Positions 1-64,000 of a DNA stretch of 64,000 nucleotides are shown here, in pieces. The stretch lies in NCBI GenBank assembly GCA_003345545.1, contig PRDH01000039.1, positions 89,881-153,880 on the forward strand, in the 5' to 3' direction. Each line of letters begins with the position of its first letter. Position 1 is the stretch's first letter. The notes below the pieces were generated by a model, which was not told where the DNA came from, made no database searches, and was given only the letters and a program-made list of their open reading frames with translations. Position numbers and translations under genes: made by a program. The DNA comes from Candidatus Thorarchaeota archaeon. GTDB taxonomy: Archaea; Asgardarchaeota; Thorarchaeia; Thorarchaeales; Thorarchaeaceae.

Positions 1-501
1 CGCTTCATATCCCAGCGGTACGAACCTTATCTTCTCAGGCTTTTCCGTTCCGTAGATTATCGGAAATTCCAGTTCATCATAGACGTAGAGACCTATGCTT
101 GCCTTTTTCCTGTTCCTTCCGTGCGTCGAAGTAAGTGCTTCCTGAAGGTGCATATACTCCTTGATCAGTTCATCGTCAGCTCTTACGCCCTTGAGTATTG
201 AGCAGCAAATGAACGGCCTAATCTTGTTGAGACCTGGTTGAACGATTATTTGCTTTCCCGATTTCTTCACATTGTACTTCTTGAGTCCTGGCTCTATATC
301 TAGAAATGATCTGACAGCACGTGCTATACCCTCAGTAGAAAGCATGTCTTGACGGTCTGGATTGACCTCTATCTCAACGACATTCCCCTCGATTCTCTCA
401 ACTTCAGCCTTCAAGAGGAATAAGGATTCCTCGAGTTGCTCCAGAGTGAGTTTCTCACCAATAAGTGACAAGAGATCATTGATTCTACATTCTACTATCA
501 T
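1..501 (-). CDS. pheT: Phenylalanine--tRNA ligase beta subunit (5' part; runs off window start)
   Basis: Not in ORF track. Manual translation from ATG at 501 (GGTGA RBS upstream) gives MIVECRINDLLSLIGEKLTLEQLEESLFLLKAEVE...IEVNPDRQDMLSTEGIARAVRSFL, with the PheT B1 motif (NPDRxDxLSxEGIARA). Directly downstream of pheS. Confidence 0.93.
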   Translation of the reverse strand, partial: MIVECRINDLLSLIGEKLTLEQLEESLFLLKAEVERIEGNVVEIEVNPDRQDMLSTEGIARAVRSFLDIEPGLKKYNVKKSGKQIIVQPGLNKIRPFICCSILKGVRADDELIKEYMHLQEALTSTHGRNRKKASIGLYVYDELEFPIIYGTEKPEKIRFVPLGYEA

Positions 502-509
502 GCTATCAC

Positions 510-2018
510 CTACCTTACGAAATAACTCCTTCTAAGCCAATTGAGGTCCTGTGAAAAAAGGTCCCTGATGTCATTGATGCCCATCGCTGCCATGTAGAGT
601 CTTCCTGCTCCTATTCCCCATGCAAGAACAGAGTCCCTAATCCCTAGAGGCTGCGTGACTTCGGGTCTGAAAATGCCTGATCCTCCAAGCTCTATCCATC
701 CCAGTTTGTCATGTTTTCCAAAGGTTTCGACACTGGGTTCTGTGAAGGGAAACTGGCCCGGTTTGAACTTCAGCTTCTCAATGCCTACTGCCTTGCATAT
801 CGCCGTGAGATAACCAAGTAAGTTTCTCAGAGTCAATCCTTTGTCCATGATTATACCCTCGCATTGGTCAAACTCATGAGCATGTGTCACGCTGAGTGAT
901 TCCGATCTGAAGTTACGATCAACTATGAACATCTTTTGAGGGCTCTCTCGATGTTGGTACAGAAATCTCATTGATACCGGTGTGGTGTGAGGACGCAGAC
1001 AGAGTCTTGTTGCGACTTCCTTATGGTATGGCCAATCCCATCCCTTTGACCCTGTTCCACCGCCATTCTCATGAACGTTCTTCACAGCTTCGTAGTACTT
1101 CTTATCGATAATGTGGCCATGGTCGTACGGAGCTGCGACTCTGAATTGATCCTGTACATCGCGAGCTACATGGTCTTGCGGGACGAAGAGAGCATCATGA
1201 CCCCAGAATTCAGTTTCAACATAAGGACCGAACCATTCTGTGAAACCCAGTCCCACCATAATCTCCCTTAGCCAATCATTGAACTCTGCATATGGATGTT
1301 TTTTCCCGTAATTGACATACTCTGGCTGAATGCCAACATTGTAGGGTCTGAACTTCCTTCCCTTCCAAGCACCACTAGAAAGCATCTCCGGTGTGAGGTT
1401 TCCAATGTCTTCAGTTAAATCTGCAAGAATATCCTCCGCATGGACCAAGTAGTTTCTAGATAACTCCGCTTCAATGATTTTTGTGATGACTTCACTGACT
1501 AGCTTTCTCTCAAGCAGCTGCTGAAGAGCTGGATCATCATTCTGAATGCTTGCACCATTCCCTTTGGCAATTGATTCAAGTGCTGCTGCGACTGGCGATT
1601 TGGAATAATCTCCAATAGTAGATAGAATCGTTGTATCCCCTTGTTTTGAAGCGTGAGCCCATTCATTGCGTACTGCCCAGGCCATTGCGATGCCTTTTGT
1701 TCTGGGTGATATGCCAGATTTTGTCAATACAACTTCAAACGGAGCTGTTCTTCCCGATTCCTCTAAAGCCTTCACCAACCGGATTTCCGGAAGCCCGTCT
1801 CTTGCATATTCCTTGCCTTCATCTGTGAGGGCATACGATATCTTTTCGCGAGTCTCTAGTTTCACGATTCCTCGTACAGCAAGAGCATTAAGAATGGAGA
1901 TGACTCTCTCAGTGTTTTGTTCTGTGATTTTGGCTATCTCGTCTGCTGAAGATTTTCTTCGTAATTCGACCAGACCCTTGAGAATCGTCTTCTCTCCTGT
2001 CGTCAGCTGCTCACTCAT
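510..2018 (-). CDS. pheS: Phenylalanine--tRNA ligase alpha subunit, archaeal/eukaryotic type
   Basis: N-terminal winged-helix extension; FVPQDHVARDVQDQF, LRPHTT, FPFTEPS and WIELGGSGIFRPEV class II motifs. Confidence 0.97.
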   Translation of the reverse strand: MSEQLTTGEKTILKGLVELRRKSSADEIAKITEQNTERVISILNALAVRGIVKLETREKISYALTDEGKEYARDGLPEIRLVKALEESGRTAPFEVVLTKSGISPRTKGIAMAWAVRNEWAHASKQGDTTILSTIGDYSKSPVAAALESIAKGNGASIQNDDPALQQLLERKLVSEVITKIIEAELSRNYLVHAEDILADLTEDIGNLTPEMLSSGAWKGRKFRPYNVGIQPEYVNYGKKHPYAEFNDWLREIMVGLGFTEWFGPYVETEFWGHDALFVPQDHVARDVQDQFRVAAPYDHGHIIDKKYYEAVKNVHENGGGTGSKGWDWPYHKEVATRLCLRPHTTPVSMRFLYQHRESPQKMFIVDRNFRSESLSVTHAHEFDQCEGIIMDKGLTLRNLLGYLTAICKAVGIEKLKFKPGQFPFTEPSVETFGKHDKLGWIELGGSGIFRPEVTQPLGIRDSVLAWGIGAGRLYMAAMGINDIRDLFSQDLNWLRRSYFVR

Positions 2019-2044
2019 TGATACGCAAAACTCCTGAGTTCAGT

Positions 2045-2145
2045 ACTAGGGACCGATAGACCGCACACACAATAGAATGATGATTGAGGGCTCCTTTCAG
2101 TGGAGCATCGTAAATTGGCGGTTATCCATCCGTCCTTCACCTAGT
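2045..2145 (-). promoter_or_regulatory. Structured element in the pheS upstream region (possible leader RNA)
   Basis: Nested complementary segments ACTAGG/CCTAGT, GGAC/GTCC, GATA/TATC, ACCGC/GCGGT and CAAT/ATTG, plus inner hairpin GCTCC/GGAGC. Confidence 0.35.
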
Positions 2146-2194
2146 CTACTTGACCTATTGGCTCCTCCTTTTTAATCTGTCGTCTCTCTTCGTC

Positions 2195-2242
2195 TGACGC
2201 ATGACGCAACGTTAAAATAGCGTCACTAGTGCGCGTCACTAG
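2195..2242. promoter_or_regulatory. Divergent pheS/aRF1 promoter with repeated TGACGC/GCGTCA boxes
   Basis: TGACGC at 2195 and 2202; inverted GCGTCA at 2220 and 2233 (direct repeat GCGTCACTAG x2), flanking the TATA-like TTAAAATA. Confidence 0.4.
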
Positions 2243-2305
2243 GCGCAATTTGCCACCTGAGTTTTTTGGGAAATAGGCAATAATGAGCAGTTGAAGGAGA
2301 AGAAC

Positions 2306-3385
2306 ATGTCCGCGGAGCGTCAGAAACTCAAACGCAAGGTAGAGCAGCTCAAGGCCTTTAAAGGACGGCACAGTTCTTTCACTACTCTCTATATTCCTCC
2401 CACGAAGGCACTGACAGATGTAGTCACTTTCGTGAAGACTGAACTAGCCGGCGCTGACAACATCAAGAGCAAGACAAACCGCAAGAATGTTGCAGATAAC
2501 CTGACTGCGATTCTCAGTGAACTCACTAAGGTTCGCAGCTTGCCTCCTACAGGAATGGTCTTTTTCTTTGGCATCGAAGAGGTAGGTGGGATTGGTAGAC
2601 CAATCCGCGAGATAGTGGTTCCACCATCACCAATCTCTCAGTTCGTCTATACATGCGGCCGCGAATTCATAACTGAAGAGCTCGAGGCCATGACTCACCC
2701 TAGAAGTCTAATCGTGATTGTACTCCTTGAAGGTGGCAAAGTCACAATTGGCTATCTTCGCGGCAAGCATATGGAACTTGTACGGGATGAGGACTTTTAC
2801 ATTATAGGAAAGACTAGAGCTGGTGGACAGAGTGCAAACCGATATCTCAGAATTCGTGAGGAGAAACTGCAGGAGTTCTTCAAGCACGTAGGTCGGATGC
2901 TAGGAGAGCTACTGATTGACAATATTGCCAATGTGGATGCCATAGTGCTTGGCGGCAATACAATCAGATGTCTAGAATTCCTCGACAAGGGGGACCTTGA
3001 CTACAGAATAAGGAACAAGATTGTAGATACGATAATACCTGTAAGTGTGATTGATGAAACCGGTCTCTTTCAAGCAATGAAGGAAGCATCTAGGATTCTA
3101 AAAGAGACCGAGATATACGCGGAGCGTCAGGCTTGGGATGGTTTCTTGGAGGATCTCATGAAGGGGTCGAATACAATAGCCTATGGAAAGAAAGAGGTTC
3201 TCGAGGCGCTCAAGATGGGGCGTGTGCAGACTCTTCTGATCACAGAGGATCTTGCTAACCAAATGGACTCGCTATACGATGATGTTACCCAATATGGCTC
3301 CGAGCTCCTCGTGTTCTCAAATCAGACGGAGTCCGGAGCTGAGTTGAAGTCCTTTGGCGGAATGGCTGCTCGTCTTCGATACTAG
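2306..3385 (+). CDS. prf1: Peptide chain release factor aRF1 (eRF1 family)
   Basis: NIKS (DNIKSKTNR), YxCxxxF (YTCGREF), GGQ (RAGGQSANRY) and C-terminal FGGMAARLRY. ATG at 2306 after a GAAGGAG RBS is preferred over TTG 2291. Confidence 0.93.
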   Translation: MSAERQKLKRKVEQLKAFKGRHSSFTTLYIPPTKALTDVVTFVKTELAGADNIKSKTNRKNVADNLTAILSELTKVRSLPPTGMVFFFGIEEVGGIGRPIREIVVPPSPISQFVYTCGREFITEELEAMTHPRSLIVIVLLEGGKVTIGYLRGKHMELVRDEDFYIIGKTRAGGQSANRYLRIREEKLQEFFKHVGRMLGELLIDNIANVDAIVLGGNTIRCLEFLDKGDLDYRIRNKIVDTIIPVSVIDETGLFQAMKEASRILKETEIYAERQAWDGFLEDLMKGSNTIAYGKKEVLEALKMGRVQTLLITEDLANQMDSLYDDVTQYGSELLVFSNQTESGAELKSFGGMAARLRY

Positions 3386-3400
3386 TCCATACAGATTGAC

Positions 3401-3817
3401 CTATTCTCGTGGCGGCTTCGGTATCTCAGTCAAGGTGATAATATCCTCAATCCATTTCGCCAGTTCTTGCCCAATAGACTCAATGTACTGCAGCAATGAG
3501 TCGGCGTATTTGGTCAGGTGCTGTTGTTCAAGACTCTTGGACTTCTCAGTGAATTCCTTGATTCGTTTTGGTAATCCTATTGACCATCTACCTGTCGTCA
3601 ATTCTGCTTTTCTATCACTGAGGACCTTCTTGGCGACTCTCTTCTTCCGACTAAGGTCAACAAGCTCTTCCAGCAACTTTTGAACCGCGATGGTTGCTGC
3701 TACTAACCCCTTGGCATCTATCTTAGATTCCTTGTCTCTGCTCGTATAGTAAACTTGCTTTAGATCTCTCTTGGCAGCAACTACGTTGGCGAGGAGTTTC
3801 AATAATTCGTGAGCCAT
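3401..3817 (-). CDS. Hypothetical alpha-helical protein
   Basis: 138-aa ORF with a GAGGAGGGAATG-type upstream signal and natural composition; no recognisable motif. Confidence 0.7.
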   Translation of the reverse strand: MAHELLKLLANVVAAKRDLKQVYYTSRDKESKIDAKGLVAATIAVQKLLEELVDLSRKKRVAKKVLSDRKAELTTGRWSIGLPKRIKEFTEKSKSLEQQHLTKYADSLLQYIESIGQELAKWIEDIITLTEIPKPPRE

Positions 3818-3871
3818 GATGCCTTCATTCCCTCCTCGAACGTATAAAGGTCTATGTTTCTTTAGTTGCCT

Positions 3872-4534
3872 TCAGACAGCTGAGTAATTGCATTCTCCAC
3901 TTGTGGAAAATGGGCATACTGTGCACTTGGTTTCGCTAGGCGATGCTCTAGGGAGCCGCTTGTTGTACCAGACTTCATCAAGCCTTTTCAGATGCATACG
4001 AATCTCATCAGGATTGAATTTCCTCTTGAAGACTCTCGCATCTCCACAGTTCCAGCAGTTTCTTCCTAGTTTGTCTTGAAGGCACTGCTTCGCAGTGTCC
4101 TGAAGACAATACACAGTGACAAGTCTGGCTAATCTACACGAGACTCCACTCTCCGCCAAGGCAAGCGAATACAGCCCGGCCTGAAAGAGGTCCTCCGGTT
4201 TCATCTTGCTCGGCAGGCGATTAACTGGGAACTTGTGCTCAATCAGCGCGTCTAGAATCGGAACGTCGTCCCAATGCAGAACTGCACCATCAAGCCTGCC
4301 AATGAACCGGTGAGCAAATGATCTCACCTGCTCTTCGCTGAACAGATAATACACGCCTCTATTGCGCTGACTTGGCCGCAGTGAGAGAAACTCGGTAAGG
4401 CTCAATGGCGCTCTCTTGGCCTTCTTGACGGACGACCAAACCGGACCTAGACTGAAGCTGGATCTCCCAAGTGATAATATGGAGACAATTATGATGAGAA
4501 GCGTGAATACCAGTATGCTCAACAGTTGTTGCAT
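3872..4534 (-). CDS. Cas4-like PD-(D/E)XK nuclease, C-terminal half with N-terminal TM helix
   Basis: GRLDG (motif II), IEHKF (ExK), QAGLY (QxxxY) and terminal CTVCPFSTSGEC Fe-S cysteines; hydrophobic N-terminus LLSILVFTLLIIIVSILSL. Confidence 0.75.
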   Translation of the reverse strand: MQQLLSILVFTLLIIIVSILSLGRSSFSLGPVWSSVKKAKRAPLSLTEFLSLRPSQRNRGVYYLFSEEQVRSFAHRFIGRLDGAVLHWDDVPILDALIEHKFPVNRLPSKMKPEDLFQAGLYSLALAESGVSCRLARLVTVYCLQDTAKQCLQDKLGRNCWNCGDARVFKRKFNPDEIRMHLKRLDEVWYNKRLPRASPSETKCTVCPFSTSGECNYSAV

Positions 4535-4538
4535 TTCA

Positions 4539-4799
4539 TCACCATACTATCCAAATGATTCCAAGGACCACTACTGCAATTATCCCAAAGATCGGCATCC
4601 ATTGAGTGCCTCCTGGTTCATGAGTCCTTATTGTGGACACTAGATTATGAAGCATCGTGCCATCGATGCTTGCTTTACTGACTGCGTTACTCTGCCTTTG
4701 CGTTAGATAGAATCTGTACTCACATAGGAATTGAGTTCTGAGTTCAGAAACCTCTCTGAATCTCGAGAACGACGTTCGTTCATCTTCAGTAAGCCGCAA
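4539..4799 (-). CDS. Cas4-like N-terminal half with C-terminal TM helix
   Basis: VSELRTQFLCEYRFYL (Cas4 first-Cys motif) and GTMLH (GxxxH), then TM WMPIFGIIAVVVLGIIWIVW. Confidence 0.7.
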   Translation of the reverse strand: MRLTEDERTSFSRFREVSELRTQFLCEYRFYLTQRQSNAVSKASIDGTMLHNLVSTIRTHEPGGTQWMPIFGIIAVVVLGIIWIVW

Positions 4800-4953
4800 C
4801 TTGATTCGTCTAATAGTTCCGTACGGCTATTGAAAAGGGGCACACCCCGAAGCGCAAGTCCGGAAGCAAACACTAGATGCTTTTATATTCGAGTTTTGGA
4901 TGAATTCACAAACAGGATTTCACTCTGGAGAAAAAAGGGTGAGTGGTGATTAG

Positions 4954-5376
4954 ATGTCAGAGGATTCCTATGAAGGAGCAACAGCTGGAAGAGTACTCGT
5001 GTTTGGAAGTAGTGGATCCGTGAAATTCCCAACTGCTTTCAAGAATGCGATGGGAACAGATCGCGGCTTGATGGTGCTCGTGCATAAAGATCGACTCATC
5101 AAAATTTTCCCTCTAGATAGTGACGAGGTGCTCTTCTTGAGTCTCGAAATTGGAAAACTCAGCAACGACTTCCTCACAAAGCTATCCCAAATCTTCAAGA
5201 GAGCTGGTCTTGTAGATCTCTTGTTCTCTACAGGTGTCTGTCTTCGAGGAACGAGGTGTTTCTACGAGTGCTATTTCAATCCGAGTCAACTCAGTTCCGA
5301 TACGAATGAGCTTGAGAGTTCTCTGAAAGTTCTTGATGGAGTTCAGAGAGTTCTGATTCAGAAGGTAGAAGTATAG
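4954..5376 (+). CDS. Putative AbrB-like + ACT-like regulator
   Basis: N-terminal GSSGSVKFPTAFKNAMG resembles an AbrB swapped hairpin; C-terminal beta-alpha pattern ending LDGVQRV resembles ACT. Confidence 0.5.
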   Translation: MSEDSYEGATAGRVLVFGSSGSVKFPTAFKNAMGTDRGLMVLVHKDRLIKIFPLDSDEVLFLSLEIGKLSNDFLTKLSQIFKRAGLVDLLFSTGVCLRGTRCFYECYFNPSQLSSDTNELESSLKVLDGVQRVLIQKVEV

Positions 5377-5405
5377 TTTCAGGAAGGCTTTGATCTTCCT
5401 TCGTT

Positions 5406-6086
5406 TTGATTCCGGGTGTATTCTCCTTGCAGGACATCATTCTCTTCATAACCGACATGATTAGTCAGGGGTATCTGGGACTTCTCATCATATGTTTCAT
5501 GATTAACATGATTCCCTTCTTGAGCCCCAGCAACATGGTTCTTGCAGGGGCAGCAGTACTACTACTCCCGAGCTTCAATCCCTTCATTGTTGGGTTTGTG
5601 GTGGCAATATCCGCCACAACTGCGAAACTTGTACATTTCTACGTCGTTCGTGGATCTCGTATGGTCCTGTCGCAAGAACGTCTAGCATCTCTTGACTCAG
5701 AAAAAAAGAGAGTCGAGAAATGGGGCCCTCTTGCTCTCTTTATTGCCGCGGCTTCTCCGGTACCTGACGATCCACTCATTGTATATGTTGGGCTTGCCAA
5801 GTATAGCTCTGTGAAGTTCCTATTCAGTTATTTTACTGGAAAAGTGATTGTGACAACCCTGGGTGCACTGATAGGATACGGTGTCGGTGGCTATTTTGAG
5901 TCCATGCCCATCGTGTTAGCTTCAATTGCCCTGACTGCGTTGATTACGGGATTTCTGTGCAAGAGGAAGACTGAAGGAGAGTCATCTGACATGCTTCAGA
6001 CTAATCTTGAAGCAGAGATACATGATGACGATACGTCAGCTGATAAGGCGGCAGAATCGAATGATTCTGAGGAAGGCTCGGGATAG
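5406..6086 (+). CDS. DedA/VTT (SNARE-associated) membrane protein
   Basis: GYLGLLIICF..IPF, LFIAAASPVPDD and FLFSYFTGK motifs; acidic tail. True start may be TTG 5427 or ATG 5457. Confidence 0.8.
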   Translation: MIPGVFSLQDIILFITDMISQGYLGLLIICFMINMIPFLSPSNMVLAGAAVLLLPSFNPFIVGFVVAISATTAKLVHFYVVRGSRMVLSQERLASLDSEKKRVEKWGPLALFIAAASPVPDDPLIVYVGLAKYSSVKFLFSYFTGKVIVTTLGALIGYGVGGYFESMPIVLASIALTALITGFLCKRKTEGESSDMLQTNLEAEIHDDDTSADKAAESNDSEEGSG

Positions 6087-6150
6087 CTCGCCAACTCACC
6101 TACTTCGGTAATCTTAAGTGACCACGCATACACTCTCACGCCAATTCTAG

Positions 6151-6555
6151 GTGACAAGATTGACCGGAACAAGCATAGCTGAGATAGAATGCGAGAAGTG
6201 CAAAACAGTTTTCGAAACACAAGTGATTGAGCACATCGACCTATCTGAAGACCGCGAAATCATCAAGGCGCTGAGGATTGGTAAAGCTAATCGGGCTCAG
6301 TGCCCGAAATGCAAGAAAGTTATGTACTTGGACCGGAGTATTGTGGTAAACTTTGAACCAGAGAATCGAATTGTAGTATATGATCCGAACGCTACATCTC
6401 AGGAGGCCAAAGAGAGTCTTCAGAGCGAATACGATAGTATCATTGCCTTCAATGAGATTCTGAAGGAAATTGGGGCGGAAACAGAATTCTCTATCTTCAC
6501 TTCTCTTGATGATCTGAAGCCCCTTCTTGACGAGTACGAAAAGACCCACAGATAG
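6151..6555 (+). CDS. CpXC-domain zinc-ribbon protein
   Basis: IECEKCKTVF and AQCPKCKK CxxC pairs with CpXC spacing. Confidence 0.7.
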   Translation: MTRLTGTSIAEIECEKCKTVFETQVIEHIDLSEDREIIKALRIGKANRAQCPKCKKVMYLDRSIVVNFEPENRIVVYDPNATSQEAKESLQSEYDSIIAFNEILKEIGAETEFSIFTSLDDLKPLLDEYEKTHR

Positions 6556-6556
6556 A

Positions 6557-7663
6557 CTAGAGTCTCTTCTTGCCCAAGAGGAATTCTTCAACCCAACGCT
6601 CTGCTCGATACATCGTTGTAGGCGTAGGCGGCATTTTGAAACCATATGCGGAGATGGACTCAAGTGAACCTCCTATACCTCTCTTCAAAGCCAGCTTTGT
6701 TCCCCTGATGGCATCCAGCAGGATAGGTCCAGCATTTGGCCCATCTGTCACTTCCATTCTGATATCTATCTTAATTGGAGCGCCACCGAATTGACGTCCG
6801 TTGATATAGAAGAATGAATCGCGGCTGTTATCCATGAAATCAACATAGTCTGATGACCCTGCAACGAGTGGAGCATCATAGGGCAAGTCTTGGCTTATTG
6901 CTGCGCTCTTGACGCCTCTCTTTCTCATTCTGCCTCTGTAGTGAGAGTCCAACGATTCCGCACCGCCACCAACATCAAGTTGATAGCTCTTGTCCACCTT
7001 CACACCTCTTGCAACCAGAAGCTGCAGAATACTGCGATGTAGGACTGTGGAGCCCAGTTGATCCTGAATATCGTCACCGATAAGCGGGAGTCCCTTCTTC
7101 TCGAACTTCTTATTCCACTCAAGATCTGAAGCTATTGATATTGGCGTCGCGTTGATGAAGGCGCACCCTGCGTCTAACGCTGCTTTTGCATAGTACTTTG
7201 TAGCATCTTCTGCTGAACCAGGCAAGAGATTGACAAGAATCTCTGCACCTGCGTCCTTGAGCACCTTGACAACATTCGCATCAGGTGCGTTGGAGAGACT
7301 CACAAGTGTCTGAAGCATTTCATCGACTCCATCCAATAATGGACCCTTGGCGACAATGACACCGGTCTTAGGAACTTTCGAAAAGCGCATCACATTGTTG
7401 GGTTTTGCAAAGATTGCCTCAGAGAGGTCAAAACCAATCTTTGTATCAGCAACGTCGAAAGCTGCGACAAACTCAATATCACTCACGTGGAATCCTGCGA
7501 AATCGGGATGAGCTAAACCAGGTACATCTCCCTCTGTCTTCACATTCTTGTAGTACTCTACTCCTTGGACTAGAGCACTTGCAACATTTCCAACTCCAAC
7601 AATTGCTACTTTGATTCCATCCAATTGTTCCACCTCTGGTTCTTTTCGGACCTCTCTTGTCAA
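6557..7663 (-). CDS. ino1: myo-inositol-1-phosphate synthase family protein (divergent)
   Basis: VAIVGVGNVASALVQG, FVAAFDV, GDD, SDYV and YGFKMPP motifs; some active-site positions deviate. Confidence 0.85.
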   Translation of the reverse strand: MTREVRKEPEVEQLDGIKVAIVGVGNVASALVQGVEYYKNVKTEGDVPGLAHPDFAGFHVSDIEFVAAFDVADTKIGFDLSEAIFAKPNNVMRFSKVPKTGVIVAKGPLLDGVDEMLQTLVSLSNAPDANVVKVLKDAGAEILVNLLPGSAEDATKYYAKAALDAGCAFINATPISIASDLEWNKKFEKKGLPLIGDDIQDQLGSTVLHRSILQLLVARGVKVDKSYQLDVGGGAESLDSHYRGRMRKRGVKSAAISQDLPYDAPLVAGSSDYVDFMDNSRDSFFYINGRQFGGAPIKIDIRMEVTDGPNAGPILLDAIRGTKLALKRGIGGSLESISAYGFKMPPTPTTMYRAERWVEEFLLGKKRL

Positions 7664-7753
7664 TGTCTTATATACTATTCTATTGATATAGAATAGTTAG
7701 ACAATCGTTGTTGGGGAGGAAGAGTTTATGTTGGTATCTTACGTATATTTCAC

Positions 7754-7989
7754 TGGACGATTGGCCGACACCATGTTGCTCCATGCGTCGTCGGTAGTCG
7801 TGGGAACGACGCAGATACACTTAGTGGTCTATGCGAATGTCCCGTCGCGGGAGATTCGCCTCTCACCGAAAAGGTTCAGGGAGATACCCGAATAGTGTGT
7901 TCAGCGAGCACCACTCATGATCAAAGAGAAAAGAGGGTGGACCTCGAGCCCCAAAAATGGGCACCAAAAAGGGCGTTGGCCTTCGTCCA
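7754..7989 (+). ncRNA. Candidate novel structured non-coding RNA (~236 nt)
   Basis: Ends pair (TGGACGA/TCGTCCA and GGCCGAC/GTTGGCC); at least six internal helices; G-U pairs favour the + strand; TTTATG about 24 nt upstream; no ORF. Confidence 0.6.
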
Positions 7990-8002
7990 CTCATTGTTCT
8001 GA

Positions 8003-9172
8003 CTAATTCTCCTCAAGTTGCTCTGACAGGAGCTCCATGATATCTAGGACTCTCACTCTACTGCTGATACTCTCTGCGCCTTCTTTCAGATTACGCACGC
8101 AGAATGGGCAAGCTGTTGCTAGAATATCCGCCCTGACCCCCTCTGCAGTCTTCACTCTGTCAGCAGCAATCCTTCTGGCAAGGGACACATCAAATGAACG
8201 CAGACCTCCTCCAGCCCCACAGCACATTGCTGCTTCCCTATTGGGGGTCATCTCAACAAGCTCTACACTGGGGATTGCCTTTATGATTTCTCTGGGCTCT
8301 TCGTAGACTCCTAGCGCTCTCCCCAGATGGCAGGGGTCATGCCATGTGACTCTCCTTTGCCTGTCACCACCCCTCAGTATCAGTTTTCCACCTTTGATAG
8401 CAGACTCGAGGAATTCAACCACGTGCACCACTTTCGGCATATCTAGACCAAAGTACTCTGAATAATCCTCGCGGAGTGTCTTTAGGCATCCCGCACATGC
8501 AACGATGACTGTTTTTGCACCGGACTCTTTGATACTCTGCATCACTCTCTCCGCATTCTCTCTTGCACTGTCAATGCGTCCTGTCCTTATCATGACACTT
8601 CCGCAACATGGCTCATCTTCCAGAACTGCAAAATCGTACCCAGCAGCTCTCAAGACTCGGGCTGCCGATTTTGCTGTTTCAGTCAATTTGAGACCTGCTG
8701 TACAGCCTGCAAAATACAGTACGTCACCTGTGCTCGGAATGTCAAATCCTATCTCAGCCACCCAATCTCTACGTGTCTTATTCGTCTCGGTGTACGGATT
8801 ATTGTATCTCAGAATCTTATCCGCTATCGCATCACGTGACTCGTTCGGTATCTCATTGAGCACATCCCGCACGCTTTCCAAACACTTCGCAGGATCGAAC
8901 TCAGCGGCGCAAATGGCAGTGCAATTGCCACAGAGTGTACATGTGTAGAGCGCTTCTGCATTCTCCGCGGTCTTCATAAGTCTTCCTTCGAGCAGAGCAA
9001 TGGCTACCTGAATTCTGCCCCGCATGAAGCTAGTTTCAAAACCAGAGGAGTTCTTCCAGACGGGACATACTCCATCAAAACCTCTGTCTTCATAGACTGC
9101 ATTTCGACACATGCCGCATCTGCGACATTGTGCCAAGTTCTCCATCAATTCATCAATGCGAGCACCAGTCAT
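8003..9172 (-). CDS. Fe-S oxidoreductase, GlcF/HdrD-like (2x 4Fe-4S + 2 CCG domains)
   Basis: CRRCGMC, CTLCGNC...C, PCCG, HDPCHLGR, MCCGAGGG and ACPFC. Confidence 0.9.
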   Translation of the reverse strand: MTGARIDELMENLAQCRRCGMCRNAVYEDRGFDGVCPVWKNSSGFETSFMRGRIQVAIALLEGRLMKTAENAEALYTCTLCGNCTAICAAEFDPAKCLESVRDVLNEIPNESRDAIADKILRYNNPYTETNKTRRDWVAEIGFDIPSTGDVLYFAGCTAGLKLTETAKSAARVLRAAGYDFAVLEDEPCCGSVMIRTGRIDSARENAERVMQSIKESGAKTVIVACAGCLKTLREDYSEYFGLDMPKVVHVVEFLESAIKGGKLILRGGDRQRRVTWHDPCHLGRALGVYEEPREIIKAIPSVELVEMTPNREAAMCCGAGGGLRSFDVSLARRIAADRVKTAEGVRADILATACPFCVRNLKEGAESISSRVRVLDIMELLSEQLEEN

Positions 9173-9230
9173 TGTCAGAGTCCCCCTAATGTCCGTGGCG
9201 GCCTGATTCCATCGGGATCACCAGACCTTT

Positions 9231-10658
9231 TCATTGCTCTTCACTTACATGTTCAATCCCTGGAATGACGCCAGGATTCATGATATTGTTGGGATCGACT
9301 GCTTCTTTTATGTCGCGAAGGAACTCCAAGTAGGTTTGCATCTCTGTTATCCCATCCACCCAATATGGTGCAAGTTTGAATGGAACCGCACCTGTCTTGA
9401 AGAGGCGTTTTGAGAGCTCCTTGTGAGCTGCACGTGCTTTGATTTCTTCATCTTTATCTTGCGGGTCATAGAATATCTGAGGATAGTAGTTGTATGATCC
9501 ATGCCCAGACTGAAATCCGGCAGTGTGACCAGCAATGCCGTACTCGTCAAAGAGAGGCCACATCTCTTCTATAGTACGATGCCACTGCGACTGAGGTTGG
9601 TGATGGTACAGGATTCGCCAGTGCCAACCGTGGACATAGGATGACCTTGCAAGCTCTCGCATGCGATCATTCCATTCCCCCCGCGGGAGTTCACGAATGC
9701 CAATGACCTGTCCCCCGACTCTTTCGCAGGCCTCTCTGGCAGCTATGACGTCGTTCTCCAACTGATTCTCTCTTACTCTTCCTATCACCATAGATATGGT
9801 GACGGGTGGCCATTCGTGCTTTGGGACTCCATACTCCTCTCCTACCATTTCCAGAAAGAAATCCAGAATTCTACCCTCATATATCGCAATCCAGACCGTG
9901 CTCAAGTCATCCTGTTTCACCTCAAACACGAATCTCTCAGCGTCTTGGGCGCTTTGAAAGCCATATGTGTTGTAATCGAAGTAGTGCATTCTCTTGAAGG
10001 TCTTCAGAGATACTTTCGTGATGATTCCAAAAGCTCCTAGTGAACCGATGAACAGTCCTGTCAGATCAGGGCCGAAGGCATAACGGAGGAATGGCCCTGG
10101 AGCATTGGGGTTGGCCTCAGAACCCGTTTGTATGATTTCGCCATTAGGCAGGACCACCTCAAGACCCAGAACAAGCTCAGCAATGCATCCGAATCTGCTT
10201 GAACCAAAACCTGCTCCGTTGACTGCCACATTTCCAGCAATTGTAGCACTCAAGGAGGAACCGGGATAGATAGGTAGCCATAGGTCATACTTATTGAGGA
10301 ACTTGTCTAGCCTTCCAAAGTTGATGCCAGCGCCAACTTTCACAGAACGCAAGTCTTCATAAATGTGGATATCGTCTAGCCTCAAAAGGTCAACAACGAG
10401 TCCCCCCTTCTTGGGAATGACCTCTCCCTGCAAGCTGGATCCTCCTGCGCGAGGGGTCACAGGTATCCTGTGCTTATTTGCGATCTTGATGACCTGCGAC
10501 ACTTGATGTGCATCTGCTGGTCTCACTACCGCTGCTGGCAGAACTGGTTCGTAGCTGGTAGAGGCCGATACTGAGTAAGTCAGTAGTACATCCTTCTTCG
10601 TGCTGACGAATTCCTCACCTACGATGGCGACAAGCTTCTGCACAACTTCTTTTTTCAA
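9231..10658 (-). CDS. FAD-binding oxidoreductase, GlcD/LDH-like
   Basis: PRAGGSSLQG, ATIAGNV, GSLGAFGIIT and DPNNIMNPG. Confidence 0.9.
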   Translation of the reverse strand: MKKEVVQKLVAIVGEEFVSTKKDVLLTYSVSASTSYEPVLPAAVVRPADAHQVSQVIKIANKHRIPVTPRAGGSSLQGEVIPKKGGLVVDLLRLDDIHIYEDLRSVKVGAGINFGRLDKFLNKYDLWLPIYPGSSLSATIAGNVAVNGAGFGSSRFGCIAELVLGLEVVLPNGEIIQTGSEANPNAPGPFLRYAFGPDLTGLFIGSLGAFGIITKVSLKTFKRMHYFDYNTYGFQSAQDAERFVFEVKQDDLSTVWIAIYEGRILDFFLEMVGEEYGVPKHEWPPVTISMVIGRVRENQLENDVIAAREACERVGGQVIGIRELPRGEWNDRMRELARSSYVHGWHWRILYHHQPQSQWHRTIEEMWPLFDEYGIAGHTAGFQSGHGSYNYYPQIFYDPQDKDEEIKARAAHKELSKRLFKTGAVPFKLAPYWVDGITEMQTYLEFLRDIKEAVDPNNIMNPGVIPGIEHVSEEQ

Positions 10659-10684
10659 TTCCCGTCCTCCCGGGAATCCGGTTC

Positions 10685-11020
10685 TCAGAAGATATGTCTA
10701 ATCTTCATGAGATCTGATGCCGAACCCTTGACCTTGAGCTTTCGCTTCAGGAGCGCTGATGCTGCGCTTGTTTCTTCTAAGAAGAGCTTCCGAATGGTAT
10801 CTTCATCGCTTTCAATCTTCATATCCGGATTATCGATACTTCCCGAGTTCACGACGATATTGTTGTCTTTAACCAGGAAGTTATACTCTTTGCCTTCCTT
10901 GAGCGTCAAGAGTGCTGTTCGTTCCCATCCATTGATGGCCTCCTTCGTCTTCTCTCGTTGGAGACCGTCTGCGACTTTTACTCGCATTAGTTCAAGCAAA
11001 TCATCTGTCATACGGATCAC
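10685..11020 (-). CDS. SCP2 sterol/lipid-binding domain protein
   Basis: PDMKIESD...SAASALLKRKLKVKGSASDLMK SCP2 signature. Confidence 0.8.
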   Translation of the reverse strand: MIRMTDDLLELMRVKVADGLQREKTKEAINGWERTALLTLKEGKEYNFLVKDNNIVVNSGSIDNPDMKIESDEDTIRKLFLEETSAASALLKRKLKVKGSASDLMKIRHIF

Positions 11021-11109
11021 TTCAGATTCATGTCGCAGTTCAGCGCAGGATTAAACTGTTTTCCTCCTTTAGGAGGGGTCTTCGACACAATGCGAGCTTT
11101 GTCGATTAG

Positions 11110-11760
11110 CTATTTCCGATGAGCTTTCACAATGTCCAGGAACTTCTGTACGTTTTCGGTTATTACTTCGTATCTGCTTTCTTTAATCGCCTTCCTGTCA
11201 GTGATTGCACTGCCCACCCCGAGCGCAAAAGCTCCTGCATCAATCATTGGGCCAGCTGTATCGAGCTCTACCCCTCCAGTTGGAACGAGAGGGATCTGGG
11301 GCAACGGTCCTCTGATGGCCTTCAGGTACTCTGCACCGCCGACATTCCCGCACGGAAAGACCTTCACAGCATCTGCTCCCATTGTATATGCTTCGTAAAT
11401 CTCAGTTGGCGTCAGTGCGCCTGGGATGACTGGCTTCGAACGCCCGATCACTGTCTCGATGAGATCCCGCGAGTAGTTTGGGCTCACGATGAAGTCACTT
11501 CCTGCCTTTATGGCCTCAATAGCCATTTTGCCATTGACCACGGTACCCGTGCCAATCAGGACTTTGTTCCCAAATTGCTCAACGAGTTGCTTTACAACAT
11601 CAATTGCTCCAGGAACACTCATGGTAACCTCAACGATATTTATGCCGCCAGCAAGAAATGCATCAGCAACTTTGAACGCGACTTCTGCAGACTCTACACG
11701 AATGATTGGAATCAATCCCGTGTCATGAATATGCTTCAACGCTTTTTTCTTGTCCCACAA
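11110..11760 (-). CDS. eda: KDPG/KHG aldolase
   Basis: IPIIR, VEVTM, GTGTV, FIVSP, PGALTPTEI, VKVFP and PTGGV. Likely TTG start at 11760 after a GAGGTGA RBS; the track's start at 11841 overlaps kdgK. Confidence 0.92.
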   Translation of the reverse strand: MWDKKKALKHIHDTGLIPIIRVESAEVAFKVADAFLAGGINIVEVTMSVPGAIDVVKQLVEQFGNKVLIGTGTVVNGKMAIEAIKAGSDFIVSPNYSRDLIETVIGRSKPVIPGALTPTEIYEAYTMGADAVKVFPCGNVGGAEYLKAIRGPLPQIPLVPTGGVELDTAGPMIDAGAFALGVGSAITDRKAIKESRYEVITENVQKFLDIVKAHRK

Positions 11761-11767
11761 TCTGCTT

Positions 11768-12763
11768 TCACCTCTGGATTCGGAGTCCTCTCTCGCCACC
11801 CTTAAGTAACTTCTCCACCTCATCCTTGTAGACAAAGGCAAGGTCTCCTGGGACTGAGTGCTTCAGTGCTGAGAATGCTGATCCGAAGTCCACTGCCTTC
11901 TGAAGGTCCTTCAACATAAGATGACCGTAGATGAATCCTGCACTGCAAGAGTCTCCGGCTCCCAATCTGTCTACTATCTCTACATCGTAGACAGGACTCT
12001 TGAAGATCTTGCCGTCTGAATATGCAAACACAGACCACCTGTTTAGCCACACCGACGGCGTTTCCCGCAGAGTAATGACTACGACCTCGAACCCGAATTT
12101 GTCCTGAAGCTTTCTTGCTACGTCTTCGTAGTCCTTGCCTTCAATTCCATAGACTACCTTCGTGTCTTCTTCTGTCGTAATCAGGATGTCGATGTTTTCA
12201 GAAACTGGTTCCGTGAATGCCTGTGCCTCTTTTGGAGTCCATAGTTTTCCTCGGTAGTTCACATCATACGAGACTTTACAGCCCTGCTTCTTGGCAGCCT
12301 TCAGTGCCTCAACTGTTGCTTCGGCGCAGCTTCTGCTCAATGCAGGTGTTATCCCACTTGTATGAAAGAGCTTTGTTCCCTTTAGGATGCTTGCCCAGTC
12401 TACCTCTCCAGGTTTGATCTTGCTGATCGCAGACTCCTTTCTGTCATAGATGACTCTATTCGCTCTCGGTGCAGCGCCGAACTCCACGTAATATACGCCA
12501 CAGCGACTTTCGGGATCCCAAACTATGTGTGAGGTGTCGACTCCGTGTTCTTGAGCCTTATTACGGATAAAGTGACCAATCGAGTTGTCCCCCAGTTTTG
12601 TCACATAAGCTGTCTTGAGACCAAGTCTGGCGCAGGCAACTGCAACATTCATCTCTGCTCCACCTGCATGAGCATCGAAGCTATGAGTCTGTTCAAAGCG
12701 CATGAAATCTGGAGGTGAAAGTCGGAGCATCACCTCGCCAAAAGTGACCACATCATAAGCCAT
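11768..12763 (-). CDS. kdgK: 2-keto-3-deoxygluconate kinase (PfkB family)
   Basis: FGEVMLRLSP, GGAEMNVA, YDR, YDVNYR and VDRLGAGDS; ATG at 12763. Confidence 0.9.
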   Translation of the reverse strand: MAYDVVTFGEVMLRLSPPDFMRFEQTHSFDAHAGGAEMNVAVACARLGLKTAYVTKLGDNSIGHFIRNKAQEHGVDTSHIVWDPESRCGVYYVEFGAAPRANRVIYDRKESAISKIKPGEVDWASILKGTKLFHTSGITPALSRSCAEATVEALKAAKKQGCKVSYDVNYRGKLWTPKEAQAFTEPVSENIDILITTEEDTKVVYGIEGKDYEDVARKLQDKFGFEVVVITLRETPSVWLNRWSVFAYSDGKIFKSPVYDVEIVDRLGAGDSCSAGFIYGHLMLKDLQKAVDFGSAFSALKHSVPGDLAFVYKDEVEKLLKGGERGLRIQR

Positions 12764-12840
12764 CTTTTCCAGCTCCAAGTTGTCAAACGTGGTCAAGATG
12801 ACGAGCCGCGTGTTAAATCTGTTGTTAAGTCTCTGGTCTG

Positions 12841-15192
12841 TCAGACACTGTGACTTGAGAACTCGGTTCTGGCAATGACTTCATCTTGCACAAATGGATC
12901 TAGTTCGATGAAGTAGGCACTATATCCAGCAACTCTCACTATCAGGTCTCGATGCTGCAGCGGATTCACCTTTGCATCCTCAAGCATTTCTCTAGATACG
13001 ACATTGAACTGGACGTGGAATCCGCCCATCCGGAAATATGCATCGACCATTCCTAGGAATTTCTCTCGTCTTGCTGTTGTGTCAAAGAAGTCAGGAGTGA
13101 ACTTCATGTTATAGAGGGTCCCATTGTAACAGAGTGAATGATCAAGACGGGCAACTGATTTCATCGCTGCTGTCGGACCGTGTGTATCACGATTCTGAGT
13201 GGGGGACACCCCATCAGATAGCATGTGGCCAGCCTTTCGTCCGTCAGGAGTCGCTCCAAGTGTTTCTCCCTGGGGTATGTACATTGATACTGAAAAGAGA
13301 GCAGCATGATACGGGCCATTTCTCGTAGTCATCCGGCTTTGAATGGATTCACAGAATGCTCTTCCTGTGTCGCGAGCTAGAAAATCTACTCTCTCGATAT
13401 CATTCCCATACTTATCTGGATCATTTTCTAGTCGCACACGCAGCTCTTCATGATTCTCAAAATTCTCTTCGATCGCACTGAGTATATCTTCCATTGTAAG
13501 TTCTTTGCGCTCGAATACGTATTTTCGAAGTATTTCTAGGGAGTCTGCTACGATTGCGACTCCGACTCCCATGATCCCGCCGCTGTTGTAGATGGTTCCG
13601 CCCTCTTGCATTGTAAGGCCTGATTCAATACAACCCTCAAGCAATGCAGAGATGAATGGCGTGGGTTTATGCTCTGCCAAGACACCCGCGGCTATTCTAT
13701 CCGCTCGGGTCAGCAATTCGATGGCGTAGTCAATCTGTTCTTCGTAAGCTCTCCAGAGTTGCTTGAAGTCCTTGAACTTGCGTGGATCCCCTGTTTCTCT
13801 TCCAGCCAATTCTCCGTTCTTTGGATTTCGTCCATTGTTCAGAGTTATCTCAAGAATCTTGGGAAGGTTGACATACCCAATGTTAGGTCGCGGATCTGTC
13901 TTTCCACCGATTATGGGCTCAACGCAACCCAGTATCGCGTAGTTATATGCTTCTGACCTATCTGTTCCTTTATCAACCATCAGCGGGATGATTATCTCAT
14001 CATTGAATAGCCCGGGCATACCAAGACCCTTTGAGATCACATCGACTACCTTGAGTTTCATGTGTTTTGGTGTCTTCTTATGCCATCTGTAAGAAACGGT
14101 TGGCTGAGTGACTCTAATATTCGCAGTGGCCTCGAGGACCAACTCAGTCAGCTCATTGCTTACGTCATTCCCTTGAGCGTCCTCGCCTCCAACGGTGAGA
14201 TTCTGAAACATGGGATGCCCTGCGAACGCTATACTGTAGTATTCATTCCGCAATTTGATTAGAGATGTGAACTTCACCCATAGCATTTCAAGAAGTTCAA
14301 GAGCATCAGCCCTGTCTATCTTCCCATTCTTGAGGTCTCCTTGCAGATACGGATGCAGATACTGGTCGAATCTACCGGTAGACATGGAGTGTCCGTTCGA
14401 CTCTGTTTGGACAAGAAGGTGAATGAACCAAAACGATTGCAGTGCTTCATGGAAGGATTCAGCAGGCAGTGCTGGGACTTTTGCGCAGATTCTTGAGATT
14501 TCTAGAAGCTCGTTTCTTCTGGCTTTGTCATTCTCCTTAGTGGCCATCACCTTGGCTATACCAGAGAATCTCTCAGCAAATCGAATGACTGCCTCTATCT
14601 GTATTCTTGCGGCTTGGTAGAACTCACGCTTGTTCTCATCGTGCTTATTCTTGTTCTCAAGAGCCCTTACTTCTGAAAGAATATGGTTCAGACCCTTATT
14701 GATCACTAGCGGATAATCAACGATGACATGCCCTATTCCAGTGCCCGGAGCTCCAATAGTGAATAGTCCTGCTTTGGATGCTCTTACCGACTCCTCTGGC
14801 AGGAGTTCTCCCGCAATCTCAGCGGTGCTCTTTCCTTTCCAGAACTCGAATACCTCACGTAGTTTTTCCTTGTCATTCTCATCAATGGAGAATCTCTCAG
14901 TTCTCCTCTTGCTGAACCTATCAAGTTCCTCGTTTATCCAGCCCCAGCTATACTCGGGAAATACTTGGCATGACCTTGGAGTTGGACCCATGTTACCGAC
15001 AATGAGTTCCTCTGGTTCAATCCTGAGAGTCATCTTATCCAGCACGTGAGCGAACGCTCCGGCAAGGCGGATAATTGTGGATTCAGACATGTGGTCCTTG
15101 ATATATTCTGTGAAAAGGACTGCTCTCTCAGAGGATATCGTTGGCTTAGATTCAAGCATCCTCTGTTTAATTCTCAAGGTTCGTGCTGTCAT
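12841..15192 (-). CDS. Glycyl radical enzyme, diol/glycerol-dehydratase-like (PFL2/GRE family)
   Basis: Single-Cys loop GCVEP, Gly loop RVAGYSAYF, ESNGHS...GRFDQY, FAGHPMFQNL and GATPDGR; ATG at 15192. Confidence 0.92.
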   Translation of the reverse strand: MTARTLRIKQRMLESKPTISSERAVLFTEYIKDHMSESTIIRLAGAFAHVLDKMTLRIEPEELIVGNMGPTPRSCQVFPEYSWGWINEELDRFSKRRTERFSIDENDKEKLREVFEFWKGKSTAEIAGELLPEESVRASKAGLFTIGAPGTGIGHVIVDYPLVINKGLNHILSEVRALENKNKHDENKREFYQAARIQIEAVIRFAERFSGIAKVMATKENDKARRNELLEISRICAKVPALPAESFHEALQSFWFIHLLVQTESNGHSMSTGRFDQYLHPYLQGDLKNGKIDRADALELLEMLWVKFTSLIKLRNEYYSIAFAGHPMFQNLTVGGEDAQGNDVSNELTELVLEATANIRVTQPTVSYRWHKKTPKHMKLKVVDVISKGLGMPGLFNDEIIIPLMVDKGTDRSEAYNYAILGCVEPIIGGKTDPRPNIGYVNLPKILEITLNNGRNPKNGELAGRETGDPRKFKDFKQLWRAYEEQIDYAIELLTRADRIAAGVLAEHKPTPFISALLEGCIESGLTMQEGGTIYNSGGIMGVGVAIVADSLEILRKYVFERKELTMEDILSAIEENFENHEELRVRLENDPDKYGNDIERVDFLARDTGRAFCESIQSRMTTRNGPYHAALFSVSMYIPQGETLGATPDGRKAGHMLSDGVSPTQNRDTHGPTAAMKSVARLDHSLCYNGTLYNMKFTPDFFDTTARREKFLGMVDAYFRMGGFHVQFNVVSREMLEDAKVNPLQHRDLIVRVAGYSAYFIELDPFVQDEVIARTEFSSHSV

Positions 15193-15228
15193 CTCAAGTC
15201 CTACTGCTCCATACATTGATTACCTTTC

Positions 15229-16407
15229 TCATACGGCATTCCGGAGCAGAGTCGGAAGGAAAGTATCGAGCCTGCTCAGGGCTTCTTCGATTCTCTCTGT
15301 CGAAACAGCGTAGCACAGTCTGAGGAATCCCTCTCCAAACTTGCCAAATGCAGATCCGTGGACTGTCACAACGCTTGTTTCCTTGAGAAGCTTGAGCACA
15401 AGGTCATAGGACTTCATACCATACGCTGACACATCTGGAAAGGCATAGAATGCGCCGCTGGGTGGATCCAATTCTACTCCTTCAATAGCACTCAATCCTT
15501 TGGTTATGATATCTCGTCGCTTCTTGAATGTCTTGAGCATATCATCCACACAACTCTGGGGTCCGATTACCGCTGCCTCCGCTGCCTTCTGCGAAACAGA
15601 TGTGGGCATCGCGACGATGTGCTCTTGAAGTTTCGTCATTGCAGCAATGACTTCCCTGGGACCAACGCATGCTCCAATGCGCCAACCCGTCATCGCATAG
15701 GTCTTGCTCAGAGAGAAGAGAGAAACAGTACGCTCCTTCATGCCCGGGAGTGAACCAATGAAGAGGGGCTTTTCTGTACCATACCGAAACTTTTCATACG
15801 CTTCATCCGCCAGGACGTAGATGTCGTGGTCTATACAGACCTCAGCAATTCTCTTCATTTCCTTGCTGGGGATTATTCCTCCAGTCGGATTGTTTGGCGA
15901 GTTGATAACAAGCATCTTGGTCTTCTCTGTGATTGCTCGTTCGAGCTCTTCTGCTGTGAAACTAAATCTGCTCTTCTTCTTCAGTTGGATTGACACAGGG
16001 ACACCCTGTGCCAACTTAATGTGTGCATAGTGGCTGACGAAACCAGGGTCTGGATAGATCACCTCGTCTCCCGGATTCACAATCACCATGTTTGCAAGCA
16101 CAAGCGCCCCCATTCCACCTGACGTGCACATGAGTTCGGTAACCGGGTCCGCGTCAATCCCGTTGTCACGCTTGATCTTCTGTGCGAAGGCCTCACGTAC
16201 TTCGATTAGTCCTGCATTGTGTGTGTATTTTGTATATCCCTCATCAATGGCCTTCTTGGCTGCTTCTTTGATGTGTTGAGGTGTGTCAAAGTCCGGAAGT
16301 CCGACAGTCATGTCAAAGACATCAGTTCTTCCAATGACCATATTGTAGATTTTTCGGATTTCGCTTCCGGGAACATATGCATTTCTATCAGCTAACACAG
16401 AAACCAC
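15229..16407 (-). CDS. PLP-dependent class I/II aminotransferase (AspAT-like)
   Basis: GLPDF, INSPNNPTG, DEAY, SLSKTYAMTGWRIG and LRLCYA. Confidence 0.92.
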   Translation of the reverse strand: MVSVLADRNAYVPGSEIRKIYNMVIGRTDVFDMTVGLPDFDTPQHIKEAAKKAIDEGYTKYTHNAGLIEVREAFAQKIKRDNGIDADPVTELMCTSGGMGALVLANMVIVNPGDEVIYPDPGFVSHYAHIKLAQGVPVSIQLKKKSRFSFTAEELERAITEKTKMLVINSPNNPTGGIIPSKEMKRIAEVCIDHDIYVLADEAYEKFRYGTEKPLFIGSLPGMKERTVSLFSLSKTYAMTGWRIGACVGPREVIAAMTKLQEHIVAMPTSVSQKAAEAAVIGPQSCVDDMLKTFKKRRDIITKGLSAIEGVELDPPSGAFYAFPDVSAYGMKSYDLVLKLLKETSVVTVHGSAFGKFGEGFLRLCYAVSTERIEEALSRLDTFLPTLLRNAV

Positions 16408-16552
16408 CTAGTTACGAATATGAGAACAGATTCCTGTTTATATAACCTCTCGAATGTACCATGTCTATTAAAGAGGACTCTAGCTATGTTCAGAGGAGTT
16501 TTAAGACGCGCAGCTGTAGGCGAAATCATGAGTGTATCTGGTGATATAGAAG

Positions 16553-17023
16553 ATGACGCGACCTAGTGCTGATGAAGTCAGAAAAGTCTGCATGGCTACT
16601 CTTGCGGATGCTCATGCTGTGTATGTGGAAGCAATACGCCAGACCATGGGCAGAAAGGGCCTCAATGCCATTGGTGAAGCGAATAGATTGCATGGACTGA
16701 CTCTCGGCAAATCAGCGATACAGTCTGGAGGACTAAGAAAGGGGGATCTGCATTCGATATTCGACTTCTTTAGTGCTGCTCATCCCTATTTCGGATTCGA
16801 GCTCGAAGTGGATTCTTTCACGGATACGAAACTCGATCTCAAGGTCACATCTTGTCCCTGGATAGATGCCTTCAGAGCTCGAGGTGCTGGTGAGGATATC
16901 TGCACATGGGTCACCCAGATTGATGAGGGAATTGGTCAGGCAGTTGACCCCACTGTCAGACTGACGATTCCCAAGTGCATGATGCGGGGCGATCACTACT
17001 GCATCTACAGTTATACAAAGTAA
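16553..17023 (+). CDS. V4R / L-2-amino-thiazoline-4-carboxylate-hydrolase-like protein
   Basis: VTSCPW...DIC...CMMRGDHYC metal-binding pattern. Confidence 0.7.
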   Translation: MTRPSADEVRKVCMATLADAHAVYVEAIRQTMGRKGLNAIGEANRLHGLTLGKSAIQSGGLRKGDLHSIFDFFSAAHPYFGFELEVDSFTDTKLDLKVTSCPWIDAFRARGAGEDICTWVTQIDEGIGQAVDPTVRLTIPKCMMRGDHYCIYSYTK

Positions 17024-17028
17024 TAGAA

Positions 17029-17706
17029 GTGGATGAATTGACGAACAAGAAGAACATCATACTGCAGAGAACCCTTAGACTGTATGTTGCTGCTCTGTCC
17101 GATGCTGCAGATGAAATTGGGTTGAATCAGGTCTGTATGGACCGCGGGATAATTCCTCTTACGGAAAACAAGAGGACGGCTGGTTTTGCTAGAACTGGAA
17201 AGATGGTGAGGTCTCCAGTCAATCGTCCGTACGACGAAGCTCAGTTGGACACATTCATGAGTCTGGTCACACGAGCAGTTGATGGAGACATCATTACTAT
17301 TGATATGTCGGGGAGCACCGATTGTTCAGCCTGGGGACAGGTTCTCAGTCGGATCGGGAAACCCTTGGGAGTCCGTGGTGCCATTATCGATGGAACCTCC
17401 AGGGATATTGATGATATTGATAGAATGAACTTCACCGTCTTTGCGCGAGGTCGTCATCCTGGGACGATGCGTGGGCGAATGGATATGGAGTCTGTGCAGG
17501 AGCCCGTTGTATGCGGAGGCGTCACCGTGCACCCTGGCGACCTAATCTTTGGAGACAGCGATGGCGTTGTGGTGATTCCTACTGACCATATCGAAGACAT
17601 TCTGGTTCATGCTGAGAATGTCGTTTCAACCGACAAATGGTGGGCAGAAAAGCTCGATGAAGGAAGGGACCCACATGAGTTGCATAAAGAAAGACCAATC
17701 CCCTAG
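17029..17706 (+). CDS. RraA/HMG aldolase family protein
   Basis: AALSDA, SAWGQV, IIDGTSRD and VHPGDLIFGDSDGVVVIP; start likely GTG 17029 or TTG 17038. Confidence 0.85.
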   Translation: MDELTNKKNIILQRTLRLYVAALSDAADEIGLNQVCMDRGIIPLTENKRTAGFARTGKMVRSPVNRPYDEAQLDTFMSLVTRAVDGDIITIDMSGSTDCSAWGQVLSRIGKPLGVRGAIIDGTSRDIDDIDRMNFTVFARGRHPGTMRGRMDMESVQEPVVCGGVTVHPGDLIFGDSDGVVVIPTDHIEDILVHAENVVSTDKWWAEKLDEGRDPHELHKERPIP

Positions 17707-17803
17707 TCTTTCTAGTCAGAAGCATAGAGACCAAACCACAAGGCTTTAAGCTCGCAGATATTGAGCTCGAGTGGCCACAAACCAAGGTGGAATAACAGGT
17801 CCA

Positions 17804-18088
17804 TTGGCGAAGAAACGTAAATCATCAGGTCGAGCAAAGGGCGGATCCGGCCACAAGGGCGCAGTCCAGTGCTCGAGATGCGGTCGTCTAGTCCCATCGG
17901 ATAAGGCGAAGAAATTCACCAAAGCTGTCAGCGCTGTTGAGCCACAGATTGCACGAGAACTTCGGCAACAGGGTTCATACATACCTGTGCACAGAGTGAC
18001 ATCATACTACTGCATCAGCTGTGCTGTGCATTCTGGTAAAATGAATATCAGAGAACATAGCGAGAGGAAGACTGTTCCAAGTCGCTGA
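17804..18088 (+). CDS. rps26e: 30S ribosomal protein eS26
   Basis: KKRKSSGRAKG, VQCSRCGRLVPSDKAKK and YCISCAVH; probable TTG start at 17804. Confidence 0.95.
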   Translation: MAKKRKSSGRAKGGSGHKGAVQCSRCGRLVPSDKAKKFTKAVSAVEPQIARELRQQGSYIPVHRVTSYYCISCAVHSGKMNIREHSERKTVPSR

Positions 18089-18201
18089 ACCGCATCACGA
18101 TGAAGATCGACTACTCCCAGATTGAGGAATTCATGTGAAGTGCCCGCATTAGGGGACCCACCGAATACTGCTGTTATTGCTAGCGCTGTATCTAGATGGA
18201 C

Positions 18202-19353
18202 TCAATTGTGAGGCTTCCTGCCTCTTGCCTTCCTTTTGTATACACCCCTCTTCACTGCATAGTCGTACATCTCGATTATCTTCTCAGGTGTCGAGTCAGG
18301 TTGGATGTTATGCGCCGGGGCAAGAATGTAGCCTCCACCAGGGGCGAGTGCAGCAAGCCTTGTATCTATCTCTCCTCTAAGATTCTCCATAGTACCGAGT
18401 TCCGCCATGGCGCGCTGAAGGTCAATTCCACCGTGGAATGAGAGGCGGTCTCCATACTTGGCCTTAAGTGCACTCGATTCCATTCCAAAGGCAAGCGGCT
18501 GGATTGGGTTTAGGATGTCCACCCCTACTTCGATCAGATCATTGATTAGGGGTTCCACAGCGCCGCAGCTATGATAGAGAACCTTCACGTGGGGTGAACG
18601 TTTGTGTATCTCCCCATAGATTTTCTCATGTCGCGGCTTAATGAGGTCACGGTACATCTTGGGACTGATGATGAGACCGTTTTGGTGCCCTAGGTCATCT
18701 CCAACCTGTACCATGTCGAGGTACTCTCCGACTTCGTCCAAGAGAACCCTGTTCATATCAAGCGCAAATTGCATGCACTTGTCCATCATGGCCTCAGCGA
18801 GTTTCCGGTTCGTGGCCAAGTCTATGAGGAACTTATCGAATCCTCTCATATAGTGCTCACAGATTTCGAACACTCCCCACGGCCCTCCGACCATTCCAAC
18901 CACAGCGTATTCAGTTTCCTCATGGAGGTGTTTCGCCCACTCAACAACGCCCTCCATTCTTGAGGGATCATCCACGTCGGGCCATTCGTAGTTCTCTACC
19001 TCTTCGACCTCTGTGAACTGAGCCCACGGATAGTATGTGATCTCCCAGTATGGTCCGAACCACTTTCCCCTGAATCCATACTCCGAATCAGTCGTTCCAT
19101 CGGGATAGGTCCTCATCTGGAAGCTCGATGCCGTGTTCATGTAGACCCTGCGAAAGTCGATGTGAAGTCTACGCAGGAGCTCTTCCGAGGTCTTCCAGCT
19201 CGACATGATACCCCACTCTTGGGTCTCGGGAGACGTGATTCCAAGATGGTCGCGCAGCCTCTCATATGCTGTTGGAGTAGTCCAATAGTCAAGGGGCACT
19301 CTGTCAGGTTCCTCGTGGTGTAGTGCAGTCAGGACTCTTTCTCGCGATTTCAT
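18202..19353 (-). CDS. Uroporphyrinogen decarboxylase / MtaA-CmuA family protein
   Basis: MKSRERVLTALHHEEPDRVP, GDDLG, YHSCG, NPIQP and HNIQPD. Confidence 0.88.
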   Translation of the reverse strand: MKSRERVLTALHHEEPDRVPLDYWTTPTAYERLRDHLGITSPETQEWGIMSSWKTSEELLRRLHIDFRRVYMNTASSFQMRTYPDGTTDSEYGFRGKWFGPYWEITYYPWAQFTEVEEVENYEWPDVDDPSRMEGVVEWAKHLHEETEYAVVGMVGGPWGVFEICEHYMRGFDKFLIDLATNRKLAEAMMDKCMQFALDMNRVLLDEVGEYLDMVQVGDDLGHQNGLIISPKMYRDLIKPRHEKIYGEIHKRSPHVKVLYHSCGAVEPLINDLIEVGVDILNPIQPLAFGMESSALKAKYGDRLSFHGGIDLQRAMAELGTMENLRGEIDTRLAALAPGGGYILAPAHNIQPDSTPEKIIEMYDYAVKRGVYKRKARGRKPHN

Positions 19354-19507
19354 GGCAGTAAGACTGCATACATTCTAATATTAAAAACACTCTATGAGGT
19401 CGACTTTAAGAAAAGTTAATAGAGGGGCCTTTAATTGTGCCAGAATACGTCGCTATTCAGACGGAGATTTGAGATGAAGTCAGCATAGCATGACGGCGTG
19501 ATAGCAG

Positions 19508-20890
19508 ATGGTAGATGCAGCAAAGATTACTCGCCTTCTGGCCAAGGTGGTAGGTCCAGAGAGAGTAAGTGACAAGGACTTTGACCTCATCCCTTATAGT
19601 AGGGACCTGAGCCCGGCAAGGCAGAAGCTGCCCACACATGTGGTTCTGCCTCAGAGCAAAGAAGAGATACAGGGTATCTTGAGGATAGCGAATCAGGAGA
19701 ATGTGCCGGTGTATGTCAGGGCTGGAGGCACTTCGCACTGGGACGCATACCTTGCTCAGGAGCCCGGCATTATGTTGGATATGAGCAGGATGAATAGAAT
19801 TCTCTATATCAACGAGCGCGACCTCGTAGTCACGATTCAGCCAAACTGCACATGGGCGAAACTGGATAGGGAGCTTCGAAAACATGGCTTGACCTATCTC
19901 TGCAGTGAGGCCGGTGGTCCTGCTATGACAGTAGGAGGCTCGGTCATGAAGGCCGGTGCCGGACCGCATTCCACCGCAAAGTTCGGATGTCATGGAGATC
20001 AAGATGTTATCACACTTGAGATGGTGCTGCCTAACGGTGATATAGTGCAGACTGGCTCTGCAGCCTGGCCTAGTGCTGGAAAGTTTGAGAGGCAATGCCT
20101 CGGGCCTGACCTCGCTGGTATGTTCATTGGTGCTGAGGGAATCCTGGGAATATGCACTGAGCTCACTATGAGAATCCGACCAGCCACAGATTTCAAAGAA
20201 CGGCTGATAGCCGTGATGCCATCACTTGATAGTGTAATAGAGTTCGGTCACTTCATCAATCGCAATGTTGGAGATGAGTATCTTCAGGGCATCTACCTAT
20301 GGGTTGATCCGAATGCTCCTGATGTCTTCACTCTCATGATGGATATCTTCGGTTATGAAGCAGAGATAGTCGAACACAGAAAAAAGAAGTTGAGTGAGGA
20401 AGTCAAGAAGCTGGGTGGGTCGCTCGGTGATAGAGGCCCTGCTGATGACTATTTTGGTCATATTCTCACTGGACTGACTGATATCTTCGCTACTGGAGTC
20501 TGGCACTTCTTTGGTGCTGGCACTCTCAGAATAGATGATATCAAGTTCGTCTACGATGTCTGGAGGACTGAGTTACTCCAAAAGCGAGGCTATCGCAAGG
20601 CTGGTTTTGGAGGGCAAGTCCTTCCACGACGCTGGCTCGCATTCATGGTGACTAATTATCATGAGCCTGGTGACTGGGATGAGCTAGTCAGAATGGCTCA
20701 TGAGATTGATGAGATTATTCTTGCAGGACCCGTCATACCCTACGGCATTGGTGGGCGCGATGGTCTTCGTGACATTGTTGCTTCTCATGATACGGGCTAC
20801 TATCGACTCCTGAAGACCCTGAAACGGACTCTAGATCCCAAGAACATTCTGCAACGGGGAATATTCATACCTGAGGAGGAGTTGCAGTGA
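19508..20890 (+). CDS. FAD-binding oxidoreductase, GlcD-like
   Basis: RAGGTS, TVGGSV, GAEGILGI and LDPKNIL; paralog of 9231..10658 (shared GPDLxGxFIG). Confidence 0.9.
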   Translation: MVDAAKITRLLAKVVGPERVSDKDFDLIPYSRDLSPARQKLPTHVVLPQSKEEIQGILRIANQENVPVYVRAGGTSHWDAYLAQEPGIMLDMSRMNRILYINERDLVVTIQPNCTWAKLDRELRKHGLTYLCSEAGGPAMTVGGSVMKAGAGPHSTAKFGCHGDQDVITLEMVLPNGDIVQTGSAAWPSAGKFERQCLGPDLAGMFIGAEGILGICTELTMRIRPATDFKERLIAVMPSLDSVIEFGHFINRNVGDEYLQGIYLWVDPNAPDVFTLMMDIFGYEAEIVEHRKKKLSEEVKKLGGSLGDRGPADDYFGHILTGLTDIFATGVWHFFGAGTLRIDDIKFVYDVWRTELLQKRGYRKAGFGGQVLPRRWLAFMVTNYHEPGDWDELVRMAHEIDEIILAGPVIPYGIGGRDGLRDIVASHDTGYYRLLKTLKRTLDPKNILQRGIFIPEEELQ

Positions 20891-22083
20891 GAATCAAGGA
20901 ATTTCAGGACATGATTTATGCCTGTGGACGCTGCAACTATTGCAGAGGACAGGACTTCAACGAACGATGCCCTGAGATTTTTACTCAGATCTGGGAGTCT
21001 TCTACTGGTCGGGGGAGGATGGCAATTGCTCGTGGGATTCTCGAGGGAAAGCTCGACTATTCAGAGGAGCTAGGAGAGCGCATCTTTGGCTGTTTTATGT
21101 GCGGCCGTTGTAGGGAGGAATGCAAGAAGGCCGCCAAGATTGATATCATTGCAATTACGAAGGCTATGAGAGCTGACTTCGTTGACCAAGGGGTGAAAAT
21201 ACCTGAAAGCGGTTCAAGCATGGTCAATATTGCTGTTTCGAGCGGCAATATCTTCGCAGACTCGCCTGCAGCTCATGCGAAATGGGCGCAGGGCCTCCAG
21301 TTTGTGAGAGGTTCTGGGACTCTCTTCTTTCCAGGCTGCCTTGCAAGTCACAGATTCAAAGAGAAGACGAATATCCTTGTTCGATTGTTGCAGGCTGCTG
21401 GCTACACCCTTGACTTCTTGGGTGATGATCAGACCTGTTGTGGCACTCCGCTTTGGATCACGGGGAGGACTGCGGATGCCAAGAAGTGGGCTCAAAACTA
21501 CCTCAGGAAACTGAAGAAGCATGGTGTCAAAGAGATAATCACACCTTGTCCGAGTTGCTTTAGAGCGTTTGACGAGGAATATCCTCACCTGCTTGGCATG
21601 GAGAAGTTCCCAATTCGTGTCCGGCATACAGGCGAGGTACTTGAGGAGATTGTGGAGAAGAAGAAGCTGAACTTCAAGGTACCAATCAATAAACGCGTCA
21701 CCTATCATGATCCCTGCGAGATTGGTCGCTATAGGGGTATCTACGAACCAGCCCGAAGAGTCATCAGAGCATTGCCCGGTGTCGATTTTGTTGAGATGGA
21801 GAGAAATAGAGCAGACGCATTCTGTTGTGGCGGTGGAGGCGCCGTAAAGATCACGTATGAGCATCACTCCAATACTGTCGCGGAAGAGCGGATTCGGGAC
21901 TTCGTTCGGAGTGGAGCCCAGGTCATGAGCACGGTCTGTCCTGCCTGTGAGATGAATCTCACCCACGGCACATATGCCGCGGACGTACAAGCTCGTGTAT
22001 TGGATGTTGCAGAACTGATGGCAGTGGCTGCAGGAATCGTAGACAGAGAGATTCTAGAAACAGACTACTTCCCCGAAGATTAG
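20887..22083 (+). CDS. Fe-S oxidoreductase, GlcF/HdrD-like (CCG domains)
   Basis: CGRCNYC, CFMCGRC...C, TCCG, HDPCEIGR and FCCGGGG; GTGA overlap with the upstream gene. Confidence 0.9.
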   Translation: MRIKEFQDMIYACGRCNYCRGQDFNERCPEIFTQIWESSTGRGRMAIARGILEGKLDYSEELGERIFGCFMCGRCREECKKAAKIDIIAITKAMRADFVDQGVKIPESGSSMVNIAVSSGNIFADSPAAHAKWAQGLQFVRGSGTLFFPGCLASHRFKEKTNILVRLLQAAGYTLDFLGDDQTCCGTPLWITGRTADAKKWAQNYLRKLKKHGVKEIITPCPSCFRAFDEEYPHLLGMEKFPIRVRHTGEVLEEIVEKKKLNFKVPINKRVTYHDPCEIGRYRGIYEPARRVIRALPGVDFVEMERNRADAFCCGGGGAVKITYEHHSNTVAEERIRDFVRSGAQVMSTVCPACEMNLTHGTYAADVQARVLDVAELMAVAAGIVDREILETDYFPED

Positions 22084-22129
22084 ATGGGTGGCTTGATTCT
22101 CTCTTGAGCCTTCGGGATATGTTTTCTCA

Positions 22130-22420
22130 TTATCCCCCGACCGCAGCAATCATGAAGACAATAAGGTCGCCCTTTGAGACCTTCGTGTTGATACCGTCAC
22201 GAGCTACCATGTTCATGCCATTCACGAACACAATGGCATCTCTTCTCAGAATCCTTTCTTCTCTGTCATCAAGATAGACCTCAAAGCGACTGCCATATTC
22301 TTCATGAAGCTCTTTGATCAAGTCCTCTATCGTTGAGCCTTCCTTTGTGTCGAATGGGAACTTGTTGTGCTCTGAGTTCTTCAGTCCTTTGTTCATAAGC
22401 TTCACAAAGACTTCGGTCAC
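22130..22420 (-). CDS. MoaD/ThiS/SAMP ubiquitin-like sulfur carrier
   Basis: IVFVNG, GDLIVF and C-terminal AVGG. Confidence 0.88.
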   Translation of the reverse strand: MTEVFVKLMNKGLKNSEHNKFPFDTKEGSTIEDLIKELHEEYGSRFEVYLDDREERILRRDAIVFVNGMNMVARDGINTKVSKGDLIVFMIAAVGG

Positions 22421-22619
22421 TTCTCGAGTTCACCACTCATTATTCGAATAGATTAACTTTAAATTAAGTTTGTTGGAGTGGTTGTTGATGGATTACGCCC
22501 ACCGATGCATCTCATGCGACTTAGGGGCGGGCAGTCGCAGAAGTACGTTAAAGAAACCTCTTCTGTCATTAGCCAAAACGTATATGTATCCTTAAGTTCC
22601 AGCGAGCAAAGGGCAATCA

Positions 22620-23423
22620 TTGAGTCCAAAAACATCAACGATGGGTGCGATTGACTTGTCAAATGCAAAAGAGCGTAGAACTCTCAGAGAATGGCTGATG
22701 GAAAACGCACGCGAAAACCCCGTCCATTATAGGGAGATTGCTGTGGCGCTGGACAGAGACCCGGCATCCGTTTCTGCATCGCTGTCCATTGAAAAGGCGC
22801 AGGCTCAAGAAACTGGGCGGCCTGCATATTTCCAAAGAGTAGCGCCGGGCCTGTACAGATTCAACGACCTTTGCGAGGGAGCAATCACTGAACAGCAGAT
22901 TGATGAGGATCTTAGAGAGAAGGCCCGAGCCAGCAAACTGGCAACAAGAGCTGAAATGAATCAGGCAATCGCTGATCTCGATCTGAACGGATTCAGAGAA
23001 CTGGCGGAAATCATCCTCATAAACATCCGAGTTAACCGAGACGATCTCCGGGAACGTGAACGATACAACAATACCATTGTATTCACTGGCAGCTGGCTTG
23101 ATGACGGTGGTAGAGCTCCAGTCGTATTCTACGCGAAGAAGTGCAATCTTGATGAGCCAATTGGAAAAGAAACAATTCTGGAGATACGTGGGGCGTTTCC
23201 AGTGTACGGGGCGAATCAGGGTGTTCTTGTTTCAAATGGCATCTGTTCGTCTGAAGCAACTCGTGAAGCAGTTCAACCAAATCTTGTAGTACCGCCTGTT
23301 CATATTATGGATAAGGAAATCATCATGAATGTCCTCTTTGAAAGCAGGACTGGTGTCAAGTCCAGCAAGGTCGAGATATTCCTCCTCGACACAAATTTCT
23401 TCAAGGCACTGATGCCCGAGTAA
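22620..23423 (+). CDS. HARE-HTH + Mrr-like restriction-endonuclease-fold protein
   Basis: N-terminal wHTH ending FQRVAPGLYRF; C-terminal Mrr-like FRELAEIIL...YAKK...EIRGA...GVLVSNG...EA. Confidence 0.6.
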   Translation: MSPKTSTMGAIDLSNAKERRTLREWLMENARENPVHYREIAVALDRDPASVSASLSIEKAQAQETGRPAYFQRVAPGLYRFNDLCEGAITEQQIDEDLREKARASKLATRAEMNQAIADLDLNGFRELAEIILINIRVNRDDLRERERYNNTIVFTGSWLDDGGRAPVVFYAKKCNLDEPIGKETILEIRGAFPVYGANQGVLVSNGICSSEATREAVQPNLVVPPVHIMDKEIIMNVLFESRTGVKSSKVEIFLLDTNFFKALMPE

Positions 23424-23663
23424 CGAATTGACCGATAATGTCCGTGTTATTGTGAATCGATTCGATTTGATTCTCGTTCTCAGGGGTCTTATGACTTCAG
23501 ATGCCAAGCTCATTGATAGCTCACATTCTTTTGTTTAAATATGTGAGTTTAATACGAAAAAAAAGTAAACCCCTCAACTTAAATATCAGGGTATACAGTG
23601 GTAGGGGCATCACGATACGATTCTTTCTTGTCGTGAGAGAGAAAAAAAAGGAGAACATCACAA

Positions 23664-25205
23664 GTGAGTGAGGATAAACTCCTCTTTGTAAGAGAGTCGT
23701 CCGGCCTCGTCAAGGAAGTGGGCACGGGCTTTGCTCTCCTCCTCCCAATAGCACTGACTTTGGGCCCATGGTTCCACTATTTTGGACCACAGGTTTCGAC
23801 TTGGTATCCTGGTGCGCATCTTGTTCCGATGTATGCACTGGGTGCAGGAGCTGTCTTCTTTGAAGCCCTTGCGCTCATGTGTCTGATGCTCGCCATGCCA
23901 AGATCTGGAGCATCTTACCACTTCACTGGAAGAGGTCTGAGCCCCATTTTTGGTGTCATGGAAGGTTGGAGAAGTGTAATCACGAACCCTGTCTTCAGGG
24001 GGACTGGAAGCTTTTTCGCAGTACAGATCTTTGCAGGTGGTCTTGCAGTCATTGGCGCCGCAACGGGCAATGCTGGCTTAGTCAGCTTTGCAGCGACCCT
24101 CAGCGGCGATATCATCTGGCTCTTCACCGCCGCAGTGCTGATGATCCTAGTCGGATTCGTCTTTGCCTACCTTAGTGTCAAATGGTTAGGCTGGTATGTA
24201 ATCATTATTGGACTCGTCAACATTTTGGCTCTGCTAGTAGCGGATCTTGTCATGCTTTCAACACCAATGTCTCAGGCGGTCTGGGAGAACTCGATGGGGC
24301 CTGGAACTTGGGCTCCCATAGCTGCCTTTAATCCAACTACGCCAGTAAACTATGTAGACTTCAACTTCGGTGCAGTAGGAGGCGCTCTCCTGATAACAGT
24401 TGGTGGAATGTGGCCATATCTCATCATGCCTGTAGCTGGTGAGGTTTCACAGCCCAGTAGAAACATTCCACTGAGCAATGTTGGTGGGTGGGCAGGTATT
24501 GCCTTCTTCTTCTTGCTCTCTGGTTTTGCTGTAGAGTCATCCATGGGAAACTATCTGTACGGTGTCAACATGGTTGGTGGTGTGTTCCCCGGTTTCGGCA
24601 ACTATGCCGCAGTCATTCTTGGTGCCAACCCACTTGCTTGGTTCGTGATATTGTGTCCAATCTTTGCAAGTCTGGGCGACTCACCTAGCAACGCACTGTG
24701 GGTCACTCGACCAATGCACAGCATGGCCATGGACAGATTCTGCCCTGAAGCATTTGCTCGTGTCCATCCAAAATACCATGTACCGCACATCACGCTGTAC
24801 TTCTGGTTGATCCTTTCGATTGGTACAGTAGCATATGCTACATTCCTGCAGTCCTTCTATGGTACAGCTCTAGCCGGACTGATTGGAGTGGCGTATACAT
24901 ACGTCTTCATCAGATGGCAGATGGCTTTGGCAGCAATTTCCCTACCGTACTACAGACCGACCCTATGGGAGCGGAGTGGAGGCTGGAAATTCCTTGGCAT
25001 TCCACTGGTTTCTCTAGGTGGTATCGTTTCTGGTGCTGTGTTCTTCTGGGCAATCATTGCATACGTGCCGACGCTACCCTATGAGGTCGCGTTCACGATT
25101 GCCGTGTACGTGATAGGTCAGATCGCCTACATGTACTATGGAGCAAAGAACAAGGCTAAGGGCATTGAGATGTCCGCCATCTTTGGTCAACTCCCACCAG
25201 AGTAG
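23664..25205 (+). CDS. APC-family amino acid permease
   Basis: FVRESSGLVKE, AMPRSGASY, AGEV and MAMDR..PEAFARVHPKYHVP; about 12 TM helices. Confidence 0.9.
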   Translation: MSEDKLLFVRESSGLVKEVGTGFALLLPIALTLGPWFHYFGPQVSTWYPGAHLVPMYALGAGAVFFEALALMCLMLAMPRSGASYHFTGRGLSPIFGVMEGWRSVITNPVFRGTGSFFAVQIFAGGLAVIGAATGNAGLVSFAATLSGDIIWLFTAAVLMILVGFVFAYLSVKWLGWYVIIIGLVNILALLVADLVMLSTPMSQAVWENSMGPGTWAPIAAFNPTTPVNYVDFNFGAVGGALLITVGGMWPYLIMPVAGEVSQPSRNIPLSNVGGWAGIAFFFLLSGFAVESSMGNYLYGVNMVGGVFPGFGNYAAVILGANPLAWFVILCPIFASLGDSPSNALWVTRPMHSMAMDRFCPEAFARVHPKYHVPHITLYFWLILSIGTVAYATFLQSFYGTALAGLIGVAYTYVFIRWQMALAAISLPYYRPTLWERSGGWKFLGIPLVSLGGIVSGAVFFWAIIAYVPTLPYEVAFTIAVYVIGQIAYMYYGAKNKAKGIEMSAIFGQLPPE

Positions 25206-25219
25206 AATCTAGATTGTAT

Positions 25220-25258
25220 GAAGAGAGCCGCAAGCTCTCTTCTTCCCTTTTCTTTTTC
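25220..25258 (+). terminator. Hairpin + pyrimidine-tract terminator after APC permease
   Basis: AGAGAGC-cgcaa-GCTCTCT followed by TCTTCCCTTTTCTTTTT. Confidence 0.6.
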
Positions 25259-25301
25259 AGTCTGCAACTCACTAGAGCTCTTGAGGTCTAGATTTTATTT
25301 G

Positions 25302-26243
25302 CTATTCGTCTCTTGCGTCTTCTGGAAAGTCTGTGATGGGTGGGAACCTGTTTCTGCTGGCCTTACTTGCCAAGGGCTCCAGCTTATCCCATGTCCTGTG
25401 AAATCTCGACGGAAACGACCAAGGCCGAATGACAAGATACTCGCGAACATTCTCTGAAGAGCTGTACTCATCTAGAGCCTTCTTTGCCTCTCGAGTAAAA
25501 ACATGCCGCTCGTCATCATTTAAGACCTGTTGCTCAAAAACATAGGCATCTTCTTTCCATATGTATTTGACCTGGACTTCGTCATTGTCTTCAACTATGC
25601 GATGCACAAGTCTCCAGGGCCAAAATGTAGACATCTGTTCAAGTTGTTCTCCCGCGCCATAGAAGTCAACTGACATTCCCTCTTTACAATAGACGTAGTC
25701 AGGACCGCGTTCTCTGAATTTCTTGTTTGGTTTGGCCATACGACCCTTTCTAACCCAGTCATAGAACTCCCCTCTTACTCTACTGTAGATCTCACAACGG
25801 TCAAGTATGTACTTCACAGCTGCAGCTGTTCCATGGTGTGCTAGTCCCCGAAGCGAGGGCCGATCGAGTCGCTTCTCAATCAATTCTCGGACAGCCTGGA
25901 TGTCCTCAGTTGGAATTGTTGTCCAAATTGGGAAGACTGCTCTCCCAAAAGGTACCGTGTGTAGAAATACGATTCCGGCCGTTCCTATCGGTTCTAAGCC
26001 CTCAAGCAGTTCTTCATTGACTGGCCAAGTGTTTCCATTCCTGCAATAATGGACCTCACTCACTTCGAAGGAAACCACTTCATCCCATTGCGCATCAAAA
26101 ACCGCCTGGTACTTCTTCTTCTTCTTCTCGCGTGGAAGAATAAACCTAGCCTGAGTAGGATTGATCTGTATCTCTTGTCGTGCCTTGCTAAATGGGCAAT
26201 TCCCAATGTATTCTGCATCAGGCAGTGTTTCTTCATCAGACAT
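25302..26243 (-). CDS. Hypothetical protein, possibly tandem PH-like domains
   Basis: Two segments with a beta-rich...W(D/R)xVxxI/F...helix pattern (AQWDEVVSFEV; WPWRLVHRIV). Confidence 0.6.
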   Translation of the reverse strand: MSDEETLPDAEYIGNCPFSKARQEIQINPTQARFILPREKKKKKYQAVFDAQWDEVVSFEVSEVHYCRNGNTWPVNEELLEGLEPIGTAGIVFLHTVPFGRAVFPIWTTIPTEDIQAVRELIEKRLDRPSLRGLAHHGTAAAVKYILDRCEIYSRVRGEFYDWVRKGRMAKPNKKFRERGPDYVYCKEGMSVDFYGAGEQLEQMSTFWPWRLVHRIVEDNDEVQVKYIWKEDAYVFEQQVLNDDERHVFTREAKKALDEYSSSENVREYLVIRPWSFPSRFHRTWDKLEPLASKASRNRFPPITDFPEDARDE

Positions 26244-26401
26244 GATACATTCACCTTTGTGAAGTCGCCCTAGTGTATTCTAGACATGGCTTGACTGGTC
26301 ATTATTTAAGTGTACTTAAAAGAGTTGGTTAATCTCTCTATAAGAAATCAAAAGGGTTAAAGGTGCGTGACCTTGTGCCTCCCTGAAGAGGTCTCCTCAC
26401 G

Positions 26402-27103
26402 ATGAGCCAACGTACAAACCGAGAACGCGACTCCAAGACGTCTCTCGATGACTTTGAGTTTGATCCAACCGAGCTGGATTTGAAGAAAAGCAAGAGTCTG
26501 ATTACGGTCTTTGACGGTTATCGAATCCAAAGAACATATGACCTCAGGTTTGTAGACAAAGCGATAAACAAGGGTGAAATGCCAAAGTCATTCATTCGTC
26601 AGTGGGGGACCATCAGAGCGCTTCTGCACAAGCTAGCTGCAATTGGTCCTAAGGTGACTGGGGTAGAGTCATGGCTAAATCGGAAGCAATACTTTGCCTT
26701 TCTATCTTTAGCAACAATCACCATAGCGGCTCCAGTGCTCCTTCTTACGTGGGTGTTTCGATGGGAAGCGCTTCAGGATATTGCAATGCCCTTGGCGCTG
26801 GTTGCTGTGGCTCTAATGTTCATCAATTTCCTATTATCATCGTGGTATAATCGAAAGGTTGCGTGGGCGATATACTACTACTTAGAGGATAATCCGAATT
26901 TGGTTGCCAAAGAACGAGCAATTCTCAAAAAATGGGTTCAGAGTCTCATCCATCACACAGCAAGAGTGATGAGACAGAGCGGACTCGATCCTGATAAGAA
27001 TTTGGTCAAGTTCTGGAACGACGACTATGTAGGGATAGAGGTGCTCAAAGTACCTTCTGGATTAAGGAAGAACTACGTTGTGAAAGTCAAACTGACTGGT
27101 TAG
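26402..27103 (+). CDS. Hypothetical membrane protein (2 central TM helices)
   Basis: Two hydrophobic spans flanked by soluble domains. Confidence 0.75.
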   Translation: MSQRTNRERDSKTSLDDFEFDPTELDLKKSKSLITVFDGYRIQRTYDLRFVDKAINKGEMPKSFIRQWGTIRALLHKLAAIGPKVTGVESWLNRKQYFAFLSLATITIAAPVLLLTWVFRWEALQDIAMPLALVAVALMFINFLLSSWYNRKVAWAIYYYLEDNPNLVAKERAILKKWVQSLIHHTARVMRQSGLDPDKNLVKFWNDDYVGIEVLKVPSGLRKNYVVKVKLTG

Positions 27104-27167
27104 TCTTGGCGTGCTCTATCCATTTGTCTTTTTCATGGCTGAGAAGCCTGTAGTTGGTTCTCAGCCA

Positions 27168-28283
27168 CTAGACTATCTTCTCAATGGGTCTATACTCGAC
27201 GTCGAATCCGAAGTGCCGCGGGCCTAAAGCCTTCAAGCCCTCTGCCCCCCTGAAGATTGGTTCTGCCTTCATTCCAATGACGCTTACCTTATCGCCTTTC
27301 TTGATGTCCGTGTTAGTGATGGGCTCGCCACTCTTGGCATTTATTATCTCTATGATATCTGGACTTGTTATCCAGGGTTTTTCATCAAGCCAGGTCATAT
27401 GGTTCTCATTCTTGAACCACACCTTGAATTTCTTACTTGATTTGATACCAGAACCTGTGATCTCAGTTTCTCCCCACATATACCCCTCTCGATTCTCCCA
27501 TGTCCTGCCTGTAACCTTCCCTCGGAAGAGTATCCACCCTCCAACATTCTCGACAATCTTGTCAGCAGGATCATCTCCTGATTCTCGACTCTCTCGAATC
27601 ATCTTCCCCACGTTGTAGCTCTTTGTGAGGGTTCCTTTGATAATGGCATCATGAAAGTCTGCTCCCTTGACTGGAAAGGCAACATTGCCAAGACGACCCC
27701 ATGCCACTTCACTCAAAGCCTTGGAGATTCGCTCGCCCATCTCGTAGTTGATGACGTTCTGTACGATGCTCTTATTTCCAAACCAGTCAATGAGAGCCAT
27801 GGGCGCCATTGAGAAGCCCTTGACACAAACAGTGTTTTGGCATATCTCAGGTACCGCTCTTCCTGAATAGTCTCCATCAACACAGGGAATGCCATGTTTG
27901 ACAGCAGCATCAATTGGCGCTGGCGTATTCACTCCACCCAGCTCAAAGGGAGCGACTGCTTTGAATTTGACGCCCATGAAATCCTCAAGTGCTGCCAAAC
28001 CACTGGACAACTCCTTCTCAAAATAATCCCAGGGGTATCTCTTCCTTAAAGCTTCAATCTCGGGAGTAGGAGGTGCGATTGTCCCAGAATAGTATGGGCA
28101 TGCAACCCAGTCACTATTTCTTACTGTATTCACATCAACGATTTCAATTGTCTGTCCTTTCTCGACATGAGGATATAGCATATTGAGACCAAGTTGTTTG
28201 GACCCACCGCCGCCAGTTCCAAAGAAGGTACATCCCGTTGTGAGGTCTTCCACATCAGTCCTTGTTTTTAATATGAGCGCCAT
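27168..28283 (-). CDS. DUF917 family protein
   Basis: FFGTGGGGS, PFELGGVNT, VDGDYSGRAVPE, FKNEN and SPDII. Confidence 0.88.
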   Translation of the reverse strand: MALILKTRTDVEDLTTGCTFFGTGGGGSKQLGLNMLYPHVEKGQTIEIVDVNTVRNSDWVACPYYSGTIAPPTPEIEALRKRYPWDYFEKELSSGLAALEDFMGVKFKAVAPFELGGVNTPAPIDAAVKHGIPCVDGDYSGRAVPEICQNTVCVKGFSMAPMALIDWFGNKSIVQNVINYEMGERISKALSEVAWGRLGNVAFPVKGADFHDAIIKGTLTKSYNVGKMIRESRESGDDPADKIVENVGGWILFRGKVTGRTWENREGYMWGETEITGSGIKSSKKFKVWFKNENHMTWLDEKPWITSPDIIEIINAKSGEPITNTDIKKGDKVSVIGMKAEPIFRGAEGLKALGPRHFGFDVEYRPIEKIV

Positions 28284-28396
28284 TCTAAACAGTCCCTGTC
28301 AGATTTGTTAAATCTGGTTTAACCTAGCCAGTATATATTTCCAACGGATGGTGTCGAAATAGACATTTCACTCGTGCGGGTCATTCCTCCTACGAG

Positions 28397-28444
28397 AAAA
28401 AAAGAACATTGTGAGAGAAGAGGGAATCTTCACTCTTCTCTCTC
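28397..28444 (-). terminator. Hairpin + T-tract terminator after metallophosphoesterase
   Basis: GAGAGAAGAG...CTCTTCTCTC inverted repeat, followed on the minus strand by TTCTTTTTTT. Confidence 0.6.
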
Positions 28445-28455
28445 AGATTTGAGAA

Positions 28456-29397
28456 TTATAGTTCGACGCGACCGGCCTGCACCTTTCCATCTTCAATAGT
28501 AATCAGGAATGCTTTCAGAATACCTTCTCTGTATTCAGAACCAGGATTCACGCATAGCGTTTTGCCAAGGCTTCTGTAGCCAACGCTTTCGTGTATATGT
28601 CCGTGCATGCCCAACATAGGTTGGTACTTCTCAATCACGGCTCGCACTGACTTGCTTCCGACCGGACCAATAATCTCCTGTGCACCAGATTTCTTCACCT
28701 TGTGCTCTTCATCAAGCGATGGTGCAGTATCAAGGCCAGAGTTGTACGGAGGGTCATGGAAGTTGCATATGACCTTCGAGTAGTCTTTTGTATCGAGGCG
28801 TGCAAATTCCTCTTCCAGTTTTCCAAGCAACTCATCATCAGGGCATTCTCTGGGTGTTTGCCAAGGAGTCTTACTTACCCATTCACAGCTAATCATGGGA
28901 TATCCTCTTACGTCTATCACTCTCTTCAAAGGGTATATGACCTTAGGATCTCTCTTGATCACATCATCAATAGCCCAACTATCATCGTTTCCAGGGTTCA
29001 CCACAACCATCACGTCACCGGAAATCCTCTCGTTAGCCATTCTCATCCAGAGTTCGATTCGTTGAATCATCAATTCCTCGAAGAGCTTGGTGACTGCACC
29101 AGGAGTTTCGCGAAGCTTGGCGAATTCGTCAGCAGTCATAATCCTCGGGTAGTACCCCTCGTCCATAGTGAACTTGACGAAATGGTCTAAGTCCTTCTGC
29201 TTCTTGAATTCCTTTCTCTTTCCTTGAGGTGAGGCATACCACTTGTCCTCCTTCTCTTGGATTATGGGAACTATAGCTTTGCCAGTCAGGTCGCCGCACA
29301 TCATGGCAACATCGGCCTTGAATACATTGGGCGCGCGACACATCTTCTCCCATGTCTGTTGGCTTCCGTGTGGATCAGCTGCTAAGAAGATTCTCAT
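28456..29397 (-). CDS. Icc-related metallophosphoesterase
   Basis: ADPHGS, GDLTGK, PGNDD, HDPP, HGHIHE and VNPGS; ATG (MRIFLAAD) at 29397. Confidence 0.88.
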   Translation of the reverse strand: MRIFLAADPHGSQQTWEKMCRAPNVFKADVAMMCGDLTGKAIVPIIQEKEDKWYASPQGKRKEFKKQKDLDHFVKFTMDEGYYPRIMTADEFAKLRETPGAVTKLFEELMIQRIELWMRMANERISGDVMVVVNPGNDDSWAIDDVIKRDPKVIYPLKRVIDVRGYPMISCEWVSKTPWQTPRECPDDELLGKLEEEFARLDTKDYSKVICNFHDPPYNSGLDTAPSLDEEHKVKKSGAQEIIGPVGSKSVRAVIEKYQPMLGMHGHIHESVGYRSLGKTLCVNPGSEYREGILKAFLITIEDGKVQAGRVEL

Positions 29398-29600
29398 CTT
29401 GTTACCTCGTCTCGTTCTCTCTGCTTGGAGTTCAAACACTCTTTGCTCAGATTGTTCTTTGCGTGTAAATCGGATTTAAAATCCTAATGGTACAACACAA
29501 TTCGTACTTTAACTGGACTTATAGAAAACGCAGTCAGGGCACAAGATATTAATGTCAACATGTTTCCGGGGTAATAGCAACTGAGTCCTCACAATTTGAG

Positions 29601-30413
29601 GTGACATGGTTATTGACAGGTAAATATGACCCAATCAACGACGACTTCATGCAAGAAGCATTGAGAATCGAGAGAGCAGCCGCAGATAACGATATCCCTC
29701 TACGAATAATAGGGTGTCTTGCATTCAGACTAAAGAGCCCTGACTTCACAGATCTTCACATCAAGATGGGGCGGGAAGTCACAGATATCGACTTCATCTC
29801 TTATTTCAAATACCAGAGCAAGCTAGTGAAGCTGTTCAAAGATGAACTCGGTTACTATTGGGTACCCCCAGGCTTCGCTAGAGCAAGCAGTCTACGAGAC
29901 CTTTTCATCGACCAACAGCGCAACAGGAAGATAGATGTTTTCTACGACCACTTGGATTTTAGCCACAATATTGATTTTACTAAGAAGAAGAGGCTCGAAG
30001 CTGATGAGCCAACAATTCCCTTGGCCGAGTTGTTCCTTGAAAAGACGCAAATCCTAGAAATCAATGCTAAAGATTTGAAGGATCTGGTAATCACTTTCTT
30101 GGCCCATGATATTAGTGATACCTTCGATGACACGAACGTAAACGGTCGCTATATTGCAGATTTGCTCTCGGATGATTGGGGCTTCTACCATGATGCCACA
30201 GAGAACCTCAAGAAGCTCATTGACTTTGTTCCAACAATCAACGAGCTCACACAAGAACAGAAAGACTTGGTCATTGAGCGTGCAAAGAAGATGGAAAAGA
30301 TGATTGAGGACACACCAAAAACCCGCGCGTGGAAGAACCGTGCTGCGGTTGGCACAAAGAAGCGTTGGTACAAGTTTGTGCATTCGATGGAAGGGACACG
30401 CTCAGCAGAATAA
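29601..30413 (+). CDS. Putative nucleotidyltransferase-fold protein
   Basis: LRIIGCLAF...REVTDIDF (GS-like + DxD) and KIDVF third Asp. Confidence 0.65.
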   Translation: MTWLLTGKYDPINDDFMQEALRIERAAADNDIPLRIIGCLAFRLKSPDFTDLHIKMGREVTDIDFISYFKYQSKLVKLFKDELGYYWVPPGFARASSLRDLFIDQQRNRKIDVFYDHLDFSHNIDFTKKKRLEADEPTIPLAELFLEKTQILEINAKDLKDLVITFLAHDISDTFDDTNVNGRYIADLLSDDWGFYHDATENLKKLIDFVPTINELTQEQKDLVIERAKKMEKMIEDTPKTRAWKNRAAVGTKKRWYKFVHSMEGTRSAE

Positions 30414-30432
30414 AACGTCGAGGTGCATTGAA

Positions 30433-31551
30433 ATGAAGCTGACTAAAGAGAATGCATATGATATGCTAATCGGTGTCGGGATACTCGGCACGGGCGGCGG
30501 TGGCGACCCGGTGTCATTTGGCAAGCCTCTTGTTGATTGGGACTATCAAAGAGGTAGAACGTACGAGATTACTGACCCCACTCAAGTCAAGGACGATGCC
30601 TTTATTGTATGCGGAGGATACATGGGTTCTGTCAATGTCTTCAAGTCTATTGGCGACATGTTGCAGAGCTGGGAGACTAGGTTTGAACTCCACGAGGCTA
30701 TGAAGATCTCTGAGCGAATCACAGGAAAGAAAGTGAACCATTTGGTTCCTTTTGAGCTCGGAGGAACAAATACAACCGTAATGCTGTCTCTAGCTGCTCG
30801 AGCCGGAATAACAACAGTCGATGGTGATGGACTTGGTCGTTCTGCTCCTGAAACCCAGATGATCTCCTTTGTTGGCTATGGTATTGAGCTTTGCCCGATG
30901 CCGGTTGTTTCAAAGAATGGAAGCATCATCATTGTTGACAAGACCACGTCCCCCGCTCTTGCTGACGAAATCGGTCGTTTTGCAGTAGTACAAGATGGCG
31001 GTGTCGGGGCGAATAACCACTACTACCAATCTGGCAAGCAGCTGAAGAAGGCAGTGATTCCTAATAGCATATCCAAGTCAATTGAACTAGGCAGTGCTAT
31101 TCGTGACGCAAATGACAACAAGCGTAACCCAATCGATGCATTCTTGGATATAATGGGTGGGCGAGTTCTCACTCATGGCATCATCGAAGAAGTGAAGGGT
31201 GAAGACCGTGCAGGTCACTGGCATGTGCAGGTGCGAATCAAGCCAGAGGATCTCCGAGGTCGCTTTGAGCTTGTGGTCAAGAATGAGTATATGATGGCTC
31301 TCTGCGATGGCAAGCCTGTCGTGATGTTCCCGGACCTCATATGCATGCATGATCCGAAGACTGGTCGCGGTGTGATGAGTGCGAGTCTGAAGAAAGGACT
31401 CAAGGTTGTCGTAACAGCGGTTCCAGCGCATGAACGACTTCGCTATGCTGGTAATACTCCGATTGGCAAGAAGGCATTCTCTCCAGAACGCTACGGGCAT
31501 CCCGAACTTGAGTATAAGCCCATGGAAGACATTATTGGGCGGCTTCACTAG
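30433..31551 (+). CDS. DUF917 family protein
   Basis: ILGTGGGGDP, PFELGGTNT, VDGDGLGRSAPE, KNEY and FPDLI; ATG at 30433 after GAGGTG. Confidence 0.88.
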   Translation: MKLTKENAYDMLIGVGILGTGGGGDPVSFGKPLVDWDYQRGRTYEITDPTQVKDDAFIVCGGYMGSVNVFKSIGDMLQSWETRFELHEAMKISERITGKKVNHLVPFELGGTNTTVMLSLAARAGITTVDGDGLGRSAPETQMISFVGYGIELCPMPVVSKNGSIIIVDKTTSPALADEIGRFAVVQDGGVGANNHYYQSGKQLKKAVIPNSISKSIELGSAIRDANDNKRNPIDAFLDIMGGRVLTHGIIEEVKGEDRAGHWHVQVRIKPEDLRGRFELVVKNEYMMALCDGKPVVMFPDLICMHDPKTGRGVMSASLKKGLKVVVTAVPAHERLRYAGNTPIGKKAFSPERYGHPELEYKPMEDIIGRLH

Positions 31552-31609
31552 TTCTGTGAATTGCCATTGCGTCTTAATTTATGAGACATCATAGGAGTGG
31601 AGATACAAC

Positions 31610-32374
31610 GTGACAAGGCTAGCATTAATTGGTGCGACAGGTACCGACTGGTGGGTTGACCCCAAGAAGAAGTCCTTTGTTCTGTCCTTTGTTCCCAAAG
31701 GCAGCGAAATTGGAAACTTCACGCCTCGATATGGTACTCACAGCGTTGAGTCACACGTTGACGAAGCCTACAACGCTCCTTTTATTCTTGAGCAGGTTGT
31801 GAGGGCGAATAGAGAAGGCTATGATGTCATCGTCATTGATTGCGCATGTGATCCCATTCTTGACGCTGCAAGAGAGATTTCGAAGATTCCAGTAGTTGCT
31901 CCAAGAAACGCGTCTCTTCACCTCGCGCTCACCCTAGGAACAAGGTTCGGAATCGTCACGGTGCAAGGAGACTCGCTGAAACGGTGCATGGAATCCGGGG
32001 TCAGAAGGGAGGGCCTTGAGTCATTCTGTGCAGGTGTTCGATATCTAAGTATGCCAGTTCTCGATGTTGCTAAACGTCCTCTTGAAGCTCAGAAGGAGCT
32101 TCTCTCCATGTGCAAGAAACTTATCGAGGAGGATGGAGCCAACGTCATAGTTCTCGGCTGTACAGCCCTATCTCACGAAGTGGATTTGAAGCCAATAATG
32201 GCGAGGCTCGGAGTACCGGTAATTGATCCTTGGGTAGTAGCAGTGAAGACTGCCTTCATGCTTGTTGAAGCAGGACTTTCGCATAGCAGAGTGGCCTATC
32301 CTTCTCCTCCTCTGAAACAGGTCAACGAGGATCCTGTACTCAAGGGAGCGTTTGATAGTTATCTAAAGAAATAA
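31610..32374 (+). CDS. Hydantoin racemase / Asp-Glu racemase family
   Basis: IVIDCACDPILDAARE and VIVLGCT (two catalytic Cys), VPVIDP. Confidence 0.88.
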   Translation: MTRLALIGATGTDWWVDPKKKSFVLSFVPKGSEIGNFTPRYGTHSVESHVDEAYNAPFILEQVVRANREGYDVIVIDCACDPILDAAREISKIPVVAPRNASLHLALTLGTRFGIVTVQGDSLKRCMESGVRREGLESFCAGVRYLSMPVLDVAKRPLEAQKELLSMCKKLIEEDGANVIVLGCTALSHEVDLKPIMARLGVPVIDPWVVAVKTAFMLVEAGLSHSRVAYPSPPLKQVNEDPVLKGAFDSYLKK

Positions 32375-33610
32375 TCACTCGTTTGTCTGTTTCTTCGACC
32401 TACGAAGAAGTGGGACTATCAGGAGTAGAACGATGACAGATAGTACTGCGCAAAGCACGAACGGATACTCCGGAGAACGGTCCATGACAAGACCTCCGAC
32501 CATGGGGCCGAGGAAGAGACCCACTCCGCCCATGCTCTCAACAAGCCCGGCATGCCCTCCCTTTTCGTCCTCCGTGGCTGAGACAATAAGATACAGAGCT
32601 CCCAAGTAACTGAATCCCACGGCTATTCCCGATATGGCCATAGCCAATCCCCAAACCCACATGCTGTTTACCGCGAACATCATTACGGATGAAACACCAG
32701 ACAGAGCTGCACCTGCGATTATCACGTTTCCCATTGTTCTCTCTGGCAAACGTGCACAGATTATGAAGGCTAAGGTTCTCACGAAATTCCAAATAATGAG
32801 AAGATTTCCAAAATCCTCAGTACCGTAGCCCAATCCCTGAACATAACGCGGCAACAACGCCAGAATGACAGTCGAAATTACTCCCCATAGGGCTACTGAT
32901 AGATATGATGCGATGAATCTTGCGCCTGTCTTTGAGTGGACTGGTCTGGGTCTGTCGGTTGACTTCCGTTTCTCTCGATAGATTGTCTTCATCCTATAGT
33001 TTTGCATCATTGCTCCAATGATTCCCAGGGACACGAACTCGACAGCAATGATCACGTATATGCTTGAAAAGACTCCATACCTGCCTGTAACATATCCAAT
33101 CAGGAACGGGCTGATGATCATGCCAGCACTCCAAGATGTGGAGAAGTTGCCTAGTGTCACTGCCTGAGATTCAGGCGATAGCTCTGCGACCATTCCTTCA
33201 ATGGACGGTGCAATGAATCCATAGACGACTCCCTCTAATGCGCGGATGAGTATCAAGTGTATGGGAGTGCTACTAAACGGATACAGAATAAGGACCGCGA
33301 TGTAGGCCAAAGTTGCAATCAACATAGAGGCCCTTCTTCCTATTCGATCTGAGATCTTTCCACCAATCGAGGGCGAGAACATGTACACAAGACCAAAAGA
33401 GCCAATGGCAAGACCGGCGAGGAAACCAGACCCTCCGAGTTCCCCAGTGTACCATGATGCAAAAATCTCTGTTGTCCCTAGAGTGAGGGTCACCAAGAAT
33501 GTTATCACATAACCGATAAGACGGTTCTTTCTCTTGGCAATTGAAGGGAGGTCAGGCTCCCCGTCTACGTCTAAACAGAACATCTCTGTGTCTTCATGTA
33601 TCTCCGCCAT
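32375..33610 (-). CDS. MFS transporter
   Basis: GKISDRIGRR motif A; 12 TM helices. Confidence 0.9.
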   Translation of the reverse strand: MAEIHEDTEMFCLDVDGEPDLPSIAKRKNRLIGYVITFLVTLTLGTTEIFASWYTGELGGSGFLAGLAIGSFGLVYMFSPSIGGKISDRIGRRASMLIATLAYIAVLILYPFSSTPIHLILIRALEGVVYGFIAPSIEGMVAELSPESQAVTLGNFSTSWSAGMIISPFLIGYVTGRYGVFSSIYVIIAVEFVSLGIIGAMMQNYRMKTIYREKRKSTDRPRPVHSKTGARFIASYLSVALWGVISTVILALLPRYVQGLGYGTEDFGNLLIIWNFVRTLAFIICARLPERTMGNVIIAGAALSGVSSVMMFAVNSMWVWGLAMAISGIAVGFSYLGALYLIVSATEDEKGGHAGLVESMGGVGLFLGPMVGGLVMDRSPEYPFVLCAVLSVIVLLLIVPLLRRSKKQTNE

Positions 33611-33643
33611 AATCTCTCTCTCTCTGACTGGGTATATCCGTTT

Positions 33644-34651
33644 TCAATGGAGGTGCGGTGCCACTTTCGTTGCTAATATTTTTGCTGTCTTTACTGGATC
33701 GGTACCTGGTACAGGGAAAGCCACCAAGGTGTTCGCACCAGCATCGATGAACTCCTGCAATCGCTTGAGGCATGATTCGACATCTCCGACTACACCTAGT
33801 GTCTGTACCATCTTGTCAGTGAGCAACTCACCAACATCTTTGCCTGCCTTCTCTGCTTCTTCGAAAGAGTGAGTATCCTCATCTGTGATGTCTGCGTATT
33901 TCATCAGCGGTCCGCCAGGTTGTGAATGAGGCACGTAATACTTCATGAGACCACGTGCAAGATTGAGTGCCTTGTCTTGGTCATCGTCAATGACCATGGG
34001 TAGGTATGAAACCATCTCAAACTTGGTCAGGGACTTACCTGCCTTGTCAGCACCCTCTCTCACTCGATCCCAGGCAAACTTGACATAACCTGGTGTGTTG
34101 AAGATAGACAAGATTGCACCATCACCAATTTCGCCGGTGAGTTGGAGACCCATTTTGCCTTCGAATGCTAGGTATACTGGAGGACTCTTTCTTAGTGGCT
34201 TGAAGATAAGCTGAATATCCTTCGCCGCAAAGAACTCACCGCTGAATGATATCTTCTCGCCGGTAAGAATCATTCTGAGGAGTTCTACGCACTCTCTGGT
34301 TCTTGAAATTGGTTTCTTGACGTCAAACCCCATTTGAGTCATCCAATATGGCACCCCCGAACCAAGTCCGAAAACCATTCTCTTGTTGCTCATCTCATCT
34401 AGTGTGGCAAATTCCATAGCCATCAATGCAGGATGACGTGAGTAGGGATTGATAACTCCCAGGCCAATCCTCACCTTCTCTGTTGCCATCGCAGCGGCAG
34501 CCAGGTATGGTATTCCACCACGAAAGAAATAGTCCTCAGCGTACCATACCGAATTGAGACCTGCCTTCTCTGTAGCAATTGCCATATCCACTGCTTCTCT
34601 GACAGGAAACACTCCTGTCATTGCCAGTCCAACTTCTTTGAATCCTTTCAT
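33644..34651 (-). CDS. LLM-class (likely F420-dependent, Mer-like) oxidoreductase
   Basis: SVWYAED, GVINPYSRHPALMAM..ATLDE and GEIGDG. Confidence 0.88.
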   Translation of the reverse strand: MKGFKEVGLAMTGVFPVREAVDMAIATEKAGLNSVWYAEDYFFRGGIPYLAAAAMATEKVRIGLGVINPYSRHPALMAMEFATLDEMSNKRMVFGLGSGVPYWMTQMGFDVKKPISRTRECVELLRMILTGEKISFSGEFFAAKDIQLIFKPLRKSPPVYLAFEGKMGLQLTGEIGDGAILSIFNTPGYVKFAWDRVREGADKAGKSLTKFEMVSYLPMVIDDDQDKALNLARGLMKYYVPHSQPGGPLMKYADITDEDTHSFEEAEKAGKDVGELLTDKMVQTLGVVGDVESCLKRLQEFIDAGANTLVAFPVPGTDPVKTAKILATKVAPHLH

Positions 34652-34700
34652 CTGAATCGTTCTCCGTTATCTAGCATCTCGTATCATTCTCATTGAATAT

Positions 34701-34728
34701 GGGAAAGAAGAGGAGAGGTATCTCCTCT
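34701..34728 (-). terminator. Hairpin terminator after AOR
   Basis: AGAGGAGA-ggta-TCTCCTCT inverted repeat with a pyrimidine tail on the minus strand. Confidence 0.5.
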
Positions 34729-36652
34729 ATTCCTTGGGAAGCTTCTTCAGCTTTCCGAGATAGTCAGCTACGTCTTTCAAGCCAAGCTTCTCTAGAGTGC
34801 TTCGCTTGGGCCAACTTGTTTCTTTATCCCATTCATGAAGTTCATAGTATCGGTCGAGCATTCCATCAAGTTCTTTTTGCGAGTTCATTGCTCCCTTTAA
34901 AGGTCCTGATGCTGCTCCTTCATTCATGAGACGCCATGGCAGATTGTCGTGGGCTCGTGTCGCACCTCTGGTGACATTGAACGCCTTCTCCAAGGTACAC
35001 ACACGTCGTCCAGTCCGCATCATCTCTTCCTCTGTCAGCTCGATTCCCGTTGCGGCCGCATAGAGTCTTGCCATATTCTCAGGGTTCACGCCGAATGCTG
35101 CCGTGGATGTAAAGACACAGAAACCCAGTGCCTCCGTGATCTCATAGCAGTCTTCGTGCCATCTGACAATCTCTGCCCGATACTCTGTGAAGTGAGGAGA
35201 TGCCCATTTCTTGCTTCCAGTTATCTTCTCGATGACAGCCACCGCTTCTGGACTCGTGCCAAACTCGGCGAAGGTCTCGGTCATCAAGTGATCATTGCCT
35301 CGTGGATTCACAGCAAAGGCAAGGGAGTAGGCTTTTGCAGACCGTGTTTCTACATTAGACTGCTCCAAGCCCTTTGCGTTCATTACTGCCCATTTGTATG
35401 AGTCGTGACCGATTTTCTTGGTTGCAATCTTGAGACCGTCGCCCAGCAAGTCGCCAAGCTTGCCCTTCCTAAGGGCAAGAGCTTCTATGACCTTGAGAAG
35501 CTCTGGCAGCTTGCCCCATCCTAAGTCCAGTCCATTTGTATCTTTCTTGGTGAGAACGCCCCTCAAGTAGCTCTCAATCGCCCACTGAGCAACACCACCT
35601 GCTGTGATAGTATCAAGTCCGAGTCTGTTGCACATCTCATTTGCCAACAGGACACCTTCAGTATTGATAATTCCGGGTCCGTTGCCGAGGGCACCGAAGG
35701 TTTCATACTCTGGACCGCCGCTGGCAATGCCCGCATTTGGTCCCTTATCTATTGTAGAGTAACGATGGCACGCAATTGTACAGCCAAAGCATGCCACTCT
35801 CCGTTTCAGATACCCTTCACTGACGAGTGCCTGCCCAGTAAGCGGATAGACATTCTCTGTATATCCAGTCTGCCAGTTCTTGCCCGGAAAGGCATGAAGT
35901 TCATTCACTCCAGCCACAGACGCTGACGTTCCAAACTGATGAAGACCCTGAGCGCCGCTGTCTGCTCTCAGATTCTCTCGCATTTCCTCCGCAATCTTGG
36001 CGAATTTCGCAGGGTCTTTCACTTGTATTGGATGGGTTCCTTTCACAGAGATCGCTTTGAGCTTCTTCTTGCCCATGACAGCTGCTCCTCCGCCTCGCCC
36101 AGCTGCGTGATATACCGAGCATTGAATAGAAGCTGCGCGAACAAGATTCTCCCCAGCCGGCCCGATGTATAAACCTCTGGAGTCATCTCCATGCCACTTC
36201 TTCAGTAGCTTGTCAGTCTTAATGATGTCCTTGCCCCAGAGTTTCTTTGCATCCAAGACCTCTACGAGGTCATCCTGAATATGAATGTAGACTGGCTCTT
36301 CTGCCACTCCATGGACAACGAGATGGTCATAGCCAGCATACTTTAACTCAGCACCCCAATGGCCTCCAGTATTGCTCTTAAGGTAGAGACCCGTGGTGCA
36401 TCCAACTGTCGTCACTGATGTTCTTCCAGAAGCGGGAGCGGTTGTGCCCGTTACGGCTCCAGGTGCAAAGATGATAATGTTTCTTGGGTCATCCCACGTG
36501 ATTTCAGGGTCCTTGCAATAGTCCCATAGAATCCTCGCATTGATGCCTCTTGAACCAACGTACAACTTGCGCCATTCTTCAGGGAGTTCCTCTACCCAGC
36601 TCTTTCTCTTGCCAATGTCCACGTGCAGTATCTTTCCTTGGTGACCGTACAA
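34727..36652 (-). CDS. aor: Tungsten-dependent aldehyde:ferredoxin oxidoreductase family protein
   Basis: IGPAGENLV, AAGRGG..AVMG.KKLKAI, CFGCTIAC, PEYET, GLDTI and CVF. Confidence 0.93.
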   Translation of the reverse strand: MYGHQGKILHVDIGKRKSWVEELPEEWRKLYVGSRGINARILWDYCKDPEITWDDPRNIIIFAPGAVTGTTAPASGRTSVTTVGCTTGLYLKSNTGGHWGAELKYAGYDHLVVHGVAEEPVYIHIQDDLVEVLDAKKLWGKDIIKTDKLLKKWHGDDSRGLYIGPAGENLVRAASIQCSVYHAAGRGGGAAVMGKKKLKAISVKGTHPIQVKDPAKFAKIAEEMRENLRADSGAQGLHQFGTSASVAGVNELHAFPGKNWQTGYTENVYPLTGQALVSEGYLKRRVACFGCTIACHRYSTIDKGPNAGIASGGPEYETFGALGNGPGIINTEGVLLANEMCNRLGLDTITAGGVAQWAIESYLRGVLTKKDTNGLDLGWGKLPELLKVIEALALRKGKLGDLLGDGLKIATKKIGHDSYKWAVMNAKGLEQSNVETRSAKAYSLAFAVNPRGNDHLMTETFAEFGTSPEAVAVIEKITGSKKWASPHFTEYRAEIVRWHEDCYEITEALGFCVFTSTAAFGVNPENMARLYAAATGIELTEEEMMRTGRRVCTLEKAFNVTRGATRAHDNLPWRLMNEGAASGPLKGAMNSQKELDGMLDRYYELHEWDKETSWPKRSTLEKLGLKDVADYLGKLKKLPKE

Positions 36653-36655
36653 CTT

Positions 36656-37162
36656 TCATGCAACCTCCTTCTTGATGTCTTTGTAGGCAGCCATTCTGGC
36701 TGAACGAAGCTTTTTCTTTTGAGTGAACAACTCGTCTGTCCTCTTGACCCACAGTAGAGCACCGGGAACGCAATGCTTGACGCAGTAGGGATCTCCTTTG
36801 CAGAGATTACATATCAGAGGCACACCAGTTTCAGGATGTGACCTAATGCCATGGTATGGACAGGACTCGACACAGGACCCACATTGTGTACATATCTCCA
36901 TGTCAACTGTAATGATTCCTGTTTTGGTATCTCTGGAGAGCGCACCGTCAGGGCACGCCTTAATACATGGGTGTGCTTCACATTGCTCGCAAAGAAGCTG
37001 AACGCCCAGCGCGATGTCCTCTCTCTTTAGAATCTTGATCCTCCCTCGAGCTGGATCGAAGAGGTCTTCCTTGGTGAGTGAACATGCAAGGCTGCACTGC
37101 TTGCAGCCCGTGCATTTGTCCATATCAACAAGCAGCAATTTTTCCATATCTTTTCCTTCCAA
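36656..37162 (-). CDS. 4x[4Fe-4S] electron-transfer subunit (AorA/HydN-like)
   Basis: CTGCKQCSLAC, CEQC...CIKACP, CTQCGSCVESCP and CNLC...CVKHC. Confidence 0.9.
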   Translation of the reverse strand: MEGKDMEKLLLVDMDKCTGCKQCSLACSLTKEDLFDPARGRIKILKREDIALGVQLLCEQCEAHPCIKACPDGALSRDTKTGIITVDMEICTQCGSCVESCPYHGIRSHPETGVPLICNLCKGDPYCVKHCVPGALLWVKRTDELFTQKKKLRSARMAAYKDIKKEVA

Positions 37163-37476
37163 TGGCCAGTTGTTAAAGCAAGTTTAGTATCTTCGGGGCC
37201 TATTTTAATCCTGCCCTTCCCGTTCTGTTTCTTGAAACATATCGAAGCAAAAGTGGTGCCACAGAAATGACGTGTAGACTCCGTTGACGCACTCCCGATG
37301 AGTGTCTATATGATCAAGGAGTACACCAGAGGTTTTCCTATAAGAGGCAGCTTAAGATTCTTCCTCATCTCTTTAACAATTGAGGGCATCTCTATGCTAG
37401 TGGTGGCGTAGGACTCGTCACGTCATAAAGCAATGAGTTTTAAGACTCAGGGAAGTTTCAAATTCCGTGTATCACC

Positions 37477-38046
37477 GTGACAGAGGGACAAGAAAACATC
37501 ACGCATGAAGATGAGCTCGGCGCAAAGGATTTGGAATGGGCACGATCTGATGATGTCAAGGAGGGTCTGCGTATGATATTGTCCCATCATCCTCCCTCTC
37601 TCTATGGTCATTGCCTTCGGATTTCGGTAAGAGGCCATTCTTTGTATCTCTGTGGCAGGTGCACTGGGATATATGGCGGACTAGCGTTGGGTCTTCTGAT
37701 GCTGTTCTTATTCGACATCGCTCTCGCACCGTCATGGCTTTGGTTCCTGATATCTGTCGCAATTGGATTCTCGACTGTGGTTGACTGGATGAGTCAGAGA
37801 CTGACTCCACGTAAGACTACAAACACTATCAGAGCGGTGACGGGCTTTTGTTCCGGAATAGGACTTGCCATAATCTTCTACCTCGGCAACGTACTGTACA
37901 TGCTGGTAGCCCTAGCAGTGATGAGCGTTTCAATTGGACTGGTGGGATTGATTGAGAACCGTAGAAGGTCCGCCAGTCTTGCAGCCCAGAGAGCAGAGAT
38001 TGATGCCGAGGATTCGCTTGATGATGACGGGCACGAATCAACTTGA
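37477..38046 (+). CDS. DUF2085 membrane protein
   Basis: SHH...LCGRCTGIYGG, DWMSQ and TNTIRAVTG. Confidence 0.85.
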   Translation: MTEGQENITHEDELGAKDLEWARSDDVKEGLRMILSHHPPSLYGHCLRISVRGHSLYLCGRCTGIYGGLALGLLMLFLFDIALAPSWLWFLISVAIGFSTVVDWMSQRLTPRKTTNTIRAVTGFCSGIGLAIIFYLGNVLYMLVALAVMSVSIGLVGLIENRRRSASLAAQRAEIDAEDSLDDDGHEST

Positions 38047-38114
38047 GCAGTACATTATTGATTCATGCCAAAGTGTTTTAAACTAGGCATCGTGCGATTA
38101 CTCAGTGACAAACG

Positions 38115-39251
38115 ATGATTCCGTTCACTAAGCCAATAGTTGAAGATGAAGAGATTCAAGCCGTCAAGCGTGTCTTGGAATCTGGAATGCTTGCAGAGGG
38201 CAAAGTTGCACATGAGTTTGAGAAGCTTTTCTCTGCTTACGTGGGCACCAAATACGCCACGGTGACGTCGAGCGGAACAACAGCTCTCACAACAGCTCTG
38301 GAGGCAATGGGCATTCAGCCGGGCGATGAGGTAATAACAACTCCTTTCACTTTTATTGCCTCTGCGAATTCCATCGCGATTCTAGGTGGTATTCCAGTCT
38401 TTGTCGATGTCAAACCTGATTCATACAACATAGATCCCGATCTCATTGAGGCGGCTATCACAAAGAAAACACGGGCAATTATGCCTGTACATATCTTTGG
38501 TATGCCTTGTGACATGAAACGAATTATGGAGATTGCGGAGGATCATGATCTCCTGGTCATCGAGGATGCCTGTCAAGCTCACGGCGCCGAGATTGATGGA
38601 AGACGTGTTGGCAGTCTAGGTCATACCGCATGTTTTTCATTCTATGCCACAAAGAATATTCTCACAGGCGAGGGCGGTATGATCACAACTGACGATGAAG
38701 AGCTCTACAATCGTATGCTGATGATTAAGAATCATGGTCGTGGCAAAGAGGGCGGATACAGTCATTTCCAAATTGGGTATAACAACAGAATGATGGATAT
38801 TGTTGCTGCTATTGGCGTTGAGCAAATGAAACGTGTTTCTAGCCTCGTCAAGAAACGAAGGCAAAACGCAAAAGAATACGATCGCTTCCTGGCTGATTTC
38901 GAAGCAGTCCGACCACAGAAACAGGACCCTGCCTTCAAGTCAGGTTATCACCTGTATGTTCCAAGGCTATATTCTGACAAATTGTCACGTGACGAGATGG
39001 TTTCTGCACTTCGGAATGCAGGCGTAGGTGCTAGAGCTGTGTATGTCCTGCCTTGCCACAAACAAGACACATATTTGAATATTCAGAAATGGCGTTGGGC
39101 GAAGTTCGTAGACTATCCAGACTATTCGAAGGTGAATCTACCTATCTCTGAGGACTTGGGCGCACGACATTTCGACATACCTGTTCATCCGAGCCTGACC
39201 AAAGAGGAAAAGGAAACCATTCAAGAAGCTATTAAGACCGTTCTTTCTTGA
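38115..39251 (+). CDS. DegT/DnrJ/EryC1/StrS sugar aminotransferase
   Basis: SSGTTAL, PFTFIAS, IEDACQAHG and FSFYATKNILTGEGG. Confidence 0.93.
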   Translation: MIPFTKPIVEDEEIQAVKRVLESGMLAEGKVAHEFEKLFSAYVGTKYATVTSSGTTALTTALEAMGIQPGDEVITTPFTFIASANSIAILGGIPVFVDVKPDSYNIDPDLIEAAITKKTRAIMPVHIFGMPCDMKRIMEIAEDHDLLVIEDACQAHGAEIDGRRVGSLGHTACFSFYATKNILTGEGGMITTDDEELYNRMLMIKNHGRGKEGGYSHFQIGYNNRMMDIVAAIGVEQMKRVSSLVKKRRQNAKEYDRFLADFEAVRPQKQDPAFKSGYHLYVPRLYSDKLSRDEMVSALRNAGVGARAVYVLPCHKQDTYLNIQKWRWAKFVDYPDYSKVNLPISEDLGARHFDIPVHPSLTKEEKETIQEAIKTVLS

Positions 39252-39256
39252 TATTC

Positions 39257-39898
39257 CTAGAAGTATTCCAGGACCGCTCTTAGATCCTTCGAGTGGACAC
39301 TAACGCAGGCCGACTTACTTACGGCTTCGCTTTGTGGATTGAATGCTATACTGAAGGCGGAGGTTTTGAATAGCTCGATATCATTGCTGCCATCACCAAT
39401 GCTCGCAAGGTGTTTTGGTTCGAAACCATTGTCGCCTAGTAATTTCAATGCTGTTTCTGCCTTCTGTCTGCTGCCCATGATGAACTCGACCTCACCATTG
39501 TGAGCCCCGTTCTCTTCTCCCAGGATATTCGAGTATGCAAAATCCAATCCTAGTCTCTTGGAAAACGGTTCCATGAAGAACTGACTTACGCCACTGGAGA
39601 TACAGCCAACGATGTATCCCTTGTCCTTGAGAATTCCGATAGTTTCTTTCGCACCCAACCTAAGAGGAAGCTCATGTATGAGATTATTATAGACCCCGTC
39701 CGTCGCCACACCCCTCCAGATCTTGCAGCCCTCCGCAATCGATTCTTCGAAACTCTTTCTCTCTTTTGTGACTCTAGCATAGACGGCCATGAATTTCTCT
39801 CCGAGTCCGAGGTGTTGTGCGAGGGGAAATGCAGCGCTGGGACCGTCGAACAAGACTCCGTCCAGGTCAAGGGAGATGACCCTGATGTTCTCTCTCAT
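39257..39898 (-). CDS. HAD-IB hydrolase, phosphoserine-phosphatase-like
   Basis: DLDGVL, ISSG, K and IGDGSND. Confidence 0.85.
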   Translation of the reverse strand: MRENIRVISLDLDGVLFDGPSAAFPLAQHLGLGEKFMAVYARVTKERKSFEESIAEGCKIWRGVATDGVYNNLIHELPLRLGAKETIGILKDKGYIVGCISSGVSQFFMEPFSKRLGLDFAYSNILGEENGAHNGEVEFIMGSRQKAETALKLLGDNGFEPKHLASIGDGSNDIELFKTSAFSIAFNPQSEAVSKSACVSVHSKDLRAVLEYF

Positions 39899-39981
39899 GC
39901 TTCTGGCTCCATTGATTTGTGTGGTCGCCTAAAGCCACATACACAAGGGTAATTATCGGTTTTGCTCCATAGTGAACCGCA

Positions 39982-41136
39982 ATGAACATAATCAGAAAGT
40001 TCGGTTCTGGCTCGGTCAATGAGATCTCCAAGAAGTTCGTCAGACGAGAACGCTCGGAGAGCGAACTTATCTTCGACGTTGGGAAGATGCAGAGAGATGT
40101 CCTGTCGAAGATGCTCGTGATTTGCGGGAAAGTAGGTAGTGACAATGCTGAACTGTATGAACAGAAAGCCAAGGAAATAGAATGCGACTACATTCTCGAA
40201 AAAGGGAGATCATGGGTTCTCACGCAGAAGACAATACGCGGAGCCTATGAACCGGGCCATCATCGGGGAGTGCTCCTAATTGGAGACAATAAACAGCTTC
40301 CGGCCACTCAGATTGCCTATCATCAGGTATTTGGGTTCACCGACTGGTTCCTCCAAGATCTTGATGGTGACTCAATTCCTGACTTTCCGATTGGTCGTAT
40401 CTTCGGCCCCCCTCAGACTGTCTTGTACCACATGGACCCCATCATCATTGATAGTAACGTTGCTGTTATCTTTGATAGTCAGCCCGGAAGATCGTCGCTA
40501 TATGTCGAGGGTCTGACAAGGTTGGGATTTGATGTTGAGGTACTCAATAGATTCACAGAAAAGGCAAGCAGGCTCCTTTCTGTCAGCGAGTTCATTCTGC
40601 AGTTTTCTGACGGTATGCTGAGCAATAGGATTCATGGTACTCCTCGTGAGTGGTCAACAGGCAATTCCGCAATTCTCACTCACGAACAGGCAGCGACAAT
40701 CCATTTCGAGGGCTATCCGGTTGTCTTCTCCGAGGCCTGTAGCACTGCTCAGGAAGGTCCCCTATTGAGGGCATTTCTCAATCAAGGAGCTTTGTACATT
40801 GGCTCGACTCTGGAAACCATGAATAATCTGGAACCTTCTGATGACTGGAGAATGTGCCCTTACAGCGATGGAGTGAAGTTTGGATTCCTAGACTTGCTGG
40901 ACTCGCTTGAGATGGTTGGAGAGGTGAAGGTGACCGTTGACAGAGAGATAGCTAGGAATCTCTCCCCGAAAGTGCTCGGAGATCTTCAGAATGTACGCAA
41001 TGGAAAATCGAATACCCTGACAGAAGATCAAGCTGTGTCTGCCTGCGAATGGGTTCTATTCGGGAATCCATTACGCAAAACCCCTGTGGGGCCAAATGCT
41101 AGTTATACTCCTGGCAGGATTCTTGTGGACACCTAG
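39982..41136 (+). CDS. Peptidase C25 (gingipain-like, clan CD) domain protein
   Basis: VLLIGDNKQLP, PDFPIGRI, His-Gly (IHGTP), Ala-Cys (SEACST) and LFGNP. Confidence 0.65.
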   Translation: MNIIRKFGSGSVNEISKKFVRRERSESELIFDVGKMQRDVLSKMLVICGKVGSDNAELYEQKAKEIECDYILEKGRSWVLTQKTIRGAYEPGHHRGVLLIGDNKQLPATQIAYHQVFGFTDWFLQDLDGDSIPDFPIGRIFGPPQTVLYHMDPIIIDSNVAVIFDSQPGRSSLYVEGLTRLGFDVEVLNRFTEKASRLLSVSEFILQFSDGMLSNRIHGTPREWSTGNSAILTHEQAATIHFEGYPVVFSEACSTAQEGPLLRAFLNQGALYIGSTLETMNNLEPSDDWRMCPYSDGVKFGFLDLLDSLEMVGEVKVTVDREIARNLSPKVLGDLQNVRNGKSNTLTEDQAVSACEWVLFGNPLRKTPVGPNASYTPGRILVDT

Positions 41137-41477
41137 TTCATCCTAGTTCGATTCACAGAATGGAGAATCACACCAAGAGCTCCACCCGCAGCGCCTAGTA
41201 CTCCCATAATCAGCACTGCTGATGCTATGATAAGAATATCCGTGGTCATGGCAGCAGTCACTACAAAGATGATCGAGTACGCCACGGTTGCAGAGAGAAA
41301 ACCACTGAGAGCTGCTATCCTGTATTCGTTGATGAGGTAGCCGCTCACAAAGCCAGCAGTCACCGGTGCGAGGATGGATAGAATGAAGAAGAGTCCGAAA
41401 TTCAAAAGGATACCCACAGCTATGAAAGCTAGTATTCCGACTGCATTTCCGTGGTTTTGAGCATCTGAAACTGACAC
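41133..41477 (-). CDS. Small 4-TM membrane protein
   Basis: Gly/Ala-rich hydrophobic spans (APVTAGFVSGYL; GAAGGALG). Confidence 0.75.
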   Translation of the reverse strand: MSVSDAQNHGNAVGILAFIAVGILLNFGLFFILSILAPVTAGFVSGYLINEYRIAALSGFLSATVAYSIIFVVTAAMTTDILIIASAVLIMGVLGAAGGALGVILHSVNRTRMN

Positions 41478-41692
41478 TGTGACACCGCGGCCTTCTTCGG
41501 GTTCACTTCGATTTAACCATGATGTTCACTGAGTTACTCATTCAGCTCAAGTACCTCTTCACGGAAAAGTATCAATACAGGAATGAAGAATGGAGCTAGT
41601 GCATCCTCTCAGCAGTATTCAGCTGTTCTACGAGCCCCGTTGACGCAGCTGCAATTTCGATGAGGCAAAGTCCAAACATGTGAGGTCATTGA

Positions 41693-42652
41693 TTGCTCTT
41701 TGAACTGGAAACACCAAGACAATACAATCTGCTTGCATCAGTACATTCTTGGATCTATCCCGATATCCAACCTGTCCCAGAAACTACAGGTGCAACATTC
41801 TTTGCCCGCATGTACGAGATTAATGACCAGCTAGTTCCTATCATTATCGAACAAGCTCGACCAGGGAGCACTGTCCATGTCAAGTACCCCTCGAAGGAGG
41901 TGCCTGTTGAGTCTGTTAAAGCGAAGTTGAGTGAGGTGCTTGGACTTACAGTCAAGATGACAGGCGCACTACGAGCTATTCGCAGGAGTCCTCAACTCTG
42001 TCGTATTGCCTCACAGGTGTCGGGGATACGACCCTATCTCTCTGCGTCAGTCTATGAGGGCCTCATCAAGACTATCATCCAGCAGCAAATCTCCTATAGA
42101 GCTGCAAATGCCCTCACGAGAAGAATGGTTCTTGAACTCTCCAGAAAAAGACTATTCGAAGGTCTGACACTCTACTCCTTCCCGACGCCTGCAGAAATCC
42201 TGAGTCTTGGGCTTGAAGGATTGCGTAGCCTTGGCTTGGGTTACAAGAGTGAGTATGTTCACAGAATAGTCGAGTTGTTACATGATGGTACACTAAGTCT
42301 TGAAGAGCTCAAAGGCAAGAGCCATGATGAAGTCCGGGCGACCTTGGTACCTCTCCGAGGCATAGGACCGTGGACCGTCCGTACACTCTCTATTGCTGGG
42401 CTTGGCGATTACACAGTCTTCCCCATCGATGATTTTGGAGTCAGGAATCTCATGGGGCGTCTGTACAGCAAGAACAGAAAGAGGATGACTACAAATCAGG
42501 TCGAGGACATAGCTCTGGCCTGGGGTAATGATTGGCCATTAGTCATGTACTTGTTGATGTGCGCGGACGTCTTGGGCTACTTTGGGGAAGAGGGTCGCCA
42601 GCAAACGCATAAAAGGGCCTCCCGCGATGATGCAAAGCGAAAATCCGGGTGA
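41693..42652 (+). CDS. HhH-GPD DNA glycosylase (AlkA/3-methyladenine glycosylase II-like)
   Basis: IIQQQIS, FPTP, LRGIGPWT and FPIDD. Confidence 0.88.
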   Translation: MLFELETPRQYNLLASVHSWIYPDIQPVPETTGATFFARMYEINDQLVPIIIEQARPGSTVHVKYPSKEVPVESVKAKLSEVLGLTVKMTGALRAIRRSPQLCRIASQVSGIRPYLSASVYEGLIKTIIQQQISYRAANALTRRMVLELSRKRLFEGLTLYSFPTPAEILSLGLEGLRSLGLGYKSEYVHRIVELLHDGTLSLEELKGKSHDEVRATLVPLRGIGPWTVRTLSIAGLGDYTVFPIDDFGVRNLMGRLYSKNRKRMTTNQVEDIALAWGNDWPLVMYLLMCADVLGYFGEEGRQQTHKRASRDDAKRKSG

Positions 42653-43822
42653 ATGTCAGTGTCTCGAGTAGGCAAGAAGAAGAACACGAAGCTCTGGCGG
42701 ATCTGGTCTATGTTCCTTAAGGAACTGAGGCTGATTTCCAACGACAAGTTCGCCTTGCTTCTGGTCTTCGTTCTTCCCGGAATGATAATGGGCACGATGT
42801 ATATAGCTATGAATCAGGGAAGCACAATTGGCGCATCCACTATCGACCCGACGAAGAACGCAAATGCACTCACTCTGGGCCTCATCGATATCGACACAAC
42901 AGACACGTTTCCTGGCGAGGACCTATCGGTGAACTTCACTTGGTATCTATCGAAGAGTCGTGACTTCATTGTGACTGTCTATGGTACGGAAGAGGAGGCA
43001 TTGAATGCGCTGTACTTCGATCGGGTGGATGCATATGCTGTCCTACCCTATGGCTTCGAGGGCAACATCACGAATGACATCCCTGCATTCGTGGATATTC
43101 ACATTAGCAGTACGGATTTTGAAAGCCAGACCAAAGTCTTTTCGGCATTCAGCGGTGTAGTACAGGGCTTCAGATTCGACCATGCTTGGGTTAAGGGCGA
43201 AATTGCGACTGAGATGTTTCAGGAGTTTCGGCCTCCCGGAGGAACAAGCCTCTCCGCGACTTTCGGAGTCTTCATGGTCGTGTTCGCCGTGTTCATCGCA
43301 GTTTCCGCAACCGCCGCCCAGGCAATCGTCGGGGACGTCCCACTCAATCGAATGTTGCTTACTCCTGCCACTAAAATGGAGGCAGTGCTTGCAAAAGTGC
43401 TTGCCTACTTCATGGTAGGAATCGTGCAGACACAATTCCTTCTCGTCTTGTGGCTTGGTCTCTTTGGCATAGATCTCTGGGGTCAGTATCTCAATCTCAA
43501 CATCATTCTTGCACTCATGTCCATATCAGGTTCAGCTCTCGGCGTTCTGATTTCTACTGTCGTCACCACACGGTTGCAGGCAAACCAATCCTTTCTGTTT
43601 CTGCTATTTGGAAGCGTCATAATCGGAACGGGTTTCATGGATGTAGGACTGCTCGATGACTACTATCCTCTCAATCTAGGAAGAATAATGATGGTCGATG
43701 TTGGTTTCAAGAACATCTCTCTGTCTGAATTTCTGCCGCAGATCTACATTATTCTCGAGATGACACTGGCACTGATTCTCATTGCCTGGCTGATTTTCAA
43801 GAAACGGCAGAGCCTTGCCTGA
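42653..43822 (+). CDS. ABC-2 type transporter permease
   Basis: KELRLI, large extracellular loop, RMLLTP...AKVLAY and C-terminal TM bundle. Confidence 0.85.
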   Translation: MSVSRVGKKKNTKLWRIWSMFLKELRLISNDKFALLLVFVLPGMIMGTMYIAMNQGSTIGASTIDPTKNANALTLGLIDIDTTDTFPGEDLSVNFTWYLSKSRDFIVTVYGTEEEALNALYFDRVDAYAVLPYGFEGNITNDIPAFVDIHISSTDFESQTKVFSAFSGVVQGFRFDHAWVKGEIATEMFQEFRPPGGTSLSATFGVFMVVFAVFIAVSATAAQAIVGDVPLNRMLLTPATKMEAVLAKVLAYFMVGIVQTQFLLVLWLGLFGIDLWGQYLNLNIILALMSISGSALGVLISTVVTTRLQANQSFLFLLFGSVIIGTGFMDVGLLDDYYPLNLGRIMMVDVGFKNISLSEFLPQIYIILEMTLALILIAWLIFKKRQSLA

Positions 43823-43861
43823 GATGCCAAGTCAGTCTGCATTCTCCCATACGGAAGTCTC

Positions 43862-44575
43862 CTAATTCGACTGAACCAATGAAGCAAACAATCCAAGCCA
43901 GGCCTTGCTGAGCATCGAGGGACTGTAATTGCAGAAATTGGAGAGGTCTCGTTGAGATACCTGAATTCGACGTTTGCCATGGAGAGTACAAATAGCTGCA
44001 TAGACAGCTGCACCTGCTACCAAGATGGGTTCATGCTCTTCCGCCTTGGTACAATCCATTCTCTCCAATAGCTGACAGGCCTGTTCTCGTATCTGACCGA
44101 TATATGTTTCCACATCTTCAGTCATCTCAACTACGGCCCACGTGATATCTGCTAGAATTGCATTCACTGCTTCTCTGTGGTCGCTGCTCTCATTAGTATA
44201 GACAGTATTCGAATAGCCCTTCCTCAGGGCAGCTCTATTGTTAAATAGCTGAATCCAAGCGGCGTTGATACTGCATGTTGGCAGTCCGAATGTTTCTTTC
44301 ATTAGTGAGAGCCGGCATCTCACGTGTGTTCTGCTCTCGTATTCGAGAAATGCATCATATAGCGCCGCTGCTGTGAGTATCTCTAACCTCCTCTTGCTAG
44401 TCGTCTTTCTCTTCAGCCCATGTATTAGCTGTTCTGCATGTTCCTCGACAAGAGGTGACCAAGCACTCATTCTCTCTCGCTCGGTCTCATTTAGTCTCTC
44501 AAGGAGAGCGGCAATCATATCTGACACTAGGTTCCTCTCGTGAGTGACTTGAACGTATGTCGTTGTTGATGCCAT
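43862..44575 (-). CDS. TFIIB/cyclin-fold repeat protein lacking a Zn ribbon
   Basis: Two repeats, LTAAALYDA...SINAAWIQL and VAGAAVYAA...SQRDLSNFCNYSPSMLSKAWLGL, resembling TFIIB core cyclin boxes. Confidence 0.6.
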   Translation of the reverse strand: MASTTTYVQVTHERNLVSDMIAALLERLNETERERMSAWSPLVEEHAEQLIHGLKRKTTSKRRLEILTAAALYDAFLEYESRTHVRCRLSLMKETFGLPTCSINAAWIQLFNNRAALRKGYSNTVYTNESSDHREAVNAILADITWAVVEMTEDVETYIGQIREQACQLLERMDCTKAEEHEPILVAGAAVYAAICTLHGKRRIQVSQRDLSNFCNYSPSMLSKAWLGLFASLVQSN

Positions 44576-44780
44576 TCTAATCTATACTCCAAATGCAGTG
44601 TATGCAGTATCTATAATGTACATTATGCTGACCTCTATTTGAGCATCATAATACCATTTCGCCAGCTAAAGCGGCTATGATGCTTCTAAACAACTAAATT
44701 ACCGGTTTTTGGCTTGCGATTCATTGTGATAGACCTATGAACCTGTATCTGATTACCTGAAGTGCTCAAACTGCAATTCT

Positions 44781-45584
44781 CTAGGTCATCAACAAGGCAA
44801 GGATAATGACCATAGAGTTGTTGAATCCATGAGCGACAGTCGGTCCTAGTATTGAATAACTCCTCCTCTGAGCAAGGTACCCGAGAAACAGACCAAGTAC
44901 GAATCTCGTTGGCAACCCAATGGGATCAAGATGAACAACCGCAAATATGAAACTGGTGATGACGAGCGCGATCAGTCTGAAGTTCTTGGATTGTTTCGTT
45001 CGATAGATGATTTCCAATCGTCTCTGCAAGAATCCCCTAAAAATGAGTTCCTCTGTAAAACCGACGAGCACGAACATCGCGAAGACCCATGCTACCAGCC
45101 AGATATAGAGACCAGTACCGCCAGGCGGAAAGAGGATGCTCACGTCTCCACCCGAGCTGGGTACTGCTATCTCAATGATCCATGAGATGAGTAGGTTTGC
45201 GCCTAGCATCGTTATGCCGAAAACGAAACCCAGTCCGATGTCTGGGATAGATGTCATATTCCTGATACCAAGTGACTTGATGCTGATGCTGTGCTTCTTG
45301 ACATACCAGAGGGGCGGAACAACGAAACCAACTTCTGCGGCAGTAAGAATGATGAGCGCCCATGGATCTGTCAGGACACCGTTCACTCCGATGGTGAAGA
45401 TCATTGGAATCATAATGATGATCTCAATAGCGAACATCAAGAGCCATCCTGCAAGTACGACGAGTAGGATGCTTGTGAGTTTGGAAGGTTCTATGCTGCG
45501 TTCAACAAATGCGCCTGGCTCGTAAATGTCTATACCCTGTTCTTTGTCTTCTTCCTCAATAGTATCCGGATCATCAATGACCAA
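44781..45584 (-). CDS. CPBP family intramembrane metalloprotease (CAAX/Abi)
   Basis: EELIFRG, FAVVH and AHGFNN. Confidence 0.92.
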   Translation of the reverse strand: MVIDDPDTIEEEDKEQGIDIYEPGAFVERSIEPSKLTSILLVVLAGWLLMFAIEIIIMIPMIFTIGVNGVLTDPWALIILTAAEVGFVVPPLWYVKKHSISIKSLGIRNMTSIPDIGLGFVFGITMLGANLLISWIIEIAVPSSGGDVSILFPPGGTGLYIWLVAWVFAMFVLVGFTEELIFRGFLQRRLEIIYRTKQSKNFRLIALVITSFIFAVVHLDPIGLPTRFVLGLFLGYLAQRRSYSILGPTVAHGFNNSMVIILALLMT

Positions 45585-45722
45585 TTATGCAACCTCTTCA
45601 AGACAACTCTGGGTGCAGAATTAAGTATTTGGATTGTCTAGCCGGCCTTGCGTATTCCGCGTAGGCTTTATTTGATAGAGTGTTGAGTGCGTTAACTGAT
45701 TTCAAGCATTCTGGCGATTTGG

Positions 45723-47735
45723 ATGACTCCTAGTATGGTTGATGATAGCGTTGAACCGACCCGGCGGAGAGGCACTGCAATACTAGTCATCACGATTATC
45801 ACTATTGCCAGTTTGCTGGTCATCCAATACATCCCTCGAATATATCCAGAGCCAGGTCTGGAAGTACGGGTTGCCATCGTTGATTCTGGAATCAATGTAG
45901 ATACTGAGCTACGACCGCGAGTTCTAGCTGAACGGAGCTTTGTCAATACAACATTCGGCTATTCAAGTTCAGATAACTTAACAAGCGATAGTTACCCGTC
46001 TGGCAGTCCTCATGGAACTTATATTGCGAAAATCATTGCTCAGGAAGCGCCCAATGCTGGTATCGTGAACGCAAAGGTTGTTGGCTCGGACAATTACGCA
46101 ACTGTTCCTGGGATTGTTGAAGCAATCAGATGGGCAGTTCTTGAAGAGAATTGCAGCGTCATCAACCTCAGTCTAGGGATGGATGTCATTAGCGGTGATG
46201 CTGTTGGAGAAGCTGTGCGGTGGGCGTTTCGACGTGGAGTCTGTGTGGTCGCTGCTGCAGGAAATAATGGACAAGGCGGTATCAGCGGCAGCTCGATCGA
46301 ATCGCCCGCTGTGTACCCTGAGGTCATCGCTGTTGCTGGTATCGACGATTCACTTGTTCCCTACTCGTTCTCTGGAAGAGGCCCTCTCCGAAACAGAGTT
46401 ATGAAACCTGATATCGCAGCAAGGGGCTTCTACAATGAAAATGGCGGCACGAAGTTTGGCACTAGTTTCGCCGCCCCGATCGTGAGCGCGGGCGCAGCTG
46501 TTATGATCGAGCATTGCCTTCAGAATGATTGGACATGGACTCCTGGAATGATCAAAGCAGCAATCCTCGCAAGTGCATCGGATCTCACTTCAGAGAATTG
46601 GGAAGTTGGCGTTGGTAGATTTGATCTTGCAACAGCATTGGTCTACATTGACAATGCACAGAAAGATGATGGTCTACCACTCATAGGGGCAATCACCCCA
46701 ATTGAAGGTCCTTTTTCCTTCGAGTACTGGTTCGTCAATCACTCCGTGTTCATACCTGTGTCTCTATTCTCTAGCAGCAATGTGACATTCAACCTAGCTT
46801 ACACTGGAGATGCTTCGCAGTGGCTTCAAGGACCATCATCGGTCACCATTAATCAGACAGGATCGATCACACTGGAGCTCTGTGTTATTTCGTCCGGTGC
46901 CCTAGAAGACTTGGAGGTCTCTGTTGTATTCATCGCGGAAGGGTACTTGAACCTTAAGACCTCTCTTGAGTTCGGTGTGGCTATTCCGTACAAAGAGATA
47001 GCATTTGATTTCAGCACGACTCCTTGGGCAATCGACTCCATCTATGGGCAATTCAGAGAATTAGCTATGGAGCTGGGTGCCATCGGTTTCTCAGTCGATG
47101 AACTTCGAAGTCTAGATGAAATCAATATTGCATCGTTGAATCGATATGATGCAGTCTTTGTCTTTGATCCCTGCGCATGGGATTATGTTATCGAGAATGA
47201 TTCCGTATCCAGAGTTTCGCGATATTCCTATACTCCTATAAAGGTCAACTCCTACGTCCAATACTGGAAACAAGGTGGCAGTCTATTCCTGGTGGGGCTC
47301 TCAAATTCAAGCATCGATATTGAGAGTGCGAATAGTCTCTTTGCAGCATTCAACGTCACACTCAACTATGACAGGATTCCAGTGATAACAATCATTGTGA
47401 GTGGCGTGGAGTCAGCAACTGAAATCGTGAAGATGATAGACCATCCAATCACAGAGTCCGTGGATTCCTTTGATTACAATGGATGTTCTCTGAACCACAC
47501 GGGAGATGTGTTCGAGATCGCATGGACAGAGGTGTCTTGGTTGGATGAAAACGACACAATACACATTGAAAATCGGACAGTGCTTGCCGGTCTTGAGGGA
47601 CTGGGAGGCGGGCGTGTCCTGGTCACAGGAAGCAACTTCTTCCTTGATAACTGGGGGATTAGAGAACTCTATCTCTCAAGTCAAGACTACGAACTTGTTT
47701 TGAAGGCTCTGCTCTGGCTGGTTCACGAAGTCTGA
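45723..47735 (+). CDS. Membrane-anchored S8 subtilase with C-terminal GIFT/DUF4350-like domain
   Basis: N-terminal TM; triad VDSG / PHGT / GTSFA; oxyanion AAGN; KPDIAA; C-terminal IAFDF...YDAVFV...GGSLFLVG...DHPIT...GRVLVTG. Confidence 0.88.
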   Translation: MTPSMVDDSVEPTRRRGTAILVITIITIASLLVIQYIPRIYPEPGLEVRVAIVDSGINVDTELRPRVLAERSFVNTTFGYSSSDNLTSDSYPSGSPHGTYIAKIIAQEAPNAGIVNAKVVGSDNYATVPGIVEAIRWAVLEENCSVINLSLGMDVISGDAVGEAVRWAFRRGVCVVAAAGNNGQGGISGSSIESPAVYPEVIAVAGIDDSLVPYSFSGRGPLRNRVMKPDIAARGFYNENGGTKFGTSFAAPIVSAGAAVMIEHCLQNDWTWTPGMIKAAILASASDLTSENWEVGVGRFDLATALVYIDNAQKDDGLPLIGAITPIEGPFSFEYWFVNHSVFIPVSLFSSSNVTFNLAYTGDASQWLQGPSSVTINQTGSITLELCVISSGALEDLEVSVVFIAEGYLNLKTSLEFGVAIPYKEIAFDFSTTPWAIDSIYGQFRELAMELGAIGFSVDELRSLDEINIASLNRYDAVFVFDPCAWDYVIENDSVSRVSRYSYTPIKVNSYVQYWKQGGSLFLVGLSNSSIDIESANSLFAAFNVTLNYDRIPVITIIVSGVESATEIVKMIDHPITESVDSFDYNGCSLNHTGDVFEIAWTEVSWLDENDTIHIENRTVLAGLEGLGGGRVLVTGSNFFLDNWGIRELYLSSQDYELVLKALLWLVHEV

Positions 47736-47737
47736 TG

Positions 47738-48130
47738 CTAAAGGAGTGGCGCTATTTTCTCTGTGGCTGTTGTTGCAGCATATACGAGAAGCCCTGTCTT
47801 GACTCCTTTGCTTGCTGCAAGAACGAGAATCGCTTTTTCTCCCGCGCTCTTCATTATCACTAGTCCTTTCTCATTGGTCATTAGTATCTCTTCCAGTGTT
47901 CCCTGGTCCAGTCTCTCCGCGGCCAAGTCTGCAACACCAAGGATGGATGCTGCCATTGCTGCAATCTCTGCTTCTTCAAGACCATGTGGCACTGCACTTG
48001 ATATGGGAAGGCCCTCTTTGGAGAGCAACATCCAGGCTCGTATCCCAGAGGCTAATGCAGTGGACTCTTCCATAATGAGTCTGAGTTTCCCTTGCAGCTC
48101 TTCGAAGCCCGGATCTAACATAGCGCCCAC
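47738..48130 (-). CDS. Roadblock/LC7 (MglB-like) protein
   Basis: LLSKEGLPISS, IAAMAASIL and GTLEEI...GEKAILVL...GLL. Confidence 0.9.
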   Translation of the reverse strand: MGAMLDPGFEELQGKLRLIMEESTALASGIRAWMLLSKEGLPISSAVPHGLEEAEIAAMAASILGVADLAAERLDQGTLEEILMTNEKGLVIMKSAGEKAILVLAASKGVKTGLLVYAATTATEKIAPLL

Positions 48131-48252
48131 TCTACTCTCTCTCTATGAGCTACGAGCAAACTTAGAAGTGCCAATTAATAAAGTTTGCATGACTATTGTA
48201 ACTACTATGTCAAGAACGAGGTCCGTTCTGTTCGATTCGCTGTTTCAAAGAG

Positions 48253-48906
48253 GTGGTTCATTCATTGGATCTAATTCACAAGATTGAGCCTTCATCAGGA
48301 GATGATTCTACTGTCGGGTGGAAATCAGGAGTCCGAGTACTGGGCATTGCTGAGAGCTTCAAGAAGAGCCAACTCACCAGTCTCGTCGCAGGAGTCGTAA
48401 TGCGAGGGGACTTTCGAATTGATGGATTCGGCGCCTGCCAACCCACGATTGGAGGTACTGACTCCACCGTGTCATTGCTACAGCTCTTTCGTAGGTTGAA
48501 GAGGCAGGACATTCGAGCTTGGATGCTGGGCGGCAGTCTGATCTCATGGTTCAATGTAGTCGACATTGTCGAACTCTATACTGCAACCGGAGTACCTGTT
48601 GTCTGTGTGACTTATCATCCATCCGAAGGCATTGAGAAATATCTGAAAGAGTACTTTCCGGATGATTGGCAATCGAGACTCGCAACTCTCACCAAAGGGG
48701 GCGCTCGAACTCCTATACAACTGGAAACAGGTCATTCAGCCTTTCTTACGACTGCTGGAGTCGGAGTATCAAGAGCAAAGCGGCTCTTGGATAGGTTCAC
48801 CCTTGATGGGAGGGTTCCCGAACCCGTCCGCGTGGCACGTCTCGCGGCCGCCGGTCTATATCGAGATATGTTTCATAGCGCAATCGAAGGCGAACTTAAA
48901 CGGTGA
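48253..48906 (+). CDS. DUF99 / endonuclease-V-like protein
   Basis: RVLGIAESF, GVVMRGD..IDG, SWFNVVD and VPEPVRVA. Confidence 0.85.
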   Translation: MVHSLDLIHKIEPSSGDDSTVGWKSGVRVLGIAESFKKSQLTSLVAGVVMRGDFRIDGFGACQPTIGGTDSTVSLLQLFRRLKRQDIRAWMLGGSLISWFNVVDIVELYTATGVPVVCVTYHPSEGIEKYLKEYFPDDWQSRLATLTKGGARTPIQLETGHSAFLTTAGVGVSRAKRLLDRFTLDGRVPEPVRVARLAAAGLYRDMFHSAIEGELKR

Positions 48907-48908
48907 CC

Positions 48909-49538
48909 TCAGATTTCAAAACGAATGTTCAAATCATCTGCGTTTTTCCGGTGCATTTCTAGGAGAATGCCGTAAATCGCACTGAGGATGTCTATTCCGA
49001 GTGTTTCGAAAGTGTGCTGAGACGAGGCGAAGAATCGGTGCAGGATTCTTGGTGATACACCTGAGTCTTCCAAGTCCAGTGCATGGACCAGCATGTCAAT
49101 AATGTCCGCACCTCTCACCAATCTCGCTTCAATCGTCGTGCAGTCTTCATACTCCTTCCAGATTGACATGAGTTGCTTTGAGGAGCCTGACTTGCCTCGA
49201 AGTATTGTTTGAATTGCCTTTCTCTCCATCTCGCGTTTCAGTGTCTCTTTTGAAGACTTGCCTGATTGGCTAGCATCATGCGGAATATCTGATGTCAGAG
49301 ATTCGGGAAGATCATGGATTGCAGCCATGATCAGAGTCTTTTCTATATTCAGCTGAACTCCGGTTCCTGCCAGGTACTGAGAAATATAGATACTCGATAT
49401 GATGGTTCCGTACGAATGCTCTGCGACTGATTCAGGTCTGAATCTATCCACTCCTGCAATGCCCCAACCAGACCTATTCACTCTCTTCAAGCCTACCGCG
49501 TTTCGGACAAGGTCTATGATGTCTTCAGGTGTTGTCAT
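48909..49538 (-). CDS. HD-domain 5'-deoxynucleotidase (YfbR/HDDC2-like)
   Basis: LKRVNRSGW, ESVAEHS, IHDLPE..TSDI and EARLVRGAD. Confidence 0.88.
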   Translation of the reverse strand: MTTPEDIIDLVRNAVGLKRVNRSGWGIAGVDRFRPESVAEHSYGTIISSIYISQYLAGTGVQLNIEKTLIMAAIHDLPESLTSDIPHDASQSGKSSKETLKREMERKAIQTILRGKSGSSKQLMSIWKEYEDCTTIEARLVRGADIIDMLVHALDLEDSGVSPRILHRFFASSQHTFETLGIDILSAIYGILLEMHRKNADDLNIRFEI

Positions 49539-49607
49539 TGATTATGATTCCAAATACGTACTTAAAAAGAGAATGTGAGGGGAAGTCCCCCCAACTCCAA
49601 CCTGGGT

Positions 49608-50732
49608 CTACGGCCAGGTATCTTCTACAACTATTGTTCCATTGGTTATCATTGTTGCATAGTCACTAATTGTATCAAGTAAACCCGAAGGAAGCCAAGC
49701 GTTGTCTCTAAACCCACCGGTTATATTGACACCTCCATTAGCCAGGTCGTAGACAATTGGTGATTCTGCCTGAAGTGTCGGGAAGTCATCCCACATCGTT
49801 GCGTTGATGATGTGATAGACTGCGATATCAGACCTTGGGATAACGCTTGTGAGAACCCATGAGTAGCCGACTCTTGTGCTGATATCCGGAAGCCCCAAAA
49901 AGTCTTGGTTTCCCTCTGCGGCGATCACAAATGGCTTTCTGTTCTCAGTTTCGCTGAACCAAGTTTGGTTTGCATATATCATCGCTTCTCTGATGCCCAT
50001 TATGCTTGCGCGTACTGGGGCAAAGATGACTGTTGCATTACCGTTTGGGTAATAGGGATTGAACATGTTTTGTGCTAGGATTCTTGCTGTTTCCGTATCG
50101 TTGTATGAACCGACATATACCTCGGGAAGAAGTGTGACATTCAGATTATCAGTTGCGTTTGCATAGACGAGACCCTGCTTGAAACCAGCAATCAAGCTCT
50201 GCACCGTAAGGCTGGTTCCGACAGAACCGATGATGCCGACTACTCCACTTTTGTCTGCGTCACCTACACTCATGTAAGCGGCAAAAGCTCCGGCAAGAAA
50301 TGCGGCCTCCTGCTGAGTGAATGTGGCTGAGATCACGTTGGCCGCAGATACGGAACCACCAATAAACGCAAACTTCTGCGAAGCATGGGCTGATGCAACG
50401 GCACTGATTTCATCAGCTAGCTCTTCTCCAATAACAATGATCAAGTCATATGTCCCAGAGCTTGCCAACTGCTCCAAGATTGTCTGTGCATCGGATTCAC
50501 CTGTGGCAGTGAAATAGGCATAGTTCACAACGAGCTCACCTGCTAGCTCCTGCAGACCTAAATCGACTTGGTCAACCATGCTAAGGTCTCCGAAGCCAGG
50601 GGCGACAACGACCACTGCAATATCAGGAGGGTTGTACTGGTTGGTAAGGAAGATATAGCTTCCTACTCCAGAGAATACGAGTACAACGATTATTGCAGAC
50701 GCTATGATGCTTGTCCGTGAGCTCAAAATCAT
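49608..50732 (-). CDS. BMP-family (nucleoside) substrate-binding protein
   Basis: N-terminal TM; GFGDLS, YDLIIVIG, EAAFLAG, GFKQG and YVGSYND. Confidence 0.85.
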   Translation of the reverse strand: MILSSRTSIIASAIIVVLVFSGVGSYIFLTNQYNPPDIAVVVVAPGFGDLSMVDQVDLGLQELAGELVVNYAYFTATGESDAQTILEQLASSGTYDLIIVIGEELADEISAVASAHASQKFAFIGGSVSAANVISATFTQQEAAFLAGAFAAYMSVGDADKSGVVGIIGSVGTSLTVQSLIAGFKQGLVYANATDNLNVTLLPEVYVGSYNDTETARILAQNMFNPYYPNGNATVIFAPVRASIMGIREAMIYANQTWFSETENRKPFVIAAEGNQDFLGLPDISTRVGYSWVLTSVIPRSDIAVYHIINATMWDDFPTLQAESPIVYDLANGGVNITGGFRDNAWLPSGLLDTISDYATMITNGTIVVEDTWP

Positions 50733-50896
50733 GCCTCCATGGTCTTGAGTTCGTTGCTCGGGCTGGTCGATTTAAATCTGTTGCTCCGCGAAAATACGTT
50801 CATGACCCATATATGACAAAAAGGAGGGTACTGAAATCGAGGGGCATTAGTTATAAATGCGGTTGACAGTTCGAAATGTAAGAAGAGTCTAAACTG

Positions 50897-51622
50897 GTGG
50901 TCATAATGCCTGGCGACACGCTTGATGAAGTTGCTGGCCTTCTGGAAGAAACTCTGAAGGTGCATAGATCAGTGAAGCAGGTGGTTCTATGCACGAGGGA
51001 AGGTGTGGTTGTGGCGGCAGTCGCGCGAGAAGGGGATTCGGATTCGAGGGTGCTTGCCACTGTGTCTGCTGCATTGGTATGGGGTGGCTCGACGGCTCTT
51101 GGTCATCTCCGCAAGTCAGGACCTGCGCATCTTGTTCAAACGACCAGTATTGAGAGAGTCCTGACCGTTGTGCAGCCGCATTATCTCCTTATTGTGGTGG
51201 TGTCCAGGGCTGATGATGCTGGCCTGGACCTTGACCAGCTTATCCCGACTTTTCAATCTCTGGCCACAAGAATGGAGCTCGTTATGGGCTCAACAAAGGT
51301 TTTCGGAAAGCAGACACTTCTAGGCAAAATCGTTGAGCAAATCCCCGAAATCACTCAAGCAGTTCTTCTTACTATTGAGGGACTTCCCCTGGGGTCTGTG
51401 GGATTCACCGATGAGATAGAGTTCGCAGGGCTTCTTAGTTCTCTCTTTGCCAACGGCTTGACCTATTCGAATGTCAGCCATTCGATATCTATCGACACTC
51501 CAGGGGTACGTCTTTCGATCATGCGTGTGGATGAAACCCGTCTCCTAGCAGTTGTCTGCCGCGGACCTAATCCAGAAGAACTTGCCCAAAGAGTTCAATT
51601 GGTTCTCGATGGTTCTGTCTAG
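50897..51622 (+). CDS. Tandem Roadblock/LC7-like protein
   Basis: Two repeats: LCTREGVVVA...LATVSAAL and LLTIEGLPLG...FAGLLSSL. Confidence 0.75.
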   Translation: MVIMPGDTLDEVAGLLEETLKVHRSVKQVVLCTREGVVVAAVAREGDSDSRVLATVSAALVWGGSTALGHLRKSGPAHLVQTTSIERVLTVVQPHYLLIVVVSRADDAGLDLDQLIPTFQSLATRMELVMGSTKVFGKQTLLGKIVEQIPEITQAVLLTIEGLPLGSVGFTDEIEFAGLLSSLFANGLTYSNVSHSISIDTPGVRLSIMRVDETRLLAVVCRGPNPEELAQRVQLVLDGSV

Positions 51623-52332
51623 TCTACTTGTAACCTTAAGTTCTTGGTTGGAACCGATGCTGCCTCATTTCCCTCATCCTCTATGAAGGAGAATTGCCAC
51701 TCTGTAAGTTTAATGGTGACAAAGCAGTCCTTTCCCCTCTCTGGGCAGTCAATTCGAATCGTAACATGGTCGGGGGTAGTTTCTCTTATTTGGGGGTTCA
51801 GGCATCCATCCTCCAGCTTTTCCATCAAGAAAATCACGTAGGCCTCTGTGATCATGTTGAGGCTTCCCTTCAGGAGCGACTCGCCCAGATCTGCGAGGAA
51901 GTGACGTTTCTTGCGACCCTCTCTGACCACCTTGATGAGACCGACTTCTTCCATTCTGGAGATATGCCAGCGTACCGTATCATGGTGGACTTGAAGTGTT
52001 TCGGCCATCTGTTCTTGGTAGCATCCGGGATTGTTGACTACATAAGCAAAGACCTTCTGCGCAGTATCACTACGCATTGTGAGATATGCCATCTCTGCCT
52101 CCTGAGAGCGGAGCATCTTTGGATAGTACAATCTCTTTCCAGCAAACTTGATTGATTTTACAAGTCCTTCTCTCTCAAGAATCCGGAGATGCCAGGTAAG
52201 AGTCCCTAGTGGTGATGCGAGAATATCGACAAGTTCGAGCAAGTATGTTCCGGGATTCTCACACAATACTTGATACAACTCTCGACGAAACGGATGCAGA
52301 AGCAAAGACATTCTCTTCTGTTTTCCCATCAT
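51619..52332 (-). CDS. Double winged-helix (ArsR-like) transcriptional regulator
   Basis: LLHPFRRELY...TLTWHLRILEREGLV and TVRWHISRMEEVGLI. Confidence 0.85.
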   Translation of the reverse strand: MMGKQKRMSLLLHPFRRELYQVLCENPGTYLLELVDILASPLGTLTWHLRILEREGLVKSIKFAGKRLYYPKMLRSQEAEMAYLTMRSDTAQKVFAYVVNNPGCYQEQMAETLQVHHDTVRWHISRMEEVGLIKVVREGRKKRHFLADLGESLLKGSLNMITEAYVIFLMEKLEDGCLNPQIRETTPDHVTIRIDCPERGKDCFVTIKLTEWQFSFIEDEGNEAASVPTKNLRLQVD

Positions 52333-52507
52333 CGGGTGCCTCTCGACTCGTTATTCTACACTGTTCTACATCGACATTAAAAGCTCTTCGAATTAGTGTT
52401 TATCTATTGCTAATCCGTGCAGAAGTTCACACTACACAAGTCTTTTATCATGAACTCAGAGTCATCACGTATCTTCCACCTTTAAGCCAACTGAGGTAGG
52501 TTGTAGC

Positions 52508-54340
52508 TTGTGCGGAATAACCGGAATCGTCACTCATGATTTGGATAACATTGGTGAGCTACTCGTACGATGTAGTAGCAAGCTCACCTATCGCGGCTAC
52601 GACTCAGTGGGTGTTGCAGCAGTGCGCAAAGGCGTTGTGGAATTAAGAAAGGATGTTGGCACGATTGAAGAAGTGGATGCTCTTCTCGGTCTCTCAAAGT
52701 TGAAGGGCGACCGTGGTATTGCTCAGCTTCGCTGGGCGACATATGGAGCTCCAAACAAAATCAATGCCCAACCTCATTTTGGCTGCAAAGAGATCTTTTA
52801 CGGTGCTCACAATGGGAATATTCACAACTATGTTGAGTACCGACGGGAACTATTAGACACTGGTCATATTATAAGATCCGAGAATGATGGCGAGCTCTGT
52901 GTCCATGCTGTAGACAAGTACTACGAACAGACCGGAAACATGTTCGATGCAGTGCGACTCTCCACGAATGACCTGAAAGGTGCTTTTGCTTATGTTGTCG
53001 GCCGCTCAGATCAGAAAGAAATCTATGCTGTCAAAATGGGGTCTACTCTTGTTGCCGGAGTCGCAGATGACGCCACGATTGTATCCAGTGATTTGCCGTC
53101 GATTCTGCCTCTCACTAACCGAGTCATCTATTTAGCTGACGGAGAAATGCTTGCTCTCACGCACGATGAAGTGAAAATCTTCAGGATAGATGACGGAAAG
53201 CAGCTTGAACGAAGGCCTCAGATATCCCGGGTGGATGCTCGGGCAGCAGAGAAGGGTGGTTTTCCTCACTTTATGCTAAAGGAGATCAATGAACAGCCTA
53301 AAGTTGTGCAGGATCTGATGGGGATTTTGGAGGGACAGCAGAACGAGAGATGGCTCAGACTACTGGAGGATGCGTCACGTCATTACCTAGTTGCGTGTGG
53401 ATCTTCGTATAATGCTAGCATTGTCGGGGCCTACTATTTCAACAGATTGGCAGGGCTTCCCATAATTCACGCTTTGGGAGGCCAGTTTGAACCCATGTAT
53501 GGAAGGACTCTAAATCCGGATAGCATCACTGTATTGGTTTCGCAGAGTGGAGAAACAAAGGATATCCTCAACGTTCTTGACATGATCTACGAGAATGACT
53601 ATGGAAAGACCCTAGGCATCGTGAATGTCCTTGGTAGTACGCTCATGTTCAAGGCGAATTCTTACGTTCCCATGACTTGCGGATATGAGATATCTGTGCC
53701 AGCTACAAAAACCTACTACTCTCAATCAGTCATCTTCGCCTACTTAGCTGCCAAACTTGGTGAGCGAAACGGGCATCTGGACCCGTCTGAGGCAAAGTCC
53801 TTTGTCAAAAGGCTTCAGACTGACCTTCCCAAGCTCACCCAGACGACTATTGATCGAACGGGCATTCTCGCAAAGAACCTAGCGAAGACTTTGATTGATG
53901 TGAAGGATCTGTACTGCCTTGGTTATGGCTTCACTGATGGAGTGGCCAGAGAAGGAGCTCTGAAGATCAAGGAGATCTGCTATAATCACTGCGAGGGAAT
54001 GTACTCGTCGGAGTTCAAACACGGCCCTCTGAGTATCGTGACCAAGAAATACCCGGTCATCTTTGTGACGACCACAGAAGACAGTTGGATGGTCATCAAT
54101 CATATTAACGAAGTGAAGGCCAGGTCTGGACGTACCATCATTGTCGGTGAGCAGGAAGCCAGTCTCACACCCTACGTCGCACATAGCGATGATTATCTTA
54201 TTGTGCCGAAATCAGACATACTTCTGAATCCAATACTCGATGTGATTCCATTACAGCTACTGAGTTACTTCTTGTCTGTGGATCTTGGCATTAATCCTGA
54301 TCTTCCAAGGAATCTATCGAAGACGCTGACAGTGGACTGA
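52508..54340 (+). CDS. glmS: Glutamine--fructose-6-phosphate transaminase (isomerizing)
   Basis: MCGI (Ntn Cys), YRGYDS, HNG, SQSGET, EGALKIKEI, EFKHGP and PRNLSK. Confidence 0.95.
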   Translation: MCGITGIVTHDLDNIGELLVRCSSKLTYRGYDSVGVAAVRKGVVELRKDVGTIEEVDALLGLSKLKGDRGIAQLRWATYGAPNKINAQPHFGCKEIFYGAHNGNIHNYVEYRRELLDTGHIIRSENDGELCVHAVDKYYEQTGNMFDAVRLSTNDLKGAFAYVVGRSDQKEIYAVKMGSTLVAGVADDATIVSSDLPSILPLTNRVIYLADGEMLALTHDEVKIFRIDDGKQLERRPQISRVDARAAEKGGFPHFMLKEINEQPKVVQDLMGILEGQQNERWLRLLEDASRHYLVACGSSYNASIVGAYYFNRLAGLPIIHALGGQFEPMYGRTLNPDSITVLVSQSGETKDILNVLDMIYENDYGKTLGIVNVLGSTLMFKANSYVPMTCGYEISVPATKTYYSQSVIFAYLAAKLGERNGHLDPSEAKSFVKRLQTDLPKLTQTTIDRTGILAKNLAKTLIDVKDLYCLGYGFTDGVAREGALKIKEICYNHCEGMYSSEFKHGPLSIVTKKYPVIFVTTTEDSWMVINHINEVKARSGRTIIVGEQEASLTPYVAHSDDYLIVPKSDILLNPILDVIPLQLLSYFLSVDLGINPDLPRNLSKTLTVD

Positions 54341-54349
54341 GAATGAGTC

Positions 54350-54748
54350 TTACTCGTTCTCGCCACCAGATTCACCAATTCGTATCGCACGCATTTCAGA
54401 GGATGTGACTGCACCTGCATCAAAGCCGGTTCTAATACCGACTATCTCCTCTTCACTTACTTCCTTGACACTCAATAGCTTGTTCTCGTCACCAAGGACC
54501 CACTGACCATAGATATGCAGGCCGCTTTCTGTTTCACATTCCAAAAGGCCAACATCGTTCGCGCTCGACCACCAACTAAGACAGCTCACCGGATGTTCAA
54601 GCCCTTGCAGCATTTCAGTCCATAGATGTTTTAGTCTTGTAGGTCCATATTGATTACGAAAAGCAATCAAGAAGCTGCCTTTCTTCCCCTTGAGCTTGTC
54701 GGCTATTGTTTTGGTTTCATCATCGGAGAAAAGCTTCATGGTATTCAA
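54350..54748 (-). CDS. Hypothetical protein
   Basis: 132-aa ORF filling the gap; no recognisable motif. Confidence 0.65.
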   Translation of the reverse strand: MNTMKLFSDDETKTIADKLKGKKGSFLIAFRNQYGPTRLKHLWTEMLQGLEHPVSCLSWWSSANDVGLLECETESGLHIYGQWVLGDENKLLSVKEVSEEEIVGIRTGFDAGAVTSSEMRAIRIGESGGENE

Positions 54749-54825
54749 CCTAAGTCAACATTCAAGAGAACATAAAAGGTCGGCGTTAGGGATAATAGTG
54801 GAATTCAAGCCGGTGACATAGTACA

Positions 54826-55719
54826 ATGCAGCGCATATCCAGCATAGGTCTCTTCTCCTCTGACCCCTATTCTCAAAGAGTCGAAACACTTACCCTGGCA
54901 TTTGAAAACCTAGGCGTGAGGACGCATCGGATTCTGCCGTGGAAGGTTTCGAGATGGGGTGGCACCACAACACATAGGATTCTCCACGATGGATATGATC
55001 TCACTCAGCTAGACTCTCTTCTTGTTCTTGACTTGGGCGCAAATGATATAGGTGCATTCTTCAACCGAGTCGGGCTCTTGTCTGCCCTTACGGAACTAGG
55101 CGTCAGAGTCGTGAACTCTGTATCGTCAATACTGCTTATGCGCAACAAGGCTGAAACCATGAGGAAGTTGGTGTCAGGAGGTCTTCCAGTCCCTAAGACT
55201 CTGATAACGGAGTCAATCGATGATGCGGCATCATTTGTTCGCGAGAACTTCCCATGCGTTCTCAAACCGATTACTGGATTCGGAGGCCTTGGCGTGCAGC
55301 TTATTGAGCGTGAATTCGACCTCGACAACATCTATGATTATCTGAAATTCCATAGCCAAATGTTCGGCAAAGGAGCCTATATCCTTCAGGAGTACATCAG
55401 AAGCCCGGGGTTTGACATACGAGCATTAGTACTGGATAACAAAGTGATTGCATGCATGCAACGAGTAGGGGGCGAGGGTATAACCAACAATATCCATTCG
55501 GGGGGTGTTCCGCGCAAGAACTCAATAGATGTCACTGAATTGTCTCTTCTAGCTGCCAAGTCAGTAAGAGGTACACTTGTCGGAGTTGATATCATTCCAG
55601 ATCTGGATAACAATCTCTGGGTGTTGGAAGCGAATGCAACGCCTGGCTGGGCAGGCCTCCAGCAGGTCACGGACTTTGATATATCTGAGAGAGTTGCTGA
55701 TGTACTCTCAAGAGTGTGA
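54826..55719 (+). CDS. RimK-family ATP-grasp ligase
   Basis: RNKAET, VPKT, VLKP..GFGG, QEYI, DIRAL, GVDII and LEANATPGW. Confidence 0.92.
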   Translation: MQRISSIGLFSSDPYSQRVETLTLAFENLGVRTHRILPWKVSRWGGTTTHRILHDGYDLTQLDSLLVLDLGANDIGAFFNRVGLLSALTELGVRVVNSVSSILLMRNKAETMRKLVSGGLPVPKTLITESIDDAASFVRENFPCVLKPITGFGGLGVQLIEREFDLDNIYDYLKFHSQMFGKGAYILQEYIRSPGFDIRALVLDNKVIACMQRVGGEGITNNIHSGGVPRKNSIDVTELSLLAAKSVRGTLVGVDIIPDLDNNLWVLEANATPGWAGLQQVTDFDISERVADVLSRV

Positions 55720-55889
55720 GTTTGCAGCGAAGAAACCGCTTGGAGTGCTGTTCCCATGATAAAGCTTTTAAGAGAGCTTCAGGCGCAATGGCATTGTTTA
55801 CGTACCATCTCGGAGTTAGCTCCTGAGTGTGAACGGAATCCGCCCTGCGTGCAGGGCTAGCAAAATGATGTTTCTGAGGTTTATAGGGT

Positions 55890-56978
55890 TTGACAGAAGT
55901 CGCTGAATCGAGTCCAGAGAGTATTGAGTTCTTGCGTGCTAAACTTCGTGAACTCAAAATACAATCCAGAGATGAACTTGACGCACTCCGCCATGACAGG
56001 GATCAAATGCGTGAGTACAAGCAAATTCGTGACGATCATAACAAGGAGGTAAAATCACTCATCGAGTCTGTGAAAGCGGAACGTGAGGAGCGAGATAGAA
56101 TCAACCAAGAGATCACAGAAGCCAAGGAGAGAAGAAAGGCAATTCATGCTCAACTCGCCAGCATTTACGATGAGATCCGTGAACTCCGCAGTAATCTTGT
56201 TGGTAGTCCTTCTACAGATCAACGCCGCATGATGCGGCGTGTCGAGGAGCTTGAGTGGAAGCAGCAGACTGAGCAACTTTCAAGAGATGAGGAGTATTCC
56301 ATTGTTGAGGAGATAGCTCGAATCGAGGCCCAACTCGTCAAGATTGGCCAGGAAAAAGAGAAGCAAGATCGAATCAGCGAAGCGCGCAGGTTGGCCAGAA
56401 AACTCAAGGAAGAGGCTTCCGAAGTGCATGAGAAGGTGCTGTCACTGTCAGAGCAGTCTCAGATTCATCATCAGGAAGTTGTAAGAATAAGACCACAGCT
56501 TGAGGAGTACAAGAAATCTGCAGACACAGCTCACAAGAACTTTGTCGAGTGGTTGAAGAAGGTCAAAGAGGGCGAGGCACGGCTCAAGGAACAGAGAACT
56601 CAAATTGAAGATATCCAAACGAAGCTACGCAAACAGACTGTAGAAAAGCGCGACGAGGAGCGCGATGAGCAAAGACAACATCAGAAGGCTCAAGAACGCG
56701 AGCGTGTCGAGTCAGCAGTAGAGAAGCTTCAATCAGGCAAGAGGCTTACATTCGATGAGTTCATTCTGGCTCAACGGACGGTAACAGATGATAAGAAGCG
56801 GTCCAAGAAGAAAGCACATGATGCTGAGAAGGTAGAGGAAGCCGCTGCATCAACGACTGAGGCCAAGGCTACCCCTGACTTTGAACCCGATGACGAACTC
56901 GAGTCAATACTCGATGAATCTGAGTCTAAGCCTGATACAGAACCTTCGTCTGACAATGAAACTGAACAGCAGCAGTGA
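55890..56978 (+). CDS. Archaeal coiled-coil protein (COG1340-like)
   Basis: Heptad-rich; LEWKQQT, HQE, ADTAH and KLQSGKRLTFDEF; acidic tail. Confidence 0.82.
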   Translation: MTEVAESSPESIEFLRAKLRELKIQSRDELDALRHDRDQMREYKQIRDDHNKEVKSLIESVKAEREERDRINQEITEAKERRKAIHAQLASIYDEIRELRSNLVGSPSTDQRRMMRRVEELEWKQQTEQLSRDEEYSIVEEIARIEAQLVKIGQEKEKQDRISEARRLARKLKEEASEVHEKVLSLSEQSQIHHQEVVRIRPQLEEYKKSADTAHKNFVEWLKKVKEGEARLKEQRTQIEDIQTKLRKQTVEKRDEERDEQRQHQKAQERERVESAVEKLQSGKRLTFDEFILAQRTVTDDKKRSKKKAHDAEKVEEAAASTTEAKATPDFEPDDELESILDESESKPDTEPSSDNETEQQQ

Positions 56979-57073
56979 ACTGAGTTGTTCACTGGGCAGA
57001 GGCCACTGAGAGGAGGGGTCAAGACACGAGCAGTGTAAGCGAGAGACCAGTCGGTCGTACACCTACAACAACG

Positions 57074-58285
57074 GTGTTCTACACACTGGCTATTGGCTCT
57101 GGGGTTATGAGAGCTCTATCCGTTGTCTTTGATTTTCTGGCCATCAACGTTGTGAGCATAAACACCCTTGTCTTCGGTTTCTTGTCTCAATGGGTCAGCT
57201 TTCTCACCACAATCATTATTGTGGCAGTGGTCAGTATCAGAAGGATTTCAGATGGTCGAAGACAATCAATTGGATACAGTCTGGACCCTGATTTCGACAG
57301 GCTCAGACTATTACCGAGGAAACCCATGACATACGTCATAATTGCGGGATTCTTTGCGGGTATTTCCACACTATCCTATTACTTCCTAGTGGGCTCTACA
57401 GACGCCTCATCAATGCTGCCTTACGGGCAACTTGTCATAATCTATCTGCTCATGGGCGATCTGATGGCAGAAAAGGACTCGCCCACGGTTATCGAGATAC
57501 AATCCCTTATGTCGATTCTCTTTGGTGTCTTGTTGATAGGAACAACGCCCATAGGGTTCGATTTTGTGGCATTGCTCATTGTCCTAGGCCCAATGAATCT
57601 GTCCTCAGCAATGTTGACCTATTACCAGCGAAAGACAAAGAGGTATGAGATTCGTCCAGGTCTTCGTGTGGATGCTTTGAACATGCGAGTATGGAGCCTG
57701 CTTGTTCTAAACTCTGTCATGAGTCTCCTAATGCTGCCTATGATGCCGGCTAATGCTTGGCAAATGATGGCTGAGAGTGTCATTCCGCTATTCTGGATAA
57801 TGGTTGGTTCATCAGTCACCGCATTCCTATCCATCGTGATGTACATACGCGCTCTCGGCAAGGGGTCCATGGCAGTCGTGAACTCGCTCTCAGCAATTTC
57901 AGTAGTACTAGGTATTCCTGCCACTCTCATAGGCAACCTCTTCATACCAGGGGGCTTCGGAGATCTTGGTTCTGACCCATTCCTTTGGACGCTCAAGATT
58001 CTGGGCATCATGCTCGTGATGATTGGTATAGTGGCTCTACAAGCAACAGATATCCGCTCATTGGTCCTAGTGAAAGTCAAGCCAATGACTCGCGACCTTC
58101 TACCTGACCTCTATGACATAAAGGGGGTGGAGAAGGTTGCCGCACTTGCCGGAGGTATTGATTACATATTGACTATAAAGAGCAGAAACTTGGCAAAGAC
58201 AAGAACAATGATACTCAACAAAGTGCAGAAAGTACCCGGAATTGACCGTATCGAAACATTGGTAGTGATAAGAGAATACAGGTAG
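57074..58285 (+). CDS. EamA/DMT transporter fused to a C-terminal Lrp/AsnC ligand-binding (RAM) domain
   Basis: About 10 TM helices in two EamA repeats; C-terminal IKGVEKV..LAGGIDYIL...KVPGIDRIETLVV. Confidence 0.8.
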   Translation: MFYTLAIGSGVMRALSVVFDFLAINVVSINTLVFGFLSQWVSFLTTIIIVAVVSIRRISDGRRQSIGYSLDPDFDRLRLLPRKPMTYVIIAGFFAGISTLSYYFLVGSTDASSMLPYGQLVIIYLLMGDLMAEKDSPTVIEIQSLMSILFGVLLIGTTPIGFDFVALLIVLGPMNLSSAMLTYYQRKTKRYEIRPGLRVDALNMRVWSLLVLNSVMSLLMLPMMPANAWQMMAESVIPLFWIMVGSSVTAFLSIVMYIRALGKGSMAVVNSLSAISVVLGIPATLIGNLFIPGGFGDLGSDPFLWTLKILGIMLVMIGIVALQATDIRSLVLVKVKPMTRDLLPDLYDIKGVEKVAALAGGIDYILTIKSRNLAKTRTMILNKVQKVPGIDRIETLVVIREYR

Positions 58286-58304
58286 AATAAGGAGAGAACA
58301 TGAA

Positions 58305-58556
58305 GTGACCGAATCAATACAGTCTTACATCCTAATGGAGATCGAGATTGGCATGACTGATCATGTTGTTGACCAGCTTAGGCACATAGAACAGGCAACT
58401 CGTGTTGCAGTGACAACTGGTGGATATGACATTGTCGTGCTGCTAGAAACGAAGGATTTGGAAGAACTATACGAAATTACAGTGAACCGCATTCACAAGA
58501 TTTCGGGTATTAAAGAAACTACCACAGCTGTCGTCGAGAAGATGATATCTGTATAA
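58305..58556 (+). CDS. Stand-alone Lrp/AsnC ligand-binding (RAM) domain
   Basis: VTTGGYDIVV...IHKISGIKETTT. Confidence 0.88.
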   Translation: MTESIQSYILMEIEIGMTDHVVDQLRHIEQATRVAVTTGGYDIVVLLETKDLEELYEITVNRIHKISGIKETTTAVVEKMISV

Positions 58557-58672
58557 ACTGATATCATCTATGGCATAGTTATCTGGTCCTCTACATCCGC
58601 CGTCAATCAATCAGGTTTTTCTACTTCTGTGTTTAGGAAATTCCAGCAGAATGGGATAGTATCTGCTCACAG

Positions 58673-59635
58673 TTGACTATGGATGTGGACGGATTGGATG
58701 AAGTCATTGCTATAGGTTTGACCAAGAGGTTTGATGATCTGACTGCCGTTGACCATATTGACCTGAATGTCCCCGAAGGTTCCATCTACGGACTATTGGG
58801 ACCCAATGGGGCAGGAAAATCGACAACGCTTAGACTGCTCTGCACATTGCTTCGCCCAGATGAAGGAACTGCCTCAGTGGGTGGTTTTGATATCATCGAG
58901 TCGCCGGTAAAGATACGGGAGATAACTGGTGTGCTGCCAGAGGAGGGGAATCACACCCTCTACCAGACACTGTCTTCGTATGAGAACCTAGAGTACTTCG
59001 GTAAGCTCTATGATATTCCGGAAGATGAGATACCTTCAAGGATTGAGGAATTGCTGAGCTTTATGGGTCTCTGGGAACGAAAGGACGATCCCGCTGGAGA
59101 ACTGAGTACGGGAAACCGCCAAAGATTGGCTCTATGCCGCGCACTTCTACATCGTCCTAAAGTGTTGCTACTGGACGAGCCCACTTCAGCGCTTGATCCA
59201 ATAGCAGCCAAAAGAGTCAGAGAACTCATTCTTAGTCTCGCCGAGAAATATAAGCAGACGTTCTTTATCAATTCGCATAATCTTGCTGAAGTACAGAGAA
59301 TCTGTGACAGCATCGCAATAATAGATGAGGGCAAAATCCTACTCAGCGGTAATACCAAAGAACTTCGTTCTAGGCTGCAGGCAAGCCAGAGCTATAGAAT
59401 TCGTGTTGCCAACGATTTGGAGGGAGCGCTCTTGGTTGCCAAGTCCATGGACTTTGTCAAATCGGTTGACAAAGAGGTTGATTCCATTACGGTCACTATC
59501 GAGGACCCCGATAGCAATAATTCCTTTCTGATGCAATCCCTCTTGTCAAAGGGTATCAAGATAATAGAATTCGCTGAAGAAGAGGCGACTCTGGAGGACC
59601 TCTACCTTGACGTAATCAAGGGAGGTGCTGAGTGA
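58673..59635 (+). CDS. ABC transporter ATP-binding protein
   Basis: GPNGAGKST, LSTGNRQR, LLLDEPT and SH. Confidence 0.95.
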   Translation: MTMDVDGLDEVIAIGLTKRFDDLTAVDHIDLNVPEGSIYGLLGPNGAGKSTTLRLLCTLLRPDEGTASVGGFDIIESPVKIREITGVLPEEGNHTLYQTLSSYENLEYFGKLYDIPEDEIPSRIEELLSFMGLWERKDDPAGELSTGNRQRLALCRALLHRPKVLLLDEPTSALDPIAAKRVRELILSLAEKYKQTFFINSHNLAEVQRICDSIAIIDEGKILLSGNTKELRSRLQASQSYRIRVANDLEGALLVAKSMDFVKSVDKEVDSITVTIEDPDSNNSFLMQSLLSKGIKIIEFAEEEATLEDLYLDVIKGGAE

Positions 59636-60390
59636 TGGCACTACACAAATCGATGCTTGTCGCAAGGGCTGACCTCAAAATGGCTATGAAAGTCAGCTAT
59701 GTGAAATACGGATTAATCGCGATTGTTTCGCTTGGTCCTATCATGCTGGTTGGATTGGTATTCTTAATAGCCCTACTTGATCCTGCCACTGCCGCAGCTA
59801 CTCTCACAATGATGGACCCGCTGCTCTCGCCCATGCTGGGAATTCTCGCTATAATCCCTGCATCACTCATCTCTGCAAATGCACTTGTTGGTGAGCGAGA
59901 GCAGAGCACTCTTGAGCCTCTTCTCTGCACTCCCCTGACAGACCGCGAGCTCTTGATAGGGAAAGCACTCAGCTCTCTGATTCCAGCCATAACACTATTG
60001 CTGGGGTCGATTCTCATTACTGAGATCAGTACTATCATGATTCTTCTTTACGTGGGAGCCGAAGTCGTTTTGTTTCCAGGTGTCGCATCCCTGTTTCTTC
60101 TTCTCACAGCAGGTCCTACGCTCATTCTGGCAATCGTATCAGTGATGATTCTAATCAGTGGGCGAGTCAAGCGCGTTTATGAAGCCTACCAGACATCGGG
60201 AGCGACAGTCTTCATCTTCGTGATTCCCATGATGCTCCCAATGGTGTCCATGGATGCTTCAGGAAACGTGGATATGAACTTGGTCTGGTTGTCGAATATC
60301 GTCACATTCTTGGTCTGCTTATTGCTTGCACTCATTACATGGGCACTGGCAATTGGGAGGTTCAACAGAGACAAAATGGTGTCGATGTAG
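59632..60390 (+). CDS. ABC-2 type permease
   Basis: GEREQSTLEPLLCTP...LLIGK; GTGA overlap with the ATPase gene. Confidence 0.9.
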   Translation: MMALHKSMLVARADLKMAMKVSYVKYGLIAIVSLGPIMLVGLVFLIALLDPATAAATLTMMDPLLSPMLGILAIIPASLISANALVGEREQSTLEPLLCTPLTDRELLIGKALSSLIPAITLLLGSILITEISTIMILLYVGAEVVLFPGVASLFLLLTAGPTLILAIVSVMILISGRVKRVYEAYQTSGATVFIFVIPMMLPMVSMDASGNVDMNLVWLSNIVTFLVCLLLALITWALAIGRFNRDKMVSM

Positions 60391-60395
60391 TTTAG

Positions 60396-60424
60396 GAGGG
60401 CTTCTGGCCCTCTTTCTTTCTTCT
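60396..60424 (+). terminator. Hairpin + pyrimidine-tract terminator between convergent genes
   Basis: GAGGGC-ttctg-GCCCTC then TTTCTTTCTTCT. Confidence 0.55.
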
Positions 60425-60435
60425 ATGGCGGCACT

Positions 60436-60963
60436 TCAGTCTCTCAGTTTTTTCAGACCCTTCGGATATCGTCTTGCAAGATCCTTATAGATGGTCTTGA
60501 ATCTTGTGAGTTCCTCTTTGTGATGGTCCTGAACATCACCAATGATTTTCGCCGGTATTCCGACTGCGATTTTGCCATCAGGAACTTCGAATCTCGCTTT
60601 CACGACAGCTCCTTCTCCAACGATTGCCCATTCTCCGATAACAGCATAGTCGGATACGACTGCTGCCATGCCGACAACCGCCTCATCATGAACAGTTGCA
60701 TTGTGAATAATACAGCCATGACCCAATGTCACATTATCACCAATGACTGTGAGTTCTCCTGGTCTTGCATGGATGATCACATTGTCTTGGACGCTTGTGC
60801 CATTCCCAATTCGTATCTCTCCATAATCGCCCTTGACCACAGCTCCGGGTGCGACATAGCATTCCTCTCCAATTGTCACCTTGCCAATCACGGAAGCATC
60901 GTGGCTCACATACGTGCTCTTCCCGATTTGAGGGATTCTGTTCTCAAACTCGTAAACAACCAT
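60436..60963 (-). CDS. Gamma-carbonic-anhydrase family hexapeptide-repeat protein
   Basis: GD...IG..TSVQDNVIIH, LGHGCIIH and GIPAK. Confidence 0.92.
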   Translation of the reverse strand: MVVYEFENRIPQIGKSTYVSHDASVIGKVTIGEECYVAPGAVVKGDYGEIRIGNGTSVQDNVIIHARPGELTVIGDNVTLGHGCIIHNATVHDEAVVGMAAVVSDYAVIGEWAIVGEGAVVKARFEVPDGKIAVGIPAKIIGDVQDHHKEELTRFKTIYKDLARRYPKGLKKLRD

Positions 60964-61108
60964 TGGAACTCCTCAGTTTTCTGATTCTTTTTACGTTTAT
61001 TAGCTTGCAGGTAGCAGAAATGAAGAATATGTCTAGGCCCGAAACGTTAAAGTCCTGAAGAGACTCTCTGATACCCTAGCCACTCTATCAAGCAGAGGGA
61101 GTACAGTA

Positions 61109-61495
61109 TTGCCAAGGAAGAAAGATATGCCTCATTTTCCCATTCTGCGAGGTGAATCTGTTAGTGAGAGCGGCGAATTTTCGGGGACCGCCGCAGTCGT
61201 GTGTAGTCCTGAAGAACTAGAACAGGAATGGGATGAAGATGCTATTGTCGTGCTTGAAGATGACCTAGAGACCTTCTTCAATGAGAATCCAGAGGTGTTA
61301 GCAGATCTATTCAGCCAAGTGCGAGTTGTCATCGCTGAATTTGGTGAATCGATTGGTCAATTTGCCACAACTGCTACCGAACACTCGGCTATGGGCATTG
61401 TCGGTGTAAAAGATGCGACACATGTTCTTGAAAACGGGATGCATATTCGTGTCATGGCAAAAGAGAATCAGGCTGACATATTCTTCATTGATTAG
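61109..61495 (+). CDS. Stand-alone PEP-utilizing mobile (swivel) domain protein, phospho-His apparently absent
   Basis: GESVSESGEFSGTAAVV...VIAEFGESIGQFATTATEH...GIVGVKDATHVLENGMHIRV. Confidence 0.7.
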   Translation: MPRKKDMPHFPILRGESVSESGEFSGTAAVVCSPEELEQEWDEDAIVVLEDDLETFFNENPEVLADLFSQVRVVIAEFGESIGQFATTATEHSAMGIVGVKDATHVLENGMHIRVMAKENQADIFFID

Positions 61496-61550
61496 TTGAA
61501 GTGATTCATCTAGCTCATCGTCGAAATCATCAAGGCTTTATGTTACTCCT

Positions 61551-62618
61551 GTGCCACCACAATATGAGGTTTCGCCAATGGGAGATCTGGAGGAGGCTCT
61601 GAAACGCCGCTACTACTTGGTGGACATACGGAGCGTCCAATATCGGCACATCCTAATGATTGCGGTTTCATTGCTGATTTTCACCTCATATGCCATCTTC
61701 CTCTGGCTCCTCTGCTCCCTTTCCTCTTCTGTATCAAGTGCTCTTCTTCTTGTTGTCACGCAAATATGCCTAGGTATCGCTGTGACACGTGCATACTATG
61801 ATTTTGGATTGACGACTAGAAGGAAACTGCAATTCTACAACCCTAGTTTGCATGACGTGAAGGGGGACATCTATGACCTCAGGATGCACATTGGCGACAT
61901 TCCGCTTCTGTTCGAAGTCATGGACACTCAGGTCAAGAAATACGATAGAAGCAAGTCTGACGACCTGATGGATATCTCTTGGTTTCTAGTCATCATATGG
62001 GCAATCATTTCAGCAGGAGCTCGTTATGCCAATTTCCTTGGTCAAACACTGTGGATATTCGGAGTCTTCGTCTTACTGGCTGCTTGTCTTGTGGCCTACG
62101 AGAGTGGATATTGGACGAAAGGTGGGTCCTCCTTTGAAGAGAGTCTTGATCATCTGGAGTACTATGTAGTCACATTATTGAAGAATGTTGATGCAGTGTT
62201 GCCCACTGCAAATTCTGCGCTGATTCTTCAACTAGCGGTCCGAGGACGCAAGACAATGATCATGGATATGGCGGCAGAATTCATAGCGGGAGATGTCAAG
62301 ATTGAATATCACATTGGCCTATCTTCTGCCCATCACGAGCAATTCATCGTGAAGTTAGCTGATGAGGCAACTAATGCAGTCTACGATAAGCTCAGGGCTC
62401 TTGAAGCAGTCATAGAAACAGGGTGGGCCGTTGAATGTGTATCACCTCCGTCAGAAGATGCTGTCAGGATTCTGAATCCTGTGGCAGGACTGAACATTGC
62501 TGACAGGAGTTCGTTTGTGACAAGCCCCTCTACTATTGAAACGAATTCAAGAGCGCCGCAGGCCATTCTGTCTTCTATCATATCTGCTATTGATGGCTTT
62601 TCTGAAGTAGAACAATAA
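61551..62618 (+). CDS. Hypothetical membrane protein (2+2 TM)
   Basis: Four hydrophobic spans and a C-terminal soluble domain. Confidence 0.7.
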   Translation: MPPQYEVSPMGDLEEALKRRYYLVDIRSVQYRHILMIAVSLLIFTSYAIFLWLLCSLSSSVSSALLLVVTQICLGIAVTRAYYDFGLTTRRKLQFYNPSLHDVKGDIYDLRMHIGDIPLLFEVMDTQVKKYDRSKSDDLMDISWFLVIIWAIISAGARYANFLGQTLWIFGVFVLLAACLVAYESGYWTKGGSSFEESLDHLEYYVVTLLKNVDAVLPTANSALILQLAVRGRKTMIMDMAAEFIAGDVKIEYHIGLSSAHHEQFIVKLADEATNAVYDKLRALEAVIETGWAVECVSPPSEDAVRILNPVAGLNIADRSSFVTSPSTIETNSRAPQAILSSIISAIDGFSEVEQ

Positions 62619-62702
62619 TCTATTGCGATATTCCAATAGATATTGATAAGAGTGTTTGAAACTGATTGAGTCTGAAACGACACGAATTGGAGTTCTTATG
62701 CG

Positions 62703-64000
62703 ATGAAGGTCAAGCTTAGAGTAGAGAGTCAATGGCTTGAGCTTGAAAGCAAGATTATGGAAAAAATGAAACAAAACTATGAACAGTGGGAACGCGAAAC
62801 GTTAAGGAAGGCTAAGGATGCTTCTGACCTTAGAGACCTTCGAAGAGTGTTCTACGAACTTGGTGACCGTTGGGAGTTTGACCAGACCACAGGAGCCTGG
62901 TTGGAAGGTTCCAAGCCTCTAGATACAGTAGGCCTTATTCTGCGCATGCCAGGTCTCAGGCCCAACAGGGAACGTTATGTTCTTTATGCTGTCATGGCGT
63001 ATTCAAAAGGTCTGACTGGCCGGTTTGACCATCTTGGCGATAAGGAAAGAATCATCTTTGAACGAGATACCGAAACTGGACGTATTCAATGCTGGTCAAC
63101 AACAGGCCACGGCGAATTGGACGTCTTCCCAACAGATTTGACACGCTACCGGTCTCTCAGAAGTGTCTTGACCTCCTGCATGCTCGTCGCGCAACCAGGA
63201 GACCATGCGCTCAGGCTCGAGGCGCCCACCTCCGCAGGGTTCTTCAACATGATCTCCCAGCGTCTTTGGGGAATTGCAGGCGGTTCACAATCCTATCGCA
63301 CAGATGAAATTGACGTCTTCACCGCTGAAGATATCGAAAACGCGTTTGACTTCAAGTTTCACAGGTATGCCAATTCAATCATAGAGCTTGACGGAATGTG
63401 GCGTCATCTATCTGGTGGCGCCGCTGAATGGGCAAAAGAGCACGTTCTAGATAGGACTCCGAACCATGCTGAAGAGCGTGACAGAAAGACTCTGCGAAGA
63501 ACTGAGGGCCTTGTCCACGTTCTTTGGTTTAGACCGGCATTCTCACAGCTGCGGGCTGTTGAAATGTTCTATAATGAACTTGAATCAGAACCGAGCCCGA
63601 CAGAAGCTCAGAGGGCACTGATTCCATTTGTGGGCGAAGTTGCCTCCTCACTTTCTGATATAGCAGAGAAGTCGAAGTATCTTAAGTGGAGAAGTGTCAT
63701 TGATAACAAGAGCTTTCGCAAGAGTGAAGCCTTCAGAGATGTCAATCTATCTTCTTTGGTACAAGAAGCCTTTGCAGCAGCATTGGATGATATACTTCGG
63801 GAACATTCTCTTGCCTATATTGGATATCCTGAGAAATCAAGGATTACGAGCAAGTTCATGAGGGTTGTTTTCAGTTCAGTTGTTCTTCCTACCCGTCTTC
63901 TTTCATCGTTCAGAGCATCGGCCCGAAGAAGGCTCAAGGAAATCACTCTCAGACTGAAAGAGAGAGGGAAATCCAGGAATCCCAAAGAATCTGTTGCGAA
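62703..64000 (+). CDS. Hypothetical protein, partial (runs off window end), with a possible Vps62/NPP1-like motif set
   Basis: Not in ORF track. Frame from ATG 62703 (MKVKLRVESQWLELE...) has no stop up to 64000 and contains FDHLGDKERIIF, WSTTGHG and VAQPGDHAL. Confidence 0.75.
   Translation, partial: MKVKLRVESQWLELESKIMEKMKQNYEQWERETLRKAKDASDLRDLRRVFYELGDRWEFDQTTGAWLEGSKPLDTVGLILRMPGLRPNRERYVLYAVMAYSKGLTGRFDHLGDKERIIFERDTETGRIQCWSTTGHGELDVFPTDLTRYRSLRSVLTSCMLVAQPGDHALRLEAPTSAGFFNMISQRLWGIAGGSQSYRTDEIDVFTAEDIENAFDFKFHRYANSIIELDGMWRHLSGGAAEWAKEHVLDRTPNHAEERDRKTLRRTEGLVHVLWFRPAFSQLRAVEMFYNELESEPSPTEAQRALIPFVGEVASSLSDIAEKSKYLKWRSVIDNKSFRKSEAFRDVNLSSLVQEAFAAALDDILREHSLAYIGYPEKSRITSKFMRVVFSSVVLPTRLLSSFRASARRRLKEITLRLKERGKSRNPKESVA

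Follow-up and report, generated by a model that had tools for sequence, protein, structure and literature searches.

A predicted RNA gene of about 238 nt beside ino1 in Thorarchaeia, with no match among the catalogued structured RNA families

Described large RNAs and the locus beside ino1

To our knowledge, few structured RNAs exceed 200 nt and combine many covarying helices with invariant unpaired nucleotides, and almost all of the known orphan classes are bacterial. OLE, GOLLD, ROOL, raiA and HEARO are bacterial orphan large structured noncoding RNAs that were found by comparative genomics; where the function of such a large RNA has been solved, it proved to be that of a ribozyme, RNP enzyme, guide RNA or cage-forming RNA. 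In the window (the whole 64-kb stretch of Thorarchaeota DNA analysed here), a forward-strand segment between ino1 and a CCG-domain Fe-S protein gene is, with a confidence close to certainty, predicted to be a new, stand-alone gene for a structured noncoding RNA. It resembles the bacterial classes in that it is longer than 200 nt, has numerous helices and junctions, covaries strongly, contains invariant unpaired nucleotides and is a stand-alone gene found in one lineage, with a genomic context that is silent on function. In contrast to the bacterial RNAs, it is archaeal (Asgard), strictly single copy and fixed in its syntenic position, without mobile-element or phage association; it is smaller than OLE, GOLLD and ROOL, and a search with the Rfam models of these classes revealed no match in sequence or structure. 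A full-text literature search, with partial coverage of the literature, found no papers on such an RNA.

The search of the 64-kb window with the 4227 models of Rfam 15 gave no hits at the gathering level. At E-values up to 10, only noise was found over positions 7600–8100 (e.g., sR30 on the minus strand, E-value, 8.2), and the same applies to three divergent homologs from other genera, including a spurious sequence-only match to MEG8_3. The RNA thus matches none of the catalogued families and, as judged by these comparisons, is a new kind of RNA. The preliminary description of the segment had stated that the hallmarks of RNase P, SRP and tRNA are absent, which agrees with the outcome of the covariance model (CM) searches and ARAGORN. 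Archaeal RNase P RNA (RF00373) is likewise a multi-junction molecule with conserved single-stranded regions and a TTATG-type TATA box upstream. This identity was rejected, because the segment 7600–8100 contains neither a CM match nor the CR-I/CR-V (P4) motifs, and the true gene is located elsewhere in the genome (C12:49445–49784, 151.9 bits).

Archaeal SRP (7S) RNA (RF01857) shares with the present RNA its size class, paired ends, an own promoter, one copy per genome and a GGUGG motif. Since RF01857 found nothing either in the RNA gene or in the rest of the 93%-complete assembly, a reading as divergent SRP RNA was briefly plausible. It was rejected, as the helix 8 and helix 6 signatures are missing and 23 of the 24 genus relatives carry their SRP RNA at a distinct locus; in one of them (G001), SRP RNA is found on contig C3 and the new RNA on C1. 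As a separate observation, the SRP RNAs of this genus score 80–112 bits, close to the Rfam gathering score (96.5) or lower, as compared with 118–193 bits in most other Asgard families, and may thus be divergent themselves.

Y RNAs and the bacterial YrlA-type RNAs combine a tRNA-like module with a clamped stem and are bound by Ro. The present RNA has a comparable sequence-conserved stem formed by its 5' and 3' ends, a T-loop-like GGUUCA and a likely oligo-U 3' tail, but it is much larger, matches no Rfam Y RNA, and resides in a genome without a TROVE/Ro gene. The tRNA-like echoes pointed out earlier fared unequally: GGUUCA is conserved, although GGUUCAG has a G at the position corresponding to A58 of the T-loop, whereas the TAGTGGT segment likened to a D-loop is not conserved. 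An identity as tRNA or tmRNA was rejected, given that ARAGORN finds none in the window and that P2, not a T-arm, precedes the 3' strand of P1. The same decision was reached for a C/D-box or H/ACA guide, as AUGAUCA is restricted to the clade of the present genome (G000), being AUGUUCA or ACGUUCA elsewhere, and the 3' tail is ACC, not ACA. A guide RNA of a mobile element or defence system (omega RNA, retron msr/msd, tracrRNA) was rejected on the basis of the single copy, the lack of a transposase, RT or Cas neighbour, and the absence from viral contigs.

A small protein gene was also considered and rejected, because the stop-free frames are scattered over all six frames, differ between close relatives and include no consistent one. 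The ORF that starts at the ATG of the TATA box varies from 1 to 97 codons across the homologs. Stop codons as such are depleted in the RNA region: 37 of 69 sequences have a stop-free frame, as compared with 19% of mononucleotide shuffles, in which dinucleotides are not preserved; this is probably an effect of composition or structure.

Fold, covariation and transcription signals

The gap between the start of ino1 and the stop of the CCG-domain Fe-S gene measures 339 bp and includes a stretch with raised G+C content; both of the flanking genes lie on the minus strand. The minimum free energy (MFE) of 7754–7989 on the plus strand is −94.1 kcal/mol, as compared with −73.3 kcal/mol (s.d. 4.6) for dinucleotide shuffles (z, −4.56), and none of the 200 shuffles folds as well. 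Since a good score is obtained for the minus strand, too (z, −4.1), the orientation is not readable from the folding energy of this copy alone. In 19 divergent homologs, the mean z is −4.7 on the plus and −3.2 on the minus strand, and the MFE is lower on the plus strand in 18 of them. The strand was assigned on the basis of the model pairs, among which G–U cells outnumber A–C cells 428 to 47 (about 9 to 1) in the plus orientation, in agreement with the preference for this strand that had been noticed in the single sequence.

BLASTN revealed one copy in 23 of the 27 genomes of the genus (69–96% identity). In the MAFFT alignment of these 23 sequences, RNAalifold predicted 61 pairs, 14 of which show compensatory changes. 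After revision with the long-range helix UGCUC/GAGCA, 97.9% of the cells in the genus model are paired, versus about 40% with slid partners. The class-wide alignment of 69 sequences, including 17 metagenome contigs, has 93.4% of the cells paired versus about 42% with slid partners, and double changes in 57 of 64 pairs; most of the class-wide pair counts depend on this alignment, which was fitted to the model. Two checks are less affected by such fitting. All of the 13 column pairs with the highest MI/APC values are pairs of the model, and in a MAFFT-only core alignment of 16 genera, P7 and P8 were recovered with compensatory changes. The structured RNA between ino1 and the Fe-S oxidoreductase gene, proposed from one sequence, is thereby borne out by the folding score, the covariation and the conserved homologs.

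The helices drawn in the preliminary description (7755–60/7983–88, 7763–69/7975–81, 7777–81/7906–10, 7784–91/7806–13, 7814–21/7894–7901, 7833–44/7848–59, 7911–16/7935–40, 7948–51/7959–62 and the ACC-loop-GGT hairpin) are all present and agree with the consensus model. In its overall architecture, the P1–P3 clamp joins both ends of the molecule, and P4 encloses P5 together with a three-way junction that bears P7 and P8 (Table 1). Near-invariant segments of the class-wide consensus are GGACG/CGUCC, GAAUGUCC/GGAGAUUC, CUCAC and GUUCAGRG. In P1 and P7, the sequence is more conserved than pairing alone would need, and nucleotides of loops and bulges are invariant. Class-wide, four of the six P1 pairs show double changes (e.g., GGAUG/CAUCC, GGGCG/CGCCC and GGACA/UGUCC), as do five of six pairs in P4, which is mostly invariant within the genus. 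The top MI pair of the alignment falls in P5. On the unfitted MAFFT alignment, P7 (consensus GAAUgUcC...GGAgaUUC) is 96.6% paired with seven covarying pairs. The outer helix of P8 is 100% paired, all four of its outer pairs covary, and the GUUCAG of this hairpin is at least 97% conserved.

The AYGUUCA and GGGUGGACCUC motifs of the 3' domain are invariant. Two mutually exclusive helices are found there on the unfitted alignment, namely P9 (CCACUC/GGGUGG, 75% paired) and a local hairpin (GAGG/CCUC, 84% paired), neither with convincing covariation, so that the helix around GGGUGGACCUC may be either one. Two further features of the preliminary description did not extend beyond the G000/G001 clade: the alternative pairing of AGTGGT with ACCACT, regarded as a possible pseudoknot or switch, is not conserved across genera, and the CCAAAAA..GGGC duplication is confined to the clade. 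A pairing of GGUGGAC with GUCCACC of the 3' tail was rejected for lack of conservation across genera. No pseudoknot stands out in the MI/APC analysis of the class alignment.

Upstream, a TATA element had been proposed at TTTATG (7725–7730). It turned out to be the local copy of a YTTAW pentamer: in 68 of 69 loci, such a pentamer starts 28–30 nt 5' of the first position of the model. In the same genome, TTTTTATG occurs at a comparable distance upstream of the RNase P RNA gene. Directly 5' of the element, purine-rich runs occur in all 35 loci displayed, and positions −34 and −33 are A in 62–72% of the 69 loci. Downstream, the first 8 nt past the model end contain 4–6 T in all 68 loci with a flank (mean 5.2 T and 6.9 pyrimidines), which is likely an archaeal termination signal. 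The RNA gene thus appears to have its own BRE/TATA-type promoter and T-rich stop; such sequence signals are the basis for inferring the transcript as well as its ends and abundance. Together with the Rfam negatives, the covariation, the G–U excess and the location of the RNase P and SRP RNA genes elsewhere, the conserved promoter and 3' flank support the earlier proposal of an independently transcribed plus-strand noncoding RNA of an undescribed class, which would be antisense to both neighbours.

Table 1. Coordinates and properties of the predicted RNA gene, its helices and its putative transcription signals (positions in the window).
Feature	Coordinates	Strand	Description
Purine-rich, BRE-like run	7713–7724	+	GGGGAGGAAGAG; directly 5' of the TATA element; putative promoter part
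TATA-like box	7724–7731	+	GTTTATGT; family consensus GCTTATGT
RNA gene (predicted)	7754–7991	+	About 238 nt, UGGACGA to UCGUCCACU; full-length CM match, 218 bits; single copy in genome
P1 (terminal clamp)	7755–7760 / 7983–7988	+	GGACGA / UCGUCC; invariant in genus
P2/P3	7764–7772 / 7972–7980	+	5' strands GC..GACACC; 8/8 pairs with compensatory changes class-wide
P4 (long-range, closes domain I)	7777–7781 / 7906–7910	+	UGCUC / GAGCA; 92.9% paired class-wide
P5 hairpin	7784–7793 / 7801–7813	+	Sequence and length variable; 10/10 pairs covary class-wide
P6/P6a stems	7816–7821 / 7894–7899 and 7826–7828 / 7886–7888	+	Enclose P7–P8 three-way junction; 9/9 pairs with compensatory changes
P7 hairpin	7834–7858	+	CGAAUGUCC / GGAGAUUCG; conserved G–G mismatch; most conserved module; 99.1% paired
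P8 hairpin	7861–7882	+	CUCUCACC-loop-GGU(UCA)GRGAG; conserved UCA bulge (GUUCAGRG motif)
3' domain	7911–7947	+	CCACUC, AYGUUCA...AAAA loop, then GAGGGUGGACCUCRAG
P10 hairpin	7949–7961	+	CCC / GGG, A-rich loop; 96.8% paired; double changes in 3/3 pairs
Pyrimidine/T-rich 3' flank	7992–8001	+	CATTGTTCTG; weaker than in relatives

Distribution, loss and gene neighbourhood

Two covariance models were used to explore the distribution of the RNA. The first (R1) gave full-length single-copy matches in 66 of the 86 family genomes and, with filters off, also found the RNA in two genomes that had at first been scored negative. The second (R2), a 118-position core model from 16 genera, detected the RNA, with one copy per genome, in 69 of the 87 Thorarchaeia genomes; these come from 15 of 17 genera and include 22 of the 24 high-quality genomes. 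Outside the class, nothing credible was found by R2 in 125 genomes from 26 other Asgard families (best E-value, 0.04), and R1 was concordant. Among the metagenome contigs that match a three-anchor motif, 17 of 19 proved to be full-length homologs. No copy was found on viral contigs, and the ino1 neighbourhoods searched in the sister family and in four further Asgard families contained no homolog; in the single sister-family genome, which is without the RNA, a plus-strand ORF precedes ino1. A second, partial copy was observed in one genome (G020; C292:6–150, L017), on a 541-nt contig beside the full copy on C398; it probably reflects strain heterogeneity of the MAG rather than a true duplication.

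In genus g10, which is without the RNA, ino1 and its promoter directly abut the 3' end of the CCG Fe-S gene (e.g., G079, L240:2560–2700). The RNA gene has thus been cleanly deleted in g10; it was lost at least once and is dispensable there. This natural clean loss offers a comparative handle on function. The Asgard class is well defined, in that about 70 sequences are available, the secondary structure is nearly complete, putative promoter and stop signals are mapped, and the genomic address is fixed. RNA biologists can thus approach it directly by structure probing, cryo-EM, screens for ribozyme activity and ligands, and pull-downs. The class is further evidence that Thorarchaeia have an unexplored set of stable RNAs.

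The CCG Fe-S gene is convergent downstream of the RNA in 30 of 35 loci. The neighbours comprise ino1, the CCG Fe-S protein, an FAD oxidase, a CpXC protein and a VTT-domain protein, and no RNA-binding gene is consistently linked to the RNA across the 35 loci. In 12 loci, a gene for an Ssb-like OB-fold protein with an RGG tail, preceded by its own TTTATA box, is inserted between the RNA and the CCG gene. Such proteins (PF21473; e.g., L045:1928–2398), with an RGG/GAR-like C-terminal tail, form a family of 1–13 (mostly 3–10) paralogs per genome in all of the 86 family genomes. The family is thus not specifically linked to the RNA, and it was rejected as a partner because it is multi-copy and present also in g10. 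A riboswitch or 5' leader was rejected as well, as no plus-strand gene lies 3' of the RNA in the window or in 23 of the 35 loci, a T-rich stop follows the RNA, and the Ssb-like gene has the promoter element of its own.

Possible functions

By a slight balance of probability, the best overall explanation of the locus is a stand-alone gene for a folded RNA that acts in trans and is bound by protein. The closed and elaborate fold, the conservation of P1 and P7 beyond pairing, and the invariant loop and bulge nucleotides suggest an RNA of this kind. The product would be a stable, compactly folded molecule; its P7–P8 module, sequence-invariant P1 clamp and conserved loops would most likely be the recognition surfaces for one or more proteins, and the RNA would serve as scaffold or cofactor of an RNP rather than as an antisense regulator. 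This RNP mechanism is proposed tentatively, with somewhat less than even confidence. The TROVE (Ro) domain was not found in the genome, and a search for the La domain gave no match there, nor did it in the control genomes.

The main rival, which we consider unlikely, is a ribozyme or a ligand-binding, riboswitch-like RNA, in which the invariant nucleotides of the junctions and loops would make up an active site or binding pocket. Large ribozymes and complex aptamers typically have such a size, several junctions and many invariant unpaired nucleotides, the covariation is very strong for an RNA confined to one lineage, and the search for a partner gene (by linkage, and through Ro and the Ssb-like family) yielded none. 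On the other hand, the RNA resembles none of the ribozyme or riboswitch families of Rfam 15 and is not located in a 5' UTR, no conserved pseudoknot or feature resembling a cleavage site was detected, and the gene has been lost in one genus. It is rather more doubtful that the RNA represents the subunit responsible for catalysis or substrate recognition in an RNP enzyme specific to Thorarchaeia, or a free-standing ribozyme, with a core composed of the P7–P8 junction and the GGGUGGACCUC/AYGUUCA motifs. If true, the archaeal lineage closest to eukaryotes would possess a large functional RNA of a new class.

Compared with trans action by a protein-bound RNA, a role tied to the locus appears improbable. 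According to this explanation, either divergent transcription from the shared control region of about 60–170 bp or the RNA itself modulates the expression of inositol-1-phosphate synthase. It would account for the position of ino1, which is divergent upstream of the RNA in 32 of 35 loci from 15 genera, and the spacer does contain a conserved palindrome (ACTATTCTAT-N-ATAGAAT) adjoining the ino1 TATA box. However, the synteny may be plain inheritance within one class, the RNA is intact in the few loci where it is separated from ino1, and g10 retains ino1 and the operator without the RNA. The sole complementarity (GGACCUC to GAGGUCC of the ino1 leader) does not hold even in close relatives, and interference between promoters needs no elaborate fold of ten helices. 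The palindrome itself, written in full as ACTATTCTAT-N3-5-ATAGAAT(AGT), spans positions 7674–7697 (both strands) next to a TATA box that reads ACTTATAAG or ACTTTAAAA in relatives. It resembles an operator at which a transcription factor would act on ino1, and most genera retain it, including the one without the RNA.

Slightly more improbable again is a small RNA that pairs with targets in trans, or a protein sponge, acting through the GUUCA motifs or the ACCUC stretch, which resembles an anti-SD sequence. GUUCA does occur in unpaired contexts, in the P8 bulge and in the loop of the 3' domain, and GGACCUC resembles the 3' end of 16S rRNA (GGAUCACCUCC), but two copies are all that the RNA has of the motif, no conserved target was found, and conservation resides mostly in helices and junctions, not in an accessible seed. 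Mimicry of rRNA, or antisense pairing to 16S or 23S rRNA, was rejected, as the matches are at chance level (E-values, 0.2–0.8). Finally, a divergent copy of a known RNA (RNase P, SRP, tRNA/tmRNA-like, C/D or H/ACA guide, mobile-element guide) or a small protein gene is very improbable: the missing SRP RNA of the assembly, the paired ends followed by ACC, the T-loop-like GGUUCA and the excess of stop-free frames speak for it, against the absence of any Rfam match at E-values up to 10 in four homologs from four genera and the family-by-family results given above.

Two minor observations concern the flanking genes. The ORF of ino1, as delimited mechanically, starts at TTG 7663 (−). A TTG further into the ORF, at about 7627, has GAGGUGG before it and the conserved IKVAIVGVGN after it, and seems to be the true start, which would make the 5' UTR of ino1 a short one. 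On the other side, positions 8003–10658 (−) encode the CCG-domain Fe-S protein, which contains a 4Fe-4S dicluster domain, followed by an FAD_binding_4 oxidase; this pair, which is conserved 3' of the RNA in most loci, looks like GlcF/GlcD of the glycolate or lactate oxidase type.

Follow-up and report, generated by a model that had tools for sequence, protein, structure and literature searches.

The window, that is, the whole stretch of 64,000 nucleotides of Thorarchaeota DNA that was analysed, contains a run of four genes coding for an aminotransferase (AT), a glycyl radical enzyme (GRE), a sugar-acid kinase (KdgK) and an aldolase (Eda) (Table 1). As claimed in an earlier note made from the sequence alone, the four are co-oriented with short gaps; they lie on the minus strand, and the SCP2, GlcD-like, GlcF-like (CCG/Fe-S) and divergent HMG-aldolase-like neighbours that it listed are all present as well. 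The AT and GRE genes are 12 nt apart here and 12-24 nt apart across all loci. The gap between the GRE gene and the likely KdgK start, an ATG at 12763, is about 77 nt, and KdgK and Eda abut, the true start of Eda probably lying downstream of the first TTG of its ORF. A TATA-like box about 30 nt upstream of the AT start, inside the 145-bp divergent intergenic region, is a candidate promoter.

Regarding the flanking genes, the SCP2-like gene is kept after Eda in most loci. The GlcD-like flavoprotein has PDB matches limited to its FAD domain (residues 3-247), and its pairing with the CCG-domain protein has seven counterparts elsewhere in the genome, eight pairs in all. On the divergent side, the ATC_hydrolase-family gene has protein-atlas neighbours in the same family and its synteny is kept, genus g6 included, and the RraA-like protein belongs to the class II pyruvate aldolase or oxaloacetate decarboxylase family. 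The AT carries the SLSK PLP-lysine and NPTG motifs, and its best PDB match is the aromatic/aspartate aminotransferase from Pyrococcus horikoshii (1dju/1gd9, 329 bits). A link between AT and 2-oxoacid:ferredoxin oxidoreductase was considered and dropped as a coincidence of length, both neighbours having 571 aa with no similarity by BLAST.

Table 1. Genes and other features of the operon and its surroundings (positions within the window).
Feature	Position	Strand	Basis and remarks
CCG-domain/4Fe-4S protein (GlcF/HdrD-like), flavoprotein partner	8003..9172	-	PF02754 (x2) and Fer4_8; synteny
GlcD/D-lactate-dehydrogenase-like FAD flavoprotein, divergent substrate domain	9231..10658	-	PF01565
SCP2-like small protein	10685..11020	-	PF02036, E 5e-10; synteny
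Eda-type class I KDPG/KHG aldolase (Eda)	11110..11841	-	PF01081; TIGR01182
KDG/KDGal kinase (KdgK), PfkB family	11768..12796	-	PF00294; best to KDG/KDGal kinase models
Glycyl radical enzyme (GRE), 791 aa	12841..15216	-	PFL-like and Gly_radical domains
Class I (AspAT/ArAT-like) PLP aminotransferase (AT)	15229..16407	-	First operon gene; PF00155 Aminotran_1_2, E 1e-75
TATA-like box TATATAAA	16437..16444	-	Read directly from the sequence
Small ATC_hydrolase-family protein	16553..17023	+	PF14196, E 3e-11; divergent; overlaps next gene
RraA-like/HMG-CHA aldolase-like protein	16975..17706	+	PF03737, E 4e-32; PDB 3k4i, 3noj; synteny

Catalytic core and pocket of the glycyl radical enzyme

The GRE comprises a PF02901 PFL-like domain (residues 9-650, E 2e-203) and a PF01228 Gly_radical domain (residues 667-770, E 2e-32), and its catalytic residues are the radical Gly764 (RVAGYS), Cys431-Val-Glu433 (GCVEP), His163 and His279-Ser280. 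The motifs quoted for it in the earlier note (GCVEP, GIGHVIVDY, ESNGHS and FAGHPMFQNL) were all found, and RVAGYS, GCVEP, GIGH and ESNGHS are kept in 36-37 of 37 orthologues (RVAGYS 36/36, GCVEP 37/37). The best Foldseek match of the AlphaFold model (pLDDT 93.2) is 1r8w (TM 0.96, rmsd 1.3 Å, 40% identity), in alignment with which all the 1,2-eliminase (dehydratase-type) residues are conserved, namely Cys-x-Glu, the leaving-group His and His-Ser, the motif definition being that of a recent review (PMC13450708). The view that this is not a true PFL could be upheld, the protein being a single-Cys, Cys-x-Glu eliminase closest to the B12-independent glycerol/propanediol dehydratases.

Glycerol dehydratase from Clostridium butyricum (DhaB1; 1r8w/1r9d) has the same fold and is also the best sequence match (669 bits, about 40-45% identity), sharing the radical Gly, Cys433-x-Glu435, His164 and His281-Ser282. 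Since these catalytic residues are kept in the GRE, the same direct-elimination mechanism is expected. Unlike glycerol dehydratase, however, the GRE is archaeal, has no adjoining activase and lies in a kdgK-eda operon rather than in a dha regulon. The GRE propanediol dehydratases (Roseburia inulinivorans 5i2a/5i2g; GRM3 9rco) are the second-best matches (640 and 624 bits, TM 0.96). They have in common with the Thorarchaeia enzyme a Phe and a Val in place of Tyr339 and Ser642 of glycerol dehydratase, but their motifs GNYFNGVGH, GKTEGWHD and LYPVS are missing from it and, unlike theirs, its surroundings contain no microcompartment shell, aldehyde dehydrogenase or activase genes.

The pocket of the GRE is made up of a GAPGTG loop, F337, R443, N445, F641 and V643, with P or Q at position 444, and is almost invariant across the clade. 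Compared with glycerol dehydratase, the roles of whose pocket residues we take in part from O'Brien 2004 and LaMattina 2016, the changes D447N, W445R, Y339F, Y640F and S642V are all fixed in the clade, and the NYYYN loop is replaced by the small residues APGT, one residue shorter. The GRE thus fails the glycerol/1,2-propanediol dehydratase pocket test (Asp447, Tyr339/Phe, Tyr640, Ser642/Val, Trp445-His446 and a GNY(F/Y)NG loop). The positions binding the third hydroxyl of glycerol in glycerol dehydratase are hydrophobic in the GRE, as in propanediol dehydratase and beyond. Judged from its residues, the pocket would accommodate a non-polar group beside the reacting diol more readily than a polyol. 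It has become more hydrophobic than the propanediol dehydratase pocket, contrary to expectation for a polyhydroxy acid and a point against the sugar-acid reading. The best explanation is that the GRE is a new 1,2-eliminase with a B12-independent diol dehydratase core and a rebuilt specificity pocket.

With regard to characterized families, the GRE scores 742 bits against TIGR01774 (cut-off 678) and remains under every NCBIfam equivalog cut-off. Identities as HypD, CutC, HpfG and HpsG were rejected on scores/cut-offs of 584/1100, 554/1050, 603/1000 and 535/1000, respectively, as were the E. coli PflD-type PRK09983 (NF007437, 583/1109) and indoleacetate decarboxylase (442/1100). The top equivalog match, the DHPS dehydratase HpfG, is unspecific, ten unrelated orphan representatives scoring alike against all equivalogs, and visual inspection of the surroundings of His163 and F641-V643 revealed no obvious sulfonate-binding Arg/Gln. 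The GRE shares only 40-46% identity with any other protein cluster; at 50% identity, the clade collapses to a single representative, to which the nearest other protein is 42-44% identical. In the tree, it is monophyletic on a stem of 0.50 substitutions/site and groups with uncharacterised bacterial clades (P0122, P0121), apart from the PD-like representative. The placement in sequence space that the earlier note had called for puts the GRE with no characterised enzyme. The sister bacterial clade of the P0122 type has tandem GREs with two activases, the His is missing and, in the loci examined, no KdgK or Eda lies nearby, so that this clade is uninformative on the substrate of the Thorarchaeia GRE. 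The dN/dS of the GRE is 0.083 against the orthologue at locus L013, with synonymous sites saturated; the gene is functional and under strong purifying selection.

The kinase, the aldolase and the supply of KDG

The kinase resembles a genuine KDG kinase. Its best PDB match is the KDG kinase from Thermotoga maritima (2afb, 278 bits), it is below the NCBIfam equivalog cut-offs (316/440), and it keeps the PfkB fold, the GAGD motif and all the aligned substrate-contact residues of Thermus KDGK, which we take, after Ohshima 2004, to be G34, Y89, Y103, R105, I134, R167 and D251. Eda scores 180.6 bits against TIGR01182 (cut-off 156.05), carries the EVT and VKVFP (Schiff-base Lys) motifs and has the T. 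maritima KDPG aldolase 1wa3 as its best natural PDB match. Each of the two is present as a single copy in the genome.

It had been noted that no enolase- or IlvD-type dehydratase gene lies in the window. For IlvD/Edd this extends to the whole 2.69 Mb MAG, where the only enolase-superfamily signal is a 39.7-bit MR_MLE_C match in a 442-aa frame. Searches of five or six operon-bearing genomes found no Edd/IlvD, UxuA, UxaA/GarD (GD_AH) or KduI, ten genomes of the genus yielded no UxaC or UxuB-type (Mannitol_dh_C) genes, and a clear enolase-superfamily dehydratase occurs in only two of five genomes. The canonical KDG-forming dehydratases (UxuA, UxaA/GarD, enolase-superfamily gluconate dehydratase and Edd/IlvD) likewise stand in the operon ahead of KdgK and an aldolase, but their folds are unrelated to that of the GRE and their mechanisms are ionic, metal or Fe-S ones. 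As in the Asgard genome G094 a UxaA-type dehydratase precedes a KdgK homologue, itself followed by a DHDPS-type aldolase, the Thorarchaeia GRE can be said to occupy the "dehydratase slot". Routes through uronate isomerase, KduI, sulfo-ED, inositol or hydroxyproline were rejected on account of a missing gene, the need of KdgK for a C6 hydroxyl or the motifs of the GRE. Uptake from neighbours, or formation by a reductase that escaped recognition, could also account for the KDG. Because KdgK and Eda are left without an ordinary supplier, the GRE probably works in their pathway and may make their substrate by undescribed chemistry.

Conservation of the operon and decay of its genes

GRE orthologues (at least 65% identity) are restricted to one Thorarchaeia family. 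The order AT-GRE-KdgK-Eda is shared by about 35 of the 42 related loci and, recurring as it does despite saturated synonymous sites, this arrangement is not due to chance; the linkage of kdgK/eda with the GRE, which the earlier note had proposed to check, is conserved. The outcome that the note had named as refuting its reading, tight clustering with a characterised enzyme together with an unconserved kdgK/eda linkage, was thus not obtained. Among 61 genomes of the family, GRE and KdgK occur together in 38, GRE alone in one, KdgK alone in three and neither in about 18, the four genomes with just one of them all being at most 74% complete. Since adjoining genes can be lost together by single deletions, most of this co-occurrence does not constitute independent evidence.

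In genus g6, the GRE is unlinked from the operon and AT-KdgK-Eda is still an operon. Activase, GRE and KdgK are all intact in one genome of this genus (G172). In another (G059), the activase is absent, the GRE has three nonsense codons, KdgK has two and its GAGD motif is changed to GGDD, and the C-terminus of Eda is frameshifted; the flanking genes are intact, the AT orthologue included. This test of co-decay between the unlinked GRE and KdgK comprises one genus and one decayed genome. The AT orthologue is also found alone in four genomes that have neither GRE nor KdgK, in unrelated contexts, and AT looks peripheral to the pathway. The part that the earlier note gave to this PLP enzyme in the feeding step is weakened by these observations, and AT probably acts at the edge of the pathway, e.g., interconverting pyruvate or another 2-oxo acid with an amino acid.

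Regarding activation, the genome has one TIGR02494 match (317 bits, C1:13330-14193), within the activase gene at C1:13312-14289, which is unlinked to the operon and adjoins another GRE. A GRE without activase was envisaged from the single-contig genome CP070658.1, which has three GREs and no TIGR02494 match but is apparently G188, a genome 77% complete; this idea was dropped because 52 of 60 family genomes have one activase each, a candidate activase in trans for the operon GRE.

Proposed function and competing readings

The operon is best explained as a catabolic one of a single Thorarchaeia (Asgard) family. That the GRE is a new lyase feeding KdgK/Eda, as the earlier note had suggested, gains from its being a distinct eliminase, from the conserved linkage and from the lack of a canonical KDG producer in the searches. 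Our main reading, to which we give a tentative probability of about 0.45, is that the GRE is a radical beta-eliminase yielding a 2-keto-3-deoxy sugar acid; here we infer which substrate is used, where the hydrogen is abstracted and that the product is what the kinase takes. This reading accounts for neither AT nor the SCP2 and flavoprotein genes. In a more specific form, held with slightly less confidence, it would be the first radical sugar-acid beta-eliminase, acting on an aldonate or an anhydro- or amino-aldonate by abstraction of the C2 hydrogen and expulsion of the C3 substituent to give KDG/KDGal directly.

In such a reaction, the single unlinked activase of the genome would install the radical on Gly764, from where it would pass to Cys431, which would take the hydrogen from the hydroxyl-bearing carbon beside the carboxylate (C2 of the sugar acid). 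Glu433 would deprotonate the C2 hydroxyl and His163 would protonate the C3 leaving group, which would be a hydroxyl or, in an anhydro-aldonate, the ring ether, and return of the hydrogen would give a 2-keto-3-deoxy-hexonate (KDG or KDGal). KdgK would then phosphorylate this product at C6, and cleavage by Eda would release pyruvate and glyceraldehyde-3-phosphate. The GRE "isomerases" YbiW/PflD from E. coli convert 1,5-anhydro-alditol-6-phosphate into 1-deoxyfructose-6-phosphate, on which an aldolase then acts (PMC13450708). They provide a precedent, with the same GRE-aldolase operon logic, for C-O bond cleavage in a sugar derivative by a GRE, with the resulting deoxy-keto sugar passing on to an aldolase. 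However, they are only 33-35% identical to the Thorarchaeia GRE, their substrate is phosphorylated before the GRE step, and they work with an FSA-type aldolase rather than with Eda.

It is rather unlikely, yet far from negligible, that the GRE serves the KdgK-Eda pathway at a step other than KDG formation, through dehydration of a terminal diol X-CH2-CHOH-CH2OH (2-keto-3-deoxy-pentonate to 2,5-dioxopentanoate, 3,4-dihydroxybutyrate or a deoxy-sugar-derived diol) or through ether opening further upstream. The intact diol-dehydratase core and the hydrophobic pocket beside the reacting diol are consistent with such a role, as are the RraA-like second pyruvate aldolase and the 2-hydroxyacid-dehydrogenase-like pair conserved beside the operon and an aldehyde:ferredoxin oxidoreductase at 34727-36652, and co-occurrence and co-decay of GRE and KdgK show a shared pathway, not a step; but KdgK would be left without a supplier, and the conserved block has no aldehyde dehydrogenase or reductase. 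We consider it improbable that the GRE is an ordinary short-chain diol dehydratase (of 1,2-propanediol, glycerol or ethylene glycol) whose adjacency to kdgK-eda reflects inherited gene order with no shared pathway, even though glycerol and propanediol dehydratases come out on top in both sequence and structure comparisons and the GRE has the Phe and Val of the latter at both positions that, as we take it from LaMattina 2016, distinguish the two. Indeed, four motifs that are near-invariant in true GD/PD, marine-sediment metagenome sequences included (GNY(F/Y)NGVGH, GGYPM(F/Y)QNL, GKTEGWHD and GLYP(V/S)S), all differ in the GRE, invariantly. It is only 40-46% identical, whereas GD and GRM3 PD share 55% identity (PMC5311937), it branches apart from the PD-like representative, no activase, shell or aldehyde dehydrogenase gene adjoins it, and in G059 it decays together with a KdgK to which it is unlinked.

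A little less probable still is that GRE and AT act on an amino acid or its 2-oxo acid (by HypD-like dehydration or by elimination on a hydroxy or amino acid, glucosaminate-type amino-aldonates included), with KdgK and Eda taking a 4-hydroxy-2-oxo acid. While this would agree with the tight AT-GRE spacing at all loci, with the AT-KdgK-Eda operon remaining in g6, and with the presence near the sister bacterial GRE, at one locus, of a class I aminotransferase (40% identity) alongside an M20 peptidase and a regulator of the Lrp/AsnC type, the AT orthologue is intact where GRE and KdgK decay and stands alone elsewhere, its best relatives are broad aromatic/aspartate aminotransferases, and we could not devise a chemically economical way to reach KDG from the product of a class I AT. 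As for an alkyl-/benzyl-succinate synthase or a pyruvate formate-lyase, the database names [quoted passage not shown] and "formate C-acetyltransferase" point to these, and single-Cys Asgard GREs have been taken as Ass/Bss (PMC8163825), but either identity is very improbable. PFL needs Cys-Cys where the GRE loop reads GCVEP, and the TIGR01255 score, 153.6 bits, is far short of the cut-off (994). The GRE matches BSS and MASS structures at 288-292 bits, vs 669 for glycerol dehydratase, BSS is ranked 46th by Foldseek, the eliminase Cys-x-Glu and His are present, and there is no gene for an X-succinate synthase small Fe-S subunit among the annotated neighbours.

According to a 2026 review, PFL-like GREs of known function are lacking among archaea, and entire clades are without validation (PMC13450708). 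Asgard GREs have been read as alkyl-/benzyl-succinate synthases, a reading from which hydrocarbon degradation was then argued (PMC8163825, on Hermodarchaeota); the Thorarchaeal clade offers a concrete alternative, i.e., an eliminase associated with a sugar-acid kinase and an aldolase. KdgK and Eda, together with lactate dehydrogenase, form a ready coupled assay for this reading of the GRE. If the reading as a radical beta-eliminase is true, it would be a new GRE reaction and an oxygen-sensitive, dehydratase-independent entry to an Entner-Doudoroff-type route, a function could be assigned to an archaeal PFL-like GRE for the first time, and the hydrocarbon-activating interpretation would be corrected for this Thorarchaeal clade. 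Should the GRE make KDG, a piece of carbohydrate catabolism would be added in the archaeal relatives of eukaryotes.

Conservation of the operon and joint decay of GRE and KdgK

The operon that encodes a class I aminotransferase (AT), a glycyl radical enzyme (GRE), a 2-keto-3-deoxygluconate (KDG) kinase (KdgK) and a KDPG/KHG aldolase (Eda) lies in a MAG of 2.69 Mb (82 contigs, 92.9% complete), in which the window is C39:89881-153880. The closest homologues of the window proteins all carry Thorarchaeota or other Asgard labels. Eda is followed by an SCP2-like gene, then by genes for a GlcD-like flavoprotein and for a protein with CCG/Fe-S domains. On its other side, AT faces two divergent genes, one of the ATC_hydrolase family and one RraA/HMG-aldolase-like, across a 145-bp intergenic region with a TATA-like box about 30 nt 5' of the AT start. 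Paralogous flavoprotein/CCG pairs number eight in this 2.7 Mb genome, two of them in the window and six in other places, and their substrate domains are too divergent for a substrate to be named. A tungsten-type aldehyde:ferredoxin oxidoreductase with an adjoining polyferredoxin is found 18 kb from the operon, a possible sink for the GRE product if this is an aldehyde.

Positions of the operon genes and of other features in the window or elsewhere in the same genome (C1 and C81 are contigs)
Feature	Position	Strand
Class I aminotransferase (AT)	16407-15229	minus
Glycyl radical enzyme (GRE), 791 aa	15216-12841	minus
PfkB kinase, KDG-kinase type (KdgK)	12796-11768, likely ATG at 12763	minus
Eda-type KDPG/KHG aldolase	11841-11110	minus
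Flavoprotein/CCG pair	8003-10658	
Flavoprotein/CCG pair	19508-22083	
Aldehyde:ferredoxin oxidoreductase and polyferredoxin	34727-37162	
GRE paralogue	C81:629-2995	
GRE paralogue	C81:85438-87849	
GRE paralogue	C1:10913-13312	

The earlier note had proposed that the GRE may be a radical sugar-acid, polyol or amino-sugar lyase which, with the PLP enzyme, feeds KdgK and Eda. The motifs it quoted are all found in the sequence, and the neighbourhood on which it built proves conserved, AT-GRE-KdgK-Eda being retained in about 35 of 42 related loci, mostly with the downstream and divergent genes. The spacing from AT to GRE is 12-24 nt across these loci, and synonymous sites are saturated except in the closest comparisons. 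Among 61 genomes of the family, GRE and KdgK orthologues occur together in 38; GRE is found alone in one and KdgK alone in three, all four genomes being at most 74% complete, and neither is found in about 18, scattered over many genera. Given that GRE and KdgK lie side by side, such a distribution mainly reflects a block gained or lost as a unit.

More telling is g6, a genus of the same family, where the operon consists of AT-KdgK-Eda and GRE lies elsewhere, adjoining a thermosome gene and one for a 2-oxoacid:ferredoxin oxidoreductase. One g6 genome (G172) has an intact activase as well as intact GRE and KdgK. In another (G059, 97% complete; L040 10001-12337, L161 4046-5706), GRE bears three nonsense codons (Q84, E239, R615), KdgK, on a separate contig, bears two (R25, K229) together with a GAGD to GGDD change, and the C-terminus of Eda is frameshifted. 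AT is undamaged, as are the flanking genes, and a GRE activase was not found in this genome. Both GRE and KdgK are absent from two more g6 genomes. This decay, in one lineage, is evidence of a shared GRE/KdgK pathway beyond what adjacency explains. In a further genome, G009, the AT orthologue matches in two overlapping frames (L163 1735-2891), through a frameshift or an assembly error, and GRE is split over two contig ends.

The PLP enzyme as part of the feeding step is the weakest point of the earlier scheme. AT, whose nearest relatives are broad aromatic/aspartate aminotransferases from Pyrococcus, persists where other operon genes decay, and its orthologue occurs in four genomes without GRE and KdgK, in unrelated contexts; however, it remains with KdgK-Eda in g6, and is therefore probably useful to the pathway, e.g., in pyruvate handling. 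It is probably not the pathway core.

Catalytic core and pocket of the radical enzyme

The GRE matches the profiles of the PFL-like and glycyl-radical domains at full length, and the broad subfamily model TIGR01774 is the sole NCBIfam model that it reaches; its scores fall far below all equivalog cut-offs (HpfG 603/1000, HypD 584/1100, CutC 554/1050, PFL 154/994), and ten of the nearest representatives likewise fail all equivalog models. The best solved relatives are the B12-independent glycerol dehydratase of C. butyricum (669 bits), a Roseburia propanediol dehydratase (640 bits) and 9rco (624 bits), identified as a GRM3 propanediol dehydratase (PMC12756279), with benzylsuccinate and methylalkylsuccinate synthases at 288-292 bits. 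AlphaFold2, given an alignment of 40 sequences, predicts the structure confidently (pLDDT 93.2, pTM 0.93), and the model superposes on the glycerol dehydratase structure 1r8w with a TM-score of 0.96 and an rmsd of 1.3 Å at 40% identity.

In alignment with glycerol dehydratase (whose numbering is used), the radical Gly, Cys433-x-Glu435, His164 and His281-Ser282 are kept, residues assigned to hydrogen abstraction, deprotonation and leaving-group protonation in a 2026 review (PMC13450708). Retention of the Cys/Glu/His triad suggests that the enzyme works by direct 1,2-elimination in the style of glycerol dehydratase. The pocket around it differs: Asp447 is replaced by Asn, Trp445 by Arg, Tyr339 and Tyr640 by Phe and Ser642 by Val, and where glycerol dehydratase has the aromatic loop GNYYYNG, the GRE has the shorter GAPGTG. 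In 37 near-full-length orthologues, and in the numbering of the GRE itself, R443, F337, F641 and V643 are invariant (37/37) and N445 is found in 36, the lone exception being a pseudogene; true glycerol/propanediol dehydratases from metagenomes have their own near-invariant motifs, unlike those of this clade. Compared with that of propanediol dehydratase, the pocket is more hydrophobic, Arg443 and Asn445 being the only polar groups gained. Substrates in which a methylene or ether adjoins the reacting carbons, e.g., an anhydro-aldonate or an X-CH2-CHOH-CH2OH acid, would fit equally well or better.

The tight clustering with a characterised enzyme that the earlier note had set against its proposal is not seen: a set of 1.84 billion representatives at 50% identity contains a single one for the clade (72% identical), and the next protein is at 42-44%. 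The clade is monophyletic in a FastTree phylogeny of 171 sequences (support 1.0, stem length 0.50 substitutions per site), with an uncharacterised Synergistaceae-type GRE without the His as sister. Orthologues with at least 65% identity occur only in the GTDB family of the window (151 genomes sampled phylum-wide; elsewhere at most 41%), and a dN/dS of 0.083 against the related locus L013 indicates strong purifying selection, with similar values for the neighbours. On metagenome contigs (L081-L083, L092), the bacterial sister clade displays two tandem GREs, the first with Asn-Cys-Val-Glu and no eliminase His, between two differing activases (one short PflA-type, one ferredoxin-domain type), near peptide transporter, aminotransferase, Lrp/AsnC and M20 peptidase genes.

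Supply of KDG and activation

KdgK and Eda are each single copy in the source genome. The best solved relative of KdgK is the KDG kinase of T. maritima, and KdgK retains the residues that contact open-chain KDG in the Thermus enzyme; judged from its sequence, it looks like a genuine KDG kinase. IlvD/Edd was not found in the source genome and five other operon-bearing genomes, nor were UxuA, a UxaA/GarD-type dehydratase and KduI in five operon-bearing genomes (the source included), nor UxaC and a mannonate/altronate oxidoreductase domain among ten genomes from the genus; of five genomes, just two have a clear enolase-superfamily dehydratase. As the genomes are MAGs, each absence means that the gene was not found; the pattern is nevertheless consistent. 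The arrangement in another Asgard genome (G094, L076 1260-4325) is canonical, with a UxaA/GarD-type dehydratase ahead of a homologue of KdgK (46%), which a DHDPS-family aldolase follows; the GRE thus occupies the usual dehydratase position. In another Asgard family (G029, L073 3457-11815), HpcH aldolase, KdgK (59-62% identical), Eda and desulfoferrodoxin genes lie 1.4 kb downstream of 2-hydroxyacyl-CoA-dehydratase-like genes (two HGD-D subunits, two BcrAD-type activators).

The source genome has four GREs and one activase, which adjoins another GRE on contig C1. Since genomes of the family typically carry a single activase (52/60), activation of the operon GRE in trans is plausible. The three paralogues (L064-L066) are 34-36% identical to it; one lies directly 5' of ribosomal L3-L4-L2 genes, one by hydrolase genes and one by the sole activase.

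Proposed reaction and the reading of Asgard GREs

In the preferred reading, the GRE would abstract a hydrogen at C2 of a sugar acid, and the substituent on C3 would depart, either as a hydroxyl or as an ether oxygen as when YbiW/PflD act on anhydro-sugars; KdgK and Eda would then use the product, a 2-keto-3-deoxy-hexonate (KDG or its galactose-type counterpart). The pocket is where this reading is weakest. Because, being hydrophobic, it would suit methylene- or ether-type substrates equally well or better, we put the probability that the GRE catalyses this direct KDG-forming step at about 0.45, and count its action at a different step of the same pathway as less likely. No paper was found in the literature that connects a GRE with KDG or with enzymes of the Entner-Doudoroff route, or that reports an AT-GRE-KdgK-Eda operon.

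Single-Cys Asgard GREs have been read as alkyl- or benzyl-succinate synthases in a paper on Hermodarchaeota (PMC8163825), and members of the present clade bear the public names 'Benzylsuccinate synthase alpha subunit', under which one of them is deposited, and 'formate C-acetyltransferase' (P0049 and other database entries). Both names are at odds with the eliminase signature of a single-Cys Cys-x-Glu plus His, and the alkyl- or benzyl-succinate synthase reading is not supported for this Thorarchaeal clade.
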